Source: Enterobacteria phage RB33. From it: a DNA stretch of 64,000 nucleotides. How positions within the stretch are numbered: position 1 is the stretch's first letter; every line of letters begins with the position of its first letter. The position numbers and the translations under genes are program-made. The notes beneath the pieces were generated by a model, which searched no databases, had not been told where the DNA came from, and saw only the letters and a program-made list of their open reading frames with translations. The stretch lies in sequence record KM607001. One strand, written 5' to 3'. Shown in pieces: positions 1 to 64,000 of this stretch.

Positions 1-2178
1 TTAGGCCGCAAGGGCCTTCATAGTTTTAGCGATTTGGGAAACTTCATCATCACTTAAAGAGTTGCGATAACCGATGAAGTCGGAAACAATACGGAATTTC
101 TTGGTAAACTCAGCAACCATTTTATCACTGTTTTTTGAAGCATTATTTGATAATACATCAAAAAGATTAGTTACTGTCCAGATGTCATGACCAATGGTAT
201 CTTTTCCACCATTAAAATATACACCCTGTAATGAACTAACCATATTAGCGAGTCGTGTATATTCTTCAGAAACTTCATCTACACTGAAGTACTTCATCAT
301 AAAATCTAGCTCAGGATACTTGATAATTTTATCAATATATCGTTTAGCTGAACTTGAATAACCTACATACTTATCATAATCTACATCATCAAAAGCATCT
401 ACATATAAATCACGTAAAGCTTCAAAAATACATTGGCACTGACCGAGTTCTTTTACCTTTTTCTGTAAAAGCGGACGAATAACATAAAATTCATTAATGC
501 CAATAAGATTAGCCATACGAATCAAAATATTCATAGATGGATGACAAAGAGATGTAGTACCATCCATAGAGAAAATATCAGAACGATGCATATACGCTAC
601 ATAACCAGTAATTTCATCTGCTTCTGACGTGAGCGTAAATAATTCCTCTTTTTCCCAGCGCCCGTCTTTAATTTCAAACTTAAATGCTGTAGCAGCTTTA
701 GGACGAGGAGCTTTACTTTTAACTACCTTTGGAATATAGCTTTTAACTAAAGCTTCAATTTCTGACAAATAATGAATGTTAACTTCATCACTTTCAAACA
801 TCGCCATAATGTCAGGAAGCAAATCAATCTGCGATTCTACTTCTGGATTAATAAACAGAAGGCGTTCGTTGTGATGAATATTTAAAGTGTTATTAAATTC
901 ACTATCATCTAACGCATGTGCTAATCCACGGACAATATTAACACGATTTTTAATATTATCAATAACGATATTAATTTTTGTTGTATTAATACCAAACAGA
1001 CGATAACTTGATGCAATGGCTGAAGTTTCATGACTTTGCTTAATGCGTTTCAGTCGAGGGTCAAGATTTACTTCATACACAACTCCTGCATTGCATAACT
1101 TACTGTCAGGTTCAAACATGCTTTGCATCTTTTTATATGACAGATTTTTAGTCGTGAATTTGACTGAATTACTAATCATATAATCTCGAGCAGAATACCC
1201 CATCTTCATCAATTCACGGTATGTGTGACGAGGAGATGTAGATTCTTTAAATCGTTTTACATCTTCATTAAATGCTTTCTCACTAAGCTCTTTAACTCGT
1301 TCAATAATATTTTTACGAGTACGATCATCCAGTGAAAGAGCTTCACGAGATGGAGCAATATCAAGTGAACCCATTGGAAACTTAATGTAATTCACTTCAT
1401 TGCGAATGCTTAGCCAGTTACGGTCTCTAATAACACCATCGATAGGATAAACAATACCACCATAGATAGCATATAATCCACCACGATCAGGCCAGTATCT
1501 TTCTGGATTTACGCCGTAATAATCATCAAAATCCGGAAAATAATCAATTTCGCGGTCAAGACCATTAATGATAGCCAAATCTTTGAATGGTCGCATGATA
1601 TAAGAAACTTCATAAGCAAAGTTTCTAAAGTCTTTTTCTTCAACTGGAACTACGATTTCAATACCAGTTTTATCATCTGGACCCATTTCTTTTACGAATG
1701 TAGGTTTAATCTGTGGTCCATCACCATCCATGTAAGCTACATAACCACGAATTTCACCTTTATGATACGAAGTAATACTAAACGTATCAGTATAACTAAA
1801 CGGAGATTTAGAACCTAAACCAAATCCGCCAATGAAATCGTTAGATTCAGCCTTAGATGAACTGAAGTATGAATTATACAGACCAGGAGAATTATCATCA
1901 CCCTGAATATCAAAATCACTCATACCCGGACCAAAATCTCGACAAACAAATCGCGGATCTAAACGTCCAGGAACTTGTATAATAAATTTTTCAGGATTTC
2001 CATTAAGTGCATGAGCATCAATCATGTTAGTAATCAATTCACGGACTACTGCGCGAATCTTGTTTGTATACAAATCAGATGACAGAATTTTAAATACTTT
2101 AGGAGATGCTGTGATGCTAAATGCTTTTGATTTAGAACCATTACCAAGAATTGTTTCTTTTTCAGTGGTGATAATCAT
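1..2178 (-). CDS. rIIA: rIIA protein, complete (725 aa); stop codon at window edge
   Basis: 725-aa ORF; N-terminus [16 protein letters not shown] and length match T4 rIIA as remembered. Confidence 0.9.
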
Positions 2179-2188
2179 AATTTCCTCA

Positions 2189-2392
2189 TTAATTCATATT
2201 ACGCTTAATAACTTCAGCAACTTCTAGTAGTTCATCTTTAGTTGCGGTGTCAGATTGAATTTTATCTCTAATATCTTTAAAGCGGTTTTTAAATTCTTCG
2301 GCTTCTCCCATATCGAAAAAGCGTTGAATGATTCTATATTCTCGATGAACTGCTTTATCAAAAAGTTCTAAATTTACTTTATATGATTTCAT
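2189..2392 (-). CDS. hypothetical small protein (rIIA.1 position)
   Basis: 67-aa ORF in track, immediately upstream of rIIA on the same strand. Confidence 0.6.
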
Positions 2393-2417
2393 TTCAATAT
2401 CCTCATTTGCCCAATTA

Positions 2418-2447
2418 ATTATACCACATCCTTGTGGTAAAGTAAAC
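2418..2447 (-). promoter_or_regulatory. T4-type early promoter (GTTTAC-18 bp-TATAAT) upstream of rIIA.1/rIIA
   Basis: minus strand reads GTTTACtttaccacaaggatgtggTATAAT; hexamers at 2442-2447 and 2418-2423. Confidence 0.6.
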
Positions 2448-4267
2448 TACTGGCTCATCCATTCTTTACGAAGGTCAGCGTTATCTCCCATGAGCATTTC
2501 AAAAAGCTCTTTCCAGTTCTCAGGAAGTTTAACAACATCATATACTGGATTTTGAATCATCTCACGATATTCAGATTTTTCCAAAGAGCCAAGTCCTTTA
2601 ATATAACGGATGCTATGTTTAGGTAGAGCATCTTTGGCACTCTCATATTCAGCGACTGTATAAAACCATTCTTGTTTTTTGCCGACCTGAGCGATGATTA
2701 CAGGAGTTTTGACAAAACGAATTCGTCCTTGCTCAAACAATTCTGGCCAATTACTAAAAAATCCGAGCAGAGAAGGATAAATGCTTCCTAGACCATCATG
2801 GTCAGCATCAGTCATAATAGCAATATTATGATAATTCAAGTTTTCAGCTTTTTCACCAAGAACTAATCCAGTGATTGCGCAAATATCAAATAGTTCTTTG
2901 TTTTTAAGCATATCAGCATATGACATACCCCAACTGTTGAGAACTTTACCACGTAATGGATAACCACCATGAAGTTCTTTATCACGAACATCAATAAGAT
3001 ATCCGATAGCCGAATCACCCTCAGTCAAGAACAATGTAGTATCAGCATCTTTACCACAAAGATTCGCTTTAATATGTTTATGAACCTTAGCTTTAGAAGC
3101 CTTTTTAGCTGCTTTAGTTTCTGCTGCTTTTTCTGCCGCCAATTTACGAGCCAAAGCAGCTTCAATAATCGGCATTAAAATTGCTTCATTATTTAGAATA
3201 GCACGTGAAATCTTTTTAGCATCAAGTTGAATATGACTACGAATTTCGCCAAATGGAGAAGTCAAACGCTCTTTAGTTTGAGAATCAAATCGCATGTTTT
3301 TCATATCACGAACAAACATAACGATAGTCAAACATTCTTTGACACGTGCTTTAGTTACATCAATTTTGAACTTACGTTTGATTTGTGGAATAAGGTCTTC
3401 ACAAATATCATCCATAACACAGTCAATGTGATGGCCACCATTCTTAGTGTGAATGTTATTCACGTAAGTTAATTGACGAAATCCATCCGGTGAACGACCA
3501 ACCGCAATAGAACAATTTTCTTGCTCTTGAACAATAGCATGTTCATCATACTGCCGTGCATATTTCTTAAAATTACCCTGAACCTTTTTACCATTAAAGG
3601 TAAATTGAATATCAGGATAAACAACAGCAAGTGTCTGGAGACGATCTAATGTAATGTCAAGATAAACTTGGGACAACTCATTAGTTTCAAATGACATAAA
3701 ATCAGGAATGAAAGTAACACGAGTTCCTTTCCATTTTCCAGGAATATCTTCCCATGATTTATTTTCCATGCCATTTGAACAACGAACTACAATATTATTT
3801 TGACCATCACCAGTTTCACCGACAAACATCACAGAAAAAATGTTTGTCAAACTAGAACCAACACCGTTCATACCGCCGGTGACGCGTTCTTTATCATCAC
3901 CGAAGTTACCACCTGCTTTTGGAATAGTCCATGCAGCAACAGGACCAGGAATTTCTTCACCGGTAGGTGTTTTAACCATCGCCTGTGGAATACCGCGACC
4001 GTTATCTTCAACTGTTACTTGATTGTTTTTAATAGTAACATTAATTTTATTTGCGAATTTAAACTTAGTACGAATACCTTCATCTACTGAGTTATCGATA
4101 ATTTCATCAATAAGCTTAACAAGACCAGGTACATACTGAACACTTTCCCATTTACCAAACAGAAAGCGCTCATGCATTTCATTAGCTGAAGAGCCAATGT
4201 ACATGCCGCTACGCTTTTTGATATGTTCAATATCGCTCAGAATTTTAATTTCATTCTTAATCATCAC
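2447..4267 (-). CDS. 39: DNA topoisomerase II large subunit (GyrB-like ATPase), contiguous gene 39 (606 aa)
   Basis: 606-aa ORF with GHKL ATPase and toprim-like motifs (NGRGIP, TEGDSA); one uninterrupted reading frame. Confidence 0.9.
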   Translation of the reverse strand: MMIKNEIKILSDIEHIKKRSGMYIGSSANEMHERFLFGKWESVQYVPGLVKLIDEIIDNSVDEGIRTKFKFANKINVTIKNNQVTVEDNGRGIPQAMVKTPTGEEIPGPVAAWTIPKAGGNFGDDKERVTGGMNGVGSSLTNIFSVMFVGETGDGQNNIVVRCSNGMENKSWEDIPGKWKGTRVTFIPDFMSFETNELSQVYLDITLDRLQTLAVVYPDIQFTFNGKKVQGNFKKYARQYDEHAIVQEQENCSIAVGRSPDGFRQLTYVNNIHTKNGGHHIDCVMDDICEDLIPQIKRKFKIDVTKARVKECLTIVMFVRDMKNMRFDSQTKERLTSPFGEIRSHIQLDAKKISRAILNNEAILMPIIEAALARKLAAEKAAETKAAKKASKAKVHKHIKANLCGKDADTTLFLTEGDSAIGYLIDVRDKELHGGYPLRGKVLNSWGMSYADMLKNKELFDICAITGLVLGEKAENLNYHNIAIMTDADHDGLGSIYPSLLGFFSNWPELFEQGRIRFVKTPVIIAQVGKKQEWFYTVAEYESAKDALPKHSIRYIKGLGSLEKSEYREMIQNPVYDVVKLPENWKELFEMLMGDNADLRKEWMSQ

Positions 4268-4319
4268 TTATCCTCGTTTGGTTTCGGGAATATTATACTC
4301 CAATAATCATAAAGCTAAA

Positions 4320-4335
4320 GGCCCGAAGGCCTTTT
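4320..4335 (-). terminator. GGCC-CGAA-GGCC hairpin followed by T-run
   Basis: aaaGGCCCGAAGGCCtttt directly downstream of the 4334..4603 ORF. Confidence 0.5.
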
Positions 4336-4603
4336 ATTTAAAACGAATAGTCGAATCCTTGAAGAATAGTCCAGAACATACTGTTCCTTCTACTTTCTGC
4401 CCAGTAGGTCCAATAGCACGAAATCCAGTATGCTGGAAATCATTTTCAGAGCAACCGAACCAATTATATCCAGTGATTTCAATATTAGTAAAACCGCTTG
4501 AAGACAAAACTTTGGTTGCATTATCAGCATCAGTACATCCTATTAAAGACACTGCTAATACTAATGCTGCAATAGAACGATTAACATATTTCATAATTTT
4601 CAC
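4334..4603 (-). CDS. putative lipoprotein (signal peptide + lipobox LIGC)
   Basis: 89-aa ORF; N-terminal hydrophobic segment ending LIGCTD. Confidence 0.6.
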   Translation of the reverse strand: MKIMKYVNRSIAALVLAVSLIGCTDADNATKVLSSSGFTNIEITGYNWFGCSENDFQHTGFRAIGPTGQKVEGTVCSGLFFKDSTIRFK

Positions 4604-4971
4604 TTAAATTTAATGGCTTGAAGAAGACTAATAACTCTCAAGCGACTTCTTTCATCTTTAACTGTAAAGGAAAGAGGGTCACCAGATTTCATAGTGATAG
4701 TGCATCCAAAATCAAAATCTTCTGTAACTTCTTCGAATAGGTCAAATTCTTCATCATAAATTAGAACATTACTCTGAAAACTGTGAAGAATTTTTCCATC
4801 ATTTCCAGATGCTGTACTAATCATTGTAACATTATTACCTTTCATATCTTCAACGATAAATTCGCTTGTAGATATTACATTACTAATAGAACCATTCCTA
4901 TAAATAGCAGAAAATAGATATTTCTTTTCTTCACCTTCGCGAATGCGATATTTCTTACCGATTTTAAACAT
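4600..4971 (-). CDS. hypothetical protein
   Basis: ORF in track (4600..4977); start moved to the ATG at 4971 because the track start is GTG. Confidence 0.5.
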   Translation of the reverse strand: MFKIGKKYRIREGEEKKYLFSAIYRNGSISNVISTSEFIVEDMKGNNVTMISTASGNDGKILHSFQSNVLIYDEEFDLFEEVTEDFDFGCTITMKSGDPLSFTVKDERSRLRVISLLQAIKFK

Positions 4972-4973
4972 AA

Positions 4974-5150
4974 TCACCCTTTAAGTAAGTCGTAAAATCC
5001 ACCATTCACATGCTTAGGAGCGGAAACTAACCGAATAGCAATCCGATGACAATCAGGACATACATCAGTATCTCTTTCAGAAATTTTCTTGATTTTTTCG
5101 TATTCTTTTGCACAGTCTTTGGATTGACATTTATAATCATAAAGAGGCAT
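4974..5150 (-). CDS. small zinc-ribbon protein (58 aa; CxxxxC...CxxC)
   Basis: hand translation checked by coordinates: MPLYDYKCQSKDCAKEYEKIKKISERDTDVCPDCHRIAIRLVSAPKHVNGGFYDLLKG; below the 60-aa track cutoff; fills the gap between flanking genes. Confidence 0.55.
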   Translation of the reverse strand: MPLYDYKCQSKDCAKEYEKIKKISERDTDVCPDCHRIAIRLVSAPKHVNGGFYDLLKG

Positions 5151-5152
5151 AA

Positions 5153-5566
5153 TTATTCCTTAAAGTGAGCTTTCAACATCTGATACAAGGACCATGCTTG
5201 TTCATTATTTTCAATAGTAACTTTCATTACCGGGAATTCAGATGGTTCAGTTACTGGTGCAGGGTCTTCCTGCTCTTCAGCAGCCTGATATGGATTTTCC
5301 ACTTCATTAAAGAACTCGGCTTCGTTGCTAGAAAGCCAGATAAAGTTTTCGTCAATGACTGTACCTCGTGATGAATATCCAACTATGCCAGTAGATGTCA
5401 CAATTTTAGTAGGACGCCCGTAATAGTCAACATCTAAAATTTTAAAAGGTTCCATACCTAAACGCCGCGCATAGATTCCGTTATCAGTATGGTCTTTAAT
5501 AAAATTTTCTTGAGCTTGTTTATTTTTGAATTGATACCATTTATTAACTTCAAATTTAATAGCCAT
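5153..5566 (-). CDS. hypothetical protein (goF position)
   Basis: ORF in track; start moved to internal Met (MAIKFEV) that abuts the upstream gene. Confidence 0.5.
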
Positions 5567-5781
5567 TAATAAATTTCCTTCCAATAAGTTGTGCCATTTT
5601 CAGTAATTTCACGAAATACACCATAAATTGGTTGTTTATCACCGACTTTCTCATACACATAAACAGAAGTCAAGTGAGTAAACTTGCTAGTATGTTCCTT
5701 TTGAACTACTACCAAATTTGGATCAAATAATACATCTTCAAATTCATCATTAGTGCAATTCTGAACAATTTTACGTTTCAT
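5566..5781 (-). CDS. hypothetical 71-aa protein (cef position)
   Basis: ORF in track, co-directional with neighbours. Confidence 0.5.
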
Positions 5782-5952
5782 TACAATTTCCTCATTAATT
5801 GAACATTGGAGCGATGCGTTTCAGAAGAGTAGCAGCACCTTTGGCGAATTTTCCATTTTATTCTCCAAGTTGTTTTCTGTATCAGTAGTTGATATTGATA
5901 TAGTACCATAATCAACTACTGATGTATATAGTTTTATGAAAAATTTTAAACT

Positions 5953-6450
5953 TTATGCACAGCGAGCTTTGCTATAGTGTTTAATCCAACTTTCAGGAAT
6001 GACTTTGTATGTTCCTAAAAATACCGCATTGTACAGCTTAACACCATCTTCTACCCATTGATCGGTAATGTATGCACACATAGCGCGAGTACGATGTTTT
6101 TGAACAACCCCTTCCTCATCTTCGGTAAATTCGAATTCATAAGGAGCAATGAACTTAATAGCCTGACCGAGTTTCCACTTAAAGTCTACACCTACGTGCG
6201 AAGTATCAATCGTTTCAATTCCTTTAGCAGGAACAGCTTTCAAAAACGCAGATTCAAGAAATTTCGCACGAACATAGCCAAACTGAGGTTTAGACTTTCC
6301 ATCTTTAGGAATGATACGCACTTTTACTTCAGAATCTTCATCTTTAACACCATGCTTAAGCTGAATGCTTACAATTTCGACCAATTTTCCTGCTGCTTTA
6401 GAACGGGATTTATCAGATACACGAGCAATTTCACCAATATTAATAATCAT
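5953..6450 (-). CDS. motB: MotB-like protein (165 aa)
   Basis: size and position between the 39 region and dexA as in T4; shares a C-terminal domain with the next ORF. Confidence 0.55.
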   Translation of the reverse strand: MIINIGEIARVSDKSRSKAAGKLVEIVSIQLKHGVKDEDSEVKVRIIPKDGKSKPQFGYVRAKFLESAFLKAVPAKGIETIDTSHVGVDFKWKLGQAIKFIAPYEFEFTEDEEGVVQKHRTRAMCAYITDQWVEDGVKLYNAVFLGTYKVIPESWIKHYSKARCA

Positions 6451-6526
6451 AGTTATCTCTCACTTGTTAAAAAGATTTTATACTCCACAGGACCATTATA
6501 CTCTGGTCCCAAGAGTTTGTAAACTA

Positions 6527-7066
6527 TTAATTCAAAATAGCTACCACTGCACTACGAGGTACTACGCTAAAATCACCTGCATGAACAACGTTCAGAAGTT
6601 CAACGCCATCTTCAATCCATTGGTCTGTTACCCAGCCACAGACCGAAATAAATGGAGTCTTGATAGCTACCGCACGAGTCAGAAGGTCAGTAGGATCAAC
6701 TTCTTGGAAGAGGATAATCTCTGCTTCAAAGACTATAGTTTTAATTACTTCATCATTATCTAAGCGGTGTACTCGAATCGCATAAGCTTTATTCTTATTA
6801 TACCAGTTACTTTTTGAAAAGCTTTTAACCACAAACTCGCCTTCACCAAAAACATTAGTCAATGCTTTATAACCCAAATTTAGTTCAGTAGTTTTAATTT
6901 CAGTTTCAACCAGTTTGTAGGTTTTGCCGATTTCAATAGCGGTAGTCATAGTAGGTTCCTTAATTTCCAGTGGTTTAACAGGGCATACATAAGTGCTTAC
7001 AACATCAAAATCAATCAGTTTAGCTACCGGATTTGGTATGTATTCAGGATTATAATTAAATTTCAT
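6527..7066 (-). CDS. MotB paralogue (motB.1 position), 179 aa
   Basis: C-terminal region (VTDQWIEDGVELLNVV) similar to ITDQWVEDGVKLYNAV of the 5953..6450 product. Confidence 0.55.
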   Translation of the reverse strand: MKFNYNPEYIPNPVAKLIDFDVVSTYVCPVKPLEIKEPTMTTAIEIGKTYKLVETEIKTTELNLGYKALTNVFGEGEFVVKSFSKSNWYNKNKAYAIRVHRLDNDEVIKTIVFEAEIILFQEVDPTDLLTRAVAIKTPFISVCGWVTDQWIEDGVELLNVVHAGDFSVVPRSAVVAILN

Positions 7067-7068
7067 AA

Positions 7069-7688
7069 TTATCTCATTTCAATAAAATCTACGAGTTCGG
7101 CATAGGATTTACGGAACATTACTTGATGCCCACCAATGATAACTTGGTCATCTGGTACTTCGTATACAGCAAGATAAAATCCTTTCGAAGATAATTCTTC
7201 CCGCTCTTCTCGCGTGAACCATCTCATCATATCATACTCACTAGCGAAAGCAAAATGATAAAGAGCTATAAACCATCCTGGAATATGATATTCTACTCCA
7301 ACATAATCTTTCTTGAACTTAGTATTAATTACTATATTAGCGTTTTTAACTAATAGTTTATCTTCGTGTGGTAAAGGAATTCTTTTATTATTATCGCTAT
7401 GATGCGATATTCTACTCCAACATAATCTTTCTTGAACTTAGTATTAATTACTATATTAGCGTTTTTAACTAATAGTTTATCTTCGTGTGGTAAAGGAATT
7501 CTTTTATTATTATCGCTATGATGCATAAAATTAGGTCTGTCATAACCTACGTGTAATAGCCACTCTTCACTCCATGAATCTATTATACTCCTGTACGGCG
7601 TTATTTGAACACAAAGATTTCGACGTATTGTTATAGCATCTTCATAATCAAGAATACTAAACGATGATTCAACACGATAAATTTTCAT
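7069..7688 (-). pseudogene. motB.2-position gene disrupted by a 119-bp tandem duplication (frameshift, premature TAG at 7350)
   Basis: ORF from ATG 7688 reads through copy 7406-7524 in frame, then out of frame in copy 7287-7405; removing one copy restores a 166-codon ORF ending at TAA 7069-7071. Confidence 0.6.
7287..7524. repeat. perfect tandem duplication, 2 x 119 bp
   Basis: 7287-7405 and 7406-7524 are identical base for base. Confidence 0.9.
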
Positions 7689-7751
7689 TTTATTATCCTC
7701 AGTAGCTATGGTGTTATAATACCACAACTAACCGAGGAAGTAAATAACTTT

Positions 7752-8435
7752 TTATCGTTTTGTTGGAAGAGACAGAGGATCGCAATCTTCCTCTGACGGA
7801 GCATCTTCAAGACCCATAGCGTATCGCAAAGCATACTTCATCATCAGGATGTCTTTCGCACAGTCATGAATAGAATTATGCGCAACGAATCCATCTAAAG
7901 TTCCCTTTGGAAGGGGACACGTTGTCATATCACGAACAAGCAGAAGTGCTTCAATTCTGGTACGAATATCACGCTGATTCCAGAATTTACATGGTTCTAA
8001 CTTAAATGTATCAAGCTCATTCTCGGAAACGCCGTTAAGACGTTGAATATCGCGAATGAGATCGACTAAAATTGGAAAATCAAACGACATTCCACGGCAC
8101 CAGCCTTGAGATTTCCAAGGATCGATATTATGTGCATTGATGTAATCATTAAATTTTGCAATACCATCAATGGTGCTTACATCTTCATCTGATGGTGCAA
8201 TATTTTTTCGAGCTTCAGGAGATTGATTCTTCCACCATTCGATAGTGCTTTTAGTAAAAAGACGATGTCCTTTTTGGCTTTTTAAATCAAACTTGATTTT
8301 AATGCCGCGTGAAACTAATTCATCAAATGTTTCAACTACTTCTGGATTAGGGTCAAAGGCAATAACAGCCAAATCAATAACAGCTGCCTTTTCACCGCTT
8401 CCCATTGTTTCAAAATCTATAATAAAATCAAACAT
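7752..8435 (-). CDS. dexA: exonuclease A (DnaQ-like 3'-5' exonuclease), 227 aa
   Basis: 227-aa ORF with DEDD-type motifs (FIIDFETMG, HNSIHDCAKD); length as T4 DexA. Confidence 0.85.
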   Translation of the reverse strand: MFDFIIDFETMGSGEKAAVIDLAVIAFDPNPEVVETFDELVSRGIKIKFDLKSQKGHRLFTKSTIEWWKNQSPEARKNIAPSDEDVSTIDGIAKFNDYINAHNIDPWKSQGWCRGMSFDFPILVDLIRDIQRLNGVSENELDTFKLEPCKFWNQRDIRTRIEALLLVRDMTTCPLPKGTLDGFVAHNSIHDCAKDILMMKYALRYAMGLEDAPSEEDCDPLSLPTKR

Positions 8436-8677
8436 TAAATTTTCCTCGCTAAATCGCGAATTTGGCCTACAGTATAGTCTTGAATATAAACTTTATTAAT
8501 AGGTTCATCAATAAATTTTGCCATAGATTCAATATCTTTTTGCATCTCTTCAAGACTGTATATTATCTTTAAAGCTTTTTCGCGAATAGTAATATTTTCA
8601 GGACCAGAATTTTTCTCAATGACAGCTTTAACATTTGTCATAAGAGATTTAAACTGACACCAACTTAATTCAATCAT
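8435..8677 (-). CDS. hypothetical protein
   Basis: ORF in track; start moved to internal ATG that overlaps the upstream stop (ATGATTGA). Confidence 0.45.
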   Translation of the reverse strand: MIELSWCQFKSLMTNVKAVIEKNSGPENITIREKALKIIYSLEEMQKDIESMAKFIDEPINKVYIQDYTVGQIRDLARKI

Positions 8678-8930
8678 TAATAACCGCCTTATAAAGATGG
8701 CTAATTTCACCTAAAATGTAATCACTGATTGTAACAGTTTTTACTTCACCACAAAAGAATTCTAACGCAATCAAATCTCGTTCAATTTCTTCCAATTGAA
8801 GCATTAACTTGCCTGATTCAGTTTTCACATTTTTGCGATTTTTGCTATAAGCTATTTCATAAATTTCGCTTACTTTATCTTGAAGAAGATAAAACTGATC
8901 TTTAGTTATTTCCACGAATAGCTTCCTCAA
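8670..8930 (-). CDS. hypothetical protein
   Basis: 86-aa ORF in track. Confidence 0.5.
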   Translation of the reverse strand: MRKLFVEITKDQFYLLQDKVSEIYEIAYSKNRKNVKTESGKLMLQLEEIERDLIALEFFCGEVKTVTISDYILGEISHLYKAVIND

Positions 8931-8936
8931 ATTTAA

Positions 8937-10256
8937 TCATACATAAAACACATCATAACGACCACGGGTAACACCAACATAAAGAAGCTGCTGTGCTAGT
9001 TCAGCATCTGCATAATGAATACAAGGTGTATAAATGAAAGCACGATCTACAGACATGCCCTGAGCTTTATGGAATGTTGACGCAGGAAGTGCTTTCACTT
9101 TACTGAACTGTGATTTAGCATCCCAAAAATCACTCCACGGAGCTTTTCCGCCTTTGTTCCAATTTTTATAAGTTTCTGCCGTTTTACCTAAAAATAAATT
9201 AAACTTATATAGCTCTTCATCAGATGAAATTATTTTAATCTTTTCACGATAATATTCATCATCGCCGTAAGTTTCTACTGTTAAATCCCAATGACGAATT
9301 AAGTATTCTCCAGAAACACCACGAGCTTTAACAAAGGTTGATGTATACTCTGCTTCTATAATACGAACTAATTGTCCGTTATTAAAAATAATTTCTGACA
9401 CAGGCTTTCCATCAATTTTATATGTTTTAATTAATGGTTCCTGCATTACAATAATTTCACCGACAATAAAATCTTTATCAGTTTCAAAAATCTTTTTACG
9501 AATAATGCTATTTAACTTGTCAACAGATTTATTCGTAAATGCCATTACGCGATTTTCAAACAAATCATCTAGTGATTTGACGATTGAAAAATAATTTACC
9601 ATAAAATCGCGTAAAGCGGTATCACCAGTAAATCCACGTACTCCATGCCCGTCAACAACTTTATCATAAATCCACTTACCATTACGAACATCAGTAGCTA
9701 CATCAATAATAGGAGCATTACTGCGTTTAACTTCAGTAAGTTCACACTGATAAAAATCTTTGTGTGTAAAGAATGGACTGATATAAGCAGTGTTTTCTCC
9801 TGGGTCAACAGGTCTGATTTGCTTATTATCACCTATTCCAATTATGGTACACCATGGCGGGATAGTTGAAAGCAGAATTTTAAATAGCTTTCTATCATAC
9901 ATTGACACTTCGTCGCAGATTAATACCCTGCATTTAGCTAAATCTGGTACTTCCTTCTGTTCAAAAAGAACATTTTCTTCATATGTTACCGGGTTAATTT
10001 TAAGAATGCTGTGAATAGTACTCGCTTCTTTCCCCGACAGTTTTGAAAGAATCTTTTTAGCTGCATGTGTAGGAGCTGCCAAAATGATACCAGTTTCGCC
10101 TGTTGATATTAAAGCTTCAATGATGAACTTAGTAAGAGTAGTCTTACCAGTACCAGCAGGTCCATTAATAGTTACATGATGTTTCTTTTCTTTAATAGCC
10201 CTCATAACGATGTTAAAGGCATTTTTCTGGCCTTCTGTCAAATCATCAAATGTCAT
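8937..10256 (-). CDS. dda: Dda DNA helicase (SF1B), 439 aa
   Basis: Walker A GPAGTGKT; 439 aa as T4 Dda. Confidence 0.9.
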   Translation of the reverse strand: MTFDDLTEGQKNAFNIVMRAIKEKKHHVTINGPAGTGKTTLTKFIIEALISTGETGIILAAPTHAAKKILSKLSGKEASTIHSILKINPVTYEENVLFEQKEVPDLAKCRVLICDEVSMYDRKLFKILLSTIPPWCTIIGIGDNKQIRPVDPGENTAYISPFFTHKDFYQCELTEVKRSNAPIIDVATDVRNGKWIYDKVVDGHGVRGFTGDTALRDFMVNYFSIVKSLDDLFENRVMAFTNKSVDKLNSIIRKKIFETDKDFIVGEIIVMQEPLIKTYKIDGKPVSEIIFNNGQLVRIIEAEYTSTFVKARGVSGEYLIRHWDLTVETYGDDEYYREKIKIISSDEELYKFNLFLGKTAETYKNWNKGGKAPWSDFWDAKSQFSKVKALPASTFHKAQGMSVDRAFIYTPCIHYADAELAQQLLYVGVTRGRYDVFYV

Positions 10257-10564
10257 CGTAAATTCCCTGCAATTGGTATACTAACAATACGCCCAGTATC
10301 TAAAATTCGCTGATATAATCTTTGTGTGTCTACGTCAGGCTTAACATGTTTAACTTCTATTTTATTAAACCAAAACTTGCGTGGAGTCTCAACTAATCTT
10401 GGAATTCCCTTACCTAAAGCTAGTTGATACTGCTCTTTAAGAGTGGTAAATACTTTATCAGCAATCTTCCATTCAAAAAATACAGCAGGACGATGTTCAT
10501 CAAGCGGAACTGGCGCCGTAAATCCGTCTTTGTCTCGGTAAACTATCGCATATACATAAACCAT
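10253..10564 (-). CDS. hypothetical protein (dda.1 position)
   Basis: 103-aa ORF; ATGA overlap with dda. Confidence 0.55.
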   Translation of the reverse strand: MVYVYAIVYRDKDGFTAPVPLDEHRPAVFFEWKIADKVFTTLKEQYQLALGKGIPRLVETPRKFWFNKIEVKHVKPDVDTQRLYQRILDTGRIVSIPIAGNLR

Positions 10565-10565
10565 A

Positions 10566-11312
10566 TTATCCTCGGATAAGTTTAAAAATTGAACAATCTA
10601 GCGGGTATCCTCTTTTTAATTTGAGTTTATCAATAAATGACAAGTTTTGAAACCGCTCTACACCTTGAATAATTTTATCACACATATCATATTGCATTTC
10701 TGCTTCTGACAACTTTTTCACAATTTTCCAATCCGAGCCTTTAAGAAGAACGTTCAGTTTAACAACTTCAGCGCCTTCTGCTATGCGAGAACCATCAATA
10801 CGAGCTTTAAGTGCTATAATCGTTAGCTTAACGTCAGAAGTTTGTTTTGATTTAGAAAGCTGAGAAATGTGTTCAATTCGGTTTTCACGTTTTTTCTGTA
10901 TAGCTTTAATTTGATTATAAGTCTTTTTGATTTTAGCCCATTTCTTTTCATCTAAATTTAGTTTATGAACTTTTTTCGCAGATGAACGACCAATTCGCAA
11001 AGCAAACAAATCACGTTTTTCAATTAACTCCTCTAAAGTATAATCAGAACGAAATGTATTATACTTTTTCTTTACTGCAATAACATTCCCTTTAATGTAT
11101 CCAACGTTATTATCAAAACGTTCTAATGATAATTTCTCTCCTTCAATACGATTATCAAAAGGTTCTCCCGAGTAAGCACAAACTTTTTGGTCTAAAATGT
11201 TCTTAATGTAATTGAAGTCTAAGTTAAAATCTTTAGAACGTCTTTTTGCAGATGCCTGAGTATGCTCTAAACGACGTTTAATTTTACGAATTTGATTATT
11301 AGACAGCTTCAT
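10566..11312 (-). CDS. srd: Srd-like protein, 248 aa
   Basis: size and position between dda and modA as in T4; name not verified. Confidence 0.5.
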   Translation of the reverse strand: MKLSNNQIRKIKRRLEHTQASAKRRSKDFNLDFNYIKNILDQKVCAYSGEPFDNRIEGEKLSLERFDNNVGYIKGNVIAVKKKYNTFRSDYTLEELIEKRDLFALRIGRSSAKKVHKLNLDEKKWAKIKKTYNQIKAIQKKRENRIEHISQLSKSKQTSDVKLTIIALKARIDGSRIAEGAEVVKLNVLLKGSDWKIVKKLSEAEMQYDMCDKIIQGVERFQNLSFIDKLKLKRGYPLDCSIFKLIRG

Positions 11313-11350
11313 ATTTTTCTCACATCTTACGGACGATTTAATACTTTATT

Positions 11351-11380
11351 ACTATAACATTTTTACCTTAACTTGTAAAC
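11351..11380 (-). promoter_or_regulatory. T4-type early promoter upstream of srd-like gene
   Basis: minus strand GTTTACaagttaaggtaaaaatgtTATAGT, 18-bp spacer. Confidence 0.55.
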
Positions 11381-11393
11381 AACTTTATGTAAA

Positions 11394-11420
11394 AATGCTT
11401 TAAAAATTTCATGGTATAAT
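11394..11420 (+). promoter_or_regulatory. MotA-box middle-promoter-like motif on the plus strand
   Basis: aaaTGCTTTA-12 bp-TATAAT at 11394-11420; points antisense into the 3' end of modA. Confidence 0.35.
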
Positions 11421-11437
11421 GAATCTAAGTCCTTCCA

Positions 11438-12040
11438 TTATAGATTAAATCCTTCAAAATCAAGAGTATAGATAGTGTATGTTGAATACTTTTTGTACTC
11501 ATATCTATCTGCAATTCTAAATACACTTCCAGCTGGTATCATTACTTCTTGTTCATCTGAAACTAATTCCATATTACGATAGCGATGACTATCCGGAAAC
11601 TTAAAGTTTGGATTGTATTCTTTACAGCGTAGAGCTTTTATAGCATACTCCTGGAAATTGAATACCATAGGAGCTTTGAATTCAAAAATAACTTGTGTGT
11701 TATACTCTAAACCAGAAGCAAAATGTAGAGCTATATTTTTATCATATGAAGCTGATACGACTTTATCAAATGTAATAATATCAATTCCTTGATTTAATAC
11801 TTGCTTAGTCTCGACTGGAACACCTCTCCAAAGAGGTTTATCGTTTGGAACCAAACGAGATTTGATTATTTCATTTAACCAAGTATGGTCATCTGGTTTG
11901 TTGGTAATACAATGAATTAAAAGTTCAATTTCAGATAAATTAAACCCTTCAGAAAGTAATTCTTCACGAATAGAAGCACGCACCGATGCATCCATTGATT
12001 TTATTTTAAAATCTTTTAGTTGCATTACTGAGTATTTCAT
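11438..12040 (-). CDS. modA: ADP-ribosyltransferase ModA, 200 aa
   Basis: 200-aa ORF paralogous to adjacent 207-aa ORF; size and position as T4 ModA. Confidence 0.8.
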   Translation of the reverse strand: MKYSVMQLKDFKIKSMDASVRASIREELLSEGFNLSEIELLIHCITNKPDDHTWLNEIIKSRLVPNDKPLWRGVPVETKQVLNQGIDIITFDKVVSASYDKNIALHFASGLEYNTQVIFEFKAPMVFNFQEYAIKALRCKEYNPNFKFPDSHRYRNMELVSDEQEVMIPAGSVFRIADRYEYKKYSTYTIYTLDFEGFNL

Positions 12041-12660
12041 TCAACTACCTCAATATCATAAACTTTAAATGTTCCAAATGAATCGTGTAATTTTTCTTTT
12101 GAAATAGAAGTTATTCTATACTTTCCAATTGGAATCATCCATTCTTGTTCACGCACAATCATCATTAAGTTATCAGTACGTTCTGAATCTAATCCATCAG
12201 TATCTTCATACGTGTACTTAAACTCAGTATTAGGAGAAGAAAGTATAATATCGCTGATATGGTCAGAATAATTAAAAGCTTTATCAGTTTTTAAGCGAAA
12301 TATTATTTCAGTGAAATACTCAACATAAGAAAAACCACATGCTGTGTGCAAACTAGTAGTAAATGAATCTACCCTGTTCGTTGAAAACACTTCTCCAACT
12401 TGTAAATCTTTAATGAGTTCTTTTGTCGATTTTGATATACCACGATATAACTGATATGGTGATTTAGTTAAATGCTTTTTAATGATTTTATTCAACTGCC
12501 TATGAAGAGCTTCATTCTTTTTGGCTTCCATACATTGCCAAAGAATTGACTGTTCAAAGTCAGTAAATTTTTCACAGACCTTTTTATACATATCATATTG
12601 AAAATCAACGCTTTCAGCTTTTATAGATAACTGTTCAACATCTGCAAGATTAATAATCAT
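12037..12660 (-). CDS. modB: ADP-ribosyltransferase ModB, 207 aa
   Basis: 207-aa paralogue of ModA; ATGA overlap. Confidence 0.8.
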   Translation of the reverse strand: MIINLADVEQLSIKAESVDFQYDMYKKVCEKFTDFEQSILWQCMEAKKNEALHRQLNKIIKKHLTKSPYQLYRGISKSTKELIKDLQVGEVFSTNRVDSFTTSLHTACGFSYVEYFTEIIFRLKTDKAFNYSDHISDIILSSPNTEFKYTYEDTDGLDSERTDNLMMIVREQEWMIPIGKYRITSISKEKLHDSFGTFKVYDIEVVE

Positions 12661-12686
12661 GATAGCCTCCGTATACTTCAGAAGCT

Positions 12687-12716
12687 ATCATATCATTGTT
12701 AGAAAGGAAAGTAAAC
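12687..12716 (-). promoter_or_regulatory. T4-type early promoter upstream of modB
   Basis: minus strand GTTTACtttcctttctaacaatgaTATGAT. Confidence 0.55.
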
Positions 12717-12727
12717 AACTTTTTGAA

Positions 12728-12910
12728 TTATTTTGCCCAGGGAGCCCAAGGCGGAGGGTCAAGATGGTATGAAGCTAGTTCTTCTAGAAGAGCATCTGGG
12801 GCTTCAATTCCATAATTCTGTAATACTATACGGTACTCTTTCTTATAATCACTAGAATCATTCTGGTTATTCGTAGAATGATTATCTTCTAACATCTCAA
12901 ATAAATCCAT
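12728..12910 (-). CDS. hypothetical small protein
   Basis: 60-aa ORF in track. Confidence 0.45.
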   Translation of the reverse strand: MDLFEMLEDNHSTNNQNDSSDYKKEYRIVLQNYGIEAPDALLEELASYHLDPPPWAPWAK

Positions 12911-12918
12911 ATTAATTC

Positions 12919-13389
12919 CTAGCGATAAAAACCAAAATGACGATTAGCTTCAGCAATCTTTCTTTCTTCTTCGGACATTCTCCAGCGTAGTCCAACATCA
13001 AAATGAGCCCAGACCATCTTAACAAATGCATTTATATCTTTAATATCTTCAATAATGAATGTTTTACTTTTAAAAGGCTGACTCGCTAATTTAACTTTAT
13101 CATCTTCAAACAGGTCAAAAAGACCATATTCGTGAGCTCTTTTATAGCCTTTAATAGTTAAAGCTTCAGAAGAAGAAAATGGTGAATCTGTATTCTGCAA
13201 AATATCTTCAGTATGCTTTATAATTAGAATAATATTTTCTGGATATTTTCTTTCTTTTATATCTTTAATTAAAATATCCGGATTTTCTGCTAAAGGAATA
13301 ATTAACGAGCAATTTTTATCAAGTGTATTTACTGATTTACCTTCTTTAGACATAAATCCTATTGAATACAGTTTTGCTACTTCAATCAT
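12919..13389 (-). CDS. hypothetical protein
   Basis: 156-aa ORF in track. Confidence 0.55.
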
Positions 13390-13542
13390 GTGATTTCCTC
13401 TTGCCTACTAATGGACCATCAGGAATTTTGTTTTCCTGGATATACTTCTCATTTTCTTCCATCATTTTACTACCGATTTTAAGAAGCAAATCCAACGCTT
13501 CATTTGCTTTAACCTTAGCTTCTTCTAATGTCATATCTTTGT

Positions 13543-13746
13543 TCACGATTTATCCCCATAGATGTCTCTCATCAATTTAAGCGCTGAGCGTTCTAGTTTC
13601 TTTTCTTTCTCAGCACTAATCATTGATTTCATCCATTCTTCTGATTCGTTCTGCATTTCTTTATTTGCTTGTTCAACCCAACCATCGTCAATGTACATTG
13701 AGTTTGGTCTATTGAACCATTCAAACATTTTCTTCAGAACTTTCAT
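13543..13746 (-). CDS. hypothetical protein, 67 aa
   Basis: ORF in track; its start lies inside the proximal copy of the 91-bp duplication. Confidence 0.55.
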
Positions 13747-13868
13747 TTGTTTTACCTAAAACAACAGTAGGAGCATCGTCAATGTACATTGAGTTTGGTC
13801 TATTGAACCATTCAAACATTTTCTTCAGAACTTTCATTTGTTTTACCTAAAACAACAGTAGGAGCATC
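13683..13868. repeat. perfect tandem duplication, 2 x 91 bp with 4-bp CATC junction microhomology
   Basis: positions p and p+91 identical for p = 13683..13777. Confidence 0.9.
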
Positions 13869-14309
13869 ATCAAATTCATGAATTTTTAGCAAATTTGGAT
13901 GTAAACTATTCCATACAGAAGAAATAAAGTATGATAACGCATCTTCACTCGCAATTATAAATTTGTTTCCTTTGTCTATTTTCCAGTTATATACTGAATC
14001 GTACGAATAAAAAGATAAGGGTTTATCATTATATTGTTCTGCGCTAACATTAATGTATTCGGATTTAGTAAATGCTTCAATTGCTCTAAATGGAATATTT
14101 GGTACAGTTTCAATAATACCAATCTTTTTAAGTTTTATTTCAGCATCTTCTGGAACTGGCATTGAAACGAAATTTTCTACGAGATACATTGGGTCACAAT
14201 AACCCTTATCAATCATTACGGCTACAGTAATTGGAACATCTTTAGCAAACGACATGCTATTACTGCTAATATACATTTCAAACAAAATCGCTTCCATAAT
14301 TTTCCTCAA
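13812..14309 (-). CDS. hypothetical protein, 165 aa (mrh position)
   Basis: ORF in track; C-terminus and stop lie in the distal copy of the 91-bp duplication. Confidence 0.55.
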
Positions 14310-14650
14310 TCACAAGATGTAGATGAACAACTAGAATCACAAGAACTTCCGCATGAATCGCCCGTCCATACATGAACAGGAACATTAGTATCATATGAAT
14401 CAGAACTAGACTGTGTATTCTGTGTGTTAGATGATGTAGTAGGTGTTGACCAGCGCCAAGGATTTTTATAATATTCTTGGGCTTCTTCATAAGTCATAGT
14501 AACTGCTTCTACTGTTCCATCTCCCATATAAACATACTCAACTACAGTTAAAGGAAGGTAGTCATTTGAAATAGGAACTACACCTTCCCCAGGAGTCGTA
14601 GAGAAAAAATCCGTAAAGAAACTTTTAAACCAATTAAAGATAAACATCAC
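14306..14650 (-). CDS. hypothetical protein with Cys/Ser-rich C-terminus
   Basis: 114-aa ORF; ends [15 protein letters not shown]. Confidence 0.5.
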
Positions 14651-14859
14651 AAAAATCCTCTTTGAAATTCGACTCTTTGAAATCCACCCCAGTCAGTATA
14701 TCGCATTTCAGCATTGAACTCGACTGAACCATCTGCATGCATCATGAATGAATGCGTGACGACATCACAATCCCAGCTTTTCATACCCCATTTATCAGCG
14801 ATAGCTTTATCAAGAACCTTCTGGAGGTCTTCATTTGGTTTAATCCAACGATTTAACAT
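14647..14859 (-). CDS. hypothetical protein
   Basis: 70-aa ORF in track. Confidence 0.5.
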   Translation of the reverse strand: MLNRWIKPNEDLQKVLDKAIADKWGMKSWDCDVVTHSFMMHADGSVEFNAEMRYTDWGGFQRVEFQRGFL

Positions 14860-14957
14860 AGTGTTCTCCTCTATAAGATATTTTTATTATACCACACTCA
14901 TTTTGACATGTAAACCATAAAATGAAAAAAGGAATCCCGGAGGATTCCTTAAATTAT

Positions 14958-15215
14958 TTAACCACCGACACCAGGTGTCGGTGTAACAGTCCAAAGACCT
15001 TCATTAGCAGTGATCCATCCAGTACGCTGATTTTCTTCATATACTGTAGAATATGCTGCTTTTTCAGAAGGGAATGTCTGATAATGAGCACCAGAAATTT
15101 TGTGAACATCAGAATAAAGAGGGAAAGCTACAGAAATTTCTTTACCCTGAATTGTACCACCATCAACTGCTTGGTCAAATGTTTTGATATTAACATAACC
15201 GCGAGTACTAGCCAT
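14958..15215 (-). CDS. soc: small outer capsid protein Soc
   Basis: 85-aa ORF recalled as similar to T4 Soc (AFPLYSDVHKISGAHYQTFPSEKAAYSTVYEENQRT). Confidence 0.85.
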   Translation of the reverse strand: MASTRGYVNIKTFDQAVDGGTIQGKEISVAFPLYSDVHKISGAHYQTFPSEKAAYSTVYEENQRTGWITANEGLWTVTPTPGVGG

Positions 15216-15245
15216 GTAATTCTCCTTTTATTTAAATTACATGAT

Positions 15246-15253
15246 TATTTATA
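15246..15253 (-). promoter_or_regulatory. late promoter TATAAATA upstream of soc
   Basis: exact TATAAATA on minus strand about 30 nt upstream of the soc ATG. Confidence 0.6.
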
Positions 15254-15283
15254 ATAAATTCTCGCGGCTTTTAAGACGAACTG

Positions 15284-15802
15284 TTAATAACCTCGGTCTT
15301 GACGAGCAAAGTTTTCAGCATTTTTCAGATAATAAAGTTTAAAGATTTCTTCTGCTGTAAGACCAAGACCTTGGAACATGTTCAGAACGAAATGGAGAAT
15401 ATCAATCATTTCAAATTTAATTTCCAATTGGTCTTGTGGAGACAAATCAGTAATCAGAGTTTCACGGCGTTCACCATGCTGCGACTTCCAAGGCTTCCAT
15501 ACAGCAGATGCATCTTTTTCACCATTGCTCATACCACCAAGAGAAGTCAGAAGTTCGCGGAATTCATCATCAATATAATCTTTCTGATTGCGTAGCCAAT
15601 CAACAACTTCACCTGCAGTAGCCAAGTCATCAGGATGACGATTATATTCAGGTTTATCTTTAGCTAAACGAACCTGCAAAGATTTCTGCATATCAAGCAT
15701 AACCTGCAGCGGGTCTTTTTCATCACCGAGAATATCCCAATATTCATTTTGAGCTTTATCAGCGCCTTCAATCAGTTGTGAACATTCGTTAAAGTAAGCC
15801 AT
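15284..15802 (-). CDS. 56: dCTPase / dCTP pyrophosphatase gp56 (MazG-like), ~172 aa
   Basis: MazG-like protein; start moved from track (15895) to MAYFNE Met preceded by AAGGA. Confidence 0.8.
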   Translation of the reverse strand: MAYFNECSQLIEGADKAQNEYWDILGDEKDPLQVMLDMQKSLQVRLAKDKPEYNRHPDDLATAGEVVDWLRNQKDYIDDEFRELLTSLGGMSNGEKDASAVWKPWKSQHGERRETLITDLSPQDQLEIKFEMIDILHFVLNMFQGLGLTAEEIFKLYYLKNAENFARQDRGY

Positions 15803-15836
15803 TATTTTTCCTTTCAATTCATGGGTTAGTAGATTA

Positions 15837-15861
15837 ATTATACAATAAATATATAAAGCAA
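15837..15861 (-). promoter_or_regulatory. MotA-dependent middle promoter of gene 56
   Basis: minus strand TTGCTTTA-11 bp-TATAAT. Confidence 0.5.
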
Positions 15862-15873
15862 TAAGGAGGACAT

Positions 15874-16074
15874 ATGGTACAAAAATTAATGGCACTTGTT
15901 AATGCCATCAAAGGTAATAAAAAGCGTATAGCTTTTACTATTTCTGTTATGGTAGGAATTTTACTCTGGAACTTTATTTTATCACCAATTGCAATTGCGC
16001 ATGGTGTTAATATTCCAGTAGTTACTCTTGATACATTTGTAGATTTAGCATTTGCTTTAGTTGGGTTAATTTAA
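15874..16074 (+). CDS. small hydrophobic protein (66 aa, about 2 TM), plus strand
   Basis: AAGGAGG 4 nt before ATG; ORF fills the gene-56 to gene-61 gap exactly and its stop overlaps the gene 61 stop. Confidence 0.45.
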   Translation: MVQKLMALVNAIKGNKKRIAFTISVMVGILLWNFILSPIAIAHGVNIPVVTLDTFVDLAFALVGLI

Positions 16075-17099
16075 ATCTTAGCATATTTAGATAACCGCAT
16101 TTTAGCCATTAACCCCTGGGCAATATTATTTTTCATATATTCCATAATTTGTTCAGGGGTTGCACCTTCCTTTCTAATCATATCATTAACATCTTTTGAT
16201 TTCCAGGGAGATTTATCCCAAAACATAACCCTTTCTCCTGCATCAACTAATTTAGTCATCCGTTTAATAGTGTCAGGGTGACGAGGTTCATTATCTAAGA
16301 CCCACACTCGTCTATCTTTAAATGGAACAATTTCTAGGTCTAATTGACCACCCGTAATAGCTATACCATTTTCAATGAAAAGGGAATCGATAGGTCCTTC
16401 TAGAACATATACATCGCCATCTTTAACTCGTTCGACTCCATAGATTTTTGTTGCCTCAGGATAAGCTTTGATGGTGATATATTTTTGAGGAGCATCTTTC
16501 TTTAATGCACGCCCTTGAAACGACTCGGCTTTTCCGTTAGCATTATAAATTGGAATAACAAGACGAGGCTCAGGTATTTCCTTTTTATATGTTCCCGGTG
16601 CTATGCTATTAACTAATTTAGGCCATTCGGTTGTAAACCAAAGATATTTCCATTTATCCTTTGGAATACAACGAGCTTTTACATATTTTATAATTGCATG
16701 GTCTTCCGCCAGTTTATCTAATCTAACGCATGACGGAAGAGATTTAATTATTTTCTTCTCAGGTTGTTTAGGAAGTTCTTTAGGTTTTTCTACTGGACGA
16801 CTTTTACCTTTTTCTTTTCTTATTTCAAAGATATACTCACGATATAAATCAGGTTCAAACTCCTTTAAATATATTCCGATTGGTGCATGATAGTTACAGT
16901 TATAGCAATGAATATTTCCTTCATTATTATCACCATAATACCATCCACGAGCTTTATTCTGGTCGGTTTTTGAATCTCCACAAACAGGGCATCTAAACCG
17001 TAATTTAAAAGTTGAACTATTATTTACTTGTGTGAATTTAGGTAAATGAGCTAATGCACGATACGCAAATTCATTATCAATCCAAGGTATTGATGACAT
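16071..17099 (-). CDS. 61: DNA primase gp61, 342 aa
   Basis: N-terminal zinc ribbon CPVCGDSK...CYNC and toprim-type core; 342 aa as T4 gp61. Confidence 0.9.
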   Translation of the reverse strand: MSSIPWIDNEFAYRALAHLPKFTQVNNSSTFKLRFRCPVCGDSKTDQNKARGWYYGDNNEGNIHCYNCNYHAPIGIYLKEFEPDLYREYIFEIRKEKGKSRPVEKPKELPKQPEKKIIKSLPSCVRLDKLAEDHAIIKYVKARCIPKDKWKYLWFTTEWPKLVNSIAPGTYKKEIPEPRLVIPIYNANGKAESFQGRALKKDAPQKYITIKAYPEATKIYGVERVKDGDVYVLEGPIDSLFIENGIAITGGQLDLEIVPFKDRRVWVLDNEPRHPDTIKRMTKLVDAGERVMFWDKSPWKSKDVNDMIRKEGATPEQIMEYMKNNIAQGLMAKMRLSKYAKI

Positions 17100-17101
17100 T
17101 T

Positions 17102-17266
17102 TTACTCTTCTTTTTCTTTAGATTCCTCTTTTTTCTTTTTAGGAATCTGTTCAGGACCTTTATTTACTACAGCGCCTGATGTTGTTCCAGTAGAGATATT
17201 TTCAGGACTACCACCTGAATCTCCAGCGACCATATCTTCTTTGATAAATTCTTTATATGTTTTCAT
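17102..17266 (-). CDS. 54-aa mini-protein with internal-protein-like capsid-targeting N-terminus
   Basis: coordinate-checked translation MKTYKEFIKEDMVAGDSGGSPENISTGTTSGAVVNKGPEQIPKKKKEESKEKEE; below the track cutoff. Confidence 0.5.
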   Translation of the reverse strand: MKTYKEFIKEDMVAGDSGGSPENISTGTTSGAVVNKGPEQIPKKKKEESKEKEE

Positions 17267-17670
17267 ATTAACCTCTATTCATAAAAGCATTAAAAATTTG
17301 GTCATCAATAGATGGCGCAGTAATATTTTCTGCATCATTTAGCAAATCATTAATTTCATCAGATAGCATAACACATGTACCTTTATTTCCTGTAATTGTT
17401 ACTGCGCAATTACGAACGTTTTCTTTATTAAATTTTAGGTTAATATTTTCGTAATGAAAATCCTTTAATGCTGAATATATTTTTAAAATAAAATTGTCTT
17501 TTACTACAATAAACCCAACCTCACTATTAAAACGTGGTTCATGGAAACTGTAATAAACCTTTTCATCTATAAAATCGTATGAAATTTTTTCCATTTTTAA
17601 ATATGAAAATTCAGAACTATACATATTAACCTTTATTCATAAAAGCATTAAAAATTTGGTCATCAATAGA
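17264..17670. repeat. 49-bp direct repeat (48/49 identical) at the 3' ends of two paralogous genes
   Basis: catattaacctCtattcataaaagcattaaaaatttggtcatcaataga at 17264-17312 and 17622-17670. Confidence 0.8.
17268..17624 (-). CDS. hypothetical protein (61.1 position), 118 aa
   Basis: ORF in track; C-terminus DDQIFNAFMNRG shared with the next ORF. Confidence 0.6.
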   Translation of the reverse strand: MYSSEFSYLKMEKISYDFIDEKVYYSFHEPRFNSEVGFIVVKDNFILKIYSALKDFHYENINLKFNKENVRNCAVTITGNKGTCVMLSDEINDLLNDAENITAPSIDDQIFNAFMNRG

Positions 17671-18246
17671 AACATTTACTTTAGACTGTTTTTCTGATGG
17701 TAATTCATATCCACATATTACAATTTTGTGATCAATATCAAAATACACAGAAGCAATATGATTAATGATGTTTTCAGTAAAGTCTAAATCAACATCAATA
17801 TCTTTTTGACCACAGCCCAAAGGATAAATAATGCGAGTAATTCGATTATCTTTAACAAATATTCCACCGACATACTCTGTGCTGCGTTTAAAGTCTACAC
17901 GCCGACGAAATGAAAAATATTCAGGCTCTCTATGAGCTCGGCTCATAGGACACAACGAGTAACTAGAATAAGAGATGTCAAATCCTACGCCTTCGATATG
18001 AGCCAAAGTGTCATGATTAAACCAATTATAATCGTACGCCAAATCCATTAGATTATAATATGTAAAAGGCACCGGATTAACATCATTAGTCACAAGCATG
18101 TAATTAGCAACTGCTATAATTTCATTGTTTTTAACGAATACAAACCGTGATTGATGCGAATGACCTGGACCCGCGTTTTCACGATTAATGATATAACACT
18201 GAGACTTTTTATATTTGTAAGAATCATACTTATACATTTGAAACAT
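17626..18246 (-). CDS. hypothetical protein (61.2 position), 206 aa
   Basis: ORF in track; C-terminal half paralogous to the 118-aa ORF. Confidence 0.6.
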   Translation of the reverse strand: MFQMYKYDSYKYKKSQCYIINRENAGPGHSHQSRFVFVKNNEIIAVANYMLVTNDVNPVPFTYYNLMDLAYDYNWFNHDTLAHIEGVGFDISYSSYSLCPMSRAHREPEYFSFRRRVDFKRSTEYVGGIFVKDNRITRIIYPLGCGQKDIDVDLDFTENIINHIASVYFDIDHKIVICGYELPSEKQSKVNVSIDDQIFNAFMNKG

Positions 18247-18539
18247 TATTCACCTACCACTTCAGCAATGATATTTTTGTTATTAAAGTTTTTATCGCAA
18301 TACAGAACATAATTATACTGCATTACACCACCAGACTTAAGCTGTTTTTGCACTTCAGCTTTCATTTCAGGACGATCACGCTTAACGATATTCATAATAT
18401 CTGCTTCAATTTGAGTTTCAACCTCAGTCTGATCCGCAGTCATAGACCATTCGCACAAATCTTTATCATAACCTGCCATAGCAGGCTGAGCAGCACAAGA
18501 AGCTAAAGCAAAAATTGTGGCAAAGATAAATTTTTTCAT
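18246..18539 (-). CDS. sp: Spackle-like periplasmic protein, 97 aa with signal peptide
   Basis: start moved to MKKFIFATIFALASCAAQPAMA preceded by GAGGAG; size and position as T4 Sp. Confidence 0.65.
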   Translation of the reverse strand: MKKFIFATIFALASCAAQPAMAGYDKDLCEWSMTADQTEVETQIEADIMNIVKRDRPEMKAEVQKQLKSGGVMQYNYVLYCDKNFNNKNIIAEVVGE

Positions 18540-18600
18540 GATTAATCTCCTCAGTAGTTTATGTTTATATAGTATCTCAATTTCCAATAAAAGTAAACAG

Positions 18601-18861
18601 TTATTTTAAAACTTTTGCGTAATCACATGTTACAAACTGTTTCTCTAGCTTAACGATCTTACGAAAATACCTTTTACACTGACGAATCTGTCGCTTCGTA
18701 GGACGTACAGCAAACTTAATAAATTCCACTCGACCAAATGGAGGACTTTCTTCTGCTGGAATATCTAACACCAATTCCCACGTATCTGCAATAAGTGCTT
18801 TGAATTGCGTATTTTTCCTGACGTTATACGGAGTAGTAGGTTTAAATAAAACAATATGCAT
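18601..18861 (-). CDS. hypothetical protein (61.4 position)
   Basis: ORF in track; start moved to MHIVLFK. Confidence 0.5.
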   Translation of the reverse strand: MHIVLFKPTTPYNVRKNTQFKALIADTWELVLDIPAEESPPFGRVEFIKFAVRPTKRQIRQCKRYFRKIVKLEKQFVTCDYAKVLK

Positions 18862-18862
18862 A

Positions 18863-19045
18863 TTATCCTCGGCAATCCACTTCGCACACTTTCTTGTCAT
18901 CAATGAAAGCTTTAACTAATGCTTTATTAACTTCAGCATACTGAGTAGTAGCCCATTGAACGTCATCTTTCATCATTGTGGTTTCTTTAGTAAACATGCT
19001 TTCATTCTTAAACCACCCCATAAAAACTACCTTTACCAATTCCAT
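18863..19045 (-). CDS. dmd: Dmd-like antitoxin (inhibitor of RnlA/LsoA), 60 aa
   Basis: 60-aa ORF next to gene 41; sequence recalled as Dmd-like. Confidence 0.65.
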   Translation of the reverse strand: MELVKVVFMGWFKNESMFTKETTMMKDDVQWATTQYAEVNKALVKAFIDDKKVCEVDCRG

Positions 19046-19074
19046 AACAATCTCCTCATTTAACCAACAAGACT

Positions 19075-19104
19075 ACTATACCATAGTCTCGTCAGCTTGT
19101 AAAC
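19075..19104 (-). promoter_or_regulatory. T4-type early promoter upstream of dmd
   Basis: minus strand GTTTACaagctgacgagactatggTATAGT. Confidence 0.55.
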
Positions 19105-20531
19105 TAAAATTTTAATTCATTTGCCAAAGCATCTAACTGAGCTCGAGTCGATTCGTTTCTTTGATAGCGATTCTGTTCAGCCTGAATCTGCTGTGAACCT
19201 GCTACCTCACTCACTTCACTTGGAGTAGAATCTTGTTCAATTTCTACCCATTTCTGATTTCCTTTTTGAACACCCATCAAAAACTTATTCCATTTGTTCT
19301 TATCACCATATCGTGATTTGATTTGCTTAATAAGTTGTTGTTCAGCAGCTGCTAACTCCTCGGTTTCAATGACCGCAAGCATAAAATCAGCTGTTGCTGG
19401 AAGACCGGCAGATTCTGCGATATCGCTCATGTTAACATCAGAAGAATCCCAAGCTTGTTTACCAACCTGTGCTGCAGTCCAAAGAACAGTTTCGGTTTCA
19501 ACAGCCAGAGCACGCAATTCCTCTGCAATAGCTTTAACAGTTGTGTAACTATTTTCTGAATAAACCCGGATGCGACAAGATTTACAAATACCTAGATAGT
19601 CGACAATAATGATTGTTGGAACAAAATTCTTCTTGAGCTTCAATTCGTTTAAAAGTGATCGAAATGTATTAGCGTCTGCTCCACCAGTAGGATACTGTTT
19701 AACGATTAAACGACCGAGAGTAGATTTCTCACGCCATTTTTCCATTTTTCCTTTATACTCAGCGTAAGAAATATGCCCATCATCAATGTCATCAAGAGAA
19801 ACATCAAGCATATTAGCATCAATACGCTTAGCGCAGACTTCTTCTGCCATTTCCATGGAAATGTAAAGAACATTATGTCCGAGCTGTAAATAATCTGCCG
19901 CCAATGAACACAGACCTAATGATTTACCAACGTTAACGCCAGCCATTAAAACGTTCAGTGTTCCAGTTTCAGCTCCGCCTTTCGTAATTTTGTTTAGAAT
20001 TCTGAGTTTAAATGGAACCTTACGAGCTTTATTCATATAAGATAGCCAACGTGCTTCGTAGTCATCCATCCAATCATGACCAACGTAACTATCAAATGAA
20101 ATTGATAATGCCTGGCGCATGATGTCAGGAATAGCACCTACATCTGGCATTTTCTTATTTCGTTTTTCCGGAGGAAGTTCAGCATTAGTTTGAATTTCGA
20201 TTATTTTAGACGTAGCATTAAACATCGCCCTTTGCTGAACATATTTTTCTGTTTCTTTTACTAACCAGCTGTGGTCTTCCGGAGAATCAGCCAGTTTTGA
20301 AATAAGTGTTTTTACACCAGAATATTCTGTTTCAGTAAATGAACTATTTTCTAATGCAACATTTAACGCATTAATAGATGGAACGCTATGATACTCATTG
20401 ACATGAGATTTAATTAATTTGAATGTATTTTTAGCTGGACCACTTTCAAAATATTCTGAATCCATATATGGCCAAACTTTTGAAAAATAAGCTTGATCAA
20501 ATATGAGATGAGAAAGAATAATTTCTACCAC
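19104..20531 (-). CDS. 41: replicative DNA helicase gp41 (DnaB-like), 475 aa
   Basis: Walker A GVNVGKS; 475 aa as T4 gp41. Confidence 0.9.
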   Translation of the reverse strand: MVEIILSHLIFDQAYFSKVWPYMDSEYFESGPAKNTFKLIKSHVNEYHSVPSINALNVALENSSFTETEYSGVKTLISKLADSPEDHSWLVKETEKYVQQRAMFNATSKIIEIQTNAELPPEKRNKKMPDVGAIPDIMRQALSISFDSYVGHDWMDDYEARWLSYMNKARKVPFKLRILNKITKGGAETGTLNVLMAGVNVGKSLGLCSLAADYLQLGHNVLYISMEMAEEVCAKRIDANMLDVSLDDIDDGHISYAEYKGKMEKWREKSTLGRLIVKQYPTGGADANTFRSLLNELKLKKNFVPTIIIVDYLGICKSCRIRVYSENSYTTVKAIAEELRALAVETETVLWTAAQVGKQAWDSSDVNMSDIAESAGLPATADFMLAVIETEELAAAEQQLIKQIKSRYGDKNKWNKFLMGVQKGNQKWVEIEQDSTPSEVSEVAGSQQIQAEQNRYQRNESTRAQLDALANELKF

Positions 20532-20540
20532 ACTTACTCC

Positions 20541-20885
20541 TTAAAAGAATTTAAATTTTTTCTTTGACCTTTTATTAAATGCATCTTGTAGTTGCATTGT
20601 AATACATTTTTCTACATGAGGAGCTAACTCAGCTTTTCTTTCTTGGTCAAGAACAGCAAAGTCCATTACAACCTTTCCATCAACCCAATCTAATTTTGTC
20701 ACATACACAATGTGTGTAGAACCATCTTCTAGTTTAATGACAATCTCCTGGATAACATTTTCCATGGCAGATTTAATTATCTTAAGAGACTCATTAAAAA
20801 GACGCTCTTTTCTTTCTTCTTCCCCCTCCGAAGAGGGGGATTCATCGATAATTTCTAGATCTAAATCTAAATCATCTTTATTCAT
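20541..20885 (-). CDS. 40: gp40-like protein, ~114 aa
   Basis: position between uvsX and 41; start moved to MNKDDLDL. Confidence 0.6.
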   Translation of the reverse strand: MNKDDLDLDLEIIDESPSSEGEEERKERLFNESLKIIKSAMENVIQEIVIKLEDGSTHIVYVTKLDWVDGKVVMDFAVLDQERKAELAPHVEKCITMQLQDAFNKRSKKKFKFF

Positions 20886-22059
20886 TAAATTCTTCCATAT
20901 CACTTAACTGCTCGAGGTCAGTTTCTAAATCAGCTGCTGATTTACTTTTACTTTCTGGAGATTTAAATTTTTCAACCTTTGAGTTAATCAATTCATCAAC
21001 TTCAGCTTCAACAATTTCATTACTATCAATAGCACCTAACTGATAAGCGCGTTTAATAGCATCTCGGAATGGTTGATGCTTAAATAAAGGACCCCAGAAT
21101 GTAGTGCAGTTGGTATCTTTTGCACGCCAAGATTTTTCTTCGCGAATCATCTCGCCGGTTTCTTCGTCAAGAAATTCACGAGCATACCAGCCATTTTTAG
21201 GTTTTACTACAAATCCTAATTCTAGAGCCATATCTAACAATCCAGAATAAGGATCGATACCACCGTCAAATTTAACATCAATAAAGAATTTACTTTTTTC
21301 TTTAACGGTACGAGATTTTTCTACATTTAGAACAAATTGATACCCTTGAAGATCAGAACCATCTTTAATCTGACGTTTACCGATAATGAATACAGTATCA
21401 GCCGAATACATTACGCCTGTACCACCTGTCATCACGGTTTTACTAAACATTTCAATTGTTTCAATTGTATGGTTAACCGCAACGCATGGAATATTTTTAA
21501 TGCTAAAATAAGGAGTAACAATACGGAATAATGACTTCAGTGATTTAGCACGAGTCATATCTGCCACAGATTTTTCATTCAAGGCATCTTCCGTTTCTTT
21601 CTTAGAAGCCATATTACCGATTGAGTCGATGAATACAATAACCTTTTCACCACGCTCAATAGCTTCAAGCTGGTTCACCATATCAATTTTCAGTTGTTCA
21701 ACTGACTGAATTGGCGTATGAATTACACGTTCCGGGTCAACTCCCATGGATCGCAAATAAGCTGGAGTAATACCAAATTCGCTATCATAGAATAGACAAA
21801 CCGCGTCAGGATATTTGTTCAAATATGCCGCAACCATAGTCAAAGACATATTTGATTTAAAGTGTTTAGAAGGCCCTGCAAAAATAGTTAAACCAGATTG
21901 CATACCGCCATCAATCGCACCAGAAATAGCAATATTAAGCATTGGGATTTTTGTACGGATTACATCCTTTTCATTAAAGAATTTAGATGTAGTCAGTTCA
22001 GCAGTCATTTTAGAAGTGGAAGCTTTAATCAAACGGGATTTTAAATCTGCAATAGACAT
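20878..22059 (-). CDS. uvsX: UvsX recombinase (RecA/Rad51 family)
   Basis: 393-aa ORF recalled as highly similar to T4 UvsX along its length. Confidence 0.95.
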   Translation of the reverse strand: MSIADLKSRLIKASTSKMTAELTTSKFFNEKDVIRTKIPMLNIAISGAIDGGMQSGLTIFAGPSKHFKSNMSLTMVAAYLNKYPDAVCLFYDSEFGITPAYLRSMGVDPERVIHTPIQSVEQLKIDMVNQLEAIERGEKVIVFIDSIGNMASKKETEDALNEKSVADMTRAKSLKSLFRIVTPYFSIKNIPCVAVNHTIETIEMFSKTVMTGGTGVMYSADTVFIIGKRQIKDGSDLQGYQFVLNVEKSRTVKEKSKFFIDVKFDGGIDPYSGLLDMALELGFVVKPKNGWYAREFLDEETGEMIREEKSWRAKDTNCTTFWGPLFKHQPFRDAIKRAYQLGAIDSNEIVEAEVDELINSKVEKFKSPESKSKSAADLETDLEQLSDMEEFNE

Positions 22060-22137
22060 TCATTTTTTTCCATAGGCATCATTATATTTTCCTCACTGGT
22101 TAAAGATAGAGTAATTATAACACAATAAATTTAGGCA

Positions 22138-22986
22138 TTAATCAACTACTATTGGATGAATAGCATTAAACTTATGAAATGCTTCTGATTTTTCTTTACG
22201 CGAAACACACATGCGAAGAACCTTTAATGGCTCGTCTTCTTCACCCAACGATTTTCGTTTTTCAATATTCGATGTTTTCCAACGAGCTTGCTCTGGAAAC
22301 TCTCTATTGATTTGCTCAAGCGCTCTATTATGTTTAGAATTACTACGAATTGAACTGCACCCGCCAGGAGCTTGTGCTTTTCCAGATACAACTAGATATT
22401 TGAACAAGGCCAAATGCGGATAACCTTGATTAATTAAATTGAGAAATGCATACATATCTTCACATAAATCAATTTTTCCATACCCAATTTGTTCTGTCGT
22501 AAGTTTTCCGAGGTCATACCATGTATTCGTGAATCCATATGAGTTTTCACGATAATTACCCCAAGATGAAGTAATTTTAAAAATTGGTAGACGAGCATGA
22601 CCGTGATAATACCCGCAATCCATGGCATCTTCAACATATTGAATCAATTCATAGAACTGTTCACGGGTTAATTGATTGACTTTATCTACACAGCGACGAT
22701 CATCTCTTTTTCGCATTGAACTCATACGAATAGTAGTATCATCGTCAATCATCCAGATTCGTTGACCTGCATACATATCAGTAATTGCTTTACGAGTACC
22801 GGCAATTCCATTAACATCATCAGGAATAGTTACAATTTTAGCTTTAGACCCATAGGCATCATAATAAGCTTTTTCTTCATGTTCACGCACTACAATATGG
22901 GGTTCATAATCAGTCGGAAACATATCAAGGGCAGAAACTGCCCCTACACGTTGATAGCTCGGAATTACGAATTGAATCATTTCCAC
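22138..22986 (-). CDS. GT-A-type glycosyltransferase, likely DNA glucosyl-HMC glucosyltransferase (T2/T6 beta-alpha-gt type)
   Basis: 282 aa; FVIPSYQR and IDDDTT (DxD) motifs; occupies the T4 beta-gt position between 42 and uvsX. Confidence 0.55.
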   Translation of the reverse strand: MEMIQFVIPSYQRVGAVSALDMFPTDYEPHIVVREHEEKAYYDAYGSKAKIVTIPDDVNGIAGTRKAITDMYAGQRIWMIDDDTTIRMSSMRKRDDRRCVDKVNQLTREQFYELIQYVEDAMDCGYYHGHARLPIFKITSSWGNYRENSYGFTNTWYDLGKLTTEQIGYGKIDLCEDMYAFLNLINQGYPHLALFKYLVVSGKAQAPGGCSSIRSNSKHNRALEQINREFPEQARWKTSNIEKRKSLGEEDEPLKVLRMCVSRKEKSEAFHKFNAIHPIVVD

Positions 22987-23717
22987 TCACCGTTATAATC
23001 TTTTTTCACAATATGAGTTTCGCCAGTATTCCACCAATGATCAACCAAGTAAAAATGACGAGAATATACATGAAGACTTCCAACATTCCATATAATAGAA
23101 CCTGCTTTATACTGACGAGTTGAATCGCCTGCATTCAAATCAGATACTAATTTATCTAATACGTATTTTTGCCATGCATAATCATTACGGAATCCGAAGA
23201 CCACGTCATTTGAGCGCATGTTAACAACCGCATTGATTTTCTTGTCACGAATCAGATACTGTACGGTATTCGTACACATGAAATCTGACATGCCATCTTT
23301 ATTGTAGTCAAACTGCATAGATGGACGAGTATAAATCATGATACCACGTCGAGAATCAGGATTTTGACCAAGTTCAGCTAAACACATGTCATATTGAGCA
23401 TAGTTATCTTCTGACCAGATAGCCCAACCATAATTCGAGTTAATTTCACCTTTAGAAGATGCTACCTGCTGCCAAATCTTCGGTGTTTCACCTGGAATAT
23501 CTTTAACAAACAGACTTTGAGACTTATACCATTCAAGTTCACGCTGAATGTATTCATCATTAAGAGCGCCAAAAATAAACGGTTCATCTGCTACAAATGA
23601 TGCGCCAATAATTTCAATAGTTTTAACACCAGTTTTATCAATTACGAAATCTTTTTCCTTTAATGCAATTCCCAAATGAAGACGGATTTCTTCAACTGTC
23701 AAAGAGTCATTAATCAT
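22977..23717 (-). CDS. 42: dCMP hydroxymethylase gp42, 246 aa
   Basis: thymidylate-synthase-like fold protein, 246 aa as T4 gp42. Confidence 0.85.
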   Translation of the reverse strand: MINDSLTVEEIRLHLGIALKEKDFVIDKTGVKTIEIIGASFVADEPFIFGALNDEYIQRELEWYKSQSLFVKDIPGETPKIWQQVASSKGEINSNYGWAIWSEDNYAQYDMCLAELGQNPDSRRGIMIYTRPSMQFDYNKDGMSDFMCTNTVQYLIRDKKINAVVNMRSNDVVFGFRNDYAWQKYVLDKLVSDLNAGDSTRQYKAGSIIWNVGSLHVYSRHFYLVDHWWNTGETHIVKKDYNGEWK

Positions 23718-23870
23718 TTAAACCTCAATTGATACATTCATATTTAAATTGTAACAGTAATAAACCCCACCCTATGATAAGAGTTGGAATCATAGCAGGA
23801 ACTGTTACGCTATAGTATATACTTATTATAACCATCAAGATTAAAAGCAATGCTGTTATAATTTTGCTTT

Positions 23871-24122
23871 TCATTCCTTCTCTCTGATGATAATTACCTG
23901 ATTTGGCTGCGCAGACTTTTTAGTTTCACCTGCAATTGACCAAATAAATGTAATAAACCAACCAATAATTGACCAGTTAAACAGTAAAGATGTGAAAAAG
24001 ATTCCTACTGTCGATTTTGACCCACGCATCAAGGCGATAAACCATGGAAGCATGTATATAATAATAGCCAACACGCCTGAAACTAAAACCATAAAAATTG
24101 AACCTGCTACTAAAGTTTCCAT
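23871..24122 (-). CDS. imm: Imm superinfection immunity membrane protein, 83 aa
   Basis: 83-aa two-TM protein between 42 and 43. Confidence 0.75.
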   Translation of the reverse strand: METLVAGSIFMVLVSGVLAIIIYMLPWFIALMRGSKSTVGIFFTSLLFNWSIIGWFITFIWSIAGETKKSAQPNQVIIIREKE

Positions 24123-24129
24123 GTTTTCC

Positions 24130-24522
24130 TCACTTAGTCAAATTTTTTACACATGAATTATAAGAATTCACTACATACTCCATCGGAGCATTTTTACCTG
24201 TACGCCATTGGTAATTATTAGCCCAATTTGCCCAAAGTTCTGCGCAGTAGTTTTCAATTTTTTCTTCGCGTGTAATTACATCCGAATTACGATATGCTTG
24301 AGCAGATTCATCTGGACGAATAGCTTCGTCAAAATTCGCCTGCATTTGTTCTACTGTTTGCTTTGAAGCTTCTTTATAACACTTGACATTAGGATTATAA
24401 AATTTGCTTGAACAGTTTACAATTTTTCCTGCATCAGACTGATTTACTACCGGTCCTTGAGCTACACAACCAGTAAGACCTAATGCAATAACCAAAATAG
24501 CGATTTTCATTTCATTCTCCAA
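24130..24522 (-). CDS. putative lipoprotein (imm.1 position)
   Basis: signal peptide with lipobox LTGC. Confidence 0.55.
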   Translation of the reverse strand: MENEMKIAILVIALGLTGCVAQGPVVNQSDAGKIVNCSSKFYNPNVKCYKEASKQTVEQMQANFDEAIRPDESAQAYRNSDVITREEKIENYCAELWANWANNYQWRTGKNAPMEYVVNSYNSCVKNLTK

Positions 24523-24544
24523 ATCCGTATTAGTTGATAGTTGT

Positions 24545-24574
24545 ATAGTACCATGGAAGAACAGTCTTGTAAAC
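24545..24574 (-). promoter_or_regulatory. T4-type early promoter (GTTTAC-18 bp-TACTAT)
   Basis: member of a conserved ~60-bp early promoter module. Confidence 0.5.
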
Positions 24575-24661
24575 AGTTTTGTGAAAAATTTTTAGGGAAT
24601 CCAAAGGGTCCAGAATCATCTGTTTTTCATAAGTATAGATTTATATTACTTGTATGAAAAA

Positions 24662-24677
24662 GGGACCTGGAGGTCCC
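24662..24677 (-). terminator. GC hairpin GGGACC-TGGA-GGTCCC
   Basis: between imm.1-position gene and gene 43. Confidence 0.45.
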
Positions 24678-24690
24678 TAGATTTATTCTA

Positions 24691-27387
24691 TCAGCCAAAC
24701 AGGAAGTCTAACGAAGCTTTTTCTTCATAGTCCATGCCAGCCGATTCACACATACCCGCAAGCGGTTTAACAAACGATTTTTGGAACAAAGTTGAGTGGT
24801 CAATCCAAGATAGTACGTCAGAACGAATTTCTTTTGGAAGTTCTGTACCCGATGGCCAAGCAATGCACTTGTCACCAAATGGATTTCCTTCACGTAATGG
24901 AAGAACCATTACTTTATTTCCATCCAAAATTGGAGCTACACCCAGACCACTAACAGCTCGACGATAAGTTAGCACACCGCGAATATGGAACGGGCATTTA
25001 AATCCTGGCCAACCTTTATCATCATATTTCGCTATATCGTTCGCAGTTTTTACTTCAGCAATAACTTTATAGTCGAGTTGACGATATTCTTTCTCGAAGT
25101 TCTTGTAATATTCTTGGACAGACTCTTCGCCTTCCTGAAGAATACGACGAATACTTTCTTCGAGAGCTTCTTGCACTGCTTTTGGTGTTGAACTCTGCTG
25201 AGTTTCCATACCCATAATTTTTAGATGCGGTTCAGCAAATCGTTTATCTTCCATATCATAAACGTTCAGAGCATAACGCTTTTTCGCTTTCCAAAATCCA
25301 CCAACGCCCTTTGAACCAAGTGGAGGACAAGAAATAGCTTCACGGTCCATATGCATCAGATGCTCGCGGTTATTCATATAATCGCATAACTCACGATATG
25401 CAACATCAATCATAGGTTCCATCTTTTTCTTACCGAACTGATTCATAAATTCAACCAAATCGTTCTGCTCTTTGAATCGGTCAAGACCAACTTTTTCAAT
25501 AACTTTATCTACACAAACATATACCGAATCAGTATCACCTGCTGCGATGAAATCTTCATCATTAGTTCCGCATACTTTATTCAGATATTCATTAATTTTA
25601 CGAGCAATCCACTGAATACCGACTTGGCCAAAAATTGTGATAGCAGTAGCATTTCGCAAATCATAGTAACGGAAATGAATATTACCAAGAGCACCATAAA
25701 GACTGTTAATAAGAATTTTACGGTTCAGCTGATTTGTATTAGCAAGTGTAGCAGCTTTTTCACATTCCTCAATCAGACTATTGAGAACAGATTCAGTATA
25801 ATTCGACAGTTCATTTAAGAAATCATCATTGAACTTAACATATCGTTCAACTTCTGGTTTAGTTGAACAGGACCCTGCGCCTTTCATAATAATCTTTTTA
25901 ATAGCTTCGGCATTCATTTCTTCAGCGAACATTTTCTTTTTCCAGTCTTTACGCTGGAAAAATACTTTAGCGATTTCCTTTGGAATGATACCTTCTTGAT
26001 GCTTATCATACATCCATCCATTCGGAGAACAAGAATATTCATCACTCGGTTTAGGAGCTGTTCCTGCGATATATTCATGAATTGGATGAACTTTAAACTG
26101 CCCACGAATAGTCTCAGGACTAATGTTAACCTGACGAATAATGCTCGGATACAGAGACGTCAAGTCAAAACTCATAATATATCGACGAGCAATTGGTTTA
26201 GGTTCAAATACAAATGCACCCGGAAAACTTTGTTTAACGTGTGAACCTTGTTGAGGAATAACCTTATGTTCACCTTTCAATGAGTTAAAAATAATAGCAT
26301 CCCAAGTTTTAATAGGACTCATTACACCGGAAAAAGGCATTTTAGCGTAATAAGACATACTTAAAACTAGATCAATAAACCCACGAATTTTATCAATTGC
26401 TTGAACTGATTCTACGTCAATGATGTTATAACTAATGTATCGTTGATGATTAGTCTCACGAAGTTTATTAATAGGACCGTCGTATGGTAATTTACCCTTT
26501 TTGGTTTCATGTTGAGCAACTGATTCCAAAGAGAATGACGGCAAATTAGTAAAAGCGAATTTCTTGTACAAATCTAAATAATCAAGAATAGATACGCCAT
26601 CAATAGAATAAATTTCTTTGCTACCGTACATATTTTGAATTAGTTTAGATTTTACTCGACCGATTGGAGAGAAGCGTTTCATACTACGTTCACCGAGAAC
26701 CATTTTAACGCGATTCATGATATACGGAACGTCAAATCCCTCAATATTCCAACCAGTAAAAATAGCAGGTCGTTTCTGTTCCCAGAGATTGATATATTCC
26801 ATGAGCATATCACGCTCATTATCGAATGGCATATAAATTACTCGGTCAAGAATTTCTTGAGGAACTTCATCACCACCTTCGCAGTCGAGCTTAGCAGCTA
26901 ACTTTGCATCCCATTTTGATACTGAACCGTACATTGAATTCAACAAATCAAAGACGTAAAAACGATCGTCAATTGAATCATAATGAGTGATAGCATCAAT
27001 TTCATATTCTGCTTTCATTGGGTCAGGAAATTTATCACCAGTAACCTCAATGTCGCAGTTAGCTACACGAACAAATTTTCGGTCATAAACAATTTCTGAA
27101 CCATATGTATCACTGATGTAAGCGAGTTTAAAATCGTTCATACCGAGAGCTTCGAGACCGATGTCTTCCATTCGCTTCATCCAGTCTCGCGCATCTTTCA
27201 TTGATGGAAATTTTTGAGGAGCGCAATTTTTACCATAAATGTCTTTGTATTTTGACTCTTCCTTACAATGTCTAAACATAGTTGGAAGATATTCTACTTC
27301 GCGAGTACGTTCCTTTCCATTTTCATCAATATAACGTTCAACAATATTATTTCCGACTGTTTCGATAGAGATATAAAATTCTTTCAT
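24691..27387 (-). CDS. 43: DNA polymerase gp43 (family B), 898 aa
   Basis: exo motifs FDIE/DxE, pol motifs DTDS and KILINSLYG; 898 aa as T4 gp43. Confidence 0.95.
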   Translation of the reverse strand: MKEFYISIETVGNNIVERYIDENGKERTREVEYLPTMFRHCKEESKYKDIYGKNCAPQKFPSMKDARDWMKRMEDIGLEALGMNDFKLAYISDTYGSEIVYDRKFVRVANCDIEVTGDKFPDPMKAEYEIDAITHYDSIDDRFYVFDLLNSMYGSVSKWDAKLAAKLDCEGGDEVPQEILDRVIYMPFDNERDMLMEYINLWEQKRPAIFTGWNIEGFDVPYIMNRVKMVLGERSMKRFSPIGRVKSKLIQNMYGSKEIYSIDGVSILDYLDLYKKFAFTNLPSFSLESVAQHETKKGKLPYDGPINKLRETNHQRYISYNIIDVESVQAIDKIRGFIDLVLSMSYYAKMPFSGVMSPIKTWDAIIFNSLKGEHKVIPQQGSHVKQSFPGAFVFEPKPIARRYIMSFDLTSLYPSIIRQVNISPETIRGQFKVHPIHEYIAGTAPKPSDEYSCSPNGWMYDKHQEGIIPKEIAKVFFQRKDWKKKMFAEEMNAEAIKKIIMKGAGSCSTKPEVERYVKFNDDFLNELSNYTESVLNSLIEECEKAATLANTNQLNRKILINSLYGALGNIHFRYYDLRNATAITIFGQVGIQWIARKINEYLNKVCGTNDEDFIAAGDTDSVYVCVDKVIEKVGLDRFKEQNDLVEFMNQFGKKKMEPMIDVAYRELCDYMNNREHLMHMDREAISCPPLGSKGVGGFWKAKKRYALNVYDMEDKRFAEPHLKIMGMETQQSSTPKAVQEALEESIRRILQEGEESVQEYYKNFEKEYRQLDYKVIAEVKTANDIAKYDDKGWPGFKCPFHIRGVLTYRRAVSGLGVAPILDGNKVMVLPLREGNPFGDKCIAWPSGTELPKEIRSDVLSWIDHSTLFQKSFVKPLAGMCESAGMDYEEKASLDFLFG

Positions 27388-27403
27388 AGATATTCCTTAG
27401 TTT

Positions 27404-27426
27404 ATAGCCCGAGTTATTAGGCTCTT
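27404..27426 (-). promoter_or_regulatory. hairpin upstream of the gene 43 SD, candidate gp43 translational operator
   Basis: minus-strand RNA GAGCCUAAUAACUCGGGCU just 5' of AAGGA-ATG of gene 43. Confidence 0.45.
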
Positions 27427-27447
27427 GATATATTATACTCCAAATAA

Positions 27448-27461
27448 GGGGCCGAAGCCCC
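27448..27461 (-). terminator. GGGGC-CGAA-GCCCC hairpin
   Basis: between 27466..27687 ORF and gene 43. Confidence 0.45.
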
Positions 27462-27465
27462 TTGC

Positions 27466-27687
27466 TTAAATTAATACCAGTTGTCGGTGAAAAATTGTCA
27501 ATCCATCTGCATTAATTGACTTAACGACTGCTGTAAAATGTTTTTGTTCTGGATGAACTAGTTTTTGAAATTCTACTTGAAATTTTAGTTGGAGGTTTTC
27601 TGGTAAATCAAAAAGTGTTTCTGTCGCAGAAAGATTATATTTTTCTTTAAGAGACGTCATGTATTCTTGTGGAGTTATAGCAGTCAT
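27466..27687 (-). CDS. hypothetical protein (~73 aa)
   Basis: ORF in track; start moved to MTAITPQEY. Confidence 0.45.
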   Translation of the reverse strand: MTAITPQEYMTSLKEKYNLSATETLFDLPENLQLKFQVEFQKLVHPEQKHFTAVVKSINADGLTIFHRQLVLI

Positions 27688-27688
27688 A

Positions 27689-28057
27689 TTAATTACCAAT
27701 CGTATATTTAGGAACGAGTTTCCATTCATGTTTTTGTTTAAAAGAAATAACTCGGAAGTTATTAGTTAAATCTTTCATAAAAGTTCTTTGACCAGGAACG
27801 ATTTCAATCAGTCCCCAATCTTCTAACAGCCATGCAATCGAATCACGACGAACTTCATCTTCTTCTGTCATTTCAACTTGGCGACCATCCATACGAAGCA
27901 TTTCTTTAAAATGAACGATATAGTATAGTCCTTTTTTCTGAAGAATATGACAGGACTGATACAGAACTTTATCTTTATTATTAGCAATTCCCATACGAGT
28001 CAAAGTTTCTTTTACTTTCAGAAAATCTTCAGGTTTTTTAAGAGTAATTTCAATCAT
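27689..28057 (-). CDS. regA: RegA translational repressor, 122 aa
   Basis: 122 aa, position between 62 and 43. Confidence 0.8.
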   Translation of the reverse strand: MIEITLKKPEDFLKVKETLTRMGIANNKDKVLYQSCHILQKKGLYYIVHFKEMLRMDGRQVEMTEEDEVRRDSIAWLLEDWGLIEIVPGQRTFMKDLTNNFRVISFKQKHEWKLVPKYTIGN

Positions 28058-28058
28058 T

Positions 28059-28622
28059 TTACCATTCCAATGCTAGTTTTTTGAGTTGTTTCTGTTCTTT
28101 TACGTTCTTAGTCACTTCTTTCAAAAAATCATCCGTGACTAAACCTTTTAGTTCTTTTAATACTAAAGGAAGTTTTCCATTTTTAGTAAGAATTGATTTA
28201 TAGTTAATTGCATCATTTGTATTAACTTGATACCGCTTAGCAAGTAACTTAATAATCAATACTTCGGTAGAATCTTCAACCAGTTTTGCCCATTTACCAT
28301 ATCTTTTACCCCGAGGAACAGCAGCCATCAGATAATTAAAATGGGCTTCATCACTTAAACCTGATCCAATTAAATTCATAGCATATACAGCTGGCATGCA
28401 TTCAGGAAATTGTGATAATGCATTCTCAACCATGTATTTTGAATAATCTTTTTGAGCAATAGAGCATTTAGTTTTATTATTAATAGCTCCAATTATTTCA
28501 AAAAATTCATTTTCAGCTTTTTCTTTAAAAGAATCAGCAGCGGATTGGACAGCTGTCCAATCTTTTGAATACCAAGCAACTTGATGCTCGTTTAATTGAA
28601 TATCATCTTCAAATAAGCTCAT
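28059..28622 (-). CDS. 62: clamp loader small subunit gp62, 187 aa
   Basis: size and position; start moved to MSLFEDD. Confidence 0.8.
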
Positions 28623-28623
28623 A

Positions 28624-29583
28624 TCACTTCCACTGCATTTCACATGCCAATTGAATGAAAAGATATGCTAAATGCAATTCAGTATTAGCTGCAATACCAT
28701 GATACTGGTTATTTTCACCAACAATTTCATACATACGAATAATACTTTGCGGAGTTACGCGTGTATAGATTTCTTCGGCAAGTTTACCTACGAACCACGA
28801 ATAATCAGCTGCATATTTTGGTGCTAAAGCTCTGAGCTGTTTAACATCTTTATTTTTGAGAGACTCAAGAACATCATCAATAGCACCACGATCGTTAGTA
28901 ACCAGTGATAAAATACCAGCATCCAAAACACCTTTAGATGAATAACTATCGAGCTCGCCAATAGTTTTACGAAAATCAGGAAAATTCTTTTTAACCAAAG
29001 CTGCTACAACTTTCATATCAGCTATAGCAATTCCTTCACGCTTGCAGATTTCAGTCAATCGACGAATCATCTGCTTCATCATTTCAATTTTATCTTCATC
29101 GGTCGGTTGACCGAATGTAATAACTCGGGAGCGTGACTGAAGCGGTTTAATAATACCATCAATATTGTTAGCAGTAATAATAATACTACAGTTTGAGCTA
29201 TAAGCTTCCATAAAGGAACGAAGATGTCGCTGAGACTCTGCTAACCCTGAGCGGTCAAATTCATCAATAACGATTACTTTTTGACGACCATCAAATGAAG
29301 CGGCGCTGGCAAAATTAGTCAAAGGACCACGAACGAAATCAATTTTACAATCTGATCCATTCACAAACATCATATCAGCATTTACATCATGACACAATGC
29401 TTTTGCTACAGTTGTTTTACCTGTTCCTGGAGAAGGAGAATGAAGAATAATATGTGGAATCTTACCTTTACTTGTAATAGATTTAAAGGTTTCTTTATCA
29501 AAGGCGGGAAGAATACATTCATCGATAGTAGATGGACGATATTTCTGTTCAAGAATGTGTTCTTTTTCATTTACGGTAATCAT
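28624..29583 (-). CDS. 44: clamp loader large subunit gp44 (AAA+), 319 aa
   Basis: Walker [11 protein letters not shown], Walker B VIVIDEFD. Confidence 0.9.
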
Positions 29584-29618
29584 AATTTCCTCATTCAAGT
29601 TTTAGTGTAAATTATAAA

Positions 29619-29634
29619 GGGCCGAAGCCCTTTA
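29619..29634 (-). terminator. GGGC-CGAA-GCCC hairpin between genes 45 and 44
   Basis: aaaGGGCCGAAGCCCttt. Confidence 0.45.
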
Positions 29635-30321
29635 TTAAAAATCGTGGGTAGAATCAGCTTCAAGAGCTACCACATAATTCGCGTGTTCACCTTCAAATTT
29701 AGCAGCACCTTGTTTACCTTTTGCCCAGAGCAGAAGTTTATAATTTCCTGGTTGCATTTTCATATTTGCCATATTGATAATGAAATTAAATGTATTTTCA
29801 CCATCATAATCACCAAGAGTCAAAGAATATTTAACACGGGTCAGAGCAGAATCTTCTACTTTATTAAAACCGTTAATTACGATTTTACCTTCTTTTACCG
29901 TGATAGCAATTGTATCAATTTGCAGACCACGAGATACACGCAACAGTTGTTGAAGGTCTTCAGCTTTAATTTCAGTAACAACAGATGCTACCGGGAATGG
30001 AATTGGTTTATTAGGAGCAACTACTGTACTCGGATCGGCTGCTGGCCAAAAAATTGTTGAGCGAGCATCAGCAATTTTAATATTACCATCTTCTGACTGG
30101 GAAATTTCTGCATCATCATTAACTAGAGACAGAATACCGAGAAAACCGTTCAAATCGTAAATTGCTACATCAAAATCAATAACGTCAGAAATATTTGCTT
30201 CCGCATAAGTTGTACCATTAACTGCGCGAGTCATAATAAATTGACCGGATTTAAGCATAATACCAGAGTTAATAGTAGCGAAATTTTTAAGCAGAGCAGT
30301 AGTATCTTTAGACAGTTTCAT
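29635..30321 (-). CDS. 45: sliding clamp gp45, 228 aa
   Basis: 228 aa as T4 gp45; position. Confidence 0.9.
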   Translation of the reverse strand: MKLSKDTTALLKNFATINSGIMLKSGQFIMTRAVNGTTYAEANISDVIDFDVAIYDLNGFLGILSLVNDDAEISQSEDGNIKIADARSTIFWPAADPSTVVAPNKPIPFPVASVVTEIKAEDLQQLLRVSRGLQIDTIAITVKEGKIVINGFNKVEDSALTRVKYSLTLGDYDGENTFNFIINMANMKMQPGNYKLLLWAKGKQGAAKFEGEHANYVVALEADSTHDF

Positions 30322-30352
30322 GTAATTTCCTTCAATTCAAATGAGATTTAAT

Positions 30353-30375
30353 TTTATAACTAATTTAATAAAGCA
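30353..30375 (-). promoter_or_regulatory. MotA-dependent middle promoter of gene 45
   Basis: minus strand TTGCTTTA-10/12 bp-TATAAA(A)T. Confidence 0.45.
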
Positions 30376-30376
30376 A

Positions 30377-30766
30377 TTAACGATTAAAATCAGCCGCAAT
30401 TGTTTCGGCAACAATTTGAGCAGCAACAATCAGACGTTCATCTGCATTGCCGCAATAATCATCTTCAAGGCGTTCATGACCATGTGCCATAAGAACCTTA
30501 GCACCGGCGTTTAGGGATTCTGTAGTATGTTTGCGCATTAGTTCAATCCATTTATTACTTACTTCACGATCGATAGCTTCATAATACGCATGACGAGCAG
30601 GTGCAGATTTAATTTTGTTCTGAATAACTTCCATTGCGTTATCAGAAAGAGACAAAACCCATGCGCGACGAATTTTATTTTGGTTTTGTGGATTTGATTC
30701 AGAACGCACGTGTTTTGGCTGAATATCTTTTACATCAACAGTATAATTCACAGTAATTTTAGTCAT
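30377..30766 (-). CDS. rpbA: RpbA-like protein, 129 aa
   Basis: size and position downstream of 45; contains [10 protein letters not shown] motif shared with the internal-protein gene. Confidence 0.5.
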
Positions 30767-30775
30767 AATACACCT

Positions 30776-30967
30776 TTAGTCATAATAATCAGTAACAGTC
30801 CAAGCTTCATTTCTATTGGACATTATTTTTGTATATTCTGCTTTAAATGCATTCCTAAGCATAGATTCAGTAACTATATGCTCTTCATTAGAAAAATTAT
30901 TTCTCAGAATATATCGTTTTATTTCAGGAATAGTTAATAGATGCTGTCCAGTTGAATATTCTGCCAC
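30776..30967 (-). CDS. hypothetical protein (45.2 position)
   Basis: 63-aa ORF in track. Confidence 0.5.
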   Translation of the reverse strand: MAEYSTGQHLLTIPEIKRYILRNNFSNEEHIVTESMLRNAFKAEYTKIMSNRNEAWTVTDYYD

Positions 30968-30977
30968 AGTTCCTCCG

Positions 30978-30985
30978 TATAAATA
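30978..30985 (+). promoter_or_regulatory. late promoter TATAAATA on plus strand upstream of the HNH gene
   Basis: exact TATAAATA about 34 nt upstream of ATG 31019. Confidence 0.5.
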
Positions 30986-31018
30986 TGTTTATCACTCGCT
31001 GTATCAAAAGGATATGTT

Positions 31019-31735
31019 ATGAATTATAAACTAATTTATGAAAAGTTAATCTCTAATGCTAAATCTCGAAAACTTGATTGCTATACTGAATCTCATCACA
31101 TTATACCACGCTGTTTAAATGGCAGCGATGATGCTTCAAACTTAGTAGATTTAACACCAGAAGAGCACTATGTAGCTCATCAACTTTTAGTAAAAATTTA
31201 TCCTTCTGAACCAAAATTAGTCTATGCTGCTAACATGATGACAGTTTCTACGAAATACGCTAAACGCAACAATAAAACTTTCGGTTGGATTCGTCGTAAA
31301 CTCTGGGAATTAGAAAAGAATAAAGAATTCTCCCAGGAGACACGAAAGAAAATGTCTGATGCAGTAGCTAATAAAGCAAGACTAACTTGTCCTCATTGCG
31401 GTAAGTCTGGATTAAGCGGGAATATGAATCGTTGGCATTTTGATAACTGCCCAAATCACCCTAATCCTAAAGTTAGACCACCAATGTCTAAAGAACACAG
31501 AAATAATATCTCAAACGGGCTTAAAGCAATCGTTCTTGAAGAAACATCCTGCGAATTCTGCGGAATGATAGGCAAGAAATGCGTTATCGCAGCGCATAGA
31601 AATTTCTGCAAGAAAAATCCAAATGGACGCAAGAAAACTGAAAAGACTGGTACTTGCGTCCATTGCGGTAAAGTTACCACTTTCGGAAATTTATCAAGGT
31701 GGCATAATGATAACTGTAAATATAAACCTAGCTAA
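31019..31735 (+). CDS. free-standing HNH homing endonuclease with C-terminal zinc-finger repeats, 238 aa
   Basis: HNH core ESHHIIPRCLNGSDDASNLVDLTPEEHYVAH; CPHCGK...WHFDNC and CVHCGK...WHNDNC; AAGGA before ATG. Confidence 0.8.
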   Translation: MNYKLIYEKLISNAKSRKLDCYTESHHIIPRCLNGSDDASNLVDLTPEEHYVAHQLLVKIYPSEPKLVYAANMMTVSTKYAKRNNKTFGWIRRKLWELEKNKEFSQETRKKMSDAVANKARLTCPHCGKSGLSGNMNRWHFDNCPNHPNPKVRPPMSKEHRNNISNGLKAIVLEETSCEFCGMIGKKCVIAAHRNFCKKNPNGRKKTEKTGTCVHCGKVTTFGNLSRWHNDNCKYKPS

Positions 31736-33416
31736 TCTTAGCTAAACTAAATCTACCAACTTTTTCCATCTGAATATGCTGACCATATTCTTGTGGGTCA
31801 TGGTCTTTATGCGAAATTATGAAGAAGTTGGTATCCTTCAAACCATCTAAAATTTTAGCTACATTTTTAATGCCTTCAGCATCAAATGCACCATCATACA
31901 CTTCATCAAGAAATAAACAACTTATTTTAACACCTGAAACTTTTTCAGCAATATCACGCCAAGTAAATAAAAGAGCAATATCAATTCGCGCTTTTTCACC
32001 TTGACTAAATGAAGCATAACTAAAATCTTCACGACCACGGGATTTAATTGTCTCATTAAATTCTTCATCTAATGTAAACACATAATCTGCTTCCATTATT
32101 TTAAGATAATGGTTAATCTGCTTATTAAATAATGGAATGTACTTTTTAATAATAGCACCTTTAATACCAGAATCTTTGAGCATATCAGTCAAAATTCCTC
32201 GGTGGTATTTTTCCATTACTAAATTAGTTTTTGTCTTAACAATTTTATCAAGTTCTTCTTGAAGCAGTGCTATTTCATCAGCATGGTCAATAAATTCAGA
32301 AGATGCTTTTTCTATAGCCGCTTTAACTTTTTTAGCTTTATCTACCGTCGTGATTAGAGATTGCTTTTTATTGCGAATATCATTTGCCAACGTCTGCTGG
32401 GTTTTAATATTATCTCGGTATTCATCAACAAGAACTTTTAAATTATCACGATGTGTTGAAAGCTGTTCAAATGAATGTGTGCATTCAGAAACTTTATCTT
32501 TAATTTTAGAAACAACTTTATCACCGGAACTTAATTGTGACAAACAGGTTGGACATAATCCACCTTCGTGATACATATTAATGACTTTATTATACGAGTC
32601 AATTTTTGATTTAATTAAAACTGCTTCTTGACCGATTTTATTAAATGCATCAGTAGGGTCTTCATCCAAAACAATATTAACTAATCTTTCATTAGCTTCT
32701 TCTATTTCCGATTTTAGCGTTCTAGCTTCTTTTGCCAAATCATCATACATATTTTGCAGACGAGTAAGGTTGTCACCCGTTAATTTTTTCTGGCGTTCAA
32801 CGTTATCATTATATATTTTAATTTGTTGGATAATACTATCTTTTTTAACATCAAGCACTTGGTTTTGTGAATTTAATTCACGTATTAGTGCTTTATTAAG
32901 CTTATCCATTTCAGCTAATGTTCCTACCTCAAGCAGGTCTTCCACAAGCTTTCTTCGCGCAGGGGTCGACAAACCCATGAAAGGGGTATACCCTGCTGTA
33001 CCAAGGACAACAATCTGCTTGAAACTGGCATATGACATTCCGATAAGCTGTTCAAATTCTGCTTGGAAATCTTTACTGCTGGCAGATTCATTAAGACGTG
33101 TACCGTTAATGGTGATTTCAAAAACGTTCGGTTTTTGTCCTCTTTTGATATAGTACTTTTTCTCATCATATTCCATCCACAGTTCAACTAAAAGTTCTTT
33201 CTTATTTGTGCTGTTTATTAATTGACCTTTCTTTACATCACGAAATGGCTTACCAAAAAGCCCAAATGTGATGGCTTCTAACATAGTAGACTTACCACCG
33301 CCATTTCGTCCAGTAATAAGAGTTTTTTGAACCTTATCTAATTGAATGTCAATAGGATTTCCACCTACTGACATTATATTTTGATACCTAACTCGGTTTA
33401 GTTTAAAATTCTTCAC
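31728..33416 (-). CDS. 46: recombination endonuclease subunit gp46 (Rad50/SbcC-like), 562 aa
   Basis: Walker A GRNGGGKST, signature SQGE, Walker B LFLDE. Confidence 0.9.
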   Translation of the reverse strand: MKNFKLNRVRYQNIMSVGGNPIDIQLDKVQKTLITGRNGGGKSTMLEAITFGLFGKPFRDVKKGQLINSTNKKELLVELWMEYDEKKYYIKRGQKPNVFEITINGTRLNESASSKDFQAEFEQLIGMSYASFKQIVVLGTAGYTPFMGLSTPARRKLVEDLLEVGTLAEMDKLNKALIRELNSQNQVLDVKKDSIIQQIKIYNDNVERQKKLTGDNLTRLQNMYDDLAKEARTLKSEIEEANERLVNIVLDEDPTDAFNKIGQEAVLIKSKIDSYNKVINMYHEGGLCPTCLSQLSSGDKVVSKIKDKVSECTHSFEQLSTHRDNLKVLVDEYRDNIKTQQTLANDIRNKKQSLITTVDKAKKVKAAIEKASSEFIDHADEIALLQEELDKIVKTKTNLVMEKYHRGILTDMLKDSGIKGAIIKKYIPLFNKQINHYLKIMEADYVFTLDEEFNETIKSRGREDFSYASFSQGEKARIDIALLFTWRDIAEKVSGVKISCLFLDEVYDGAFDAEGIKNVAKILDGLKDTNFFIISHKDHDPQEYGQHIQMEKVGRFSLAKIS

Positions 33417-33628
33417 AAAAGATTCCTTTTAATGTATCTTTTAGACCATTCTATCATATCATCATAATCTAAAAAGTATTCATCAAATTCAGCCATGCAA
33501 ACAACACCTTGTGCTGTTTTTGATGTAATATAAATTATTCCAACATATCTAGAATCTTCTTCGGTATAATCAATGTTTGCTATGAATTCATCATTAATGT
33601 CAAATGTCGAAAACTTCACAGTATGCAT
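33413..33628 (-). CDS. hypothetical protein (46.1 position)
   Basis: ORF in track; start moved to MHTVKF. Confidence 0.45.
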   Translation of the reverse strand: MHTVKFSTFDINDEFIANIDYTEEDSRYVGIIYITSKTAQGVVCMAEFDEYFLDYDDMIEWSKRYIKRNLL

Positions 33629-33863
33629 CCTTAATACAAGATACGGCCATATCTCGCAATGATTTAGGTGTGTCATTATCTAAAATGTTGAAGTTAAAAG
33701 ATACAGCCCAGTCAGTGCAGACCGTGACCTTTTTAATACAATTATCTTCAACCTCTAGCGGTTCAAACCAATATTCAATAATTTCTTTATGACCAATATC
33801 ATCTTTTACTTCGCATTCAAAATGCTGACTCATCATAACATTTTTAAATTCATCAAAAGTCAT
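33600..33863 (-). CDS. hypothetical protein (46.2 position)
   Basis: 87-aa ORF in track. Confidence 0.5.
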   Translation of the reverse strand: MTFDEFKNVMMSQHFECEVKDDIGHKEIIEYWFEPLEVEDNCIKKVTVCTDWAVSFNFNILDNDTPKSLRDMAVSCIKDAYCEVFDI

Positions 33864-34879
33864 TGTGTTGCCTCTACATATAGCTGATTTGCATATTGAA
33901 TAAGTGCTTCACGGTCAGAATCAGTGATGTCTGGAATTGCATTAATGTATTCTTCCATCAACGTCTGAAGAGATTGAACTTCAACTTCTTCACTGTCATC
34001 TGACTCGACAGAGTTATCAATTTTTGACACAACTCGTAATGAATGCACAACTTTTTCTAGTTCAGATTCGAACTTCGTTAGATTTTTGTCTACCTCAATT
34101 ACTATAACACGTACTGATAGATTTGTAAAATCTTTATAGTCAATTTTTCCTTTAAATGGATAATGAATTCTACGATGCCAGGTAGTATTGTTTGGAATAA
34201 ATTCCATTCGTTCTGTTTCTGTATCAAACATCCAGAACCCGCGAGGGTCATTCTCGTCACCTGCAGTTAGTGTCCATGGTGTCCCAATATATCTGACGTT
34301 TGCAGCCTCAGAAATAGTATGGAAGTGACCAGACCACACTTCTTTATAAGTCTTAAGGAAATCAGGTTCAAGACCGTGAGATTTCATTCCTTTATAAAAA
34401 TAAAATCCATTCAGTTCCCAGTGACCGACGCAAAAAGAAGCAGATGAAGTTTTGATGTGCTCAAGAATTTCACCAGTATTTTCTTCACACATCCAAGGAA
34501 TTAAATCAATTAAACATCCGTCAAAATCTACTGTAGTAGGCTTATCATATACTTTAACATTAGGATATTTAGCCAAAAGCTCAGTAGAGGCATTTGGAGT
34601 TAAAGTATTTTTAAAGTGCATATCATGGTTTCCTACAACAGTATGTAGGGTAATACCAGCATCATCAAGCATTTGAACTATTTCACGAGCGAACTCCATA
34701 GTTTTATGCGTGATTGCTTTTCGCACATCAAAAATATCGCCATATTGAATCCAGGTAGTAATTCCATTTTTCTTAGAATATTCTATGGCTTGTTTAATTC
34801 CATCCAACTGAATGGATTGAACCCACTCATCATCGGCTTTAACGCCTAAATGCCAATCACCTAAATTTAAAATTTTCAT
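33860..34879 (-). CDS. 47: recombination endonuclease subunit gp47 (Mre11/SbcD-like), 339 aa
   Basis: phosphoesterase motifs DWH, GDIFD, GNHD. Confidence 0.9.
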   Translation of the reverse strand: MKILNLGDWHLGVKADDEWVQSIQLDGIKQAIEYSKKNGITTWIQYGDIFDVRKAITHKTMEFAREIVQMLDDAGITLHTVVGNHDMHFKNTLTPNASTELLAKYPNVKVYDKPTTVDFDGCLIDLIPWMCEENTGEILEHIKTSSASFCVGHWELNGFYFYKGMKSHGLEPDFLKTYKEVWSGHFHTISEAANVRYIGTPWTLTAGDENDPRGFWMFDTETERMEFIPNNTTWHRRIHYPFKGKIDYKDFTNLSVRVIVIEVDKNLTKFESELEKVVHSLRVVSKIDNSVESDDSEEVEVQSLQTLMEEYINAIPDITDSDREALIQYANQLYVEATQ

Positions 34880-35016
34880 ATATCAAGAACCGTCATTGAA
34901 ATGCAAAATAAAATTATTGAAATAAATCCATCTGGAGTGCTAAAGAACCCAATCCAACATGCTCTAGTGAATAGATAAAATGCAAGAAAAAGTATCACAT
35001 ATCCAAGAAATATCAT
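34876..35016 (-). CDS. small hydrophobic protein (46 aa) overlapping the gene 47 start (ATGA)
   Basis: hand translation MIFLGYVILFLAFYLFTRACWIGFFSTPDGFISIILFCISMTVLDI; stop and start codons checked by coordinates. Confidence 0.4.
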   Translation of the reverse strand: MIFLGYVILFLAFYLFTRACWIGFFSTPDGFISIILFCISMTVLDI

Positions 35017-35042
35017 TATATCAAACTCCGTATAAAGCTAAA

Positions 35043-35058
35043 GGGCCGAAGCCCTTTA
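35043..35058 (-). terminator. GGGCC-GAAG-CCC hairpin downstream of a-gt
   Basis: aaaGGGCCGAAGCCCttta overlapping the a-gt stop. Confidence 0.45.
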
Positions 35059-36258
35059 TTTTGTAATAATGTCAAATTGCTCTTTAAAGCAGAAGCTTGA
35101 ATCTTGATGCTGATACAAAAATTCATATGCTTTTTCTCGCTCACGGTCATAAAGAGCTCGGTCAGATGACAGTTCTTTAATACGCTCGAATGTTGATTCC
35201 ATGTCATTTTCATCAAACCAAATGATACCGCTATCATGCGAGGTCAAAGGAGTATTATCAACACGGAATTTCAAATTATCACCCGTTGATTTCCAGAAAA
35301 CAGGAATTGTACCGCAAGCACCAAGCTCGAGATGAGTATATTCTAAAGAACGTTGTAGATATTTTTTGTCCAACTTACTCAACTGATAACCAAATCCGGA
35401 TTTACTCATGCGTTCAAGCATTTCGCTATTTACATAACGGTCAAGAATTTGCGTTGGCAAATTAGGAGCAATTTTAATTTGGTCTACTTGATGAAGACGA
35501 TAATACTCGTATGGAATTCCTTTTTCTTTAATAGGAATGAACGCTGGAGAACGTTCCAGACCTTCCATAATAGTACTTAGTCCTGCAGGTTTAAGATGTT
35601 TTTCATGAAAATCAAACATCTGATAAAAACCTTTCCATGTAGTCGTACGACCAATCCAACGGTTGATATTCATGTTAATTTCAGAAACATCTTTCCAGTA
35701 GGTTGATCTAACCTTCGCAATATCCATAGGAGGCTGAAAGTTATATACTGTCGGCGCTTCTTCAATATCATCAAACAAAGAAACTGTTTCAGGATACCAT
35801 TCTTTCATCAGAACTTTATTAAAATCGCCATTATCAGAATGACTAAAAATAACATCAGCTCGACGAACAGTTTCTTCTAATCCCAAATTTCGACGCAAAG
35901 AAAGAGAAGAATGGTCATGTTGATAAACTACAACACGAACCGAAGGTTTAATGTTATCAATAATTTTTTTATAGTTATTAATTGTGTCTTCTTCAACTGA
36001 AGTAGCAGGAACTGAATTGATAATTAGAATATCACAATCATTTACCAGCTTAAGCGTTTTATCGTATTCTTTTGCCAATAAAACCGGAATTGAAAATGAT
36101 TTATAATCATGCGCACAGTTACGAGTAAATGATTTATCTTTAGCATAAACCAAAGTTACTTCATGACCATTTTTAATAAACCAATCACGCTGCTCAAGAG
36201 AAAATTTAGTTACACCGCAACCTTCAAGACCTCGAGCCATAAAAATACATACTTTCAT
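35056..36258 (-). CDS. a-gt: DNA alpha-glucosyltransferase, 400 aa
   Basis: 400 aa; position between 47 and 55 as T4 a-gt. Confidence 0.8.
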   Translation of the reverse strand: MKVCIFMARGLEGCGVTKFSLEQRDWFIKNGHEVTLVYAKDKSFTRNCAHDYKSFSIPVLLAKEYDKTLKLVNDCDILIINSVPATSVEEDTINNYKKIIDNIKPSVRVVVYQHDHSSLSLRRNLGLEETVRRADVIFSHSDNGDFNKVLMKEWYPETVSLFDDIEEAPTVYNFQPPMDIAKVRSTYWKDVSEINMNINRWIGRTTTWKGFYQMFDFHEKHLKPAGLSTIMEGLERSPAFIPIKEKGIPYEYYRLHQVDQIKIAPNLPTQILDRYVNSEMLERMSKSGFGYQLSKLDKKYLQRSLEYTHLELGACGTIPVFWKSTGDNLKFRVDNTPLTSHDSGIIWFDENDMESTFERIKELSSDRALYDREREKAYEFLYQHQDSSFCFKEQFDIITK

Positions 36259-36501
36259 TTAATATCCTCATTGTTTTGGTTTATTTTACCAAAAATTTAT
36301 AAAGCAATATAGGAGCCGAAGCTCCTATCCGCATAATACGCCATACAAAGGCTCGTTAGAGCTTCTAAATTTTATACGCTTATATGTTATAGTTCCTTCT
36401 GCTTTAGCTTTATCATGAGACTCTTTAAAGCGTCTCATCATTTCTACTTTAGAGGAACGAATTTTATTATAATCTATTTCAGAAGTCTGGGTGTTCATCT
36501 T

Positions 36502-36705
36502 TCACAGTTGCCACCATTTTTTGACTTGATAAGAATCAACCCACACTTTCATATTAGGGTCTGCTCTTACAATAGGAGGATTAACTTCTTTAATTGAACT
36601 ATCATGGTATTCTTTTTCAGAAATTTTCACACAAAGATGACCATTCAAAGATTCAGTAAATCCTGCATTAATTTTAAGACGCTTGAATTTTACGTGTGTA
36701 AGCAT
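36502..36705 (-). CDS. hypothetical protein
   Basis: ORF in track; ATG at 36705, overlaps upstream ORF by ~32 nt. Confidence 0.45.
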   Translation of the reverse strand: MLTHVKFKRLKINAGFTESLNGHLCVKISEKEYHDSSIKEVNPPIVRADPNMKVWVDSYQVKKWWQL

Positions 36706-36991
36706 CAATCATATCCTCAATCTGCGATCTAGTAGTCTTCCAAAGAATACTGATGAGTTCATCGTTATATGGCTGTTTTAGAATATCCCGACTTTTCTTG
36801 ATAGCATATTCGTATTGAGCAAAATTATTATTTTCAGCTGCAATCTGAGCGTGCTTATAAAGACGATTCAGTTCGCGTTTGTTTTTAGACAATAACTTAT
36901 TTGCTTTTCTTTCTGCTTCAAGACGGTTCTTTTCTTCAATAGAAGAAATAAGCTTTTCCACTTCATCATTAATTTCGGGTTTATCAGTCAT
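36674..36991 (-). CDS. hypothetical protein
   Basis: 105-aa ORF in track. Confidence 0.5.
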   Translation of the reverse strand: MTDKPEINDEVEKLISSIEEKNRLEAERKANKLLSKNKRELNRLYKHAQIAAENNNFAQYEYAIKKSRDILKQPYNDELISILWKTTRSQIEDMIDAYTRKIQAS

Positions 36992-36992
36992 A

Positions 36993-37211
36993 TTATTTCT
37001 CTAATATAAAATAAAAATCATCATCTGTTAAATGATACCGATAGTTTAATTCTACACCATTAGATTTAAAAGCGGTATCATACGGATTTTCTGGATCAAT
37101 ATCAATGTCAAGAGCTAAAACTTCCCTGAGATACATTTTAAGTAAATAGGGAATAGCTTCAACTTCAGGTATTTCTTCCAAGAATCCGGAGAGGTTAATC
37201 GTTAGCCTCAT
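36993..37211 (-). CDS. hypothetical protein
   Basis: 72-aa ORF in track. Confidence 0.5.
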
Positions 37212-37758
37212 ATAAAAAATCCAAACTAGGAGAATCGTCTACAACACTTTTCTTTTCAGCCCCCGGTGTTCTATAGGTTGATTCTTCGTAATGCGTCATT
37301 TTATCGTAGATGTCTTGAATAAAAGTTTCATCTACTAACGCAACCATATCGTCGTCACGGCTGTCATAGACATTGTGAACGAAGTAACTATATTTCTTTG
37401 CAACTTCCTTACGTTCTTTTTTAATACGTTGGACGAATGCATTAAAACAAGCTTGAGTTATATACGCATGTGGGTTTTTATATTTCGTTTCATCAAAATT
37501 ATGAAGCCCCTTAATAGAAGCTTCTATACCATCTGCAATCATTTCTTGTTTCCAAGACTGGGTGTATCCTGAAAAGTTGAAACGTTTAGATAAGCCTTCT
37601 GCAATAAGCATAATGGCTAATCCGATAGTATCATTCTGACGAACTACTTTATTTGGGTCTTTATTATTTGCTAATTCTGTTTTCCAATCAATAATAGCTT
37701 GTAAAAGCTCTTTATTGTTTACGTAATTATATTTAGGCTTAGTTTCTGACATTTTCAC
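37195..37758 (-). CDS. 55: late sigma factor gp55 (~185 aa; true start probably Met at 37752)
   Basis: size, position and sequence consistent with T4 gp55. Confidence 0.85.
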
Positions 37759-37834
37759 CTCTTAGCTCAATTCATAGATCTATTATATCATAATATTTGA
37801 AGATCTATCTTAAAGCACAGAGGATGAATCAATT

Positions 37835-38056
37835 TCAAGCATTCATCAGCTTAGCTGCTCCAAGAGCTGCATCTAGTGAATCAAATTGGTCAACATATTC
37901 AATCAATTCGCCGTAATTAGCATATAACCACCATTGGCTAAATTCATACTCAAGGATGAATCCATTTCCTTCAATTTGAGTTAAACCAATGCCATTTGTA
38001 TTTACTTCATATCCGGCAAGACGCAAATCGTTAATAAGAGCTTCGTTCATATTCAT
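37835..38056 (-). CDS. hypothetical protein
   Basis: 73-aa ORF in track. Confidence 0.5.
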   Translation of the reverse strand: MNMNEALINDLRLAGYEVNTNGIGLTQIEGNGFILEYEFSQWWLYANYGELIEYVDQFDSLDAALGAAKLMNA

Positions 38057-38379
38057 ACCTTAGCAATTTTCAGGTCTGTAAATTTTTTCTTGCGTTGATT
38101 TTTCATGCGACGAATAGTCTTATCGGAAATTTCATGCTTTTGATAAGCTTTAGATTCTACACCAAAAGCTTTAACATCAAATTCTGACAAGATATATTGA
38201 ACCAGCAATTCACGGACAGTATTGCGTCCAATCTTCTGATCATTTTGTTTCATCGTCTGATGAAGCTCTTTTTCCCATTTATCCAAAATTTGAGGAGTTA
38301 CAATATCGCCTTTTTCTAGCAAAGAAACTACTTTATCATATGCGTAAGAATTAATGACGTTTTTAATTTGAATAGTCAC
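38053..38379 (-). CDS. hypothetical protein
   Basis: 108-aa ORF in track. Confidence 0.5.
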   Translation of the reverse strand: MTIQIKNVINSYAYDKVVSLLEKGDIVTPQILDKWEKELHQTMKQNDQKIGRNTVRELLVQYILSEFDVKAFGVESKAYQKHEISDKTIRRMKNQRKKKFTDLKIAKV

Positions 38380-38417
38380 ACATTATCCTCAATTACGTTA
38401 AAAATTTTATTATCCAA

Positions 38418-38436
38418 AAAGGGCCGAAGCCCTTAG
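38418..38436 (-). terminator. GGGCC-GAAG-CCC hairpin
   Basis: aaaGGGCCGAAGCCCtt at the end of the 38433..38633 ORF. Confidence 0.4.
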
Positions 38437-38633
38437 CTAAACTTTTTGGCACCCTTCCAGCCTTCATACATCATTGCGGCTGATATTAATATTGCTCCTG
38501 AGCAACTTGAATATTTGTGATTCCAAAACCAGTTTAGAAAAACTTCATCATCAATACCTTGGGCTATCATATTTTCAAAGAACTGACGACGAGCTTCGGC
38601 AATTCGCTGCGATAATTTAGATTCAGGATTCAT
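38433..38633 (-). CDS. hypothetical protein
   Basis: 66-aa ORF in track. Confidence 0.5.
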   Translation of the reverse strand: MNPESKLSQRIAEARRQFFENMIAQGIDDEVFLNWFWNHKYSSCSGAILISAAMMYEGWKGAKKFS

Positions 38634-38849
38634 TTAAATTTCCCAATTGCCATTTTCATCAATAAATTTAATCCAGTCATTTACTGACCACTTGGTCGTA
38701 TCGCCTTTTGGAGTAACATTTAAAGTGTATAGCCCTTGCTTAAAAAGCATTCGTTTGATATTCATAATTTCCTCAGCTATAACGATAACACTCGTTTGAT
38801 TTACGTTTAGCAACTCGTTGAGAAGTATTATAATCAAAATCATCGTCAA
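38634..38849 (-). CDS. hypothetical protein (true start may be internal Met near 38765)
   Basis: ORF in track. Confidence 0.4.
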   Translation of the reverse strand: MTMILIIILLNELLNVNQTSVIVIAEEIMNIKRMLFKQGLYTLNVTPKGDTTKWSVNDWIKFIDENGNWEI

Positions 38850-39111
38850 TGTAAACTGATTTTTTCAACTTTCTTACTTCACCGCGTAATTGACGATTTA
38901 GCTCATCTTTAACTTCTGAATCAATGCCTTTCATTCTACGCCATTTATCTGAGCGAAAAATGTTTTCAACCATATCTTTATGACTTACACCATCAGGAGC
39001 TTTACGCTTTCCGAAATAGTCATAATCACGCACTTTTAAGTCTTTACGACGATACGTTTTACCCATGGAGTTTAATTTCCTTAGCAACTGAACTAAATAC
39101 AGCACGGTCAC
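38773..39111 (-). CDS. hypothetical basic protein
   Basis: 112-aa ORF in track. Confidence 0.5.
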   Translation of the reverse strand: MTVLYLVQLLRKLNSMGKTYRRKDLKVRDYDYFGKRKAPDGVSHKDMVENIFRSDKWRRMKGIDSEVKDELNRQLRGEVRKLKKSVYIDDDFDYNTSQRVAKRKSNECYRYS

Positions 39112-39241
39112 AAATCATGTGTTTATGTAACTTAAGTATAAGATAATAAACATCATAACCATTTACGTAAGTAACGCGAACAGCATTACCATTAATAAGA
39201 TAATACTGTCCCTTTTTAATTTCTTTATCAATCATAACCAT
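39059..39241 (-). CDS. hypothetical small protein
   Basis: 60-aa ORF in track. Confidence 0.4.
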   Translation of the reverse strand: MVMIDKEIKKGQYYLINGNAVRVTYVNGYDVYYLILKLHKHMICDRAVFSSVAKEIKLHG

Positions 39242-39382
39242 ATCAATTCCTCAAAGGCAATTCATGTGTTAATAATACCGCAGTTTGAGCTCGTTGTAAA
39301 CAACTTTGCGAAAATTATTTTAGGGAATGATAAGAAAGGAACGATAGCTTAGAATGGTAATATACAGAATGTGAGAAAGAAA

Positions 39383-39396
39383 GGCCCAGAGGGCCC
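39383..39396 (-). terminator. GGGCC-TCT-GGGCC hairpin followed by U-rich tract, downstream of nrdH
   Basis: minus strand GGGCCCUCUGGGCCUUUCUUUCUC. Confidence 0.55.
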
Positions 39397-39399
39397 GTC

Positions 39400-39708
39400 T
39401 TAATCTTCTATGATATCTCTATCATATCCAAGTGAAATGAGAGTTTCTTTGAAGTGTTTAATGTTCTTTTGTCTAGAATCATTAATGAAAATGACTGGAT
39501 AACGAATGTTAAGAGATGTGAATCCAGCGCGTTTAGCAAGAGATACAATCAGTGGACGATCATACTCAATCTTACCGTTATTTGTAAGAACTTTATAGAA
39601 AGTAAAAGGAGCATTAAGCTCCTTTAGAAGTTTTGTAACTGATTGACATCCAGGACAACGACCTACTTCATCTGGAATTCCATAGACTTCAATCTTATTT
39701 TGTTTCAC
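39400..39708 (-). CDS. nrdH: glutaredoxin-like protein NrdH, 102 aa
   Basis: CPGC redox motif; position upstream of nrdG/nrdD. Confidence 0.75.
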   Translation of the reverse strand: MKQNKIEVYGIPDEVGRCPGCQSVTKLLKELNAPFTFYKVLTNNGKIEYDRPLIVSLAKRAGFTSLNIRYPVIFINDSRQKNIKHFKETLISLGYDRDIIED

Positions 39709-39710
39709 AA

Positions 39711-39923
39711 CTATTCCTTACTAAGAGCAGCATTCAGCTTGTTAGTAATTTTATCCAGACGCTCATTAAACTCACTAGAAGATAAGCCCTTTTCTGGAGA
39801 AATCAAACTAATCACGAAAAATATAGCAATAAAAGGAATAAGGAAAATAGCTCCAACTGCCATAAACAGAAAGAATGTTACAGTTGTAAGAAAATCAGCT
39901 AAACCTTTACGAAATTTATACAT
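39711..39923 (-). CDS. hypothetical membrane protein
   Basis: 70-aa ORF with hydrophobic core. Confidence 0.5.
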   Translation of the reverse strand: MYKFRKGLADFLTTVTFFLFMAVGAIFLIPFIAIFFVISLISPEKGLSSSEFNERLDKITNKLNAALSKE

Positions 39924-40038
39924 ATTTTACCCTTAATTAATTAACCAAGCATTGATAAGCACTAAACTATATTGGGAATAAAATTCTGGACCAAAATGAA
40001 AAATCATATCATTTATAGTATCCATAATGTAATTCAAT

Positions 40039-40509
40039 TTAATCATGTTTCCACACCCCATCGGTATTTGACCAAAGCCGCTGATTATCTGATCCTCGCC
40101 ACAGCTTTTTGGTCGGAAGATTTTTCTCATACTTCCCATCAATAATAACATCAACATATTTAAGCATTTCTAGTTGTTTAATATCTTCAAACTTATATCC
40201 TGTCCACAACCAAATGCTTTTATTGGGATAAAGATTTTTTACTGTTTGAACAATGCAATGAATAACATCTCGGTTATCAGGATAGAGAGGGTCACCTCCA
40301 GTTATAGTCAATCCTTCTATATAATCATTATTCAAACATTCAATTAATTGCTCTAGTGTTTCACCAGTGAATGGAATACCATTTCTAGCATTCCATGTTG
40401 ATTTATTATAACACCCTTCACATTTATGCAAACAACCTGTAACGAAAAGAACGGTCCTGCAGCCAGGACCATTAATAAAATCGCAAGGATAAAATCTATC
40501 ATAATTCAT
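40039..40509 (-). CDS. nrdG: anaerobic ribonucleotide reductase activating protein NrdG (radical SAM), 156 aa
   Basis: radical-SAM-type cysteine motif CLHKCEGC; ATGA overlap with nrdD. Confidence 0.85.
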   Translation of the reverse strand: MNYDRFYPCDFINGPGCRTVLFVTGCLHKCEGCYNKSTWNARNGIPFTGETLEQLIECLNNDYIEGLTITGGDPLYPDNRDVIHCIVQTVKNLYPNKSIWLWTGYKFEDIKQLEMLKYVDVIIDGKYEKNLPTKKLWRGSDNQRLWSNTDGVWKHD

Positions 40510-42323
40510 TGGTGTTTAACCCTATGCATGATTTCTTTATTTTTGCCGAGATTAAATCCGCGTTCGTTCGGATTTCCCAAATAACCACACGTTCTTCTTA
40601 TTGTGTTCATCTTTTTAGGATCAGTTTCTCCACAAATAGAACAAACAAATCCGTTTTCAGTAGGAGTCATTTCATGGGTACTTCCGCATGTAAAACACTT
40701 ATCTACTGGCATATTAACACCAAAATAATCTAAATGTTGTGCAGCATAATCCCATACAGCCTCAAGACCTTTTAGGTTATTTTTCATATCAGGAAGTTCA
40801 ACATAAGAAATGTGACCACCTGTCGCAATGAAATGATATGGCGCTTCACGAGAAATCTTTTCAAACGGAGTAACATTTTCTTCTACTGAAACGTGGAAAC
40901 TGTTAGTGTACCAGCCTTTATCGGTAACATCTTTTACGCTTCCATATTTTTCTGTATCAAGTTTACAGAAGCGATAACAAAGGTTTTCAGCAGGAGTCGA
41001 ATACAAACTAAAAGCAAACCCAGTTCTTTCAGTCCACTGTTTAAGATGAGCATTCATTTTAGTTAAAATTTCTCGTCCAATATCACGACCGACAAGAATA
41101 TTCAATTCGTGAATACCAATGTATCCTAGGGACACTGAACTTCTACCGTTTTTAAATAACTCAATTATGTCGTCATCAGGTTTAAGACGAACCCCGAATG
41201 CACCTTCTTGGTAAAGAATAGGAGCAACAGTAGCTTTAACTCCTTTTAAGGAACTAATTCTACACATCAAAGCTTCAAAACACAAATCCATACGTTCATT
41301 GAATAATTCAACAAATTTCTGTTCGTTAAATTGTGTTCCAATATAAGAATCTAATGCAATGCGAGGAAGATTCAGTGTTACAACACCAAGATTATTACGT
41401 CCATCAAGAATTTCATTACCAGTCGAATCTTTCCATACGCTCAAGAAACTACGGCAACCCATTGGAGAAACAGGAATAGATGAACCGGTGATAGCTTTAT
41501 TATTCTTAACTGAAATAATATCAGGATACATCCTTTTGCTTGCACACTCTAGAGCAAGCTGCTTAATATCATAGTTCGGATCGTCTTTATAAAGATTAAC
41601 GCCTTCTTCAACGAACATAACAAGTTTAGGAAAAATAGGAGTTATCCCATCACGACCAAGACCTTTAATACGATTTTTCAAAATTGCTTTCTGAATCATT
41701 CGTTCAGTCCAGTCAGTTCCCGTACCAAATGTAATTGTTACAAAAGGAGTCTGTCCGTTTGAACTAAAGAGAGTATTTACTTCATATTCATAAGCTTGGA
41801 ATGCATCGTATACGTCTTTTTCTGTTTTAGATTGGGCATAATTCAGTGCATCGGCGATTTGCCATTTTTCTGCGTCCTCGATATGTTTTGCATAGGTGCG
41901 TTTAACATAAGGAGAAAGTACTTTATCTACATTCGCAAAAGTCGTTCCGCCGTATTGGTGAGAAGCAACCTGTGCGGTAATTTGTGCCATAATTGCAGTA
42001 GCAACGCCAATTGATTTAGGAGTTTCAATCTGCGCATTACCAAGCTTAAATCCGTTCTCAAGCATTCCTTTTAAATCTACTAAACAACAATTAGTAAATG
42101 GAAGAGCAGGGGAATAATCAATATCATGAAAATGAATAATTCCGCTTTCATGCGCTTTCATAATAAAAGACGGGACCTTATTTTTGGCAATGTGTTTAGA
42201 CACAATACCAGCCATAAGGTCCCGTTGAGTTGGAAAAACACGAGAATCTTTATTAGCATTCTCGTTTAAAAGGTCTTTATTAGTTTTATGAATCAATCCT
42301 TCAATTTCTTTTTCAATTGTCAT
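40506..42323 (-). CDS. nrdD: anaerobic ribonucleoside-triphosphate reductase NrdD (glycyl radical enzyme), 605 aa, uninterrupted
   Basis: 605-aa ORF; C-terminal zinc ribbon CFTCGS...CSICG and glycyl radical region. Confidence 0.9.
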   Translation of the reverse strand: MTIEKEIEGLIHKTNKDLLNENANKDSRVFPTQRDLMAGIVSKHIAKNKVPSFIMKAHESGIIHFHDIDYSPALPFTNCCLVDLKGMLENGFKLGNAQIETPKSIGVATAIMAQITAQVASHQYGGTTFANVDKVLSPYVKRTYAKHIEDAEKWQIADALNYAQSKTEKDVYDAFQAYEYEVNTLFSSNGQTPFVTITFGTGTDWTERMIQKAILKNRIKGLGRDGITPIFPKLVMFVEEGVNLYKDDPNYDIKQLALECASKRMYPDIISVKNNKAITGSSIPVSPMGCRSFLSVWKDSTGNEILDGRNNLGVVTLNLPRIALDSYIGTQFNEQKFVELFNERMDLCFEALMCRISSLKGVKATVAPILYQEGAFGVRLKPDDDIIELFKNGRSSVSLGYIGIHELNILVGRDIGREILTKMNAHLKQWTERTGFAFSLYSTPAENLCYRFCKLDTEKYGSVKDVTDKGWYTNSFHVSVEENVTPFEKISREAPYHFIATGGHISYVELPDMKNNLKGLEAVWDYAAQHLDYFGVNMPVDKCFTCGSTHEMTPTENGFVCSICGETDPKKMNTIRRTCGYLGNPNERGFNLGKNKEIMHRVKHQ

Positions 42324-42793
42324 TTTAAACTCTTTCTAAGCTGCTTCTTAAATGAAGCTATTAATTGTGTTTTGGTGTCAGATTCATTATATTCAAATCC
42401 TCTTTGAAGCATCTCGGCCATCATTTCCTCTTTTCCTAAACGAGAAAATTCCTTTGATTTATCTCCAACAAAGTTAGGGTGAATATTATTTTGGGTGTAA
42501 TCGGATTTTAAATAAGTAAGTAAATTTTCTAACCATTCAAGATAATCAACACCTTGTCCCTTTAAGCCAGAACGATTAAATTTATGCTTCATTTGACCTT
42601 CTGCGGCATTGCATAGATTACAAAGCAATCCACGTACCTTTCCTGCTTTTGGTCCATTTAATTCATGGTCATGATCAAGATGATTAGCTTGAACATCAGG
42701 ATTTAGTTCTCGTTGGCAAATTAAGCATTTACCGTTTTGTGCATTATAAAATTTCTGTTTTTCTTCTTTGTATAATTTGCCAGTCAATAACAT
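42320..42793 (-). CDS. 49: endonuclease VII (Holliday junction resolvase) gp49, 157 aa
   Basis: zinc-binding CLICQ...CNLCN and H-N-H-like core; 157 aa as T4 gp49. Confidence 0.9.
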   Translation of the reverse strand: MLLTGKLYKEEKQKFYNAQNGKCLICQRELNPDVQANHLDHDHELNGPKAGKVRGLLCNLCNAAEGQMKHKFNRSGLKGQGVDYLEWLENLLTYLKSDYTQNNIHPNFVGDKSKEFSRLGKEEMMAEMLQRGFEYNESDTKTQLIASFKKQLRKSLK

Positions 42794-42835
42794 AATAAAA
42801 CCCTTACCTTAAATAGATAAGGGTATTTATTATTT

Positions 42836-43125
42836 TTAAGTATTGTAAAACATTCGATGCAATCGTTTATACTGTCGAATCATCTTTTTAGTAGGACGAG
42901 AATAGGTTCCTACGCAAGTGGTCATATGAGGGTCCGTAGAATGTCCTTTAATAAAAAGTTTCCAAACCTTACCGCCATTTAACTTTTCAGTATAAACCAA
43001 TTCGGTTTTCATTAAAATGTCCTGTCAGAAAAAGAATTTTGAGTTTTTTCAAGTATTATAAAACATTTGATGCAATCGCTTATATTGCCGAATCATTTGG
43101 TCAGAAAAAGAATTTTGAGTTTCAA
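42836..43125. repeat. imperfect direct repeats flanking a degenerate small ORF next to pin
   Basis: ~46-bp segment at 42839-42883 and 43051-43096 (about 5 mismatches); 22-bp segment tcagaaaaagaattttgagttt at 43025-43047 and 43101-43122. Confidence 0.7.
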
Positions 43126-43534
43126 GCCATTCAATATATTCTGCCGCAGCTTGCATCAGGTTACCTTCATAGCCATCGTTATTTTCTTGCGCAGCTAATT
43201 TAGCTAATGCGTATGAAATACGTTCACCTTGAAAAGAGGCTTCAGGCTTCTGAACAACTTGATTAGTTCGCTCTACAACTTCTTCAATTTCGCCATTTTC
43301 AACGGATTCAGTATTCCACAAGCACCAATACGTAATTGGCTTATCATAGATATTAATAATCTTTCCACCAGAAAGTTCAATTTCAATAATTCCAGTATCA
43401 GGCTCTATATCATCTTCACATTCTTTTGTAAGTTCACGAACTTTAAAGACAGTACCTGCACTAAGTTCCGGCCAGTAATTACACAGCCCTGTATCAGCAC
43501 GATTAATTCTAAACCACTTATCTACTGTAATCAT
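43049..43534 (-). CDS. pin: Pin-like protein (inhibitor of host Lon protease), 161 aa
   Basis: 161 aa from ATG 43534 (track start is TTG); size and position as T4 Pin. Confidence 0.6.
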   Translation of the reverse strand: MITVDKWFRINRADTGLCNYWPELSAGTVFKVRELTKECEDDIEPDTGIIEIELSGGKIINIYDKPITYWCLWNTESVENGEIEEVVERTNQVVQKPEASFQGERISYALAKLAAQENNDGYEGNLMQAAAEYIEWLETQNSFSDQMIRQYKRLHQMFYNT

Positions 43535-43829
43535 GTCCCATCTCCATATCAATTAAGTCATTTATCGTTGGTTCATTATATACTGTTTCTTCATCAGTGT
43601 AAACCGGTTCTTCCGGCTCTGGCTCTACAGTTTCCCATCTAGCCGCCCACCAGGGTTTAACCCCGAAGCTTATTAAGTTCTTCATAATCAATCCAGGATT
43701 CTAGTCCTGATGGCAAATCAGATTCAATTTCCCAAAGAAGTTCTTCAATTTTCTGAAGACGATCTAATTCTTCAGCTGGAATAGTAACCATTGATGGAGT
43801 TCTTGATACACTAATATCGTAAATCATAT

Positions 43830-44045
43830 TTACCCCAGTTTAACCATGCAATCGCCGTATTTCCACTTAGAAATAGACTTTTCGCCATTAGAATAATAAA
43901 CTTCGAGTTTAGCACGGTTATTTTTAATTTGAATAATCTTTGCTGTCATCAAAGTTCCATACCCATAGTAAACTGCAACTTCATCACCTACATATACCGC
44001 GCTTCCGCGGTAATCATGGATATAATCAGTTCCTTCGAGCATCAT
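43830..44045 (-). CDS. hypothetical protein
   Basis: 71-aa ORF in track. Confidence 0.45.
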   Translation of the reverse strand: MMLEGTDYIHDYRGSAVYVGDEVAVYYGYGTLMTAKIIQIKNNRAKLEVYYSNGEKSISKWKYGDCMVKLG

Positions 44046-44305
44046 TTAAAGTATTCCCGCAATTGGTCAAATCCACCAATATAACTTCCATCAGGAGCAA
44101 ATACCTGAGGCATTGTCAAGCCGATTTGAGTATCACGACCTAGTTTCGTCAGAAGCTCAGCAATTTTCTCATCATCAAAAACACCTTTTTCCGGCATAAT
44201 GTTGATAAATTCAAACGGCTGTTTCTTCACGGTCAAAAGACGTTTTGCATTATCACAATACACGCATTTATGAATGTTGCTATCATAACCATATACTTTA
44301 AACAT
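44042..44305 (-). CDS. nrdC: thioredoxin NrdC, 87 aa
   Basis: CVYC active site; 87 aa as T4 NrdC. Confidence 0.85.
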   Translation of the reverse strand: MFKVYGYDSNIHKCVYCDNAKRLLTVKKQPFEFINIMPEKGVFDDEKIAELLTKLGRDTQIGLTMPQVFAPDGSYIGGFDQLREYFK

Positions 44306-44306
44306 A

Positions 44307-44549
44307 TTATTCCTTAATTCCTAGTACTTGTTTAAAAGTCTCGTCGTAATCAAGACTTTGGCCCGTTTGTTCTTTATATTTGTATATAATATCACTTACT
44401 TCTGATAGCATATTTTTATATGAACGAGTTAAAGCAGATTTAAGCACGCTGTATCTATCAGGAAATTTACCATGTTCATTATAATAAGCTATTGTTAATT
44501 CACGGACTGCCTTTTCAGCAGTCTCCATATATTCTTTACGCTTGGTCAT
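44307..44549 (-). CDS. hypothetical protein
   Basis: ORF in track (44307..44690); start moved to internal Met MTKRKEY. Confidence 0.45.
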
Positions 44550-44850
44550 TTTCTTCTCGGTCAAATCGGTGTTTACAATGACGACATTTATAACGAAGAT
44601 TACTAGTCTGCCAATGGACCAATTGCACCTGTTCAGTTCCACATTCAGGGCAATTAGGAACGTTTTTAGAAGCCCTTTCGCGACGTTCAACCATGACCAT
44701 TACAGAATCCCAATTAACAGGAGGGCTATAATCATCACAACCATGAATCTTTCCACGCATTTCCAGATCGTCTTCTTCACCAGCCATAATAATTTTAATT
44801 AGACTAGAATTACTTGAAGCTGCAATGTCTTCTAATAGACGCTTTTTCAT
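44536..44850 (-). CDS. zinc-ribbon protein
   Basis: CPECG...CRHCKH motif. Confidence 0.5.
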
Positions 44851-45773
44851 TTCAATACCTCAATAGCATTGCGTAAACCATTTGCTTTGGCGGTTAAAGC
44901 CTTAAGAACTTTAGTATGCTCTTCAATTTGTTTTTCAACTTCAATCAAACGAGCATTGAGATATTCGCGTTCTTCTTTCATAGTATCATTCCCATGATTG
45001 GATTTTGGTGTAGGTTTAAATTCACTAGGGTCCTTTAATTTAATAACAAATTTAGTTTCAAACAGCGAAAGACCATAATTCGTATTATCATCAAAGGATT
45101 TGACTACATCCATATCAGATAATAACACGCGTAAATTATAAGCCAAAGAACTAATAGTTTCATTGTGTTTATTAGCTTCGCGTGGTTTCATATACGGAAG
45201 ATTTTTATATATCTCGTGCGGAGCACAAATGATAATTGACAATTCAAATTGCCCATTCTGGGACGATGGAGTGAATTTAGCCGTAACCCAGTCTTTTACA
45301 TTCACATTAATAGTACGGTTATCACCATGACAAAACAGTCTACGAGAATGCTTAAAAAGCATATTCACGTTATTATTGAATTCGTGTGAAAATTCACTAG
45401 CAAATTTTTCTTTACTATCTTTAGAAAACCATTCTTCTAAATAAGTTCTTTTCACGTCGTTAATAATATTAAATGTAACAACACTAGCATTTGATACATT
45501 AGTCTCAATGTAGCTTGGATACATAAATTTTTTAACATTATTAACAGCTATCACAGAAGATAGTAATCGGGAACGTTTGAACCACTCGAGCAAAGAACCA
45601 AGAGAATGTGAATACGCATTTTGTGTATCTTTACAAATATGGTTTTCCCATCCAATATAGTCTAAAAAATCACGAAGAATATTATTGATTACTGCTCTGT
45701 GCCCGATCTGATAATTACGGTGTTTAGTAATAAGACTGTCAAAATAATCAATATAATGTTTACGAGTTTTCAT
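44847..45773 (-). CDS. protein with C-terminal coiled coil (family member 1), 308 aa
   Basis: ORF in track; same architecture as the next three ORFs. Confidence 0.6.
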   Translation of the reverse strand: MKTRKHYIDYFDSLITKHRNYQIGHRAVINNILRDFLDYIGWENHICKDTQNAYSHSLGSLLEWFKRSRLLSSVIAVNNVKKFMYPSYIETNVSNASVVTFNIINDVKRTYLEEWFSKDSKEKFASEFSHEFNNNVNMLFKHSRRLFCHGDNRTINVNVKDWVTAKFTPSSQNGQFELSIIICAPHEIYKNLPYMKPREANKHNETISSLAYNLRVLLSDMDVVKSFDDNTNYGLSLFETKFVIKLKDPSEFKPTPKSNHGNDTMKEEREYLNARLIEVEKQIEEHTKVLKALTAKANGLRNAIEVLK

Positions 45774-45825
45774 ATTCTTCTCACTTGGTTAATGGTTTAT
45801 ACTCCGAGCCATCCTTGGCTTTAAA

Positions 45826-46827
45826 TTACTTAATTAACTGTAAAGCTTGTTCAAGACGATCAAGACGATTAACGGATTCTTCCCAAATCTTTTTAGCCTG
45901 CTCATATTCTTTCTGCGCTTTATTAGAAATTTCTAGAACTTCTTTATAAGCTTTTTCTAGTGCAATAACTTCTGGACGAATTTCTATCGGTTCAGGTGAA
46001 TCATCAAGACATTCCATTAGTTCCTCAAGGGTAGTTTCTTCTTTAGGAGTATTCACAATTTCATCACATTTTTGTTGGTAAATTTCTTTATCAGTAGGTG
46101 AATAAGCACATTTCACTTCACGAAGGCTAATTATAATTTTATATCCTTCCCAACCACACATATTTTTGAAAGGATATGTATGAATACTTTTTACAGTTTC
46201 CATACAGCCCAAAACCGCCTCTAATTGATAAGTTATAGTGCTAGCAATTGAGAAAAATTTATTAATGCTCTTTTGGTTAGCTTCTGGTGTAAAAAATCCA
46301 TAATTCACAAAAATAGATACTTTATTTTTATCAAGTTCATATTCTTTTATGATAATCATATCAGAAGCCAAAGGATGAATTTGACGATAATCGCCATAAC
46401 ATAATTTAGAAGCTGATTTTAGAATTTGTCCTTTGAAAAGTCTGAAATTACTAATCCAACGACGAGTAAAAATATTCTCAGGGTCTTCTTTATTATTGAG
46501 ATGATAAGAATTAACATCACCGAACCAATTATATCCTACTACATCTTTAGTTCGTTTAATTTCTTTCCCAAAATTACCAAGAATATCCCGATTAACCAAA
46601 TATGAAAGAAGACGAGACTCTTTAAAGGTTTTCTTGATAACATCTTTATCTACACGGCTAGAAATTTTACGAACTTCATGAATAAATTTGCCGGAAGAAA
46701 CAATACCTGCATCAACACTATTGAGCCATTGATTGATAATAGAAAGAACGCTATTTTGGCCAAACATCGGTATAGCTTTATCATCAATAACGCTATTGAA
46801 TGATTTGATATATTCGTTACGAGTCAT
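45826..46827 (-). CDS. protein with C-terminal coiled coil (family member 2), ~333 aa
   Basis: start moved to MTRNEY after GAGGAG; early promoter lies inside the track ORF extension. Confidence 0.6.
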   Translation of the reverse strand: MTRNEYIKSFNSVIDDKAIPMFGQNSVLSIINQWLNSVDAGIVSSGKFIHEVRKISSRVDKDVIKKTFKESRLLSYLVNRDILGNFGKEIKRTKDVVGYNWFGDVNSYHLNNKEDPENIFTRRWISNFRLFKGQILKSASKLCYGDYRQIHPLASDMIIIKEYELDKNKVSIFVNYGFFTPEANQKSINKFFSIASTITYQLEAVLGCMETVKSIHTYPFKNMCGWEGYKIIISLREVKCAYSPTDKEIYQQKCDEIVNTPKEETTLEELMECLDDSPEPIEIRPEVIALEKAYKEVLEISNKAQKEYEQAKKIWEESVNRLDRLEQALQLIK

Positions 46828-46855
46828 ATTAATCTCCTCAGTAGAAAGTAAGAAC

Positions 46856-46885
46856 ATTATACCACATCCTTGTGGCAAAGTAAAC
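46856..46885 (-). promoter_or_regulatory. T4-type early promoter
   Basis: minus strand GTTTACtttgccacaaggatgtggTATAAT. Confidence 0.6.
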
Positions 46886-47907
46886 TAGTTCAGTGCATTT
46901 AGTGCATTGTTCAGTTTAGAACGTTGCTTTGTCAGATTTTGAACCCTTGACTGAGCTTGTTCTAACGCCTTTTCAGCTTCTAGCACTTCATTGGTAGCTT
47001 TAACGAGTTCATCATCTACTGCCTTAAGAGACTTCTCAATCGCGTCAGCGTGCCATTTTTCTACAGGTTTAAAATTTGAATTTTCAGTAGGAAGAAAACT
47101 CACTTTATTAAGTTTACATGCATCTATATTGCTTGAGCTATACATCCAAAATTTAGGATCGTTTGATAAGTAATTGGATAAATTTAAGTTATCTTGCACT
47201 TCCTGCTTTTTCTCTTGCGGGACTTCGTCCTTTCTCAAAAAATCGTATTTAAATGAAACGATCATATCAAGTTCATATGTTGTTGTATGTTCCCAATTTC
47301 GCTCAAAACGAGGTAAAATCTTAGATTGAACAGCAGCAACAACATCCATATACTTAAATGCTTCTGTCAGCTGTGATTTAAGACATTCACAAATTGAAAG
47401 AGAATTTTTAGTATTAGGCTTAAAGCTAATTCGTGCAGTTCTATTATTTTCTTTTAACGGTCTTACTTCCATCTGAAGAGTATAACCATCAAATTTCAGA
47501 TTCTTTAAGTTAATATCAGAGCCTTTTAATCGACTAGCAGTAGACAAAATTTGCTTTAATTGTCTACGGAACAGAGCAATAAATCTCCATTCAATACGAT
47601 AATGATTTGGATTGAAAAATCCAGATGATAAATCGACCTTACTTTGACCAACGCCTTGAACAATCAAAGGATTTTTATAATCAATAGTTTTACAGAAATC
47701 GGTGAGCTGTTCACGAGCAGTCATTTGTGTAATATACCCTGCTTTACTAAAATTACGCACCCATTCACTGCTATTCGTATACTTAAAGTGATGAATAACA
47801 CGATTAACTTTATCAGGGTCTAAATTATTTTGGCACAAAAATGTCATAACATCACGAGTATAACTGGCATTACGAACCATATCTTCAATTTGAGAACGAG
47901 TTTTCAT
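46885..47907 (-). CDS. protein with C-terminal coiled coil (family member 3), 340 aa
   Basis: ORF in track. Confidence 0.6.
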   Translation of the reverse strand: MKTRSQIEDMVRNASYTRDVMTFLCQNNLDPDKVNRVIHHFKYTNSSEWVRNFSKAGYITQMTAREQLTDFCKTIDYKNPLIVQGVGQSKVDLSSGFFNPNHYRIEWRFIALFRRQLKQILSTASRLKGSDINLKNLKFDGYTLQMEVRPLKENNRTARISFKPNTKNSLSICECLKSQLTEAFKYMDVVAAVQSKILPRFERNWEHTTTYELDMIVSFKYDFLRKDEVPQEKKQEVQDNLNLSNYLSNDPKFWMYSSSNIDACKLNKVSFLPTENSNFKPVEKWHADAIEKSLKAVDDELVKATNEVLEAEKALEQAQSRVQNLTKQRSKLNNALNALN

Positions 47908-47915
47908 AGTGTTCC

Positions 47916-48827
47916 TTAAGATTTAAGTAAATCAACAATTTTAATTAACTTTTCACGCTCAGATTTAGCTTTACTACTCAGTCCAGATAGTCTGAAAATT
48001 TCATCATCATATTGTTGAATAGAAATATTCAGCTCTTCAATTTGCTTATTAAAATAATCAATTTGCTCAGAATGTTTTTCGTTACTACGAACTGGTACAG
48101 GGTTTGTAGGCAATTTAGTTAAACTGGATTCATCCGGGCGATAAATTAAAATGCAATTTGAACCAATCGGGCATTTAGCACCAGATGAATATTCTAATGT
48201 TCCAGATTCTTTTAAAACTTCAAAAGCTAAACAGAGATGATGCCCCATATTGACATAATCTGTAGAGTGAGCTCTGATATAATAATCATCGCCGCGAATA
48301 CTAAATTTAAAGCATTTAAGGTCTTCTGTATTATTGGTCTTAAAAATCATTTGTTTATCTAGACCTTTAGCTAATCGAGCGCCTAATGCTAATAATCGTC
48401 GTTGATTTTCCCACAAATCTGCGATCATTTGACCAAATGATAATTTCGGCATTAGTCGACCATAAAGGTCATATCCTTTATTATAATTGCGAAGGATTTC
48501 ACTCGCATTAATACGAGACAATGCTCCAATTTTATTAAGGGCTTTCATGATGCGATTAGATAAACTCATTCCAGACCCGTTTGTTCGCTGTAAATGTTTT
48601 TCTAATCCAAATCCAATATCAACTTTAAATTTATCTAAAATTTCAGCATGAACATCTCTGTCAATAACATTCAAATCCAAAGTTGGGTTAAATCTATGAA
48701 AAAATTTATCTGGCTCTCCACGACGAAATACAGTCCATTCATTCATCATTTTTTTATTAACTAAAGATTTAATTACTGCATTGACATTATTAATTACGAC
48801 TGACATATTTTCCTCACTCAATTTCAA
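47916..48827 (-). CDS. protein with C-terminal coiled coil (family member 4), 303 aa
   Basis: ORF in track. Confidence 0.6.
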   Translation of the reverse strand: MKLSEENMSVVINNVNAVIKSLVNKKMMNEWTVFRRGEPDKFFHRFNPTLDLNVIDRDVHAEILDKFKVDIGFGLEKHLQRTNGSGMSLSNRIMKALNKIGALSRINASEILRNYNKGYDLYGRLMPKLSFGQMIADLWENQRRLLALGARLAKGLDKQMIFKTNNTEDLKCFKFSIRGDDYYIRAHSTDYVNMGHHLCLAFEVLKESGTLEYSSGAKCPIGSNCILIYRPDESSLTKLPTNPVPVRSNEKHSEQIDYFNKQIEELNISIQQYDDEIFRLSGLSSKAKSEREKLIKIVDLLKS

Positions 48828-49221
48828 TTTTACTAAATATACAGAATAAGATGGAACAGACTATATAAGCACCACACACAGATTGAACTAATACCATTCC
48901 AAAGAACCAAACAATATTATCAAACAATGTCTGTTTTACGTCGAAAGGACGTAAACTTACAGTAATATTATCACCTTTTTCTATTGAAGAATACATCTCT
49001 GGGGAAATATATTCACTAAATCTATAACCGTCTTTGAGTTCATATACAGCAATAAACGATAAACTAGACCCCTTTCCTTGAGTTCCTGTAAGGGTATTAA
49101 CTACAGTAACATCATAATCTTTATAATGCATATAATCATTAATTGCGTAATAACCATATGCAATTACTATACATAAACAACATATCAATAAATTCAATCT
49201 TTTAATTATCAACTGTTTCAT
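48814..49221 (-). CDS. hypothetical membrane protein, 135 aa
   Basis: two hydrophobic segments. Confidence 0.55.
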   Translation of the reverse strand: MKQLIIKRLNLLICCLCIVIAYGYYAINDYMHYKDYDVTVVNTLTGTQGKGSSLSFIAVYELKDGYRFSEYISPEMYSSIEKGDNITVSLRPFDVKQTLFDNIVWFFGMVLVQSVCGAYIVCSILFCIFSKIEIE

Positions 49222-49276
49222 AATAATCTCAATTAAAAGGGCTTAGAACCATTATACCATCCTTGGTATAAAGCGG

Positions 49277-49804
49277 TTATGCGAGTACCGTCTTTAACCG
49301 TTCTTCAAACTTCCGAAGAGTATTCTGGCGTTCAGCTCTTTGCTTTTTGTAAGTTTCAATACGCTCTGAAATGAGAGTGTATCGTTCATTTACTGATTCT
49401 TTCATAAAATCAGGAATTTCACGAGAAGCTTTAATCTCATCAAATTTATCAATAACAACTTGCTCTTCAGCAATTAAGTTATCATACATTAAAATATCTT
49501 TCTTGATGAACTCAATATCTTCTTGAGTTACACGAGATAATTTAGATGCTTTATCCTTTTTGTACTGTTCATTAGTATCACGAGACCAGTGTAATGTACG
49601 ATTTTTATTCGTATTCTTGTAAATTTCTACAATACCAATCTCATCGATAATAACGATCCAATTCCAACGGGATTTGTAAATTTGTCCTCCATCAACCGTG
49701 ATTTCACCTCCAATTGAGATGTCATTAAAGAACTTGCTTTGTGCTTCAGATTTAAATTTACCATCGTTGTAATTTACCAGGTTGAAAATATCTTTAGCGT
49801 TCAT
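49277..49804 (-). CDS. hypothetical protein with C-terminal coiled coil, 175 aa
   Basis: ORF in track. Confidence 0.55.
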   Translation of the reverse strand: MNAKDIFNLVNYNDGKFKSEAQSKFFNDISIGGEITVDGGQIYKSRWNWIVIIDEIGIVEIYKNTNKNRTLHWSRDTNEQYKKDKASKLSRVTQEDIEFIKKDILMYDNLIAEEQVVIDKFDEIKASREIPDFMKESVNERYTLISERIETYKKQRAERQNTLRKFEERLKTVLA

Positions 49805-49831
49805 TTTGTGTTCCTCCGTAGTTGATAGTTG

Positions 49832-49861
49832 TATAGTACCACAGAGGAACAGTCTTGTAAA
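49832..49861 (-). promoter_or_regulatory. T4-type early promoter (conserved module)
   Basis: GTTTAC-18 bp-TACTAT upstream of 49804. Confidence 0.5.
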
Positions 49862-49864
49862 CCA

Positions 49865-50179
49865 CTAAAAGAAACTTCTTTTACAATTTTTTCCACTGAA
49901 CCATGCGCTCACTGCTTTCTTAGTCTCAGGAGCAGTGTTATCCATAAACCATTCAAAGGCAGCCTTTTTATGATTCTGGAGGGCTTCTCGGGCTTTAATC
50001 TGCTCACGGTCTATTAACACTAACATATGAGCCTTTCTTGTCACCAAGGGCTTCTTATGATTTTTTGAATACTCCCAATCATTTGTCCATCGCATCGTTG
50101 TTGCGAATTGAAGTACAGCTTCTTTAATTTTAGTTTCGTAAATTTCACGAGCCTTTGAGTATAACATCATTACCTCCAT
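49865..50179 (-). CDS. hypothetical protein
   Basis: 104-aa ORF in track. Confidence 0.5.
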   Translation of the reverse strand: MEVMMLYSKAREIYETKIKEAVLQFATTMRWTNDWEYSKNHKKPLVTRKAHMLVLIDREQIKAREALQNHKKAAFEWFMDNTAPETKKAVSAWFSGKNCKRSFF

Positions 50180-50249
50180 TTACCAGTTTAATTCTAGTCA
50201 TCTTTTTGATGGCAGTCCATATAATCTATTTCTGAACTGCCTTTTTGTC

Positions 50250-50969
50250 TTAGGATTCTTCTAAATGTCTTTTCTGAAAAGTTGATACCATACTACGATA
50301 CGGTTCATTTGGATATCCGTGTTTTATAGCTTCCTTTGTAAATTTTCTCCATCCATATTTAGTTTCTTTCCAAAGCTCGAATAATTCATCTTCATACTGC
50401 CATATAGTTAAATGAGAACGCTTTGCAGCTTTAATTCCATTAATATGCTTTTCTTTTACTGCAGGATTGTTTAGTTTCTTTTTAATAATATTACTAACTT
50501 TTCTAACAAAAACTGGGTCCTTATATCGTTGCGAAGTTTTTATTGAAGTGTTTAATTTAGCTTCCGGCGTGGATGTGACCTCTTTCATCTTTTTCTTCAT
50601 ATGCTGTATATGATTAGGATTTTTCCATAAATTTATAGAATGCTTTTTGCATTTTATCCTAGTTTCATCTGCAACCTTTCCTCCTTCACCCCCGTATGAC
50701 AGGTTAACACAGTTTTTTCCATATTTCAATTTACCTGCCATGATATATAATATTTCAGCTTGTACCATTTTATCATAATTATCAAAAACTTCTAAAACCG
50801 TTTTTGATAATATGTGGTCATTTGACACTTTTACACGTTCTATATAATTTCCACTACCAACATACGAATCATTGATGTTATTAGTTATATGTCGACCATA
50901 ATAGTATTTCTTAATACCTGTCTTTAAATTTAATATTTCAGTTTTATAGATAGTAAAATATTTTTTCAT
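50250..50969 (-). CDS. putative GIY-YIG homing endonuclease with NUMOD-like C-terminal repeats, 239 aa
   Basis: N-terminal TIY-(x11)-YYYG-RH pattern; lysine-rich repeats resembling Seg/I-TevI DNA-binding modules. Confidence 0.5.
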   Translation of the reverse strand: MKKYFTIYKTEILNLKTGIKKYYYGRHITNNINDSYVGSGNYIERVKVSNDHILSKTVLEVFDNYDKMVQAEILYIMAGKLKYGKNCVNLSYGGEGGKVADETRIKCKKHSINLWKNPNHIQHMKKKMKEVTSTPEAKLNTSIKTSQRYKDPVFVRKVSNIIKKKLNNPAVKEKHINGIKAAKRSHLTIWQYEDELFELWKETKYGWRKFTKEAIKHGYPNEPYRSMVSTFQKRHLEES

Positions 50970-51946
50970 TTTAATAATACCGTTTCAGCGATTTCTTCCC
51001 AACCGTTTTTGTCGGTCATAATAAAGTCAGCAAGATAAAGAGCAGTACGCAGTGAAACATTGCGTAAACGATTAACATTGACTTTCATCCATGATAATGC
51101 TTTATAAGTTTCTTCATCAGAAAGACCGCGCTTTTGCATCATGTCGGTTGAAAGAATAACATCTTCAACCCTGACCATAATTTCTTCATTAGTGTGAACA
51201 CCCAAATCCAAATAAACCGAGCGGGACACTAATGCTTGTAAATGTGGAGCAAGTTTAGTACCACGGTCTAATTCGCGGTCAATGTCAACGTTTGTGATAA
51301 AAACAATCGTTCCTTTAAATTCAAACTCACGCTCAATGCCTTTTTCTTCTAAGTAAGAAGATGCAGTGCTCCAGCAGACTTTACGGGTCTCTCCAGTGTC
51401 CAGAGCAGCTTTCAGAAGATTAAGAATGTCCATATCAGAGAAAACATCCACATCATCAATCAAAAGGACAGAATTCTCTTCACGATTATTCCAAAGCTGC
51501 TCATAAAGACCAATACCAGAGATTTTACCATTAATGCTTTTATATTCAATGTATCCAATATCATTTGCTTTATTTAAAGCTTTATCTAAAGAATATGTTT
51601 TACCTATACCTGCCGCACCAGAGATAATTAATGAACGAATGTTTCCGTTAATAATACCATTCGTCATCATTCCCATAACATTAAATCTTTTATTAATGCG
51701 GGTTTTCATATCTTCATATGATTCTTTAACTTCTTCAACTTTTACACCATCATATGAAATGTCTGATTTGTAAACCCAAACACCGCGACGCTTACCGTCA
51801 ATTTCAACAAAAACTTTACCATCTCCTTGTGCATCTACCGGAGCATTATCTGGGAACCATTCACCTAAGAGCTCAAAAGTTCCAGAGATTTCTTTACCAA
51901 AGTAGATACCCTTATTGATAGTTACAGTTTTCATTTTATTCTCCAA
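50966..51946 (-). CDS. P-loop ATPase (AAA+-like), 326 aa
   Basis: Walker A GAAGIGKT, Walker B LLIDDVD. Confidence 0.65.
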   Translation of the reverse strand: MENKMKTVTINKGIYFGKEISGTFELLGEWFPDNAPVDAQGDGKVFVEIDGKRRGVWVYKSDISYDGVKVEEVKESYEDMKTRINKRFNVMGMMTNGIINGNIRSLIISGAAGIGKTYSLDKALNKANDIGYIEYKSINGKISGIGLYEQLWNNREENSVLLIDDVDVFSDMDILNLLKAALDTGETRKVCWSTASSYLEEKGIEREFEFKGTIVFITNVDIDRELDRGTKLAPHLQALVSRSVYLDLGVHTNEEIMVRVEDVILSTDMMQKRGLSDEETYKALSWMKVNVNRLRNVSLRTALYLADFIMTDKNGWEEIAETVLLK

Positions 51947-51968
51947 ATCCGTATCAGTTGATAGTTGT

Positions 51969-51998
51969 ATAGTACCATAAAGCTTTATGCTTGTAAAC
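51969..51998 (-). promoter_or_regulatory. T4-type early promoter (conserved module)
   Basis: GTTTAC-18 bp-TACTAT upstream of 51946. Confidence 0.5.
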
Positions 51999-52028
51999 CG
52001 TTTTGTGAAAAATTTTTGAAATAAAAAA

Positions 52029-52046
52029 GGGAGCCCGAAGGCTCCC
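52029..52046 (-). terminator. GGGAGCC-CGAAG-GCTCCC hairpin
   Basis: downstream of the nucleotidyltransferase-like gene. Confidence 0.5.
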
Positions 52047-52048
52047 TA

Positions 52049-53062
52049 TCATTTATAATAACTTCGGTGGTTTTCAAGATAGACCTTCTCAAGGAAGTCA
52101 TCCCAGAAACCCATGTCTACTTTTTGCTGCATACCGTTCTTAGAAGCTTCAGTAGATGCTGCTTCTACTTGATCGACCACATCTTCCAAAAACTCTTGAA
52201 CTGTTTTAAATGGATGTTTACCCAACTTCACGTCGAGAATAAATGGAGCATCTTGGAGTGGATAAACCAAGTCACCAGTTTTGTAAATTTCCAATAGTTG
52301 AAGTCCACCACGACAAGCATGACTCAGAGCTTTCCAGTCAATGCCTTCATTGGCTTCGGCCTTACGAGCGCGTTCACCATATTCAGCATCTAATTTGTTC
52401 AGTGACTGCTTAAGCTCAATAAGAGAAAGAGTTGTCTGATATTTACGACCCAACACAGTGTAGAACGTTTGTGGGCCTGTTTTCTCATGATTATGGAACA
52501 CCCATTCACAGAATTCGTTTTCTGGAAGACGATGCTTAATATCTTCAACTTTAGTACGACGCTGCTTAATGGAACCGTCTTCTTGGTAATCAACCCATTG
52601 CTCAGGGATTTGATTAACTACTTTCAATACATCGCGTAATGCAGCCAAACGAGAACCCTTGACGCCATATTTAGAAGCTTGCTTACGGACATATCCTAAA
52701 TAGGATTTCATGTTAGTCGTATAAAAACGAGAACGGTTGTCTTGAATAAACTTCCACACATCAGGCAAATCAGATTTAACCACTAATTCAGGTGGAGTGT
52801 GAAGCATATCCAATGCTACAGTTTCACCATCTGCTGCTAATTTAAAGAAATATTTAAGACTATATAGTTCATGGTCAATATCATCTTTAGTGTTTTTAGA
52901 TGATGTGTTGTTGGTATTTTTACTCATATGCTCTTTAACATTTCCGATAAGAATATCGCGAGCAGGAGGAACAAAAATTTCTTTAAAATCTACATCAGAT
53001 TCTGGGGTAGAAGTTCCATAAAGATGACTACCAAAATAGCTTTTCATTACTGTTTTCATCAT
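52049..53062 (-). CDS. predicted nucleotidyltransferase (Pol-beta-like fold), 337 aa
   Basis: N-terminal GS-x10-DVD motif (FGSHLYGTSTPESDVDF) with downstream acidic residue (DDIDHE). Confidence 0.55.
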   Translation of the reverse strand: MMKTVMKSYFGSHLYGTSTPESDVDFKEIFVPPARDILIGNVKEHMSKNTNNTSSKNTKDDIDHELYSLKYFFKLAADGETVALDMLHTPPELVVKSDLPDVWKFIQDNRSRFYTTNMKSYLGYVRKQASKYGVKGSRLAALRDVLKVVNQIPEQWVDYQEDGSIKQRRTKVEDIKHRLPENEFCEWVFHNHEKTGPQTFYTVLGRKYQTTLSLIELKQSLNKLDAEYGERARKAEANEGIDWKALSHACRGGLQLLEIYKTGDLVYPLQDAPFILDVKLGKHPFKTVQEFLEDVVDQVEAASTEASKNGMQQKVDMGFWDDFLEKVYLENHRSYYK

Positions 53063-53520
53063 TCAGCCTTATATTCAATAACAGGACATACTTTAGCTTT
53101 ACGAGCTTTTAAAAATTCAACGATAATCGATTTCTTGGGTTGAATAGGAGGTAAACCTTTATACGCCCTATCAATATTTTCTACGTGTAAAGCATAATCC
53201 TTTTTCCATTTATAATCTTTATATTTTTCACGCAAATGTACAGGAATAACAAATGAACCAATAATAAGTAAAACAACCAAAAGCGCAAGTATAAATGCTG
53301 ATGGAAGCAAAGTCCATAAACTACCAAAAATAAGCCAACGCTGTAGGCTTTCTGCACAAATAATTGTTAGCCCTACGAGTATAGCACATCCAAAAATAGA
53401 AACGAAAAATGTAGGAATGGCAATAGACCAAAAATATGCGCATAGTGTCTTAGGTCGTTGCCATTCATCGTTAAACATTTTGAATAATTTATAGTGCCAA
53501 GAGTTTTCATTAATAATCAT
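53059..53520 (-). CDS. hypothetical membrane protein, 153 aa
   Basis: about 3 predicted TM helices. Confidence 0.55.
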   Translation of the reverse strand: MIINENSWHYKLFKMFNDEWQRPKTLCAYFWSIAIPTFFVSIFGCAILVGLTIICAESLQRWLIFGSLWTLLPSAFILALLVVLLIIGSFVIPVHLREKYKDYKWKKDYALHVENIDRAYKGLPPIQPKKSIIVEFLKARKAKVCPVIEYKAE

Positions 53521-53522
53521 AA

Positions 53523-54044
53523 TTATCCTTTCATTGAAGGCGTAACGGTTGTTAAATACTTAATCATAGCTTCAGCTTCTGATTTTGATAATGAAATTTC
53601 TCCATTGTTTTGACGAATAGAAATAAAATCCGGATGACGGTCACCACCAGCTTTTAAAACACACATATAAGTATCAGTTTCATCTTCAATATTTGAAATG
53701 ATTGAAGCAGTTCCACATGAATGCGGTTTTTGATAAATCAATACAGCTTTTCTTCCGCCATTTGACTGTTCATAGGCTTTTAATACATCAAACAAATCAG
53801 TTCTTTTATCAATAGCTAAAATGTTATTTTCATCTTCAATGTTAAATCCTTCGGATACTTCATAAAGCGTTACCCATAAATCACCGATGTCAATAACAGC
53901 ATTTACTTTTCCACGGCTTTCAAGAATATGACAAATTTTCTTGATTTCGTCATAGCTCATTTTAATAATATCATCTCCTTGACTAAGAAAGATGTCATTT
54001 TTAAATTCAACGCGAATTAAACCGCTTCCACTTGAAATAAACAT
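53523..54044 (-). CDS. hypothetical protein (paralogue pair member), 173 aa
   Basis: C-terminus similar to the 54051..54608 product. Confidence 0.55.
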   Translation of the reverse strand: MFISSGSGLIRVEFKNDIFLSQGDDIIKMSYDEIKKICHILESRGKVNAVIDIGDLWVTLYEVSEGFNIEDENNILAIDKRTDLFDVLKAYEQSNGGRKAVLIYQKPHSCGTASIISNIEDETDTYMCVLKAGGDRHPDFISIRQNNGEISLSKSEAEAMIKYLTTVTPSMKG

Positions 54045-54050
54045 ATTTCC

Positions 54051-54608
54051 TCACTTTGAAATCATAGTTGGAATGACAGAATCAAGATAAGTCTTTAGTG
54101 CAATAGCTTCGTCTTTGTTTAATGTAATGATATGTGATCGAAAATCGTCAATTTGACGAATAGATACTACATCTCCCTCTTCATAGCATTTTGAAACATT
54201 TAAAATAGTTTCATCATTCTGATTACAGGAGTTAGTAATAATAGCATTACAATTTTTGAGCCATTTTAAACTATGTTTTCTTTCATTAGAATAATAAAAA
54301 TATTTAATCTTAGCTATAAAACTATCCCAATGGATAACTGATAAACACATTGACTCACTTTTAATATTAAATCCTGGGCATGAAGAATAAAAATGAATTT
54401 TGTGCTCATCATTGATGCTTACTATTTTATCAGTATAAGGATATTCAATTTGGGTTAAATGAATGATTTCACTAGGCGTAAAATATAGCATATCGTCTTC
54501 TTGCGTCAAACGATACATGTTATTTACTTTTTCTATAGCCAATTCACCAAAAAGCGGACTAACTTCTAATACTAATCGTTTCATATTGATTCTCTTCGAC
54601 TCACTCAC
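54051..54608 (-). CDS. hypothetical protein (paralogue pair member), 185 aa
   Basis: ORF in track. Confidence 0.55.
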   Translation of the reverse strand: MSESKRINMKRLVLEVSPLFGELAIEKVNNMYRLTQEDDMLYFTPSEIIHLTQIEYPYTDKIVSINDEHKIHFYSSCPGFNIKSESMCLSVIHWDSFIAKIKYFYYSNERKHSLKWLKNCNAIITNSCNQNDETILNVSKCYEEGDVVSIRQIDDFRSHIITLNKDEAIALKTYLDSVIPTMISK

Positions 54609-54743
54609 AATTACATACTCCTTTGAATAATATCAATAATGTTGTTCACCAGATTATAAGTAAACATTGGGTAATTATATTGAATCATTACATACACAAC
54701 AAACAAAACTTTCATTCTCTTCTCCTTGACAGTTGACAAGATT

Positions 54744-54773
54744 ACTATACCATAACCTTGCCAACTTGTAAAC
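54744..54773 (-). promoter_or_regulatory. T4-type early promoter
   Basis: minus strand GTTTACaagttggcaaggttatggTATAGT. Confidence 0.55.
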
Positions 54774-54938
54774 CGTTAAATGTTGTTTTCAATAAAATTT
54801 TGAAGCTTTGTGTGAGCATCAACCATGATTTTCATTTCTTCTTTGGCGAAAGCTGTACCTCTTTCCCGAGCAGAATACTCATAGTCAGAAACTGCATTAG
54901 CATATTCTTCAATTAGCTTCATTAAAAACATCTGCTTT

Positions 54939-55133
54939 TCAGTTTTCATTATTCCACCTAATCATTTCAAGATATTGAACTAACTTAGCTTTAGATTTAT
55001 CCAAATCCCTTTTAGCTGATTCTATACCATCGTATGAATATCCTTCACAATGCTCAACTGCTAATTGGTATGAATCTATTTCAATATCATGCGCTAATTT
55101 AATGATTTTTTCAAACTGTTCGCGTGTTAGCAT
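54939..55133 (-). CDS. hypothetical small protein
   Basis: 64-aa ORF in track. Confidence 0.5.
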   Translation of the reverse strand: MLTREQFEKIIKLAHDIEIDSYQLAVEHCEGYSYDGIESAKRDLDKSKAKLVQYLEMIRWNNEN

Positions 55134-55135
55134 AA

Positions 55136-55339
55136 TTAAACTCTCGTATTATGATCGATAATTTCATCAAGAAACATATCTAACGCTTCTAAAGCATTAT
55201 CAACTTTAGCTTCAAGTTCATCAATGCCTTTATTTGCAATGCCTGACGAAAACCAAGCAAAGTCACTAAGTTCCTCGTCTGCTTTACGAATTAAAGCTAC
55301 CAATTCCTTAATTTTATCCGCTTGTTCGATACTAATCAT
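55136..55339 (-). CDS. hypothetical small protein
   Basis: ORF in track; start moved to MISIEQ. Confidence 0.45.
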   Translation of the reverse strand: MISIEQADKIKELVALIRKADEELSDFAWFSSGIANKGIDELEAKVDNALEALDMFLDEIIDHNTRV

Positions 55340-55572
55340 TATTCCACCACATATGAAAGAGAGAATATTGCACACGCCATGTGAGTTGCAACTTCATCAC
55401 ACATATTATAACGTTTCTTAAGAAGTTCTACAAGTTCTTCACTAGTAACTTCATCCATGTCGACGAAAAAATCACCATTAATGATGACGTAGATATTTCC
55501 TTCTTGATTAAGTGCTTCAATTTTCATGATGTTCTCCTCTTTATCCGATGGTTGTATAGTATCACAGCTCAA
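55339..55572 (-). CDS. hypothetical small protein
   Basis: 77-aa ORF in track. Confidence 0.5.
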
Positions 55573-55585
55573 ATGGAAAGTAAAC
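55556..55585 (-). promoter_or_regulatory. T4-type early promoter
   Basis: GTTTAC-18 bp-TACTAT upstream of 55572. Confidence 0.5.
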
Positions 55586-55600
55586 CGTTTAAATGAAAAA

Positions 55601-55618
55601 AGTCTCCCGAAGGAGACT
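55601..55618 (-). terminator. AGTCTCC-CGAA-GGAGACT hairpin
   Basis: downstream of the rI.-1-position gene. Confidence 0.5.
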
Positions 55619-55622
55619 AACG

Positions 55623-56009
55623 TTATTCGAGGGAAAGAAGATATTTACTCTGGTAAAACATTCCAGTAATATCATCTATCGTGCTTTGAATGGCTGGAGG
55701 CATTTCTTTGTAAATGCTGTTAGATTGGTCTAGTATGCGATCAATCATTTTAATTGTGTCGGTAGGAAGTTTACTGGCATCTGGAATTGAAGGTGTGTAT
55801 TTTCTACCAGAATACCCCAAATATTGCTCACCAAATTTATCAATCAAATCTGGCAACTCGGAGAAAATAAAATCGTATGCTTTGTGTCTAGCATAATTTT
55901 TAGTTTCAAAATGTGCAGAATGAAAATAAGCTTGTGCAGCCATTAATAAACCTAAGTATTCATCTGCCTTTGAAGGTTTTCCACTTTGTGAAAAGTCGCT
56001 GAATTTCAT
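55623..56009 (-). CDS. hypothetical protein (rI.-1 position)
   Basis: 128-aa ORF in track. Confidence 0.55.
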
Positions 56010-56299
56010 TCAGTCTCCAATTTAATGTTCATAATTCTAGCGTATGATTGTGCCATCTCCGCGCCTCGCTCTATACATTCAAAATCAGAAGAGCACGGGT
56101 CATTTTTATAGGTCGTTCTCATAAAACTATAGAATTGTTCAGACGATTCTACGCTTTTATTTTCAAAAAGTGTATAAACGTGCCTAATACCAGATTCCAT
56201 AAATTTATCAAAATGAGGATCGACATTCGCTTCAATCGATGGAGATAAAACAAATGACAATCCTAGCATGGCAAAAAGTGCCGTTGCTTTTAAGGCCAT
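56006..56299 (-). CDS. rI: lysis inhibition regulator rI, 97 aa
   Basis: 97-aa protein with N-terminal signal anchor; sequence recalled as near-identical to T4 RI. Confidence 0.85.
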   Translation of the reverse strand: MALKATALFAMLGLSFVLSPSIEANVDPHFDKFMESGIRHVYTLFENKSVESSEQFYSFMRTTYKNDPCSSDFECIERGAEMAQSYARIMNIKLETE

Positions 56300-56311
56300 A
56301 AAGGCCTCCTA

Positions 56312-56524
56312 TCATTTTTGTCCTGTATTTACTTTATGCCGGTGCACGGCCTTAACTTTATCAAGGTATTTTTCAAAATTTCGCAATCTAGTATAGTCTG
56401 CCGGAGATTGGTTGAGCGATACTTCTCGACGCAAAGCTGAAATGATATTTCCAACTTCCCTACGAATTTCATCTAATTGAAGCACAGTAAGATTGCGAAG
56501 TTGCTTTTCAGTTAATTGTAGCAT
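56312..56524 (-). CDS. hypothetical protein (rI.1 position)
   Basis: 70-aa ORF in track. Confidence 0.5.
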
Positions 56525-56566
56525 ATATACCCCTTTAGTTAGATAAACCTATTTATAACTTTTGCA

Positions 56567-57148
56567 CTAACCGAGTTTTTTAGTTAATTCATTCCAATGT
56601 TTTCTACACAAAGAAACATAAATTTCATCACCAATACAGATTTGATTACCTTCTTTAACGGGTGTTCCATCTTCCATTAATCGAGCTGTCATAATAGCTT
56701 TTTTACCACAATGACAAACTGCCTTTAGTTCAATAAGTTTATCTGCAATCGCCAAAAGTTCTTTAGAACCTTCAAACAATTTTCCAGCGAAATCAGTCCT
56801 TAATCCATAAGCCATAACAGGAACATTATATGTATCAACAATTCGGCTCAATTGATGCACCTGTTCAGTTTTTAAAAACTGGGCTTCATCTACAAATACG
56901 CAATGAATATCTTTTTGTGCTTCAGCCCATTTATAGAACTCGAAAATATCCATATCATCTGTAATAATATTCGCTTCCTGCTTAATTCCAATGCGAGAAA
57001 CGACTTCACAGACAGAATCACGAGTATCAATAGCAGGCTTAAGAACTAATACACTCATTCCACGTTCTTTATAATTGTGTGCAGCAGTCAAAAGAGAAGC
57101 AGATTTTCCAGCATTCATTGCTGCATAAGTAAAAATTAAACTCGCCAT
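56567..57148 (-). CDS. tk: thymidine kinase, 193 aa
   Basis: P-loop AMNAGKS and C-terminal zinc-ribbon cysteines. Confidence 0.9.
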   Translation of the reverse strand: MASLIFTYAAMNAGKSASLLTAAHNYKERGMSVLVLKPAIDTRDSVCEVVSRIGIKQEANIITDDMDIFEFYKWAEAQKDIHCVFVDEAQFLKTEQVHQLSRIVDTYNVPVMAYGLRTDFAGKLFEGSKELLAIADKLIELKAVCHCGKKAIMTARLMEDGTPVKEGNQICIGDEIYVSLCRKHWNELTKKLG

Positions 57149-57149
57149 C

Positions 57150-57338
57150 TTAGTCCTTAGTTAAATTTTCTAAATATGTTTCTAAATCATTTTCAGCTTT
57201 ATCGATAGATTTTACTAATTCATAATATGTTTCGGCATCTCCATAATCAGAAGATAATTCAAAAGACAAATCCTTTTCTAAACTAATAATTTCACCAACT
57301 AAAAATAATATTTCGTTCTTTTGTTCGCGAGTAATCAT
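57150..57338 (-). CDS. hypothetical small protein
   Basis: 62-aa ORF. Confidence 0.5.
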   Translation of the reverse strand: MITREQKNEILFLVGEIISLEKDLSFELSSDYGDAETYYELVKSIDKAENDLETYLENLTKD

Positions 57339-57520
57339 AAGGAATTTATATAATTAATAAGTTCTTGTTCTTTATTATCGAATTCTTTAGAAAGTTCTTC
57401 GTACTCGTTTGCACTAAAAGGACCGCATTCATTACAAACTTTTTCCAATTCACTATTTTTATCCATAACTTCATGGATAAGAGAAAAGAGTTTGTCTTTT
57501 TGTTCTTTGCTTAGGCTCAT
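57335..57520 (-). CDS. hypothetical small protein
   Basis: 61-aa ORF. Confidence 0.5.
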   Translation of the reverse strand: MSLSKEQKDKLFSLIHEVMDKNSELEKVCNECGPFSANEYEELSKEFDNKEQELINYINSL

Positions 57521-57686
57521 ATATTAATTTCCAGAAGTTTTAAAATAATTCGCTTTTGCTTAAATATTTCCATAGTTAAATGATCAGTATCTTTTTGACC
57601 AATTCCAATAGCAAAACCTTTATTAGCAACGAGTTCAATTAAATTATCAAGTTCACGTGACACTTCATATTGTAACTCAGAACTAT

Positions 57687-57899
57687 TCATTTCGGTTTAC
57701 CTTCTTTAACGAAATCTGGATAAGGATAAAATCCCGAATAAAATCCTTCACCTTTATGATTGATGCATCCTTTATTAGAACAATAGCACCAATAATCGAA
57801 ATCACAAGCCATTTCATCATTACATAAAGCAAAAACAACCGGCCATTTACACTTTTCACAATGGGCATTTTTAAGAATACTAGTTTGGCTCATAACCAT
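57687..57899 (-). CDS. cysteine-rich small protein
   Basis: about 8 Cys in 70 aa (CEKCKW...CNDEMACDFDYWCYCSNKGC). Confidence 0.5.
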   Translation of the reverse strand: MVMSQTSILKNAHCEKCKWPVVFALCNDEMACDFDYWCYCSNKGCINHKGEGFYSGFYPYPDFVKEGKPK

Positions 57900-58102
57900 G
57901 TAACCTTTAAGCAATATTCTTCTACATGTTGTTTACGACCTTTCTTATCAATAAAGGTATATTCAACGAATGTTCCAATGTAGTCTTTATCTACATCATG
58001 TGGACTATTAATTGGACATTTAGTACGACAAATGCGTTCCCATTGACGAATAATTACTGTCTTATTCTTTGGGTCATATGGATGTGGATAATGTATATTC
58101 AT
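57890..58102 (-). CDS. hypothetical small protein
   Basis: ORF in track; start moved to MNIHYPH. Confidence 0.45.
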   Translation of the reverse strand: MNIHYPHPYDPKNKTVIIRQWERICRTKCPINSPHDVDKDYIGTFVEYTFIDKKGRKQHVEEYCLKVTWL

Positions 58103-58566
58103 AATAATGGTTCCCAATCAACAATCACAATTTCTAATTTAGAGGAATATGTATCTAAAATCCCCTCAATAATATCCCAGTTCCCTTTACCTATGCCTGC
58201 ACCAATCCTAGGCATATAGATTGTAGGTTTAGTCAGTTTATTTTCACCAAACTCATTTAATTCTAACATACAATTCATTAAAGCGGAATACTCAAAATTT
58301 GGCCCTGGTTGAAATTGAGTATAAAGATTAAAGCAATACGCTTTATGAGTCCTAAAGTATTTTTCATAGACTGAGTAAGAACCGAGTTTAGTTACATCAC
58401 CACATTCAGTCTGTAATTTATCAGCTTCCAAAATTTTAGGGAAAGCTTTGGTTAATTGACCCGCTACACCTGAACCCATAGTATGAAAACAATTGCATCC
58501 ATGCGCAATATTTTTACCTTCAGCGAAAAGGGCGACAATATCGCCCTTGATATATTTTACAATCAT
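58099..58566 (-). CDS. macro domain protein (ADP-ribose binding / hydrolase-like), 155 aa
   Basis: KGDI..., GCNCFHTMGSGVAGQL and RIGAGIGKG match macro-domain glycine-rich motifs by eye. Confidence 0.55.
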   Translation of the reverse strand: MIVKYIKGDIVALFAEGKNIAHGCNCFHTMGSGVAGQLTKAFPKILEADKLQTECGDVTKLGSYSVYEKYFRTHKAYCFNLYTQFQPGPNFEYSALMNCMLELNEFGENKLTKPTIYMPRIGAGIGKGNWDIIEGILDTYSSKLEIVIVDWEPLL

Positions 58567-58910
58567 CTAGTACTCAATCCTCGATTATAAGAATCTACCA
58601 AACGGTCAACCATTGAATGACAAGCGGCTTTATCTTTCTCCTCCGCAACTGAACATTCTAAGGTATTCCACTTTTTAGCATATCGTTTTAATAATGTATC
58701 GTTTTTGTATCTGCTTGATTTATCTCTTTCTCCGTCTTTATATGCATATATTAATTTCTGTGCAAATTCAGCTTGGCATGCTTTATTTTTCCCACAATAA
58801 TCTGCCGCAGTGCGGTTTACATATTCTCTAATTTCAGTATATGATGTATCTGCTGACGCAGAAGCAGAAAATGAAATTAATCCTATACATAAAACCAAAA
58901 TTTTAGTCAT
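58563..58910 (-). CDS. secreted small protein with signal peptide, 115 aa
   Basis: N-terminal signal MTKILVLCIGLISFSASASA. Confidence 0.55.
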   Translation of the reverse strand: MTKILVLCIGLISFSASASADTSYTEIREYVNRTAADYCGKNKACQAEFAQKLIYAYKDGERDKSSRYKNDTLLKRYAKKWNTLECSVAEEKDKAACHSMVDRLVDSYNRGLSTR

Positions 58911-59448
58911 TTACTATTTCCAAAAGTTTATTATTTTTAAGGTAATTAGCCTTTTCTAGGACTTCAGAAGCATATTTAGAACCTGCTTTAACATTCCATC
59001 CCGAATTATAAGAGGATATTGCTTTTCTTATATCGCCCTTATGTATATTTAACCAATAAGAAAGTTCAATGTACGCCCAGGAAGCTGAATTGGATCGTTT
59101 ATTCAACATTCTTTTTATTTCAGCATCGGTCATATTATAACCAAGTTCCTTAACTCTTGCTCGCATAGTAGGCAAATAATTTTGGAACATTCCGTAGGCA
59201 TGATGCTTTGGTTTAGATTTTAAATTAACTCCGCCAGAGCTTTCTTGCCATAAAATAGCAGCCATTATATGACCTAATCCGCTCTTGTGGATATTTTTAT
59301 GTGTTTTATATTTTCCATCCTTAGAAAATTGTTCCCCGAATTGATACGCGTAACGCATGTTATCGAGTTGGACATTACTGAAAGTATGCTCGGAGCTATG
59401 TGCCATCATTGAAATGGCCAATAGACCAGCGAGTAGTGCTTTTCTCAT
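58903..59448 (-). CDS. periplasmic lytic-transglycosylase-like (SLT) protein, 181 aa
   Basis: signal peptide; SLT-like ILWQESSGG motif. Confidence 0.55.
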   Translation of the reverse strand: MRKALLAGLLAISMMAHSSEHTFSNVQLDNMRYAYQFGEQFSKDGKYKTHKNIHKSGLGHIMAAILWQESSGGVNLKSKPKHHAYGMFQNYLPTMRARVKELGYNMTDAEIKRMLNKRSNSASWAYIELSYWLNIHKGDIRKAISSYNSGWNVKAGSKYASEVLEKANYLKNNKLLEIVND

Positions 59449-59455
59449 GCTTACC

Positions 59456-59917
59456 TCATTGAGTTTTAATTACTGCTTTAGAAGCCTTTCCTGGTAAACG
59501 ACGACTATTGATAATTGCCATCCTGCACTGAAGTGACGGGTCTTTGAACTTCGCATTAGGTTTACAAACTGTAAATCCAAGCCAAAGATTTCCATCTGTG
59601 ATTTCTAAACGTCCAGGACGATATTCAACCCCATCAATAAAATCCTCGTCAATGTCAGGACGCGGAGGCATACTCAGGAATTCATTAACTTCTAAAACAT
59701 GGTCTTTTATTTTATGGAATAATTCAAAAACGTATGTCTCATCAATCTCCCGTTGAATTGCGCGATCAAGAAGATGCTGAGAATATTTTAGATGAAACGA
59801 TGAGACCCCTGCTGCTTTTGATGCCTCACGAATCTCATTGTTAATTTGACGAAACTCCGACTCAAAGTGACGACGAAGCTTATTTCGACGGATAAAAACT
59901 TCTGTATTGATAGTCAT
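59456..59917 (-). CDS. regB: RegB endoribonuclease, 153 aa
   Basis: 153 aa; size and position as T4 RegB. Confidence 0.8.
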   Translation of the reverse strand: MTINTEVFIRRNKLRRHFESEFRQINNEIREASKAAGVSSFHLKYSQHLLDRAIQREIDETYVFELFHKIKDHVLEVNEFLSMPPRPDIDEDFIDGVEYRPGRLEITDGNLWLGFTVCKPNAKFKDPSLQCRMAIINSRRLPGKASKAVIKTQ

Positions 59918-59944
59918 GTTATTCTCCTCTTAACTGATAGAAAA

Positions 59945-59974
59945 ATTATACCACAGTCAAGAGGAAAAGTAAAC
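59945..59974 (-). promoter_or_regulatory. T4-type early promoter upstream of regB
   Basis: minus strand GTTTACttttcctcttgactgtggTATAAT. Confidence 0.6.
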
Positions 59975-59976
59975 AA

Positions 59977-60255
59977 TTATTCTTTAAATCTAATCAATTT
60001 ATTCATAGACTTTGAAACTTCTGCACGAACCTCATGTAGATTTTTGAGCTGTTCAAGACGCTGCGTATAGTAAGCAATTTCATCTTCTTCGAGACAGTCC
60101 TGTGAATCTTCTTTAAGATAACGTGTATAGTCCTGAAAAGCGTTACGAACTACTTCCTGGAAATCATCAAGACTTTGAATTTTCTTAGTAGCAGCAGATA
60201 CATGACGAGGGGCAGTATAATACTCATAACCAAACCCTGCGCTTAATTGAGCCAT
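59977..60255 (-). CDS. hypothetical protein (vs.3 position)
   Basis: ORF in track; start moved to MAQLSAGF. Confidence 0.45.
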
Positions 60256-60521
60256 TAGTATTTTTCCTCTGGTTGGAACACTGCACGACAAGCCCACATA
60301 CTGGCTTCTTTGAGTTTCGTTTTAGCAATAGTTAACTGATCGAGGCTTTCGGCGTAATTCTTCACGAGTTCATCATCTTCACAATTATCTAGTGCTTCCC
60401 AGAATTCATCATACAAAGCATCAAAGATAAGTCCTAAACGAACTTCAGCATCTTTGATAGCATTCACTTTACTGATTTTATCGTCAGTATGTGGCTTATA
60501 ACCTTTAATGTCTTCAATCAT
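60255..60521 (-). CDS. hypothetical protein (vs.4 position; possible Acb2-like cyclic-nucleotide sponge)
   Basis: position only; start moved to MIEDIKGYK; identity not verified. Confidence 0.35.
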
Positions 60522-60735
60522 ATTTGACTTCCTCACCAGTACATAAATCGTATTCAACTAAACGAATAGGTTCATGAATGCCATATCCCTGAACAGAAAT
60601 TTCTGTCGTAGGATAAATTCCGTCAATATCACCCATATTCCACGCTTCATTAAATTGCTGTTCGCCTGAATTACTAAACCACTCGGCGAAAGCATTTAGA
60701 ACATCTTTAGAACCTTCAATAATTATCTTTGCCAT
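60514..60735 (-). CDS. hypothetical protein (vs.5 position)
   Basis: 73-aa ORF. Confidence 0.5.
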   Translation of the reverse strand: MAKIIIEGSKDVLNAFAEWFSNSGEQQFNEAWNMGDIDGIYPTTEISVQGYGIHEPIRLVEYDLCTGEEVKYD

Positions 60736-61097
60736 TACAAACTCTCGGTGAAGGTACGAGCGATAACGTCGCGCTGCTGTTCCGGAGTCAGAGAGTTAAA
60801 GCGAACTGCATAACCGGATACACGGATGGTCAGCTGCGGATATTTTTCCGGATGCTTAACTGCATCTTCCAGAGTTTCACGACGCAGAACGTTAACGTTC
60901 AGGTGTTGACCACCTTCAATTTTAACTGTAGGCTGTGGCTCAATTTCAATTTCACGGGCATGCAAACCATAGAAAATTTCTGGGTCTACAAAAGAGTCCT
61001 CTTTAAAGGTTTTAGAAACGATAATTCGTGCTTGAATACCATCTTCAAAATAAATAGTACCTTTATGTGTGCCTTCAAGAATTTGATATGCTTTCAT
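60735..61097 (-). CDS. GrcA/YfiD-like autonomous glycyl radical cofactor, 120 aa
   Basis: C-terminal ~60 aa ([55 protein letters not shown]) recalled as matching E. coli GrcA/PflB C-terminus. Confidence 0.8.
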
Positions 61098-61104
61098 ATA
61101 AACC

Positions 61105-61434
61105 TCAATTAGAAAATAAATTTATCCAAGATTGTTCTTTAATTAAAAATGGCTCAGAATCATATGCCATTAAACTTTGCGTAATTAATCCTTTAAAAGG
61201 TCCATCAATAAATTCCATGGTAAAATATGGAATTTTATTCATTAGCCGTGCATTAGGAGCCGTGCACAAAACTCTGCATCCTTTGAATACACCTTTTTGT
61301 AATTTGTATTGCTTGGGATAAAATTCGCTCAAAATGTTATTATTTGCTAAAATTTCAAAATGATTCACCAATTTATTTTTAATAGTTTTTGGCGAAAAAT
61401 AAAGATATTCGAAAAGCTGAGTGTCTGTCATCAT
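61105..61434 (-). CDS. hypothetical protein (vs.7 position)
   Basis: ORF in track; start moved to MMTDTQ. Confidence 0.45.
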
Positions 61435-61970
61435 TGCATTCCGATTACGAAAAACTGTGGACGAGTAATACCACCAATACAACATTTAATATTACAGCAG
61501 CAGTGTACAGTGTCAATATGGACACTATAAATCTTATCCATATCAGGAGATTTGACGGGCTCATCAATTATATACAAAATTCGCGAAAGCGATAAACCTC
61601 TGAACTTGCTTCCTTTATTACCAATAAAACTGCGCACAGAATCAGTAAATAAACGAAAACGTATATCATCATTAGAATAACGCGAAAATTCCTTTTTAAT
61701 GTTATTTGCAGAAATTTTAGCGTAAGCTGAAGTATTAGAAAGAACAATAACTGTTCCGCCATCATACAACCAATTAGCAGCAAAGTTAGTCACAGCAATT
61801 GATTTACCGGATTGACGTCCACCATCTAGTCGAAGTGTGCAATACTGTTTAAGTAAGTCTTCAAATGGTGGAATATAATCGTTTTTACAAATTTCTTCTA
61901 CTCTAGCATCAGAATGGTGTGTAAAAGCATTCATCAGGGATAGATAAGGACCAGTTAAAAATGTTCTCAT
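61431..61970 (-). CDS. P-loop NTPase-like protein (vs.8 position), ~179 aa
   Basis: Walker A-like GGRQSGKS and Walker B-like ILYIIDEP; start moved to MRTFLTG. Confidence 0.5.
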   Translation of the reverse strand: MRTFLTGPYLSLMNAFTHHSDARVEEICKNDYIPPFEDLLKQYCTLRLDGGRQSGKSIAVTNFAANWLYDGGTVIVLSNTSAYAKISANNIKKEFSRYSNDDIRFRLFTDSVRSFIGNKGSKFRGLSLSRILYIIDEPVKSPDMDKIYSVHIDTVHCCCNIKCCIGGITRPQFFVIGMQ

Positions 61971-62123
61971 TTTATTCTCTCTAGGTTTGGGCCATTCCAT
62001 GGCGCATGAATTGTCCATTTCTGTATTTACCCATTACCGCACTTGGGCTCGACCTTATTACAGGTTGGCGGGAATCCCTCACAGAATCATGAGGTCCAGC
62101 TTGTTCCCATATTTCTTATTTGC

Positions 62124-62597
62124 TTATTTGAATGATTTAACGTACTGAATAGAACCTTTACTATTCACGAAAGCGATTTTACCATTTTTATTATACATTG
62201 TAGCAGTACGTTGATAGCCATAAGTTTGTTTACCAGATTGATAACCAACTAATGCGAAATTATCTTCACCCATTTTATTCTGTTTAGCGCGAATACGTTC
62301 ATGACCATGTGCCATAAGAACCTTAGCATCACCGGTTGCAATGGATCGACGAGTTTTTTCATCTTCAACTGTATTAACAAAGTCGTCAAATGAATCAAAT
62401 TTAGCATGAGATTTATTATACAGTTTTCCATCTACTGCATAATTATATCCCTGTACATCCATCTCAACTTCTGTACCATCATCCAGTACAGCAGTGATTT
62501 TCTGTCCTTTTTTAAATTTCAAAAGATCAGTAAAAGATTCAGCAATAATTTGAGAATTAATAGCTGCTTCAGTAATAAATTCTTGATATGTTTTCAT
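62124..62597 (-). CDS. internal protein (IPII/IPIII family) with capsid-targeting N-terminus, 157 aa
   Basis: N-terminus MKTYQEFITEAA matches the internal-protein CTS as remembered; position before e. Confidence 0.6.
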   Translation of the reverse strand: MKTYQEFITEAAINSQIIAESFTDLLKFKKGQKITAVLDDGTEVEMDVQGYNYAVDGKLYNKSHAKFDSFDDFVNTVEDEKTRRSIATGDAKVLMAHGHERIRAKQNKMGEDNFALVGYQSGKQTYGYQRTATMYNKNGKIAFVNSKGSIQYVKSFK

Positions 62598-62657
62598 GTG
62601 TATCCTTTAAATGTAAATATTTTAATTAATAATTTATCTCTTCAAGTAACTGTGAAT

Positions 62658-62687
62658 ATACTATCACAATTCTAGAAGAAAGTAAAC
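62658..62687 (-). promoter_or_regulatory. T4-type early promoter upstream of the internal protein gene
   Basis: minus strand GTTTACtttcttctagaattgtgaTAGTAT. Confidence 0.5.
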
Positions 62688-62691
62688 AACT

Positions 62692-63664
<973 letters not shown>

Positions 63665-63730
63665 TTTAATTTCCTACAATCACTCACAAACTCTTTCATT
63701 GATTCATTTTCAATATAAGACATGTAGCTA

Positions 63731-64000
63731 TTATATTCTTTTAATTGTATTTTGTAATCTTTTTTTTTTTCTTTGCCAATTTATTTTAAAATTATCATAA
63801 TGAAAATATAACATGGTACCAAAGAATGAAAATAATGAAATAATTTTAGTATAGTGAAGTTCACTCCAAACTTCTATTATATTTACTGTGCCGTCGATGT
63901 TTAAAATAAGACAGTCAATTAACAATCCAAAAAGACTACCCGCAAGAGCTGCAGCCAACGCCACAGCAAAAATTAAAAATGACTCAGGAAGCGAATATTT
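63731..64000 (-). CDS. membrane protein, 5' end beyond window (partial)
   Basis: reading frame stays open to the window end; hydrophobic N-terminal region. Confidence 0.45.
   Translation of the reverse strand, partial: KYSLPESFLIFAVALAAALAGSLFGLLIDCLILNIDGTVNIIEVWSELHYTKIISLFSFFGTMLYFHYDNFKINWQRKKKRLQNTIKRI

Follow-up and report, generated by a model that had tools for sequence, protein, structure and literature searches.

The repeated gene junction between sp and primase

The window, that is, the whole 64-kb stretch of DNA analysed here, is identical in sequence to Escherichia phage RB32 (Tequatrovirus), and each window coordinate equals the RB32 coordinate plus 119. The region under study belongs to the early-gene cluster, in which all genes are on the minus strand, and the order of transcription is 41 (helicase), dmd, 61.4, sp, 61.2, RB32ORF033c, 61.1 and 61 (primase). 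The first-pass annotation had placed 61.2 and RB32ORF033c after primase, which is wrong, because in the direction of transcription both are upstream of gene 61; the sizes that it gave for them, 206 and 118 amino acids (aa), are correct. The sp stop codon overlaps the start of 61.2 (TAATG). The features of the region are given below in the direction of transcription.

18246..18539, minus strand: gene sp (spackle), left boundary of the variable slot
17626..18246, minus strand: gene 61.2, that is AdfA, 206 aa, family A (Pfam PF23813, RB32 annotation, PMC11257639)
17622..17670, minus strand: module copy 2, last 14 codons of 61.2/AdfA (SIDDQIFNAFMNKG)
17630-17633, minus strand: Shine-Dalgarno sequence of module copy 2, weakened to AAGG by the mismatch at 17633
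17622-17624, minus strand: ATG of RB32ORF033c, preceded in module copy 2 by TAA and one spacer base
17268..17624, minus strand: RB32ORF033c, 118 aa, family B (phrog_4122)
17264..17312, minus strand: module copy 1, last 14 codons of RB32ORF033c (SIDDQIFNAFMNRG)
17272-17275, minus strand: consensus-like Shine-Dalgarno sequence GAGG of module copy 1
17268-17270, minus strand: stop codon TAA of module copy 1, followed by one spacer base and the ATG of gene 61.1 (17264-17266)
17102..17266, minus strand: gene 61.1, 54 aa, with ribosome-binding site and start codon from module copy 1
16071..17099, minus strand: gene 61 (DNA primase), conserved backbone downstream of the slot

The two genes end in a direct repeat of 49 bp, located at 17264-17312 and 17622-17670 (plus-strand coordinates), with the copies 358 bp apart and 48 of the 49 bases identical. 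It covers the gene ends and the ATG of the gene that follows, as had been noticed at first reading. A search of the 64-kb window allowing up to three mismatches detected just these two sites, and no match appeared in any of 100 shuffles, which rules out a chance origin. Beyond the 49 bp, no DNA similarity between 61.2 and RB32ORF033c was found.

The coding (minus) strand of the repeated module reads TCTATTGATGACCAAATTTTTAATGCTTTTATGAATA[G/A]AGGTTAATATG. Its last 14 codons, referred to here as the tail, encode SIDDQIFNAFMN[R/K]G, that is S-I-D-D-Q-I-F-N-A-F-M-N-[R/K]-G, which bears out the C-terminal peptide previously reported as common to both ORFs. The Shine-Dalgarno sequence GAGG is written inside the final two codons (Arg-Gly), and the 3' part of the module consists of TAA, a single T and the ATG of the next gene. 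The only mismatch (17275/17633) falls within the Shine-Dalgarno sequence, where GAGG is changed to AAGG, and Arg to Lys, in the copy preceding RB32ORF033c (17622-17670). The 13-nt sequence AGAGGTTAATATG occurs in the window at these two junctions only, and since it is not reused elsewhere in the window, a generic ribosome-binding cassette was ruled out.

Two tandem duplications are also present in the window, one at 7287-7524 (119 bp, 2.0 copies, 100% identity) and one at 13683-13873 (91 bp, 2.1 copies, 99% identity). The latter copies the start of an ORF, which is seen at 13543-13746 and again at 13721-13837.

Protein families that end in the module

Gene 61.2 matches the Pfam AdfA family PF23813 with an E-value of 2.9e-129 and 429 bits (cut-off 27), residues 1-206 being aligned to profile positions 2-211, and by this sequence match the 206-aa gene is AdfA (anti-DarT factor A), a known anti-defence factor. 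The phage protein AdfA reportedly binds the DarT1 ADP-ribosyltransferase toxin and neutralises it (PMC11257639; PMC10286901), and it is T4 gp61.2 according to LeRoux et al. 2022, as that work is cited in the same two papers. A His at position 164 represents the active allele (PMC11257639; PMC10286901), and in RB69 AdfA the change from R164 to H enables DarT1 binding (PMC11257639). At the position aligned to RB69 R164, the RB32 protein has His (NIINHIAS vs NNINRIAS in the RB69-like NHEP29).

Many Tequatrovirus AdfA genes are chimeric, with an RB69-like N-terminal third (MIYYMHKN..IFVIVKDNEIVAW) joined to a T4-like C-terminal part; such chimeras were noted in wV7 (L004), Sf21 (L027) and L024 (proteins P0011-P0023). 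In phages with flanking genes that differ by only 2-4%, the bodies of AdfA, that is, the genes outside the tail, have a DNA divergence of 20-23%, which is consistent with fast turnover of an anti-defence gene. We also observed that the hairpin motif [FI]V[FI]VK[ND]N-x-I occurs twice in AdfA, once per half (residues 34-47 and 126-140), that the N-terminal and C-terminal halves show weak similarity to each other (shuffle p=0.03), and that family B of Gaprivervirus is closer to the N-terminal half (p=0.004). AdfA may, to judge from these similarities, be an internal duplication of a B-sized domain.

A single-sequence AlphaFold model of AdfA was unusable (pLDDT 33), and a model built with a 24-sequence alignment was moderate, with a pLDDT of 67.5 overall and of 50-60 over the tail, which is predicted there as a C-terminal helix with low confidence. 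No solved structural relative was found by sequence search, and the PDB fold search gave no meaningful match. The BFVD structure search returned proteins of the A, B and C families only, with the tail adding to the scores.

RB32ORF033c is annotated in GenBank as 'similar to gp61.2'. The full protein scores 32.2 bits against Pfam AdfA (cut-off 27), covering the C-terminal half of the profile only, and with the tail included it matches 61.2 with a BLASTP E-value of 2e-8. When the tail (last 14 residues) was removed, the AdfA match was gone from the Pfam search and the BLASTP E-value against 61.2 was 0.011; the tail-less protein still aligned to AdfA in hhalign (E=0.0022 over 55 columns) and in a shuffle test (p=0.0025), and the residual A-B similarity is centred on the motif VG-x-I-x-VKDN-x-I. 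The paralogy assumed in the first-pass annotation is therefore upheld in part: RB32ORF033c and 61.2 are probably distant paralogs, with weak similarity remaining outside the tail (p about 0.002-0.01), but most of the similarity signal comes from the tail, as the tail-less BLASTP result indicates. In sequence, RB32ORF033c is of half length and has weak similarity to the C-terminal half of AdfA, and the database label 'AdfA' for this 118-aa protein hinges largely on its 14-residue tail.

A word-indexed homolog search returned just 5 close relatives for B and 16 for A. An exhaustive HMMER search against 1.8 billion representatives yielded no more than three B clusters at 50% identity; two further HMMER matches to B, both long, multi-stretch proteins, look spurious. 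No mention of RB32ORF033c was found in the literature. In phage T2 (L003, LC348380), the gene annotated '61.2' at 2719-3045 is the 118-aa family-B gene, not AdfA, and in the T2 record its start is placed later, at a length of 108 aa. Experiments have employed T2 as a phage that 'naturally lacks adfA' (PMC11257639); although treated as a phage without adfA, it has a tail-sharing family-B gene at that position.

A codon-degenerate scan together with BLAST searches revealed the same tail on a third family, C (122-145 aa, phrog_8539), which is found in Dhakavirus and Gaprivervirus and is typified by C6 ORF33. Family C matches Pfam AdfA through the 14-residue tail alone, with 16.3 bits, under the cut-off. 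Outside the tail, no similarity of family C to A or B was detected (hhalign E=0.36 and 0.15, respectively; shuffle tests of the body not significant), and the aligned part of its Foldseek match (E=2.7e-4) includes the tail. With a C-terminal peptide in common with AdfA, B and C are candidate families of small counter-defence proteins.

Divergence of tails and bodies, and gene content of the slot

To compare the two parts of the genes, the bodies of A and B were placed in a codon alignment (309 bp), in which identity is about 31% for protein, 43% for DNA and 36% for third positions, that is, at saturation. Over the last 14 codons, every third position is identical between A and B, and the 49 bp are 98% identical. 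Residues shared by the two RB32 proteins are encoded by identical codons in 15 of 30 cases in the body vs 12 of 12 in the tail, and the contrast pooled over three A-B tandem genomes is highly significant (Fisher p=2.4e-7). These comparisons show that the tail is far younger in sequence than the gene bodies. A single old duplication of the 358-bp unit should have left the whole unit evenly diverged and, since the bodies are saturated and the tail is near-identical, it cannot explain the pattern. The first-pass annotation had considered the junction an older event of the same kind as the 119-bp and 91-bp exact tandem duplications. This does not hold, because those are 99-100% identical throughout and the unit studied here is unevenly diverged (98% identity over 49 bp vs about 43% over 309 bp).

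Between orthologs, the synonymous identity of the tail follows that of the body, as in the following comparisons.

RB32-B vs L013-B: tail 0.55, body 0.42
RB32-A vs NHEP29-A: tail 0.82, body 0.71
C6-C vs L009-C: tail 0.69, body 0.80

Because orthologous tails diverge at synonymous sites, selection on the DNA sequence cannot explain the identity of the copies. The core DDQIFNAFM is invariant in all sequences examined, which indicates that the peptide is under strong purifying selection. One could suppose an old local tandem duplication that included the junction, in which the tail was kept identical by purifying selection on the peptide and by AT-rich codon bias. The genes are indeed neighbours with a common orientation and weak similarity outside the tail, and the selection on the protein is real. 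Peptide selection, however, does not fix synonymous sites: orthologous tails differ between genera at 5 of 11 codons capable of synonymous change, and at these sites the paralogous tails within one genome are identical. From codon usage alone, the observed tail codon matches would be expected with P=1.5e-3 in RB32 and P=1.2e-5 in DK-13, values that rule out codon bias as the cause of the synonymous identity; the shared tail codons of Gaprivervirus are minor codons. Family C, moreover, has the same tail with no detectable similarity in the body. We regard an old duplication maintained in this way as very unlikely.

The tails of one genome co-vary in two independent lineages. In Tequatrovirus, the A and B tails both read GAT GAC CAA..GCT TTT..AAT, and in the Gaprivervirus genomes DK-13 and L013 the C and B tails both read GAC GAC CAG..GCC TTC..AAG CGA. 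An N-to-K replacement is common to the C and B tails of Gaprivervirus and is lacking in the orthologous Dhakavirus C tail. Such covariation within genomes, as read from the tail sequences, is concerted evolution. Homogenisation is incomplete in some tandems (wV7, L014), where the two tails have 2-4 differences. RB32 and Sf21 have flanking genes that are 96-98% identical, modules that match at 48/49 and 47/49 positions, and bodies that are 77% (A) and 83% (B) identical. As the modules are as conserved as the flanks and the bodies are less so, the tails behave as recombining backbone. We infer from the comparison of genomes that the 49-bp identity reflects continuing recombination or gene conversion.

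The 49 bp might instead act as a cis-acting nucleic-acid element, either an RNA structure or operator for the next gene or a promoter/terminator cassette similar to the PeSLs discussed below, given that the following gene has its ribosome-binding site and start codon within the module. In copy 1 the Shine-Dalgarno sequence can pair with upstream tail codons in a weak hairpin (-11.1 kcal/mol, z=-1.7). This hairpin does not form in copy 2, which folds less well than its shuffled versions (z=+1.55), and no stable RNA fold common to both copies was found. No terminator-like site was found in 16900-19200; promoter-like sites numbered 10 in the region against a shuffle mean of 11.3, with none on the coding strand inside either module copy. 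These fold, terminator and promoter scans ruled out an RNA structure, terminator or promoter in the module. The synonymous positions of the module vary freely between genera, and the gene downstream of it also differs by lineage, being 61.1, a 73-aa ORF, a 65-aa ORF or B, so that a cis-acting element appears highly improbable.

The 73-aa ORF was detected in phage C6 (L007, about 2286-2507, minus strand; MFVLTQFSKAVYSYSC...ARPTKRQLRKLKK), where it is unannotated, lies directly after C6 ORF33 and starts at the module ATG. It resembles RB32 gp61.4 (…AVRPTKRQIRQCKR…), and ORFs of this type are kept in all Dhakavirus and Gaprivervirus loci examined. In Gaprivervirus-type loci, a homing-endonuclease gene is located immediately downstream of primase (DK-13, L025, 4443-5192; Yersinia phage P8, L026, 4286-5053); RB32 is without one there.

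All four combinations of A and B exist between sp and 61.1.

sp, A, B, 61.1 (both genes): RB32, wV7, Sf21
sp, A, 61.1 (A only): T4, T6
sp, B, 61.1 (B only): T2, ASO78A
sp, 61.1 (neither gene): phiC600P9

Tequatrovirus has tandems of A then B, an arrangement counted in about 156 records, and the order C then B was seen in Gaprivervirus DK-13, in Yersinia phage P8 and in two IMG/VR contigs. In 709 phage records the module was located at 907 places, about 198 genomes having two copies, and the families number 486 (A), 336 (B) and 86 (C) records, with a sum of 908. These counts over 709 records were taken from BLAST summaries, and about 30 loci were read base by base.

The boundaries of presence and absence coincide exactly with the module when RB32 is compared with T4, T2, ASO78A and phiC600P9. 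When one 358-bp period is removed from RB32 in silico, the result is collinear with T4 and the junction is free of indels, and the tandem of L033 minus 358 bp gives a gap-free alignment with L029, an A-only locus, at 99.0% identity. Upstream of the module, T4 with A only and T2 with B only are unrelated, and they are identical from its first base on. If A-only genomes arise by crossover or exchange at the module copies, their AdfA tail is predicted to be of the downstream type, AGAGGT, and this was checked on new contigs. AdfA tails ending in AGAGGT had 61.1 directly next to them in 7 of 7 A-only loci, which include two AdfA backgrounds unlike that of T4. AdfA tails ending in AAAGGT or AGAGAT were followed by B in 8 of 8 Tequatrovirus tandems, in which the downstream copy has AGAGGT. 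The rule relating tail variant to gene order holds in 15/15 loci.

In every tandem examined (RB32 and loci L004, L024, L025, L026, L027 and L031-L034), the upstream module copy, which provides gene B with its ribosome-binding site, has a G-to-A change inside the GAGG Shine-Dalgarno sequence. The upstream variants are AAAGGT, AGAGAT (L034) and CGAGAT (Gaprivervirus), and the last copy always has GAGGT. This looks like a repeated weakening of the start signal of B despite homogenisation of the remainder of the module, and the retention of a weak upstream Shine-Dalgarno sequence needs an extra explanation, such as selection.

The presence or absence of B among close relatives could also be attributed to a recent horizontal insertion of RB32ORF033c, the repeat being a one-off by-product of target duplication or microhomology with no continuing role. 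In phages without 61.2, the sp stop is followed by TTAGAGGTTAGTATG, and in B-only phages this sp-B junction resembles the 3' end of the module, so that an unequal crossover there could have built the tandem. A recent origin is nevertheless at odds with an A-B tandem that is old and widespread, with orthologous tandem bodies that differ by 17-23% (Sf21, L024), and with the analogous C-B tandem in Gaprivervirus, which has its own co-varying tails. In addition, the A-only state recurs, each time with a tail of the downstream type, on three or more AdfA backgrounds, and the slot in RB32 has no mobile-element gene beside it. We consider the insertion hypothesis unlikely.

The loci without 61.2 have a 12-nt spacer, TTAGAGG(T/C)TA(A/G)T, between the sp stop and the ATG (phiC600P9, L006, 3217-3230; ASO78A, L005, 2575-2588). 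By its sequence, this spacer could be a short homology for the unequal crossover that builds or dismantles the tandem. A simple microhomology deletion that joins the sp end to the tail end was rejected as the origin of the sp-B junction, because it does not reproduce the observed sequence.

Proposed role of the module and known systems

We consider it likely that the 49-bp module is a recombination linker and a translational-coupling junction at the right end of the variable slot between sp and 61.1/primase. The slot of T4-type (Tevenvirinae) phages holds one or two small genes of families A, B and C, each ending in the module with its conserved C-terminal peptide DDQIFNAFM, which is predicted, with low confidence, to form a terminal helix. 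According to this model, the Shine-Dalgarno sequence and the TAA-N-ATG junction of the module would hand ribosomes to whichever gene comes next. The module would be the sole DNA common to the alternative genes and, in single-gene phages, would be continuous with the downstream backbone.

Selection on the peptide would keep enough DNA identity for the recombination system of the phage, and homologous recombination would use the module as a site of crossover and gene conversion. These events would keep the copies near-identical while the bodies diverge, and would allow whole genes to be added, removed or exchanged in frame, as in the 358-bp difference between the arrangements of RB32 and T4. The change could go in either direction, with B lost from a tandem or gained. 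In each recombinant, the upstream gene would be intact, and the Shine-Dalgarno sequence, stop and start would be regenerated for the downstream gene. The homology needed for T4 recombination is given as less than about 50 bp by Singer et al. 1982, as cited in PMC2839356, a paper that discusses linker-mediated modular shuffling and the short homology need of T4 recombination.

A crossover site that lies in the gene ends themselves would spare the reading frame and downstream translation, and would offer a sequence-level route for gene turnover of T-even phages in an anti-defence neighbourhood (dmd, sp, adfA). Judged by the sequences compared, the shared end is a modest example of phage modular evolution and not the scar of an old duplication. 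A bolder reading, which we think doubtful, is that the slot between sp and 61.1 is a recombinase-independent 'cassette rack', with 49-bp ends, a docking helix and counter-defence genes that are swappable in one crossover. If this were true, T-even phages would stack, drop or swap specificity modules by one homologous crossover, AdfA and, by extension, B and C would act against different variants of DarT or other toxins, and in phages described as being without adfA, T2 among them, a functional relative of half the size would be present.

We compared the locus with systems already described. An integron-like cassette system was ruled out, because integron cassettes depend on a dedicated integrase and a structured attC site, and the locus has no recombinase gene and the module no conserved structure. 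As for AdfA itself, the 118-aa protein resembles it in being nominally above the Pfam threshold, but differs from it in that only the C-terminal half is matched and the match is lost without the tail. Unlike a simple tandem duplication, such as those of 119 and 91 bp, the unit shows uneven divergence.

Concerted evolution by gene conversion between tandem paralogs is a general phenomenon, and the module resembles it in that one segment of the paralogs is kept near-identical in each genome and varies jointly from lineage to lineage, and the rest of the genes diverges. It differs from typical cases in that the tract is only ~36-49 bp long, near the minimal homology reported for T4 recombination, and spans a gene boundary.

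The PeSL cassettes and the classical linker idea come closest to the module. In RB49 and phi1, PeSL cassettes are short repeats bordering non-essential genes in a hyperplastic region, and PeSLs are intergenic elements of about 100 bp with a sigma-70-like promoter and a terminator stem-loop (PMC2839356; PMC4122927). The module behaves like them, but is not a PeSL. In both cases a short conserved repeat stands at the borders of non-essential genes, indels between close relatives coincide with the copies, recombination between copies would excise or insert one gene, and the element bears expression signals of its neighbour. The module, however, is 49 bp long and mostly coding (14 codons of the upstream gene), has translational signals (Shine-Dalgarno, stop and start) in place of a promoter and terminator, and is restricted to one locus and three gene families. 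The Botstein/Campbell 'linker', as presented in PMC2839356, consists of conserved sequences flanking interchangeable modules, in which crossovers yield viable, correctly expressed recombinants. The homology boundaries of the alternative genes studied here (T4/T2, RB32, L029) likewise coincide with the 49-bp module, which differs from the classical linker in that it doubles as the functional C-terminus of each interchangeable protein. Since the linker is at the same time a protein C-terminus, the same 49 bp are subject both to selection on the protein and to recombination.

Follow-up and report, generated by a model that had tools for sequence, protein, structure and literature searches.

Probable copying of a short ip4 segment into the unrelated gene rpbA in the phage RB32/RB33 lineage

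A 33-nt segment of rpbA in Enterobacteria phage RB33 is identical to part of ip4, an unrelated gene for an internal virion protein. The identity very likely results from a micro gene conversion, a single one-way replacement of a patch of rpbA by sequence templated ectopically by ip4, in an ancestor of RB32 and RB33, probably by a template switch. In this ancestor, 21 to 33 nt of ip4 would have been copied into the non-homologous rpbA gene, 31.8 kb away, overwriting the ancestral T4-type sequence and leaving both length and reading frame unchanged. Under this explanation the repeat has no function of its own as a DNA element. The sequence analysed is a 64,000-nt stretch of the RB33 record (KM607001), called the window below. 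The features concerned, in window coordinates, are:

30377..30766, minus strand: rpbA, putative recipient gene, 129 aa (Pfam PF10789, E = 1e-43; annotated rpbA in RB32)
30471..30503, minus strand: repeat copy 1 and maximal putative converted tract (rpbA gene nt 264-296, third base of codon 88 to codon 99)
30471..30476, minus strand: 3' microhomology TGAACG (coding strand), common to T4-type rpbA and ip4
30477..30497, minus strand: minimal replaced tract (rpbA gene nt 270-290; FI-TSCG to VL-AHGH)
30498..30503, minus strand: 5' microhomology TGCTAA (coding strand), common to T4-type rpbA and ip4
62124..62597, minus strand: ip4, putative donor gene, 157 aa (PF24183, E = 5.7e-96; phrog_3155, E = 6e-102)
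62296..62328, minus strand: repeat copy 2 and putative donor sequence (ip4 gene nt 270-302; motif GD.[KR].LMA[HYFM]GH.RI)

The repeat and the two genes that carry it

The window contains two exact copies of CGTTCATGACCATGTGCCATAAGAACCTTAGCA, at 30471-30503 and at 62296-62328; both are on the same strand and therefore in direct orientation. No third copy is present in the window even when up to three mismatches are tolerated, and 100 dinucleotide-preserving shuffles gave no match to the 33-mer. Given a base composition of 35% G+C, chance would produce about 6e-9 exact pairs of at least 33 nt per whole genome. Among exact repeats of at least 24 nt within the window, no other has widely separated copies. 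In a scan of RB32 positions 1-164,500, no exact repeat between two unrelated coding sequences exceeded it in length; the remaining long-range exact repeats of at least 20 nt are repeated intergenic sequences (which look like promoter or terminator elements), belong to the paralogous genes alt and alt.-2, or consist of one 22-mer.

Both copies lie in genes on the minus strand and are read in the same frame, so that the same 11-residue peptide is encoded; the preceding residue is G in one protein and D in the other. Outside the 33 nt, identity between the rpbA and ip4 flanks drops straight to background. A sequence-only reading of this DNA had described such a perfect repeat, coding for one motif in two proteins with otherwise unrelated flanks, and had proposed a self-comparison for additional copies. 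The repeat is real and its context is as described. It had further suggested that the repeat could support recombination between the two loci. Such an exchange is formally possible but unimportant, since a deletion between the direct repeats would span 31.8 kb and take with it essential genes (genes 55 and 49, both marked essential in the RB32 record, lie in the interval), and a repeat of 33 bp offers recombination very little sequence to act on.

The two genes, which had been labelled 'rpbA-position' and 'internal-protein', are correctly named as rpbA (PF10789) and ip4 (PF24183/DUF7412, phrog_3155). The rpbA product scores 148 bits against the Pfam RpbA profile (cut-off 25) over profile positions 1-107 of 108, and is a full-length, significant member of the family of the T4 15-kDa RNA polymerase-binding protein. 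Gene order around it (44-45-rpbA-45.2-(HNH)-46) is that of the conserved RpbA position. The structure of the T4 orthologue, 95% identical to RB33 RpbA, has been solved (PDB 8k58 chain G). The title of this entry, 'TIEA-TEC complex', indicates RpbA bound to a transcription elongation complex. In PMC10531801 the code 8K58 is given for the NMR structure of SPO1 Gp49, which is probably a typographical error.

Between 45.2 and gene 46 lies an HNH (mobB-like) homing-endonuclease gene (window 31019-31735, plus strand) on the opposite strand to its neighbours. It overlaps the end of gene 46 and is located about 250 bp upstream of rpbA. It is found in 59 of 503 Tequatrovirus records but not in T4. We considered whether this gene is tied to the altered rpbA patch and found no specific association: of the 57 other carriers, those that were cross-checked have the T4-type patch. 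That error-prone repair after a double-strand break might have triggered the event is pure speculation.

Ip4 matches DUF7412 (PF24183) over positions 1-157 of 158, and phrog_3155 is annotated as an internal virion protein. The gene adjoins the lysozyme gene e and is named Ip4 in the RB32 annotation and ipIV in T2. Its N-terminus, MKTYQEFITEA, is a leader of the T-even capsid-targeting type which is conserved across the family, and the leader region also matches other internal-protein PHROGs. Among Ip4 homologues down to 61% identity, residues G89, D90, L94, M95, A96, G98, H99, R101 and I102 are invariant; the residues shared with RpbA thus fall in the most conserved block of the protein. An AlphaFold model (pLDDT 73) is composed of an N-terminal helix, a beta-rich body and three short helices, and a Foldseek search of the PDB with this model returned no significant match (best E = 0.47). 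Ip4 is a widespread internal protein and, by analogy with T4 Ip1-3, which are injected and inhibit restriction enzymes of the GmrSD type (PMC12373910), may also be an injected anti-defence protein.

Comparison with T4 and other Tequatrovirus genomes

RB33 RpbA and T4 RpbA (8k58_G) are identical at 123 of 129 residues, and all six differences fall inside the repeat. The patch peptide in T4 is AKFIMTSCGER, with residues 91-97 reading FIMTSCG compared with VLMAHGH in RB32 and RB33. At the DNA level there are 15 differences from T4 rpbA, 11 of them within the 21 nt of gene nt 270-290 and the other four spread across the remaining 369 nt. The gene is 390 nt long in both types, with no change in length or frame. 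Since exact identity between rpbA and ip4 extends over gene nt 264-296 (33 nt), the converted tract would measure between 21 and 33 nt. The two hexamers at its ends, TGCTAA and TGAACG, are already present in T4-type rpbA as well as in ip4. With the patch left aside, RB32 rpbA shares about 99% identity with ordinary Tequatrovirus alleles; its best match outside RB32 reaches 96.7% over 390 nt, a distance that corresponds approximately to the 11 positions of the patch and two more.

The distribution of the two patch types was determined with a 73-mer that includes the rpbA flanks. With the Ip4-type patch, full-length matches among 50,697 phage records, a collection that does not include KM607001, were confined to two entries for RB32, DQ904452 and the RefSeq copy of it; with the T4-type patch, it was found at full length in 474 of 502 rpbA-bearing records. 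A tblastn search with a 40-residue peptide, which is blind to synonymous SNPs, gave two records at 100% identity and 497 at 80-90% (those listed are at 85% and of the T4 type). A single record fell in the 90-95% band, but with coverage below 80%, and is not a full-length rpbA allele. No full-length intermediate allele was therefore detected by this search among about 500 genomes, which is consistent with an origin in one replication or repair event. In more distant RpbA homologues (35-80% identity; Klebsiella, Enterobacter, RB69-like and Acinetobacter phages) the corresponding region is composed of GAK, a variable stretch of 6-8 residues and (G)ERLED, and none of them includes VLMAHGH. About 185 further phage records have the 33-mer (28 nt or more of it exact) in ip4 and nowhere else. 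The chimeric junction was not found in IMG/VR, in JGI metagenome contigs or in the gene-position index.

The motif is thus conserved across the Ip4 family, but among RpbAs is restricted to RB32 and RB33 and is not common to both families. Being conserved in Ip4 and absent from other RpbAs, it is native to the former and foreign to the latter, which identifies ip4 as the donor and rpbA as the recipient, in the RB32/RB33 lineage only. These comparisons support a non-reciprocal copy of 21-33 nt from ip4 to rpbA in that lineage. The suggestion of a recent gene conversion in the sequence-only reading is supported by the presence of the T4-type patch in about 500 rpbA genes and of the Ip4-type patch in RB32 and RB33 alone. 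At least 185 genomes possess both the ip4 donor and a T4-type rpbA but show no conversion; the event is therefore rare and most simply regarded as neutral. It is known from one lineage, RB32 and RB33 being sibling isolates from the same 1964 collection, so that the two do not amount to independent occurrences.

Two explanations would remove the need for any transfer, namely that the repeat is a sequencing or assembly artefact of the RB32 record and that it is an ancient functional module shared by the two proteins. In favour of an artefact, the chimeric allele at the nucleotide level is confined in the phage collection to DQ904452 and its RefSeq copy, and the exact chimeric protein has no entry in the gene-position index. 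However, the identical protein is also encoded by RB33 (AIT74691.1), whose genome (KM607001, 166,007 bp) was obtained independently by Illumina sequencing at 3,355x and de novo assembly and is 99.93% similar to that of RB32 (PMC4293622). Moreover, the window follows RB32 (DQ904452, Tequatrovirus) from position 1 but differs from it by a 119-nt insertion and one SNP. It is therefore a different assembly, and the patch is present in both. Nor does misassembly produce an in-frame replacement of about 21 nt that keeps the length and lies within unique sequence. We rejected the artefact on the basis of the RB33 protein identity and the independent assembly, and regard its probability as close to negligible; resequencing, which had been proposed as a check on the repeat, has not made it disappear. 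A shared module, for example a metal- or RNA polymerase-binding AHGHER element, would require that RpbA and Ip4 carry a homologous motif kept identical by selection. Several weak signals point this way: RB32 RpbA matches Pfam DUF7412 with E = 0.022 over residues 58-103; BLASTP aligns RB32 RpbA with RB32 Ip4 (19/43 identities, E = 1e-6); the best segment in the family-to-family hhalign comparison, although insignificant, sits at the patch; and a loose pattern, G..K-hydrophobic...G.ER[LI], is present in both families. But the DUF7412 signal and the RB32 alignment stem from the patch itself. BLASTP of T4 RpbA against Ip4 finds no similarity, and hhalign of the RpbA family with RB32 excluded against the Ip4 family gives a probability of 0.3% (E = 0.18); a shared domain was rejected on these two results. 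The motif is missing from about 500 Tequatrovirus RpbAs and from the distant homologues, and selection at the protein level would not hold 11 of 11 third-codon positions identical beside unrelated flanks. The 'constrained shared module' which the sequence-only reading offered beside gene conversion therefore falls, and is very improbable.

Overall, RB33 is 117 bp longer than RB32, and the window is 119 nt longer than RB32 over the same stretch. The 119-nt insertion is the second copy of an exact tandem duplication (window 7287-7405 and 7406-7524) inside motB.2, and this second copy is missing from the RB32 record and explains why coordinates in the two differ by +119. The inserted length is not divisible by 3, and motB.2 in the window is broken up into two ORFs, one of 125 aa and one of 53 aa. 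The sole SNP in 63,881 aligned bases, at window position 10024 (record position 9905), is G in the window and T in the record, and lies inside the dda CDS (record 8818-10137).

Mechanism, alternative origins and possible effect on RpbA

The ancestral T4-type 33-mer is identical to the ip4 site at 22 of 33 positions. Of about 329,000 positions scanned over the two strands of RB32 none scores higher, and a site at RB32 record position 1757 ties with it (also 22/33). When the query is extended by 6 nt on each side, the ip4 site becomes the single best non-self match for the 45-mer (27/45). A pre-existing imperfect direct repeat of this kind, with 6 identical nt at each edge of the tract, is the hallmark of templated mutagenesis in which the growing strand changes its template. 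Such a switch from one imperfect direct repeat to the other during replication is accordingly named here as the most likely mechanism, and templated mutagenesis via imperfect repeats has reportedly been observed in T4, in work attributed to Schultz and Drake. In such a process a nascent DNA end in rpbA would quit its template and re-anneal at ip4 through one of the 6-nt microhomologies (TGCTAA or TGAACG, depending on the direction of synthesis) and the partial matches in the interior. About 21 nt would then be copied from ip4, before a return switch through the second 6-nt microhomology. Within the pool of replicating genomes, the donor could be situated on the recipient's own molecule or on a different one, and could be either the phage's own ip4 or that of a co-infecting phage. 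A conversion of the strand-invasion type is less likely because there is so little homology; a heteroduplex-based conversion is an alternative that sequence alone cannot separate from polymerase template switching. Donors of T4 templated mutations are mostly nearby repeats; this counts against the mechanism here, where the donor would be 31.8 kb away in an unrelated gene, or on another molecule.

Members of the RpbA family vary most over the replaced residues 91-97, and both conserved anchors beside the patch, GAK and ERLED, are kept. In T4, rpbA is non-essential. Given a patch in the most variable segment of a non-essential gene, the change was probably tolerated rather than selected for. In an AlphaFold model of RpbA (pLDDT 63, a low confidence), two long helices are joined by a hairpin that contains the patch. 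In the Ip4 model these 11 residues are predicted to lie in a helix (91-102); confidence is modest in both models. Host RNA polymerase binding is known for the T4 form of RpbA only (PMC8076793, citing Herendeen 1990; PDB 8k58).

Two further possibilities accept the transfer but place it, or its fate, differently. The chimeric rpbA allele might have been imported by ordinary homologous recombination during a mixed infection with an unsampled lineage. T-even genomes are mosaics; the mobile HNH gene described above indicates that the neighbourhood of rpbA is exchanged; and, as the 33-mer is identical in the ip4 of many phages, the donor need not have been that of RB32. Importation, however, merely shifts the same templated event to another genome, no other carrier is seen in the 50,697 phage records, IMG/VR or the JGI metagenome contigs, and the near-identity of RB32 rpbA to ordinary alleles beyond the patch also speaks against it, so that we consider it unlikely. 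Similarly unlikely is an adaptive transplant, in which the Ip4 segment would have created or modified an interaction of RpbA, for example with RNA polymerase or with a defence protein of the host, and been fixed by selection. This is compatible with the preferred explanation, a single templated replacement, in that both agree on origin and differ only on why the change persisted. The copied segment is the block under strongest conservation in Ip4, internal-protein motifs can be functional surfaces (as shown by the inhibition of GmrSD by T4 Ip1-3; PMC12373910), RpbA binds the transcription elongation complex, and both RB32 and RB33 have the chimeric allele. On the other hand, the allele is limited to one lineage in spite of at least 185 genomes with both donor and T4-type recipient, it alters the least conserved part of a dispensable protein, and the patch residues are modelled, at modest confidence in both cases, in a different conformation in each protein.

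Known systems, significance and other repeats

The closest known parallel is with the templated (complex) mutations that arise in T4 between imperfect repeats, direct or inverted (Schultz & Drake 2008, Genetics 178:661, cited in PMC8604942; Ripley-type template switching). These also consist of clustered substitutions in a short tract of constant length, copied exactly from another site in the genome with the donor unchanged, with a prior imperfect repeat and with short identities bounding the tract; the virus family is also the same. They are, however, laboratory mutants, whereas the rpbA patch is a natural, fixed variant and, unlike them, has rewritten six amino acids with the protein remaining intact.

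Ectopic interlocus gene conversion resembles the present case in being a non-reciprocal transfer within one genome after which a tract is perfectly identical at both loci. Classical conversion depends on long homologous stretches in related genes, but RpbA and Ip4 are unrelated, the tract is 21-33 nt and the anchors are of 6 nt; rpbA and ip4 are thus neither homologous genes nor provided with the extended flanking similarity of paralogue conversion. Template-switch multinucleotide mutations in the Saccharomyces lineage (PMC8604942) are similar in that short templated patches in coding sequence were found by comparison of lineages. Those cases involve nearby inverted repeats (hairpin arms) instead of the distant direct repeats of a phage. 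In the modular shuffling of T-even ip genes (Repoila et al. 1994, as cited in PMC12373910), an ip gene of the hyperplastic loci is likewise involved, and ip cassettes are flanked by short repeats (the RB32 annotation notes 43-bp repeats around Ip7/Ip9). As far as it is described there, such shuffling swaps whole genes through a conserved leader or promoter, whereas in the present case 33 nt from within an ip gene would have entered a gene that is not part of the ip loci.

The rpbA patch is therefore a new, well-resolved instance of a mutational event that is already known, and no new biological system. Its value is that of a clean natural record: as the ancestral allele survives in hundreds of close relatives, the sequence reveals donor and recipient, the direction of transfer, the limits and anchors of the tract, and the lineage concerned. 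It illustrates how one event can rewrite six residues of a phage protein from an unrelated gene 32 kb away, which is relevant to models of phage protein evolution. In phylogenetic or selection analyses such a patch would be mistaken for a large number of separate substitutions or for evidence of homology. In the same way, the weak similarity between RB32 RpbA and DUF7412 should be annotated as a graft and not as a family relationship. A broader proposal is that long-range patch copying between unrelated genes is a recurrent, uncatalogued source of protein novelty in T-even phages, and that here the most conserved helix of Ip4 has changed RpbA function. We think this unlikely; were it true, many lineage-specific patches would be expected across the roughly 500 Tequatrovirus genomes. 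Interest in the event is modest unless such grafts are common or the rpbA graft is functional.

Several other repeats were encountered. The 22-mer mentioned above is an exact in-frame repeat shared by srd (window 10712-10733) and frd.1 (RB32 142480-142501). Both copies encode DWKIVKK between unrelated flanks, and about 0.01 such pairs are expected by chance. It was considered as a second lineage-specific event and rejected: both copies are identical in T4, and it is therefore old. It may represent an ancient patch transfer or a shared short motif. A 91-nt exact tandem duplication (window 13683-13773 and 13774-13864) is located at the srh/mrh junction. RB32 has the same duplication, and its record annotates an extra ORF here as a 'possible partial duplication of srh'. 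Finally, a 49-nt near-exact (98%) repeat (window 17264-17312 and 17622-17670, 358 nt apart) occurs at the starts of two adjacent 61.2-like genes (RB32ORF033c, 'similar to gp61.2'); its presence at both starts indicates a local gene duplication.

Follow-up and report, generated by a model that had tools for sequence, protein, structure and literature searches.

A mob-like HNH endonuclease gene between 45.2 and gene 46 of T-even phages very probably homes as part of a cassette of about 1 kb

The 64,000-nucleotide stretch of Enterobacteria phage RB33 analyzed here (KM607001; the window) contains a gene that runs against its neighbors, 45.2 and gene 46, and this locus raises the question of what the gene encodes, how it came to its place, and by which means it persists there. 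Between 30300 and 32300, the window and Escherichia phage RB32 (DQ904452 / NC_008515) of the genus Tequatrovirus show 100% identity, and the open reading frame at 31019-31735 is identical to RB32ORF054w. Window coordinates equal those of the RB32 record plus 119, because a 119-bp tandem duplication (7406-7524) is present only in the window. The gene and its surroundings comprise the following features.

31019-31735, plus strand: HNH endonuclease coding sequence (RB32ORF054w), an intact frame of 238 amino acids with an ATG start
31007-31012, plus strand: Shine-Dalgarno sequence AAAGGA, read from the sequence, 6 nt 5' of the endonuclease ATG
30776-30967, minus strand: 45.2
31728-33416, minus strand: gene 46
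31728-31735: 8-nt overlap between the stops of the endonuclease gene and gene 46

The endonuclease frame is divergent from 45.2 (head-to-head, with a gap of 51 nt) and convergent with gene 46 (tail-to-tail), and the coordinates bear out the 8-nt stop overlap given in the preliminary description. By Pfam, the neighbors are Gp45_2, RpbA, and an SMC/Rad50-like ATPase. The same description regarded the gene as the only strong plus-strand gene of the window, which holds for open reading frames of at least 100 amino acids, the others being shadows of minus-strand genes, but not for the 66-amino-acid RB32ORF030w that the RB32 record annotates on the plus strand. Its central proposal, an opposite-strand mobile HNH endonuclease between 45.2 and gene 46, is in agreement with homology, annotation, and presence/absence alike. 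GenBank labels RB32ORF054w as a mob-like putative homing endonuclease, "similar to mobB", and RefSeq as "homing endonuclease". Petrov et al. listed two seg-like and two mob-like HNH endonuclease genes for RB32 in 2010 (PMC2993671, Table 5), and RB32ORF054w is counted among the two mob-like ones. It is thus a known and ordinary member of the mob-like, free-standing HNH homing endonuclease genes of T-even phages, and, as it was already annotated in GenBank/RefSeq and counted in the 2010 review, its value as a discovery is small. Our literature search found no experimental work on RB32ORF054w. What we add here are the boundaries of the cassette, the occupation of one site in several genera, a conserved late promoter motif, and a specific candidate target with an immunity substitution in the essential recombination gene 46.

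The 238-amino-acid protein combines a nuclease domain with an extended DNA-binding part.

31088-31180, plus strand: HNH catalytic core, amino acids 24-54 (E24, H26, H27, N41, H50, H54)
31328-31369, plus strand: first NUMOD3-like helix, amino acids 104-117 (FSQETRKKMSDAVA)
31388-31450, plus strand: zinc finger 1, C2HC (CPHCGKSGLSGNMNRWHFDNC), ligands C124/C127/H140/C144
31550-31609, plus strand: zinc finger 2, C2HC, more divergent (CEFCGMIGKKCVIAAHRNFC), ligands C178/C181/H193/C197
31655-31717, plus strand: zinc finger 3, C2HC (CVHCGKVTTFGNLSRWHNDNC), ligands C213/C216/H229/C233

The protein is matched by PHROG 655, "homing endonuclease", with an E value of 6e-69. The Pfam HNH model PF01844 covers only amino acids 23-43 with 16.9 bits (E 0.007), below its gathering cut-off of 21.4, which is a model threshold and not a defining chemical feature. 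The assignment to the family is based on PHROG 655, on the invariant motif, and on the homology with T4 MobB and MobE. Pfam NUMOD3 (PF07460) likewise scores below its cut-off of 20.4 at amino acids 103-115 (12.5 bits, E 0.14), and by NCBIfam, amino acids 19-104 align with the HNH region of IscB (E 3.6e-5). A large protein collection held 2304 homologues, most of which carry a precomputed annotation as PF07460 and a few as PF01844. In an alignment of 57 sequences, E24, H26, H27, P30, G35, N41, H50, H54, W90, and C213/C216/H229/C233 are invariant, which substantiates the HNH core that had been noticed at the outset. Finger 3, whose ligands are invariant in 57/57 homologues, is common to the whole family; the ligands of fingers 1 and 2 are invariant in the 21 closest homologues, so that all 12 finger ligands are invariant there. 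The zinc-finger repeats of the preliminary description are therefore real, but they number three C2HC fingers and not two.

The AlphaFold2 model, built with an alignment (pLDDT 94), is consistent with this organization. It places the HNH beta-beta-alpha core in strands 24-27 and 42-45 and helix 47-60, the NUMOD3-like helices at 106-117 and 158-170, with finger 2 following the second of these, and the fingers in three beta-beta-alpha units, which a second model, built for the C-terminal 121 residues, shows as well. The protein has the conserved His...Asn...His of a beta-beta-alpha-metal core, and the fingers carry Cys-x2-Cys...His-x3-Cys ligands on a beta-hairpin and helix. The best Foldseek matches were the fingers of TRAF6 (E 0.007) and CTCF (E 0.03) and the Cep104 array, none of which reaches E 0.001 and all with low TM-scores; fold searches with the whole chain of the model gave no significant match, and a sequence search against solved structures gave marginal matches only. 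Between endonuclease alleles of the same genus, synonymous and replacement changes number 21/3, 14/1, 12/5, 9/6, and 7/1, corresponding to dN/dS of 0.02-0.16 and indicating purifying selection, and every copy examined has a single terminal stop. The joining of a nuclease to a three-finger DNA-binding array might be of interest to enzyme engineers.

How such an inverted gene might be expressed is suggested by the sequence upstream of it.

30978-30985, plus strand: T4-type late promoter motif TATAAATA, an exact match ending 33 nt 5' of the ATG

In T4, the consensus of late promoters is TATAAATA, at -13 to -6 (Nolan et al. 2006, PMC1524935), and transcription from the present copy is predicted to start near 30991. 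The exact match had been pointed out before and is verified here, and the same octamer precedes the ATG of the orthologues by 35-41 nt in Dhakavirus (04086 and IME281) and Mosigvirus (348Ecol098PP and ST0). It is thus exact in three genera, Tequatrovirus, Dhakavirus, and Mosigvirus, though the remaining leader has diverged; a leader element, GCTGTATCAAA..AAGGA, is also kept in the three. The motif is expected at about 8.5e-5 matches per base per strand, or about 0.5% for a 60-nt upstream stretch on the right strand. Enrichment was dropped as evidence, as the window holds 6 copies versus 10.9 expected, and because the motif is not enriched, its weight comes from its position and its conservation among orthologues. 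In Slopekvirus and EC-F1, the corresponding position is taken by CTTAAATA and CCTAAATA, and since the octamer is degenerate and non-canonical there, the case for a late promoter is weaker in these phages. A scan of 30300-32300 for sigma-70 promoters found none serving the endonuclease gene, and a scan of the same interval for intrinsic terminators found none between the endonuclease gene and the convergent gene 46. Overall, the motif points to late, gp55-dependent transcription of the endonuclease gene from TATAAATA. RNA structure was not significant either in the leader or at the convergent junction (z-scores of -1.05 and -1.10), and the idea of an RBS-sequestering or a junction structure was rejected. 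A small TAGCTA-ATCT-TAGCTA hairpin is present at the stop overlap, without conservation in RB51.

In order to delimit the insertion, we compared RB32 base by base over 18 kb with four carriers of the gene (teqhad, NIC06P2, Pu-Krd-SF4, and F13076) and four non-carriers (T4, T2, RB3, and CrRp10), taking the boundaries from the BLAST-based per-base comparison. The site is empty in the four non-carriers, in which 45.2 and gene 46 are separated by 55-56 nt; in T4 the gap is 55 nt and contains no open reading frame. Two further stretches set carriers and non-carriers apart.

30962-30977, minus strand: left edge of the cassette, with a replaced 45.2 start and the 45.2 Shine-Dalgarno sequence GGAGG; the non-carrier alignment is lost from 30962
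31748-31946, minus strand: diverged, carrier-linked allele of the gene 46 3' end, from Walker B to the gp46 C-terminus

On the left, non-carriers match RB32 fully up to 30961, in the second codon of 45.2, and they cannot be aligned with it from 30962 to 31747. RB32 45.2 starts with GTG and has an extra Ala codon (MAEY, compared to MEY in T4), and T4 has CATGTTTTTCCTCC in the 45.2 start region at the position where RB32 has TGCCACAGTTCCTCC. The same extra Ala codon is found in the Mosigvirus carrier 348Ecol098PP, while the non-carrier RB69 reads MEY. On the right, the gene 46 tract of non-carriers has 80-83% identity to RB32 (40-50 mismatches) between flanks of 98-100%, compared to 96-98% in carriers, and the divergence ends abruptly near 31946 in the T4/RB3 type and near 31921 in the T2/CrRp10 type, where identity returns to 98-99%. 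The replaced end covers the part of gp46 with Walker B, D-loop, and H-loop as well as its C-terminal tail, which reads SLAKIS in RB32, SVATIN in RB51, and TVMV in T4 and T2; the last six gene 46 codons (SLAKIS) are specific to the cassette. BLAST with the gene 46 tract alone returned 59 records at 95% identity or more, none at 90-95%, and all others at 90% or less, and this diverged allele of about 200 bp always accompanies the endonuclease gene. With nothing at 90-95%, the search revealed no closer source of the tract outside the carriers.

As delimited by these alignments, the differing unit is about 1 kb long, from 30962 to approximately 31946, and consists of the new 45.2 start with its Shine-Dalgarno sequence, the motif of the late promoter, the gene for the endonuclease, and the replaced gene 46 end. 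In rpbA, within 500 bp of the left edge, the carriers split into two haplotypes, each common to some non-carriers: Pu-Krd-SF4 and F13076 group with CrRp10, and RB32, teqhad, and NIC06P2 with T4, T2, and RB3. As the left-flank haplotypes of carriers differ and are common to non-carriers, the cassette is not simply the marker of one clade. Mosaic flanks alone, on the other hand, are no proof of endonuclease-driven transfer, because T-even phages recombine very freely.

The presence of the gene is not universal, so that the reading as a mobile gene survives the test of universal presence that the preliminary description had set for it. Comparison of the interval from rpbA to gene 46 among relatives, which the preliminary description had proposed as a check on mobility, showed endonuclease DNA in 58 of about 650 flank-matching Tequatrovirus records, full length in all 58, next to the empty sites of T4, T2, RB3, and CrRp10. 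With a joined-flank query, all records at 95% or more (60) span the insert, and empty-site records among the matches listed reach at most 93.4%. Overall, about 90% of the Tequatrovirus and Mosigvirus records are without the gene. By tblastn, full-length relatives were found beside gene 46 in other Straboviridae.

Dhakavirus: 04086 and IME281, 64% protein identity to RB32, 9 carrier records in the BLAST census
Mosigvirus: 348Ecol098PP and ST0, 58% protein identity to RB32, 14 carrier records, with RB69 and HX01 empty
Pseudotevenvirus (as filed in the record): EC-F1, 44% protein identity to RB32
Slopekvirus: phT4A and Lemur_ER36, 42% protein identity to RB32, 68 carrier records

These orthologues occupy one site in one inverted orientation in at least four genera, pointing away from a 45.2-like gene and toward gene 46, and presence/absence polymorphism is seen in Tequatrovirus, Mosigvirus, Dhakavirus, and Slopekvirus. 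Among other Slopekvirus genomes, Miro is empty, and Satellite_ER45 has a different HNH gene of 185 amino acids on the other strand. The orthologue of ST0 is an intact open reading frame that carries no annotation.

The free-standing endonucleases of T4 cleave within a conserved gene close to where they are themselves inserted, and it is at the cleavage site that carriers are altered (PMC2988022, PMC2790892). In the present case, the contrast between carriers and non-carriers within the gene 46 end singles out one short stretch.

31767-31781, minus strand: candidate recognition/cleavage core, in its putatively immune form CAG CAT ATT CAG ATG

The form of the non-carriers, susceptible by our proposal, is CA(G/A) CAT CTT CAA ATG. 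CAT CTT CAA ATG was found in 8/8 non-carriers sampled from three genera (T4, T2, RB3, CrRp10, RB69, HX01, IME08, and JS98), and 437 records keep the non-carrier 60-nt gene 46 end at an identity of 95% or more. In 9/9 carriers the Leu codon, at 31773-31775 on the minus strand of RB32, is altered: to ATT (Ile) in Tequatrovirus, to TTG in Mosigvirus, and to TTA in Dhakavirus, the last two being synonymous; this contrast amounts to three independent genus-level comparisons and not to 17. In Mosigvirus, the flanking sequences hardly differ between carriers and non-carriers. Within the final 60 nt of gene 46, the only differences seen against RB69 and HX01 alike concern the tail codons and the bases 45 and 47 nt from the stop, the latter a two-base change from CAT CTT CAA ATG to CAT TTG CAA ATG that leaves Leu unchanged. 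We read CAT CTT CAA ATG as the likeliest candidate for the recognition/cleavage core and the Leu codon change as its putative immunity substitution, although the codon change could instead have hitch-hiked with the donor allele.

Taken together, we consider it very probable that the gene is a free-standing T-even homing endonuclease gene of the Mob kind that travels as a cassette of about 1 kb, and propose the following mechanism. Late in infection, gp55-RNA polymerase would start at the TATAAATA of the cassette, near 30991, and transcribe the endonuclease gene in the direction opposite to that of the early and middle genes around it. The 238-amino-acid protein would bind DNA via its two NUMOD3-like helices and three C2HC beta-beta-alpha fingers, and its N-terminal HNH domain would nick or cut the endonuclease-free gene 46 allele of a co-infecting relative, the likeliest site lying at or near CAT CTT CAA ATG, which is some 45 bp ahead of the stop of gene 46 and some 50 bp away from where the insertion lies. 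Recombinational repair off the carrier genome would then copy the endonuclease gene together with the adjacent gene 46 end, and carrier genomes would be protected because their target sequence is altered. Cleavage, the exact target, homing, and late transcription are what we infer from the comparisons described above. A narrower formulation, which we put forward tentatively and rate a little short of probable, is that one lineage tracks the last ~50 bp of the Rad50-like gene 46 across at least four Straboviridae genera, using its own late promoter, reading DNA with three C2HC fingers, and protecting its carriers by change of one Leu codon (CTT to ATT/TTG/TTA). If this is true, the lineage is in effect a natural zinc-finger nuclease, with target and immunity mutation predicted at single-codon resolution.

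Comparison with known T4 systems shows which parts of this arrangement are familiar. T4 MobE nicks nrdB close to where its own gene is inserted and shows preferential inheritance (PMC2790892), and mobE is, like RB32ORF054w, a free-standing HNH gene between conserved T-even genes. MobE (141 amino acids) has 43% identity to the RB32 protein over the HNH domain and the first NUMOD3 (E 1e-29), and the neighboring T4 frame nrdB.1 encodes a NUMOD3 and a C2HC finger that is 58% identical to RB32 finger 3. T4 thus has a single finger in a separate open reading frame, whereas RB32ORF054w has three. The two genes also differ in that mobE lacks its own promoter and is transcribed together with nrdA, both genes pointing the same way (PMC2790892), whereas RB32ORF054w is inverted with its own late motif, and in their sites, mobE lying at nrdA/nrdB with nrdB as the target and RB32ORF054w at 45.2/46 with gene 46 as the presumed target. 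T4 MobB has 44% identity to the RB32 protein over amino acids 1-110, the HNH part (E 7e-30), but its C-terminal half is unrelated and without C2HC fingers; mobB lies in the same genome neighborhood, after a-gt, on the same strand as its own neighbors, unlike RB32ORF054w. By alignment, the closest counterparts of RB32ORF054w are MobE plus nrdB.1 in architecture and MobB in the nuclease domain.

With respect to orientation, the counterpart is segD, the sole T4 free-standing endonuclease gene that opposes its neighbors, genes 23 and 24 (PMC2988022). SegD is a GIY-YIG enzyme, in contrast to the HNH product of RB32ORF054w; no own promoter was found for segD (PMC2988022), unlike the conserved late promoter motif here, and according to a title cited in PMC10448857, SegD fails to home its own gene. 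The T4 intron endonucleases I-TevI and I-TevIII resemble what is predicted for RB32ORF054w in their late-restricted expression from middle/late promoters just upstream of the frame (PMC2988022, PMC2790892), and the HNH chemistry of I-TevIII and I-TevI's zinc finger can likewise be compared to it. Genes of this type reside inside self-splicing introns and use RBS-sequestering hairpins, whereas RB32ORF054w is without an intron and without significant leader structure, and the I-TevI operator overlaps its promoter, whereas no operator-like match is seen here. Compared to the T4 examples, RB32ORF054w thus stands out in three ways, namely its inversion (shared only by segD), its own conserved late motif, and its three fingers.

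Two other histories of the gene have to be weighed against homing. A descendant of a homing endonuclease might have been domesticated and be kept for the benefit of the phage, for example in excluding relatives or evading host defense. The strong purifying selection and the persistence at one site through genus-level divergence fit such a role, as do the 58/58 full-length copies without any decaying remnant; the lack of decayed copies could indeed reflect a gene kept for other use, because a simple homing cycle predicts some. Host-beneficial cases have been published, in that SegB amplifies anti-defense loci (PMC13096335) and a further case, the HEG-derived odn gene, is mentioned in PMC10448857. 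However, the gene is clearly dispensable, given the ~90% of Tequatrovirus/Mosigvirus records that lack it, and a linked altered-target allele is just what a selfish cutter needs. We therefore regard domestication as unlikely, and in part as a matter of emphasis, as exclusion and homing are two outcomes of one cleavage. Considerably less probable still is an ancient insertion that was inherited vertically, repeatedly lost by deletion or recombination, and no longer cleaves. It would agree with the occupation of the same site in several genera, with a protein identity that drops from 64% to 42% approximately in parallel to the distance between the phages, and with the SegD precedent, the other opposite-strand endonuclease gene being reported not to home its own gene (PMC2988022 and an entry in the reference list of PMC10448857). 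An immobile remnant is at odds with invariant catalytic and zinc ligands at dN/dS of 0.02-0.16 and with flanking haplotypes of carriers that differ within 500 bp and are common to non-carriers. Moreover, mere loss would not yield the synonymous changes at one gene 46 codon to which carriage is tied in two genera. Homing thus remains the preferred reading.

The insertion also bears on the promoters of its neighbors. In T4, T2, and CrRp10, the minus strand of the gap holds ATTATGCTTTA-N11-TATAAT just ahead of 45.2, a site that RB32 lacks. It has the look of a textbook MotA-box middle promoter for 45.2, an assignment that is made from sequence since we found no usable published mapping of a T4 promoter upstream of 45.2. 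Both RB32 and T4 keep the promoter-like site that precedes gene 45. The removal of a MotA-type promoter would suit a protein that is mainly a DNA-binding regulator, whose fingers control the neighboring genes or whose late antisense transcription damps gp46 synthesis, with a nuclease activity that is secondary or absent. The convergence of the endonuclease gene with gene 46, without a terminator found between them, and the precedent of I-TevI, which doubles as a repressor (PMC2988022), point the same way. Against this stand the conserved HNH residues, the complete absence of the gene from most relatives, and the lack of significant RNA structure in the leader and at the convergent junction. 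An operator in the style of I-TevI was also rejected, as local alignment of promoter/leader and candidate target in three genera was no better than with shuffles; the two share no similarity. A primarily regulatory role therefore appears highly improbable, and we retain the homing endonuclease reading.

The loss of the MotA-type site upstream of 45.2 would be a further example of an endonuclease insertion displacing the promoter of a neighbor. A candidate replacement, TGCTTTA-N13-TATTAT, lies antisense within the endonuclease gene, from 31528 downward on the minus strand. It is kept in five Tequatrovirus alleles despite three variable spacer bases and is absent from the other genera, and 3.9% of shuffles yield a site like it. 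Promoters embedded in endonuclease genes are known from segG, segA, segE, mobB, and mobC (PMC2988022).

We found at least three sharply distinct haplotypes in the last ~200 bp of gene 46 (window 31748-31946, minus strand) within Tequatrovirus, namely that of T4 and RB3, that of T2 and CrRp10, and the carrier type, which is linked to the endonuclease gene. Many of the differences between the haplotypes alter amino acids near the Walker B to H-loop region. Recurrent conversion here may have left this pattern behind. The phage database counts comprised 59 records with the carrier-type gene 46 tract compared to 58 with the endonuclease DNA; the additional record may harbor the tract without the endonuclease gene or may be incomplete.

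Further endonuclease genes were identified at or near this site in loci of relatives, each with its own coordinates:

L021 (Klebsiella phage Satellite_ER45) 945-1499, minus strand: different HNH endonuclease gene, 185 aa, at the 45.2-like/gene 46 junction
L022 (Escherichia phage ST0, NC_041990) 802-1518, plus strand: intact endonuclease orthologue, 238 aa
L010 6475-7362, minus strand: F13076 endonuclease gene, between 45 and rpbA
L007 12258-12881, minus strand: teqhad HNH gene, between 47 and a-gt
L011 (T4) 12986-13780, minus strand: mobB, after a-gt

In some Slopekvirus genomes, the 45.2-like/gene 46 junction is occupied by the other 185-aa HNH gene, which is co-oriented with its neighbours. 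One site is therefore contested by different, competing endonuclease genes. The orthologue of ST0 is unannotated in its RefSeq record, although it is intact. The 45-to-a-gt stretch of relatives is rich in additional endonuclease genes, of which RB32 lacks the F13076 45/rpbA gene, the teqhad 47/a-gt HNH gene, and T4 mobB.

The insertion also bears on the promoters around 45.2:

L011 (T4) 8348-8402 (record 33247-33301): 46/45.2 gap with a minus-strand MotA-type middle promoter, assigned by sequence, ATTATGCTTTA-N11-TATAAT
Window 31503-31528, minus strand: candidate embedded middle promoter, TGCTTTA-N13-TATTAT, antisense within the endonuclease gene

The former motif is present in the empty gap of T4, T2, and CrRp10, immediately upstream of 45.2. 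The T4 gap is the counterpart of window 30968-31727, and this predicted promoter is lost through the insertion in RB32. The embedded candidate is kept in five Tequatrovirus alleles, though three spacer bases vary, and a similar site arises in 3.9% of shuffles; the endonuclease orthologues of other genera contain no such candidate.

In the alignment, the whole RB32 endonuclease is covered by T4 mobE (141 aa) combined with nrdB.1 (83 aa), the ORF that follows it; the two are located at 717-1417 (minus strand) of the T4 locus L027. MobE corresponds to the HNH plus NUMOD3 part of the RB32 protein and nrdB.1 to the NUMOD3 plus C2HC finger part. The T4 pair resembles a split form of a full-length gene.

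Two other RB32 genes were localized in the window:

Window 15874-16074, plus strand: RB32ORF030w, hypothetical ORF of 66 aa, flanked by genes 56 and 61 and labelled 'similar to RB69ORF029w'
Window 50250-50969, minus strand: RB32ORF093c, 239-aa seg-like putative endonuclease, nrdC region

RB32ORF030w is the sole annotated plus-strand gene of the window besides the endonuclease gene. RB32ORF093c is another of the four endonuclease genes of RB32.

The motB.2 region contains a perfect tandem duplication of 119 bp (window 7406-7524; repeat unit 7287-7405). It is absent from the RB32 GenBank record DQ904452, from which the window otherwise differs by ~1 base across the first 24 kb, indicating that the window is a variant of RB32 or re-sequenced RB32.

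Follow-up and report, generated by a model that had tools for sequence, protein, structure and literature searches.

An intact TifA-family gene between pin and gene 49 of T-even phage RB32, and a probable origin of the C-terminal tail of T4-type PinA

The interval between pin and gene 49 of phage RB32 contains an intact 58-codon gene, here referred to as ORF58, which is almost certainly a selected, protein-coding member of the DUF7279/TifA family, as judged from its sequence. ORF58 is an already annotated, uncharacterised gene that is now placed as a compact member of a known family. In our overall account, to which we assign a probability of roughly 80%, ORF58 is an intact accessory TifA-family gene, the C-terminal tail of the neighbouring Pin protein would be a fossil of such a gene, and the RB32 locus would be a recombinant of two other alleles.

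The window, which is the whole 64-kb stretch of DNA analysed in this study, is 100% identical to Escherichia phage RB32 (NC_008515) over the query, and window coordinates equal the coordinates of that record plus 119. The gene order on the minus strand is nrdC, two small ORFs, 49.1, pin, ORF58, gene 49, and nrdD. The features of the pin-49 interval, its two neighbours, and a paralogue elsewhere in the window are as follows.

18601..18861, minus strand: RB32 homologue of T4 gene 61.4 (tifA), a paralogue of ORF58 (in-window profile match)
42320..42793, minus strand: gene 49 (endonuclease VII), the downstream neighbour of ORF58 (ORF listing and RefSeq annotation)
42794..42835, minus strand: gene 49 leader with a AATAAATA late-promoter-like box and a hairpin, directly 3' of the ORF58 stop
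42836..42883, minus strand: tail copy 2, the codons for MIRQYKRLHRMFYNT plus stop, forming the distal part of the Pro-Thr-capped basic helix of ORF58
42836..43012, minus strand: ORF58 (RB32ORF078c), an intact 58-aa gene (MKTELVYTEKLNGGKVWKLFIKGHSTDPHMTTCVGTYSRPTKKMIRQYKRLHRMFYNT) without internal stop and annotated as CDS
43012..43046, minus strand: non-coding 35-nt remnant of a short-type pin, from its 3' end (..TQNSFSDRTF*), identical to the intact short pin 3' end of phage SP1
43020..43023, minus strand: Shine-Dalgarno-like AGGA, 7 nt 5' of the ORF58 ATG (read from the sequence)
43024..43046, minus strand: R2, an exact second copy of the 23-nt repeat AAACTCAAAATTCTTTTTCTGAC
43049..43096, minus strand: tail copy 1, the last 15 codons plus stop of the long-type pin
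43049..43534, minus strand: pin (Lon protease inhibitor), long 161-aa allele (RefSeq annotation, profile match)
43100..43122, minus strand: R1, the first copy of the 23-nt repeat AAACTCAAAATTCTTTTTCTGAC, encoding the last codons of the Pin core (..ETQNSFSD)

Several observations concern the surroundings of this interval. A near-consensus sigma-70-type promoter (43575..43603, minus strand; TTTACA, 17-nt spacer, TATAAT; 11 of 12 consensus positions) is located inside 49.1 and upstream of pin, and might act as an early promoter of pin, ORF58 and 49. RB32ORF081c (43657..43827, minus strand) bears the RefSeq name 'antitoxin from a toxin-antitoxin system', and in Pfam it gave nothing beyond a match below threshold to the RecBCD inhibitor gp5.9 of T7 (20.3 bits against a cutoff of 24.5). 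In RB32, nrdD (40506..42323, minus strand) is a single uninterrupted ORF of 605 codons, while T4 nrdD, which is split by an intron carrying I-TevII, is annotated as two joined pieces.

When translated by coordinate, ORF58 runs on the minus strand from the ATG at 43012 to the TAA at 42836-42838 and comprises 58 sense codons, the sole stop being the terminal one. The sequence-only reading had correctly recognised this frame and had also placed an in-frame TAA at 42947-42949. The codon at these positions is AAA (Lys22), and a TAA lies at 42948-42950, out of frame across the adjoining codons ATT and AAA. The supposed interruption thus arose from a one-base miscount, and ORF58 is not broken. RefSeq lists the gene as CDS RB32ORF078c (YP_803020.1); the product is called hypothetical, and a note reads 'similar to RB69ORF087c, JS98orf087c-like, pin'. 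The AGGA preceding its start codon consists of bases that are pin codons in alleles with a short pin.

Homologues of ORF58 were found by tblastn in 357 phage records that include Tequatrovirus, Dhakavirus (JS98, QL01, VR7, CLB_P2), Mosigvirus (RB69), and Salmonella phage S16. Pairwise dN/dS against four homologues from three genera was 0.10-0.23 (PEC04, 0.16; QL01, 0.19; CLB_P2, 0.11; RB69, 0.20). Over the whole ORF, dS ranged from 0.2 to 1.8 and dN from 0.04 to 0.34, and synonymous sites were also free to vary within the part encoding the tail. These substitution patterns indicate that ORF58 is under purifying selection. The gene is missing from two allele types of Tequatrovirus (the T4 and IME339 types described below) and carries a frameshift in MLP2, O157 typing phage 3 and L015; as it is often lost or broken in relatives, it must be dispensable. 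An exhaustive HMMER search of 1.8 billion representatives yielded only nine matches. Long multi-stretch matches from the same search had no coherent Pfam domains and were discarded as spurious.

The family assignment is based on profile matches. ORF58 matched Pfam DUF7279 (PF23945) with 62.7 bits (gathering score 24.5; E = 3e-17), residues 7-56 aligning to positions 1-53 of the 53-position model, and matched phrog_3272 over its full length (E = 3e-34). Its other matches in PHROGs were two weak families of unknown function. No Pin family was matched in PHROGs, DUF7279 was the only family matched in Pfam, where Inhibitor_I24 was not hit, and NCBIfam contained no model matching ORF58, TifA or the neighbouring small ORFs. 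A profile of the ORF58 group, searched against all ORFs of the window, recovered one further gene (18601..18903, minus strand) between dmd (18863..19045) and sp (18246..18587). This gene is the RB32 homologue of tifA; it matches PF23945 with 72.5 bits (2.6e-20) and phrog_2375 at 4e-39, and its product differs little from the TifA sequences published for T4 and T6. Compared to T4 TifA, it has a one-residue insertion and a C-terminus of the T6 type (..DYAKVLK). ORF58 and the TifA homologue thus both lie far above the gathering score of PF23945 and share membership in DUF7279.

T4 gene 61.4 was renamed tifA and encodes an 85-aa inhibitor of ToxN, the endoribonuclease of the type III toxin-antitoxin system toxIN (PMC9391042). 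TifA is predicted to form a three-stranded sheet packed against a helix at the C-terminus and to have a loop of ~20 residues (PMC10853763). The loop protrudes from the sheet and has been implicated in contact with ToxN and in specificity for it (PMC9391042, PMC10853763). The helix carries a conserved Pro-Thr cap and basic residues (P53 T54 K55 R56 R59), binds RNA, and is needed for the binding and neutralisation of ToxN (PMC10853763). In our alignment, P40 T41 K42 K43 R46 of ORF58 fall on these five TifA residues within the basic helix RPTKKMIRQYKRLHR, so that the Pro-Thr cap followed by a K/R cluster (RPTK[KR]xIRQxKR) occurs in both proteins, as does a W-x-L-x-I strand. R39, P40, T41, K42, R46, K49 and R50 are invariant in the ORF58 group. 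An AlphaFold2 (AF2) model of ORF58 built with 10 homologues contained strands at residues 2-9, 15-22 and 31-37 and a C-terminal helix at 42-56, and hence the same predicted three-stranded sheet and C-terminal helix as TifA; the best model had a pLDDT of 81.7 and the other four were weak at 52-63.

ORF58 and TifA differ in several respects. ORF58 has 58 aa compared to the 85 aa of TifA and does not have the extension at the C-terminus. Strands 2 and 3 of ORF58 are connected by ~8 residues (23-30) and not by the ~20-residue loop, and ORF58 has deletions relative to TifA in the alignment. The TifA gene occupies the dmd-sp locus and belongs to PHROG 2375, whereas ORF58 (PHROG 3272) is located between pin and 49 and not beside dmd in the 61.x 'anti-TA island', the usual though not strictly defining position of characterised TifA, where the dmd-adjacent copy is a separate gene. 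The similarity between the two proteins is weak outside the last strand and the helix: a profile-profile comparison of the ORF58 group with the dmd-adjacent TifA group aligned 23 columns only (hhalign probability 84%), and structure searches did not return TifA. The family membership of ORF58 therefore rests mainly on the Pfam model and the shared motif. The homologue panel in Table S2 of PMC10853763 does not include the short pin-adjacent type that ORF58 represents, and in the literature searched we found no mention of DUF7279, RB69ORF087c or RB32ORF078c.

The end of ORF58 resembles the end of Pin, as had been pointed out from the sequence. The last 15 residues of ORF58 (MIRQYKRLHRMFYNT) and the Pin tail (MIRQYKRLHQMFYNT) agree at 14 of 15 positions, and the two tail copies are identical at 43 of 51 nucleotides if the preceding codon and the stop are counted. 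The repeat that had been noticed on both sides of the pin tail also exists; it is exact and 23 nt long (22 bp had been claimed). R1 and R2 are spaced 76 nt apart. In the 64 kb of the window, repeated 20-mers or longer form no more than nine runs, of which this is one, and that is too rare to be due to chance. Other exact repeats in the window are a tandem 119-nt unit (7287-7405, spacing 119), a 95-nt repeat (13683-13777, spacing 91), a 37-nt repeat (17276-17312, spacing 358), and several dispersed repeats of 20-33 nt. The 35-nt remnant that contains R2 ends in a TAA overlapping the ATG of ORF58, and it is the only true gene fragment in the pin-49 interval.

PinA of T4 (Inhibitor_I24) inhibits the host Lon protease, and it has been regarded as an anti-toxin-antitoxin factor because Lon is blocked (PMC10286901). 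Its long type shares the 15-residue C-terminal tail with ORF58, and pin and ORF58 adjoin each other; in the presumed ancestral arrangement the pair would be translationally coupled. However, ORF58 does not resemble the Pin core, and the tail common to both is not covered by the Pin profiles, which end at Pin residue 146 (phrog_2167) or 140 (Inhibitor_I24). Pin residues 146-161 instead match positions 43-58 of phrog_3272, the ORF58 family, and in the AF2 model of ORF58 the shared tail makes up the distal two-thirds of the C-terminal helix.

The tail is absent from Pin proteins of other genera. The Pin of RB69 (137 aa) ends ..YLERRLS*, a pin remnant in the Dhakavirus CLB_P2 ends ..FSDEVF*, and more distant Pins end ..FSSKSF*, ..FNAKSF* or ..FSDRGF*. 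The DNA downstream of outgroup pins was read for RB69, CLB_P2, O157 typing phage 3 and L015, and in each of them the small gene or a frameshifted copy, with its own tail, is located 3' of pin. In QL01, pin is missing, whereas the small gene and its tail are present. As the Pins of other genera are tailless, the Pin profiles end before the tail, and the tail occurs in QL01, we conclude that the tail is probably native to the TifA-like gene. Several lines of sequence evidence thus favour an ancestrally short Pin.

These comparisons also bear on the nature of ORF58 itself. The sequence-only reading had regarded it as a degenerate gene fragment that decayed after an old partial duplication, which would make ORF58 a pseudogene derived from the 3' end of pin. 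The similarity of the tails and the flanking repeat on which this proposal drew are real, and copies of the gene are indeed broken in MLP2 (a 2-nt deletion) as well as in O157 typing phage 3 and L015 (frameshifts). However, the RB32 frame contains no in-frame stop, its dN/dS is in the low range given above, it matches a curated family over its full length and has homologues in the 357 records, and tailed homologues exist in genera whose pin is tailless and in the pin-less QL01. Moreover, comparing the interval across T-even phages revealed a conserved intact small gene in the relatives, which refutes the fragment reading. We therefore consider a decayed remnant scarcely credible. What stands of the proposed duplication or cassette insertion is that the locus was rearranged, as attested by the repeats and by the alleles described below; its direction has to be reversed, since it was apparently pin that acquired its tail from the small gene.

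We read the pin-49 interval in 23 Tequatrovirus loci and several outgroups and distinguished four alleles within Tequatrovirus. IMG/VR contained only six pin loci, and the allele survey thus relied on GenBank phage records. The RB32-type count was obtained with a junction-specific query, the SP1/PEC04 count is the difference of 187 and 113, and the counts for the T4 and IME339 types are estimates from an evenly spaced sample of 700 matches.

SP1/PEC04 type: short pin of 148 aa (..SFSDR[T/A]F*) with the stop/ATG overlap TAATG; small gene present; about 74 records
IME339 type: short pin; small gene precisely deleted; about 70 records
T4 type: long pin of 161 aa (core plus tail); small gene absent; about 245 records
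RB32 type: long pin, followed by the 35-nt short-pin remnant; small gene present; 113 records

The ends of the short pins, DRAF* and DRTF*, are kept at the protein level with synonymous differences. Programmed frameshifting from the short pin into ORF58 at TTTTAATG was considered; there is no canonical slippery site, and the possibility was rejected because the 1-nt stop/start overlap represents ordinary translational coupling.

From this distribution we infer the following order of events. The ancestral order would have been a short pin (..FSDRxF*), followed by the TifA-like gene, often overlapping through TAATG, and then by gene 49; this order is still present in Tequatrovirus, Dhakavirus and Mosigvirus. 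A deletion of 137 nt would then have removed the body of the small gene and joined its last 15 codons in frame to pin, giving rise to the 161-aa PinA of the T4 type. If such a deletion is made in a PEC04-like allele, from after GAC CGA to the tail ATG ATT, the result is the T4 sequence except for two substitutions. Hence, the Pin tail very probably derives from a TifA-like gene by deletion and fusion. The Pin tails lack the Pro-Thr cap and K42/K43, and all of them carry R53Q. In addition, the tail of T4 Pin has R46Q and that of the AR1-type Pin has H52N; all three positions are invariant in the ORF58 group. Among themselves, the Pin tails differ by four nonsynonymous changes and one synonymous change, which is a small sample. 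This pattern is consistent with relaxed or altered constraint on the Pin tails, as would be expected of a passenger. An AF2 model of the long Pin was of low quality (pLDDT 63, and less than 50 in the tail) and is silent on whether the tail packs against the core. Within Pin, a block at residues ~115-138 (QENNDGYEGNLMQAAAEYIE; ~43121..43192, minus strand) hardly varies among Pins whose identity elsewhere is only 46%, which suggests either a functional core or a recent cross-genus exchange of this segment.

The RB32 arrangement would have formed subsequently, by recombination of a long-pin allele of the T4 type with a short-pin-plus-ORF allele of the SP1 type, in or close to the microhomology CTTGAAA that occurs both behind the long-pin tail and ahead of the repeat. 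Recombination between these two alleles would account for the 23-nt repeat and the presence of two tails. A-rich bases follow the stop of the long pin in each of the eight RB32-type loci that were sampled, and next comes AAACTCAAAATTCTTTTTCTGAC-AGGACATTTTAA or AAACTCAAAATTCTTTTTCTGAC-AAGGCATTTTAA. These sequences are the last 12 codons of a short pin, whose stop overlaps the ATG of ORF58. Apart from the length of the A-run (11 A in L14 and 6 in the others), the junction is constant across the eight loci. Its constancy, together with the occurrence of this allele in 113 records, suggests a single origin followed by spread through homologous recombination. In five of the eight loci, R1 has the ATT of T4-type pins, whereas R2 always has the AAT of SP1. 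Such a difference would be expected of copies that stem from two parental alleles; the identity of R1 and R2 in RB32 itself would then reflect a later exchange. Similarly, tail 1 shares CAA-TAT-AAG and CAA at codon 53 with the T4-type pins, and the ORF58 cassette of RB32 carries the SP1 states. SG1 combines the RB32 arrangement with a PEC04-like ORF58 allele. Taken together, these markers make it fairly probable that long-pin and short-pin-plus-ORF alleles recombined to give the RB32 arrangement.

Formally, the other alleles could also be derived from the RB32 type by single direct-repeat deletions, and the RB32 type would then be the older one within Tequatrovirus. Each of the T4, SP1 and IME339 types is indeed only one deletion away from it, with ends in or beside repeats; the distances between tail 1 and tail 2 (213 nt) and between R1 and R2 (76 nt) correspond to allele spans that differ by exactly 213/214 nt and 76/77 nt, and T4 phages are known to readily amplify and delete segments by recombination (PMC9391042). 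However, the outgroup genera have the short-pin-plus-ORF order without duplication, and unless there was a T4-type intermediate, forming tail 1 takes more steps, namely a tandem duplication and also an internal deletion. Furthermore, R1 differs from R2 in most of the sampled RB32-type phages, tail 1 has the markers of T4-type pins (CAA at codon 53, AAG) while the ORF58 cassette has those of the SP1 type, and the conservation of DRAF* and DRTF* with synonymous differences argues for old functional ends and not for deletion products. An RB32-first order is hence improbable, and we favour the recombinant origin of the RB32 type.

Remodelling of the DUF7279 genes was also observed in relatives. 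A Mosigvirus-like contig (L029, from Logan SRR20302901) encodes an independent in-frame fusion of pin with a tail (1201-1626, protein P0047), in which the Pin sequence ..YLERR is joined to FHRDFYNVY, the last nine residues of a gene of the RB69ORF087c type, across the 6-nt repeat ACGTTT. Mosigviruses have a second DUF7279 copy upstream of pin; O157 typing phage 3 and L029 carry it intact. In RB69, this upstream copy contains a frameshift (L008, 300-476), and what is left is annotated as the 38-aa RB69ORF089c. Downstream of pin, a frameshift splits the copy in O157 typing phage 3 (L009, 863-1041) and in L015, and another contig, L030, has lost it wholly; the MLP2 copy (L017, 489-611) has a 2-nt deletion. 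Some of the broken copies could be sequencing errors. In the metagenomic, Mosigvirus-like contigs L030 and L031, which have the downstream copy deleted, the upstream paralogue and pin are called as one product of 191 aa (P0046; 1201-1776), which may be either a true fusion or a gene-calling artefact. The deletion alleles thus comprise two in-frame tail fusions and two non-fusing deletions (the IME339 type and L030), which are too few to judge whether in-frame retention of the tail is selected. As far as can be read from these genomes, DUF7279 appears to be an accessory and often remodelled gene set, which fits a role in counter-defence.

Directly downstream of ORF58, the leader of gene 49 forms a stem-loop (42800-42824) that pairs with the ribosome-binding site and AUG of gene 49; the predicted fold of the leader RNA has -18.2 kcal/mol and a z-score of -3.95. 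The element is conserved in every allele read, with the box being TATAAATA in RB69. Control of T4 late genes, including gene 49, by hairpins at the ribosome-binding site was reportedly described by Barth et al. in 1988. T4 late genes that lie within early transcripts are masked by such hairpins and are expressed from a late promoter inside the hairpin (PMC2988022). The stem-loop and the AATAAATA box 3' of ORF58 resemble this system as it occurs at gene 49, soc, e and I-TevI, but the element belongs to gene 49 and, for the pin-49 interval, only fixes the 3' boundary. It also explains why every deletion ends just upstream.

The proximity of the leader raises the question of whether ORF58 is kept for a DNA or RNA role in gene 49 expression, through the late promoter, the hairpin or coupling, the peptide itself being functionless. 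The ORF58 stop lies directly 5' of the conserved hairpin that masks the ribosome-binding site and AUG of gene 49, the translated frame ends at one and the same spot in the T4, SP1/PEC04 and RB32 types, and two independent deletions left the tail in frame. In the IME339 type, the pin stop is 9 nt further upstream than the ORF58-type stop position. However, the peptide stays conserved while the synonymous sites are free to vary, across the entire ORF as well as in the tail, and because of this free variation the leader probably does not explain the conservation of ORF58. Moreover, the body of ORF58 is far from the leader and yet conserved across genera, and paralogues of the family occur at loci without gene 49 downstream. 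A purely cis-acting role is thus very unlikely, and the selected unit is most plausibly the ORF58 peptide.

Based on its family, we infer that ORF58 may be a small RNA-binding counter-defence factor, whose target need not be ToxN. The chances are about even that it binds RNA via the Pro-Thr-capped helix and acts against a host toxin or another host defence. ToxN itself is a doubtful target, as ORF58 lacks the specificity loop and divergent TifA homologues neutralised none of the toxins tested (PMC9391042, PMC10853763). The genomic context is similar for TifA and ORF58: in T-even phages, each is encoded by a small accessory gene whose neighbour is another anti-toxin-antitoxin gene (dmd in the case of TifA, pin in that of ORF58). 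It is suggestive that the coupled short pin and mini-TifA gene could form a pair in which both members are directed against toxin-antitoxin systems. More speculatively, and with a clearly lower likelihood, mini-TifA might trap a host RNase toxin other than the tested ToxN proteins and, with pin, constitute a second coupled anti-toxin-antitoxin module that shapes the host range of T-even phages. If this were true, Pin would block the Lon-dependent release of toxin while mini-TifA traps the RNase toxin, and the fossil C-terminal helix of T4 PinA may still add affinity for nucleic acids or a target.

Our results link a widespread 'hypothetical' T-even gene (RB32ORF078c, RB69ORF087c, phrog_3272) to the characterised TifA family, place this TifA-like gene beside pin, which is likewise regarded as an anti-toxin-antitoxin gene, and provide a concrete candidate for counter-defence screens. 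They also suggest that the last 15 residues of T4 PinA lie outside the ancestral Pin fold and appear to be a captured piece of the neighbouring gene; such a chimeric C-terminus matters for construct design and for the interpretation of PinA-Lon structures. The pin-49 locus would also be a clean natural example of recurrent microhomology-mediated deletion, fusion and re-acquisition among co-infecting phages.
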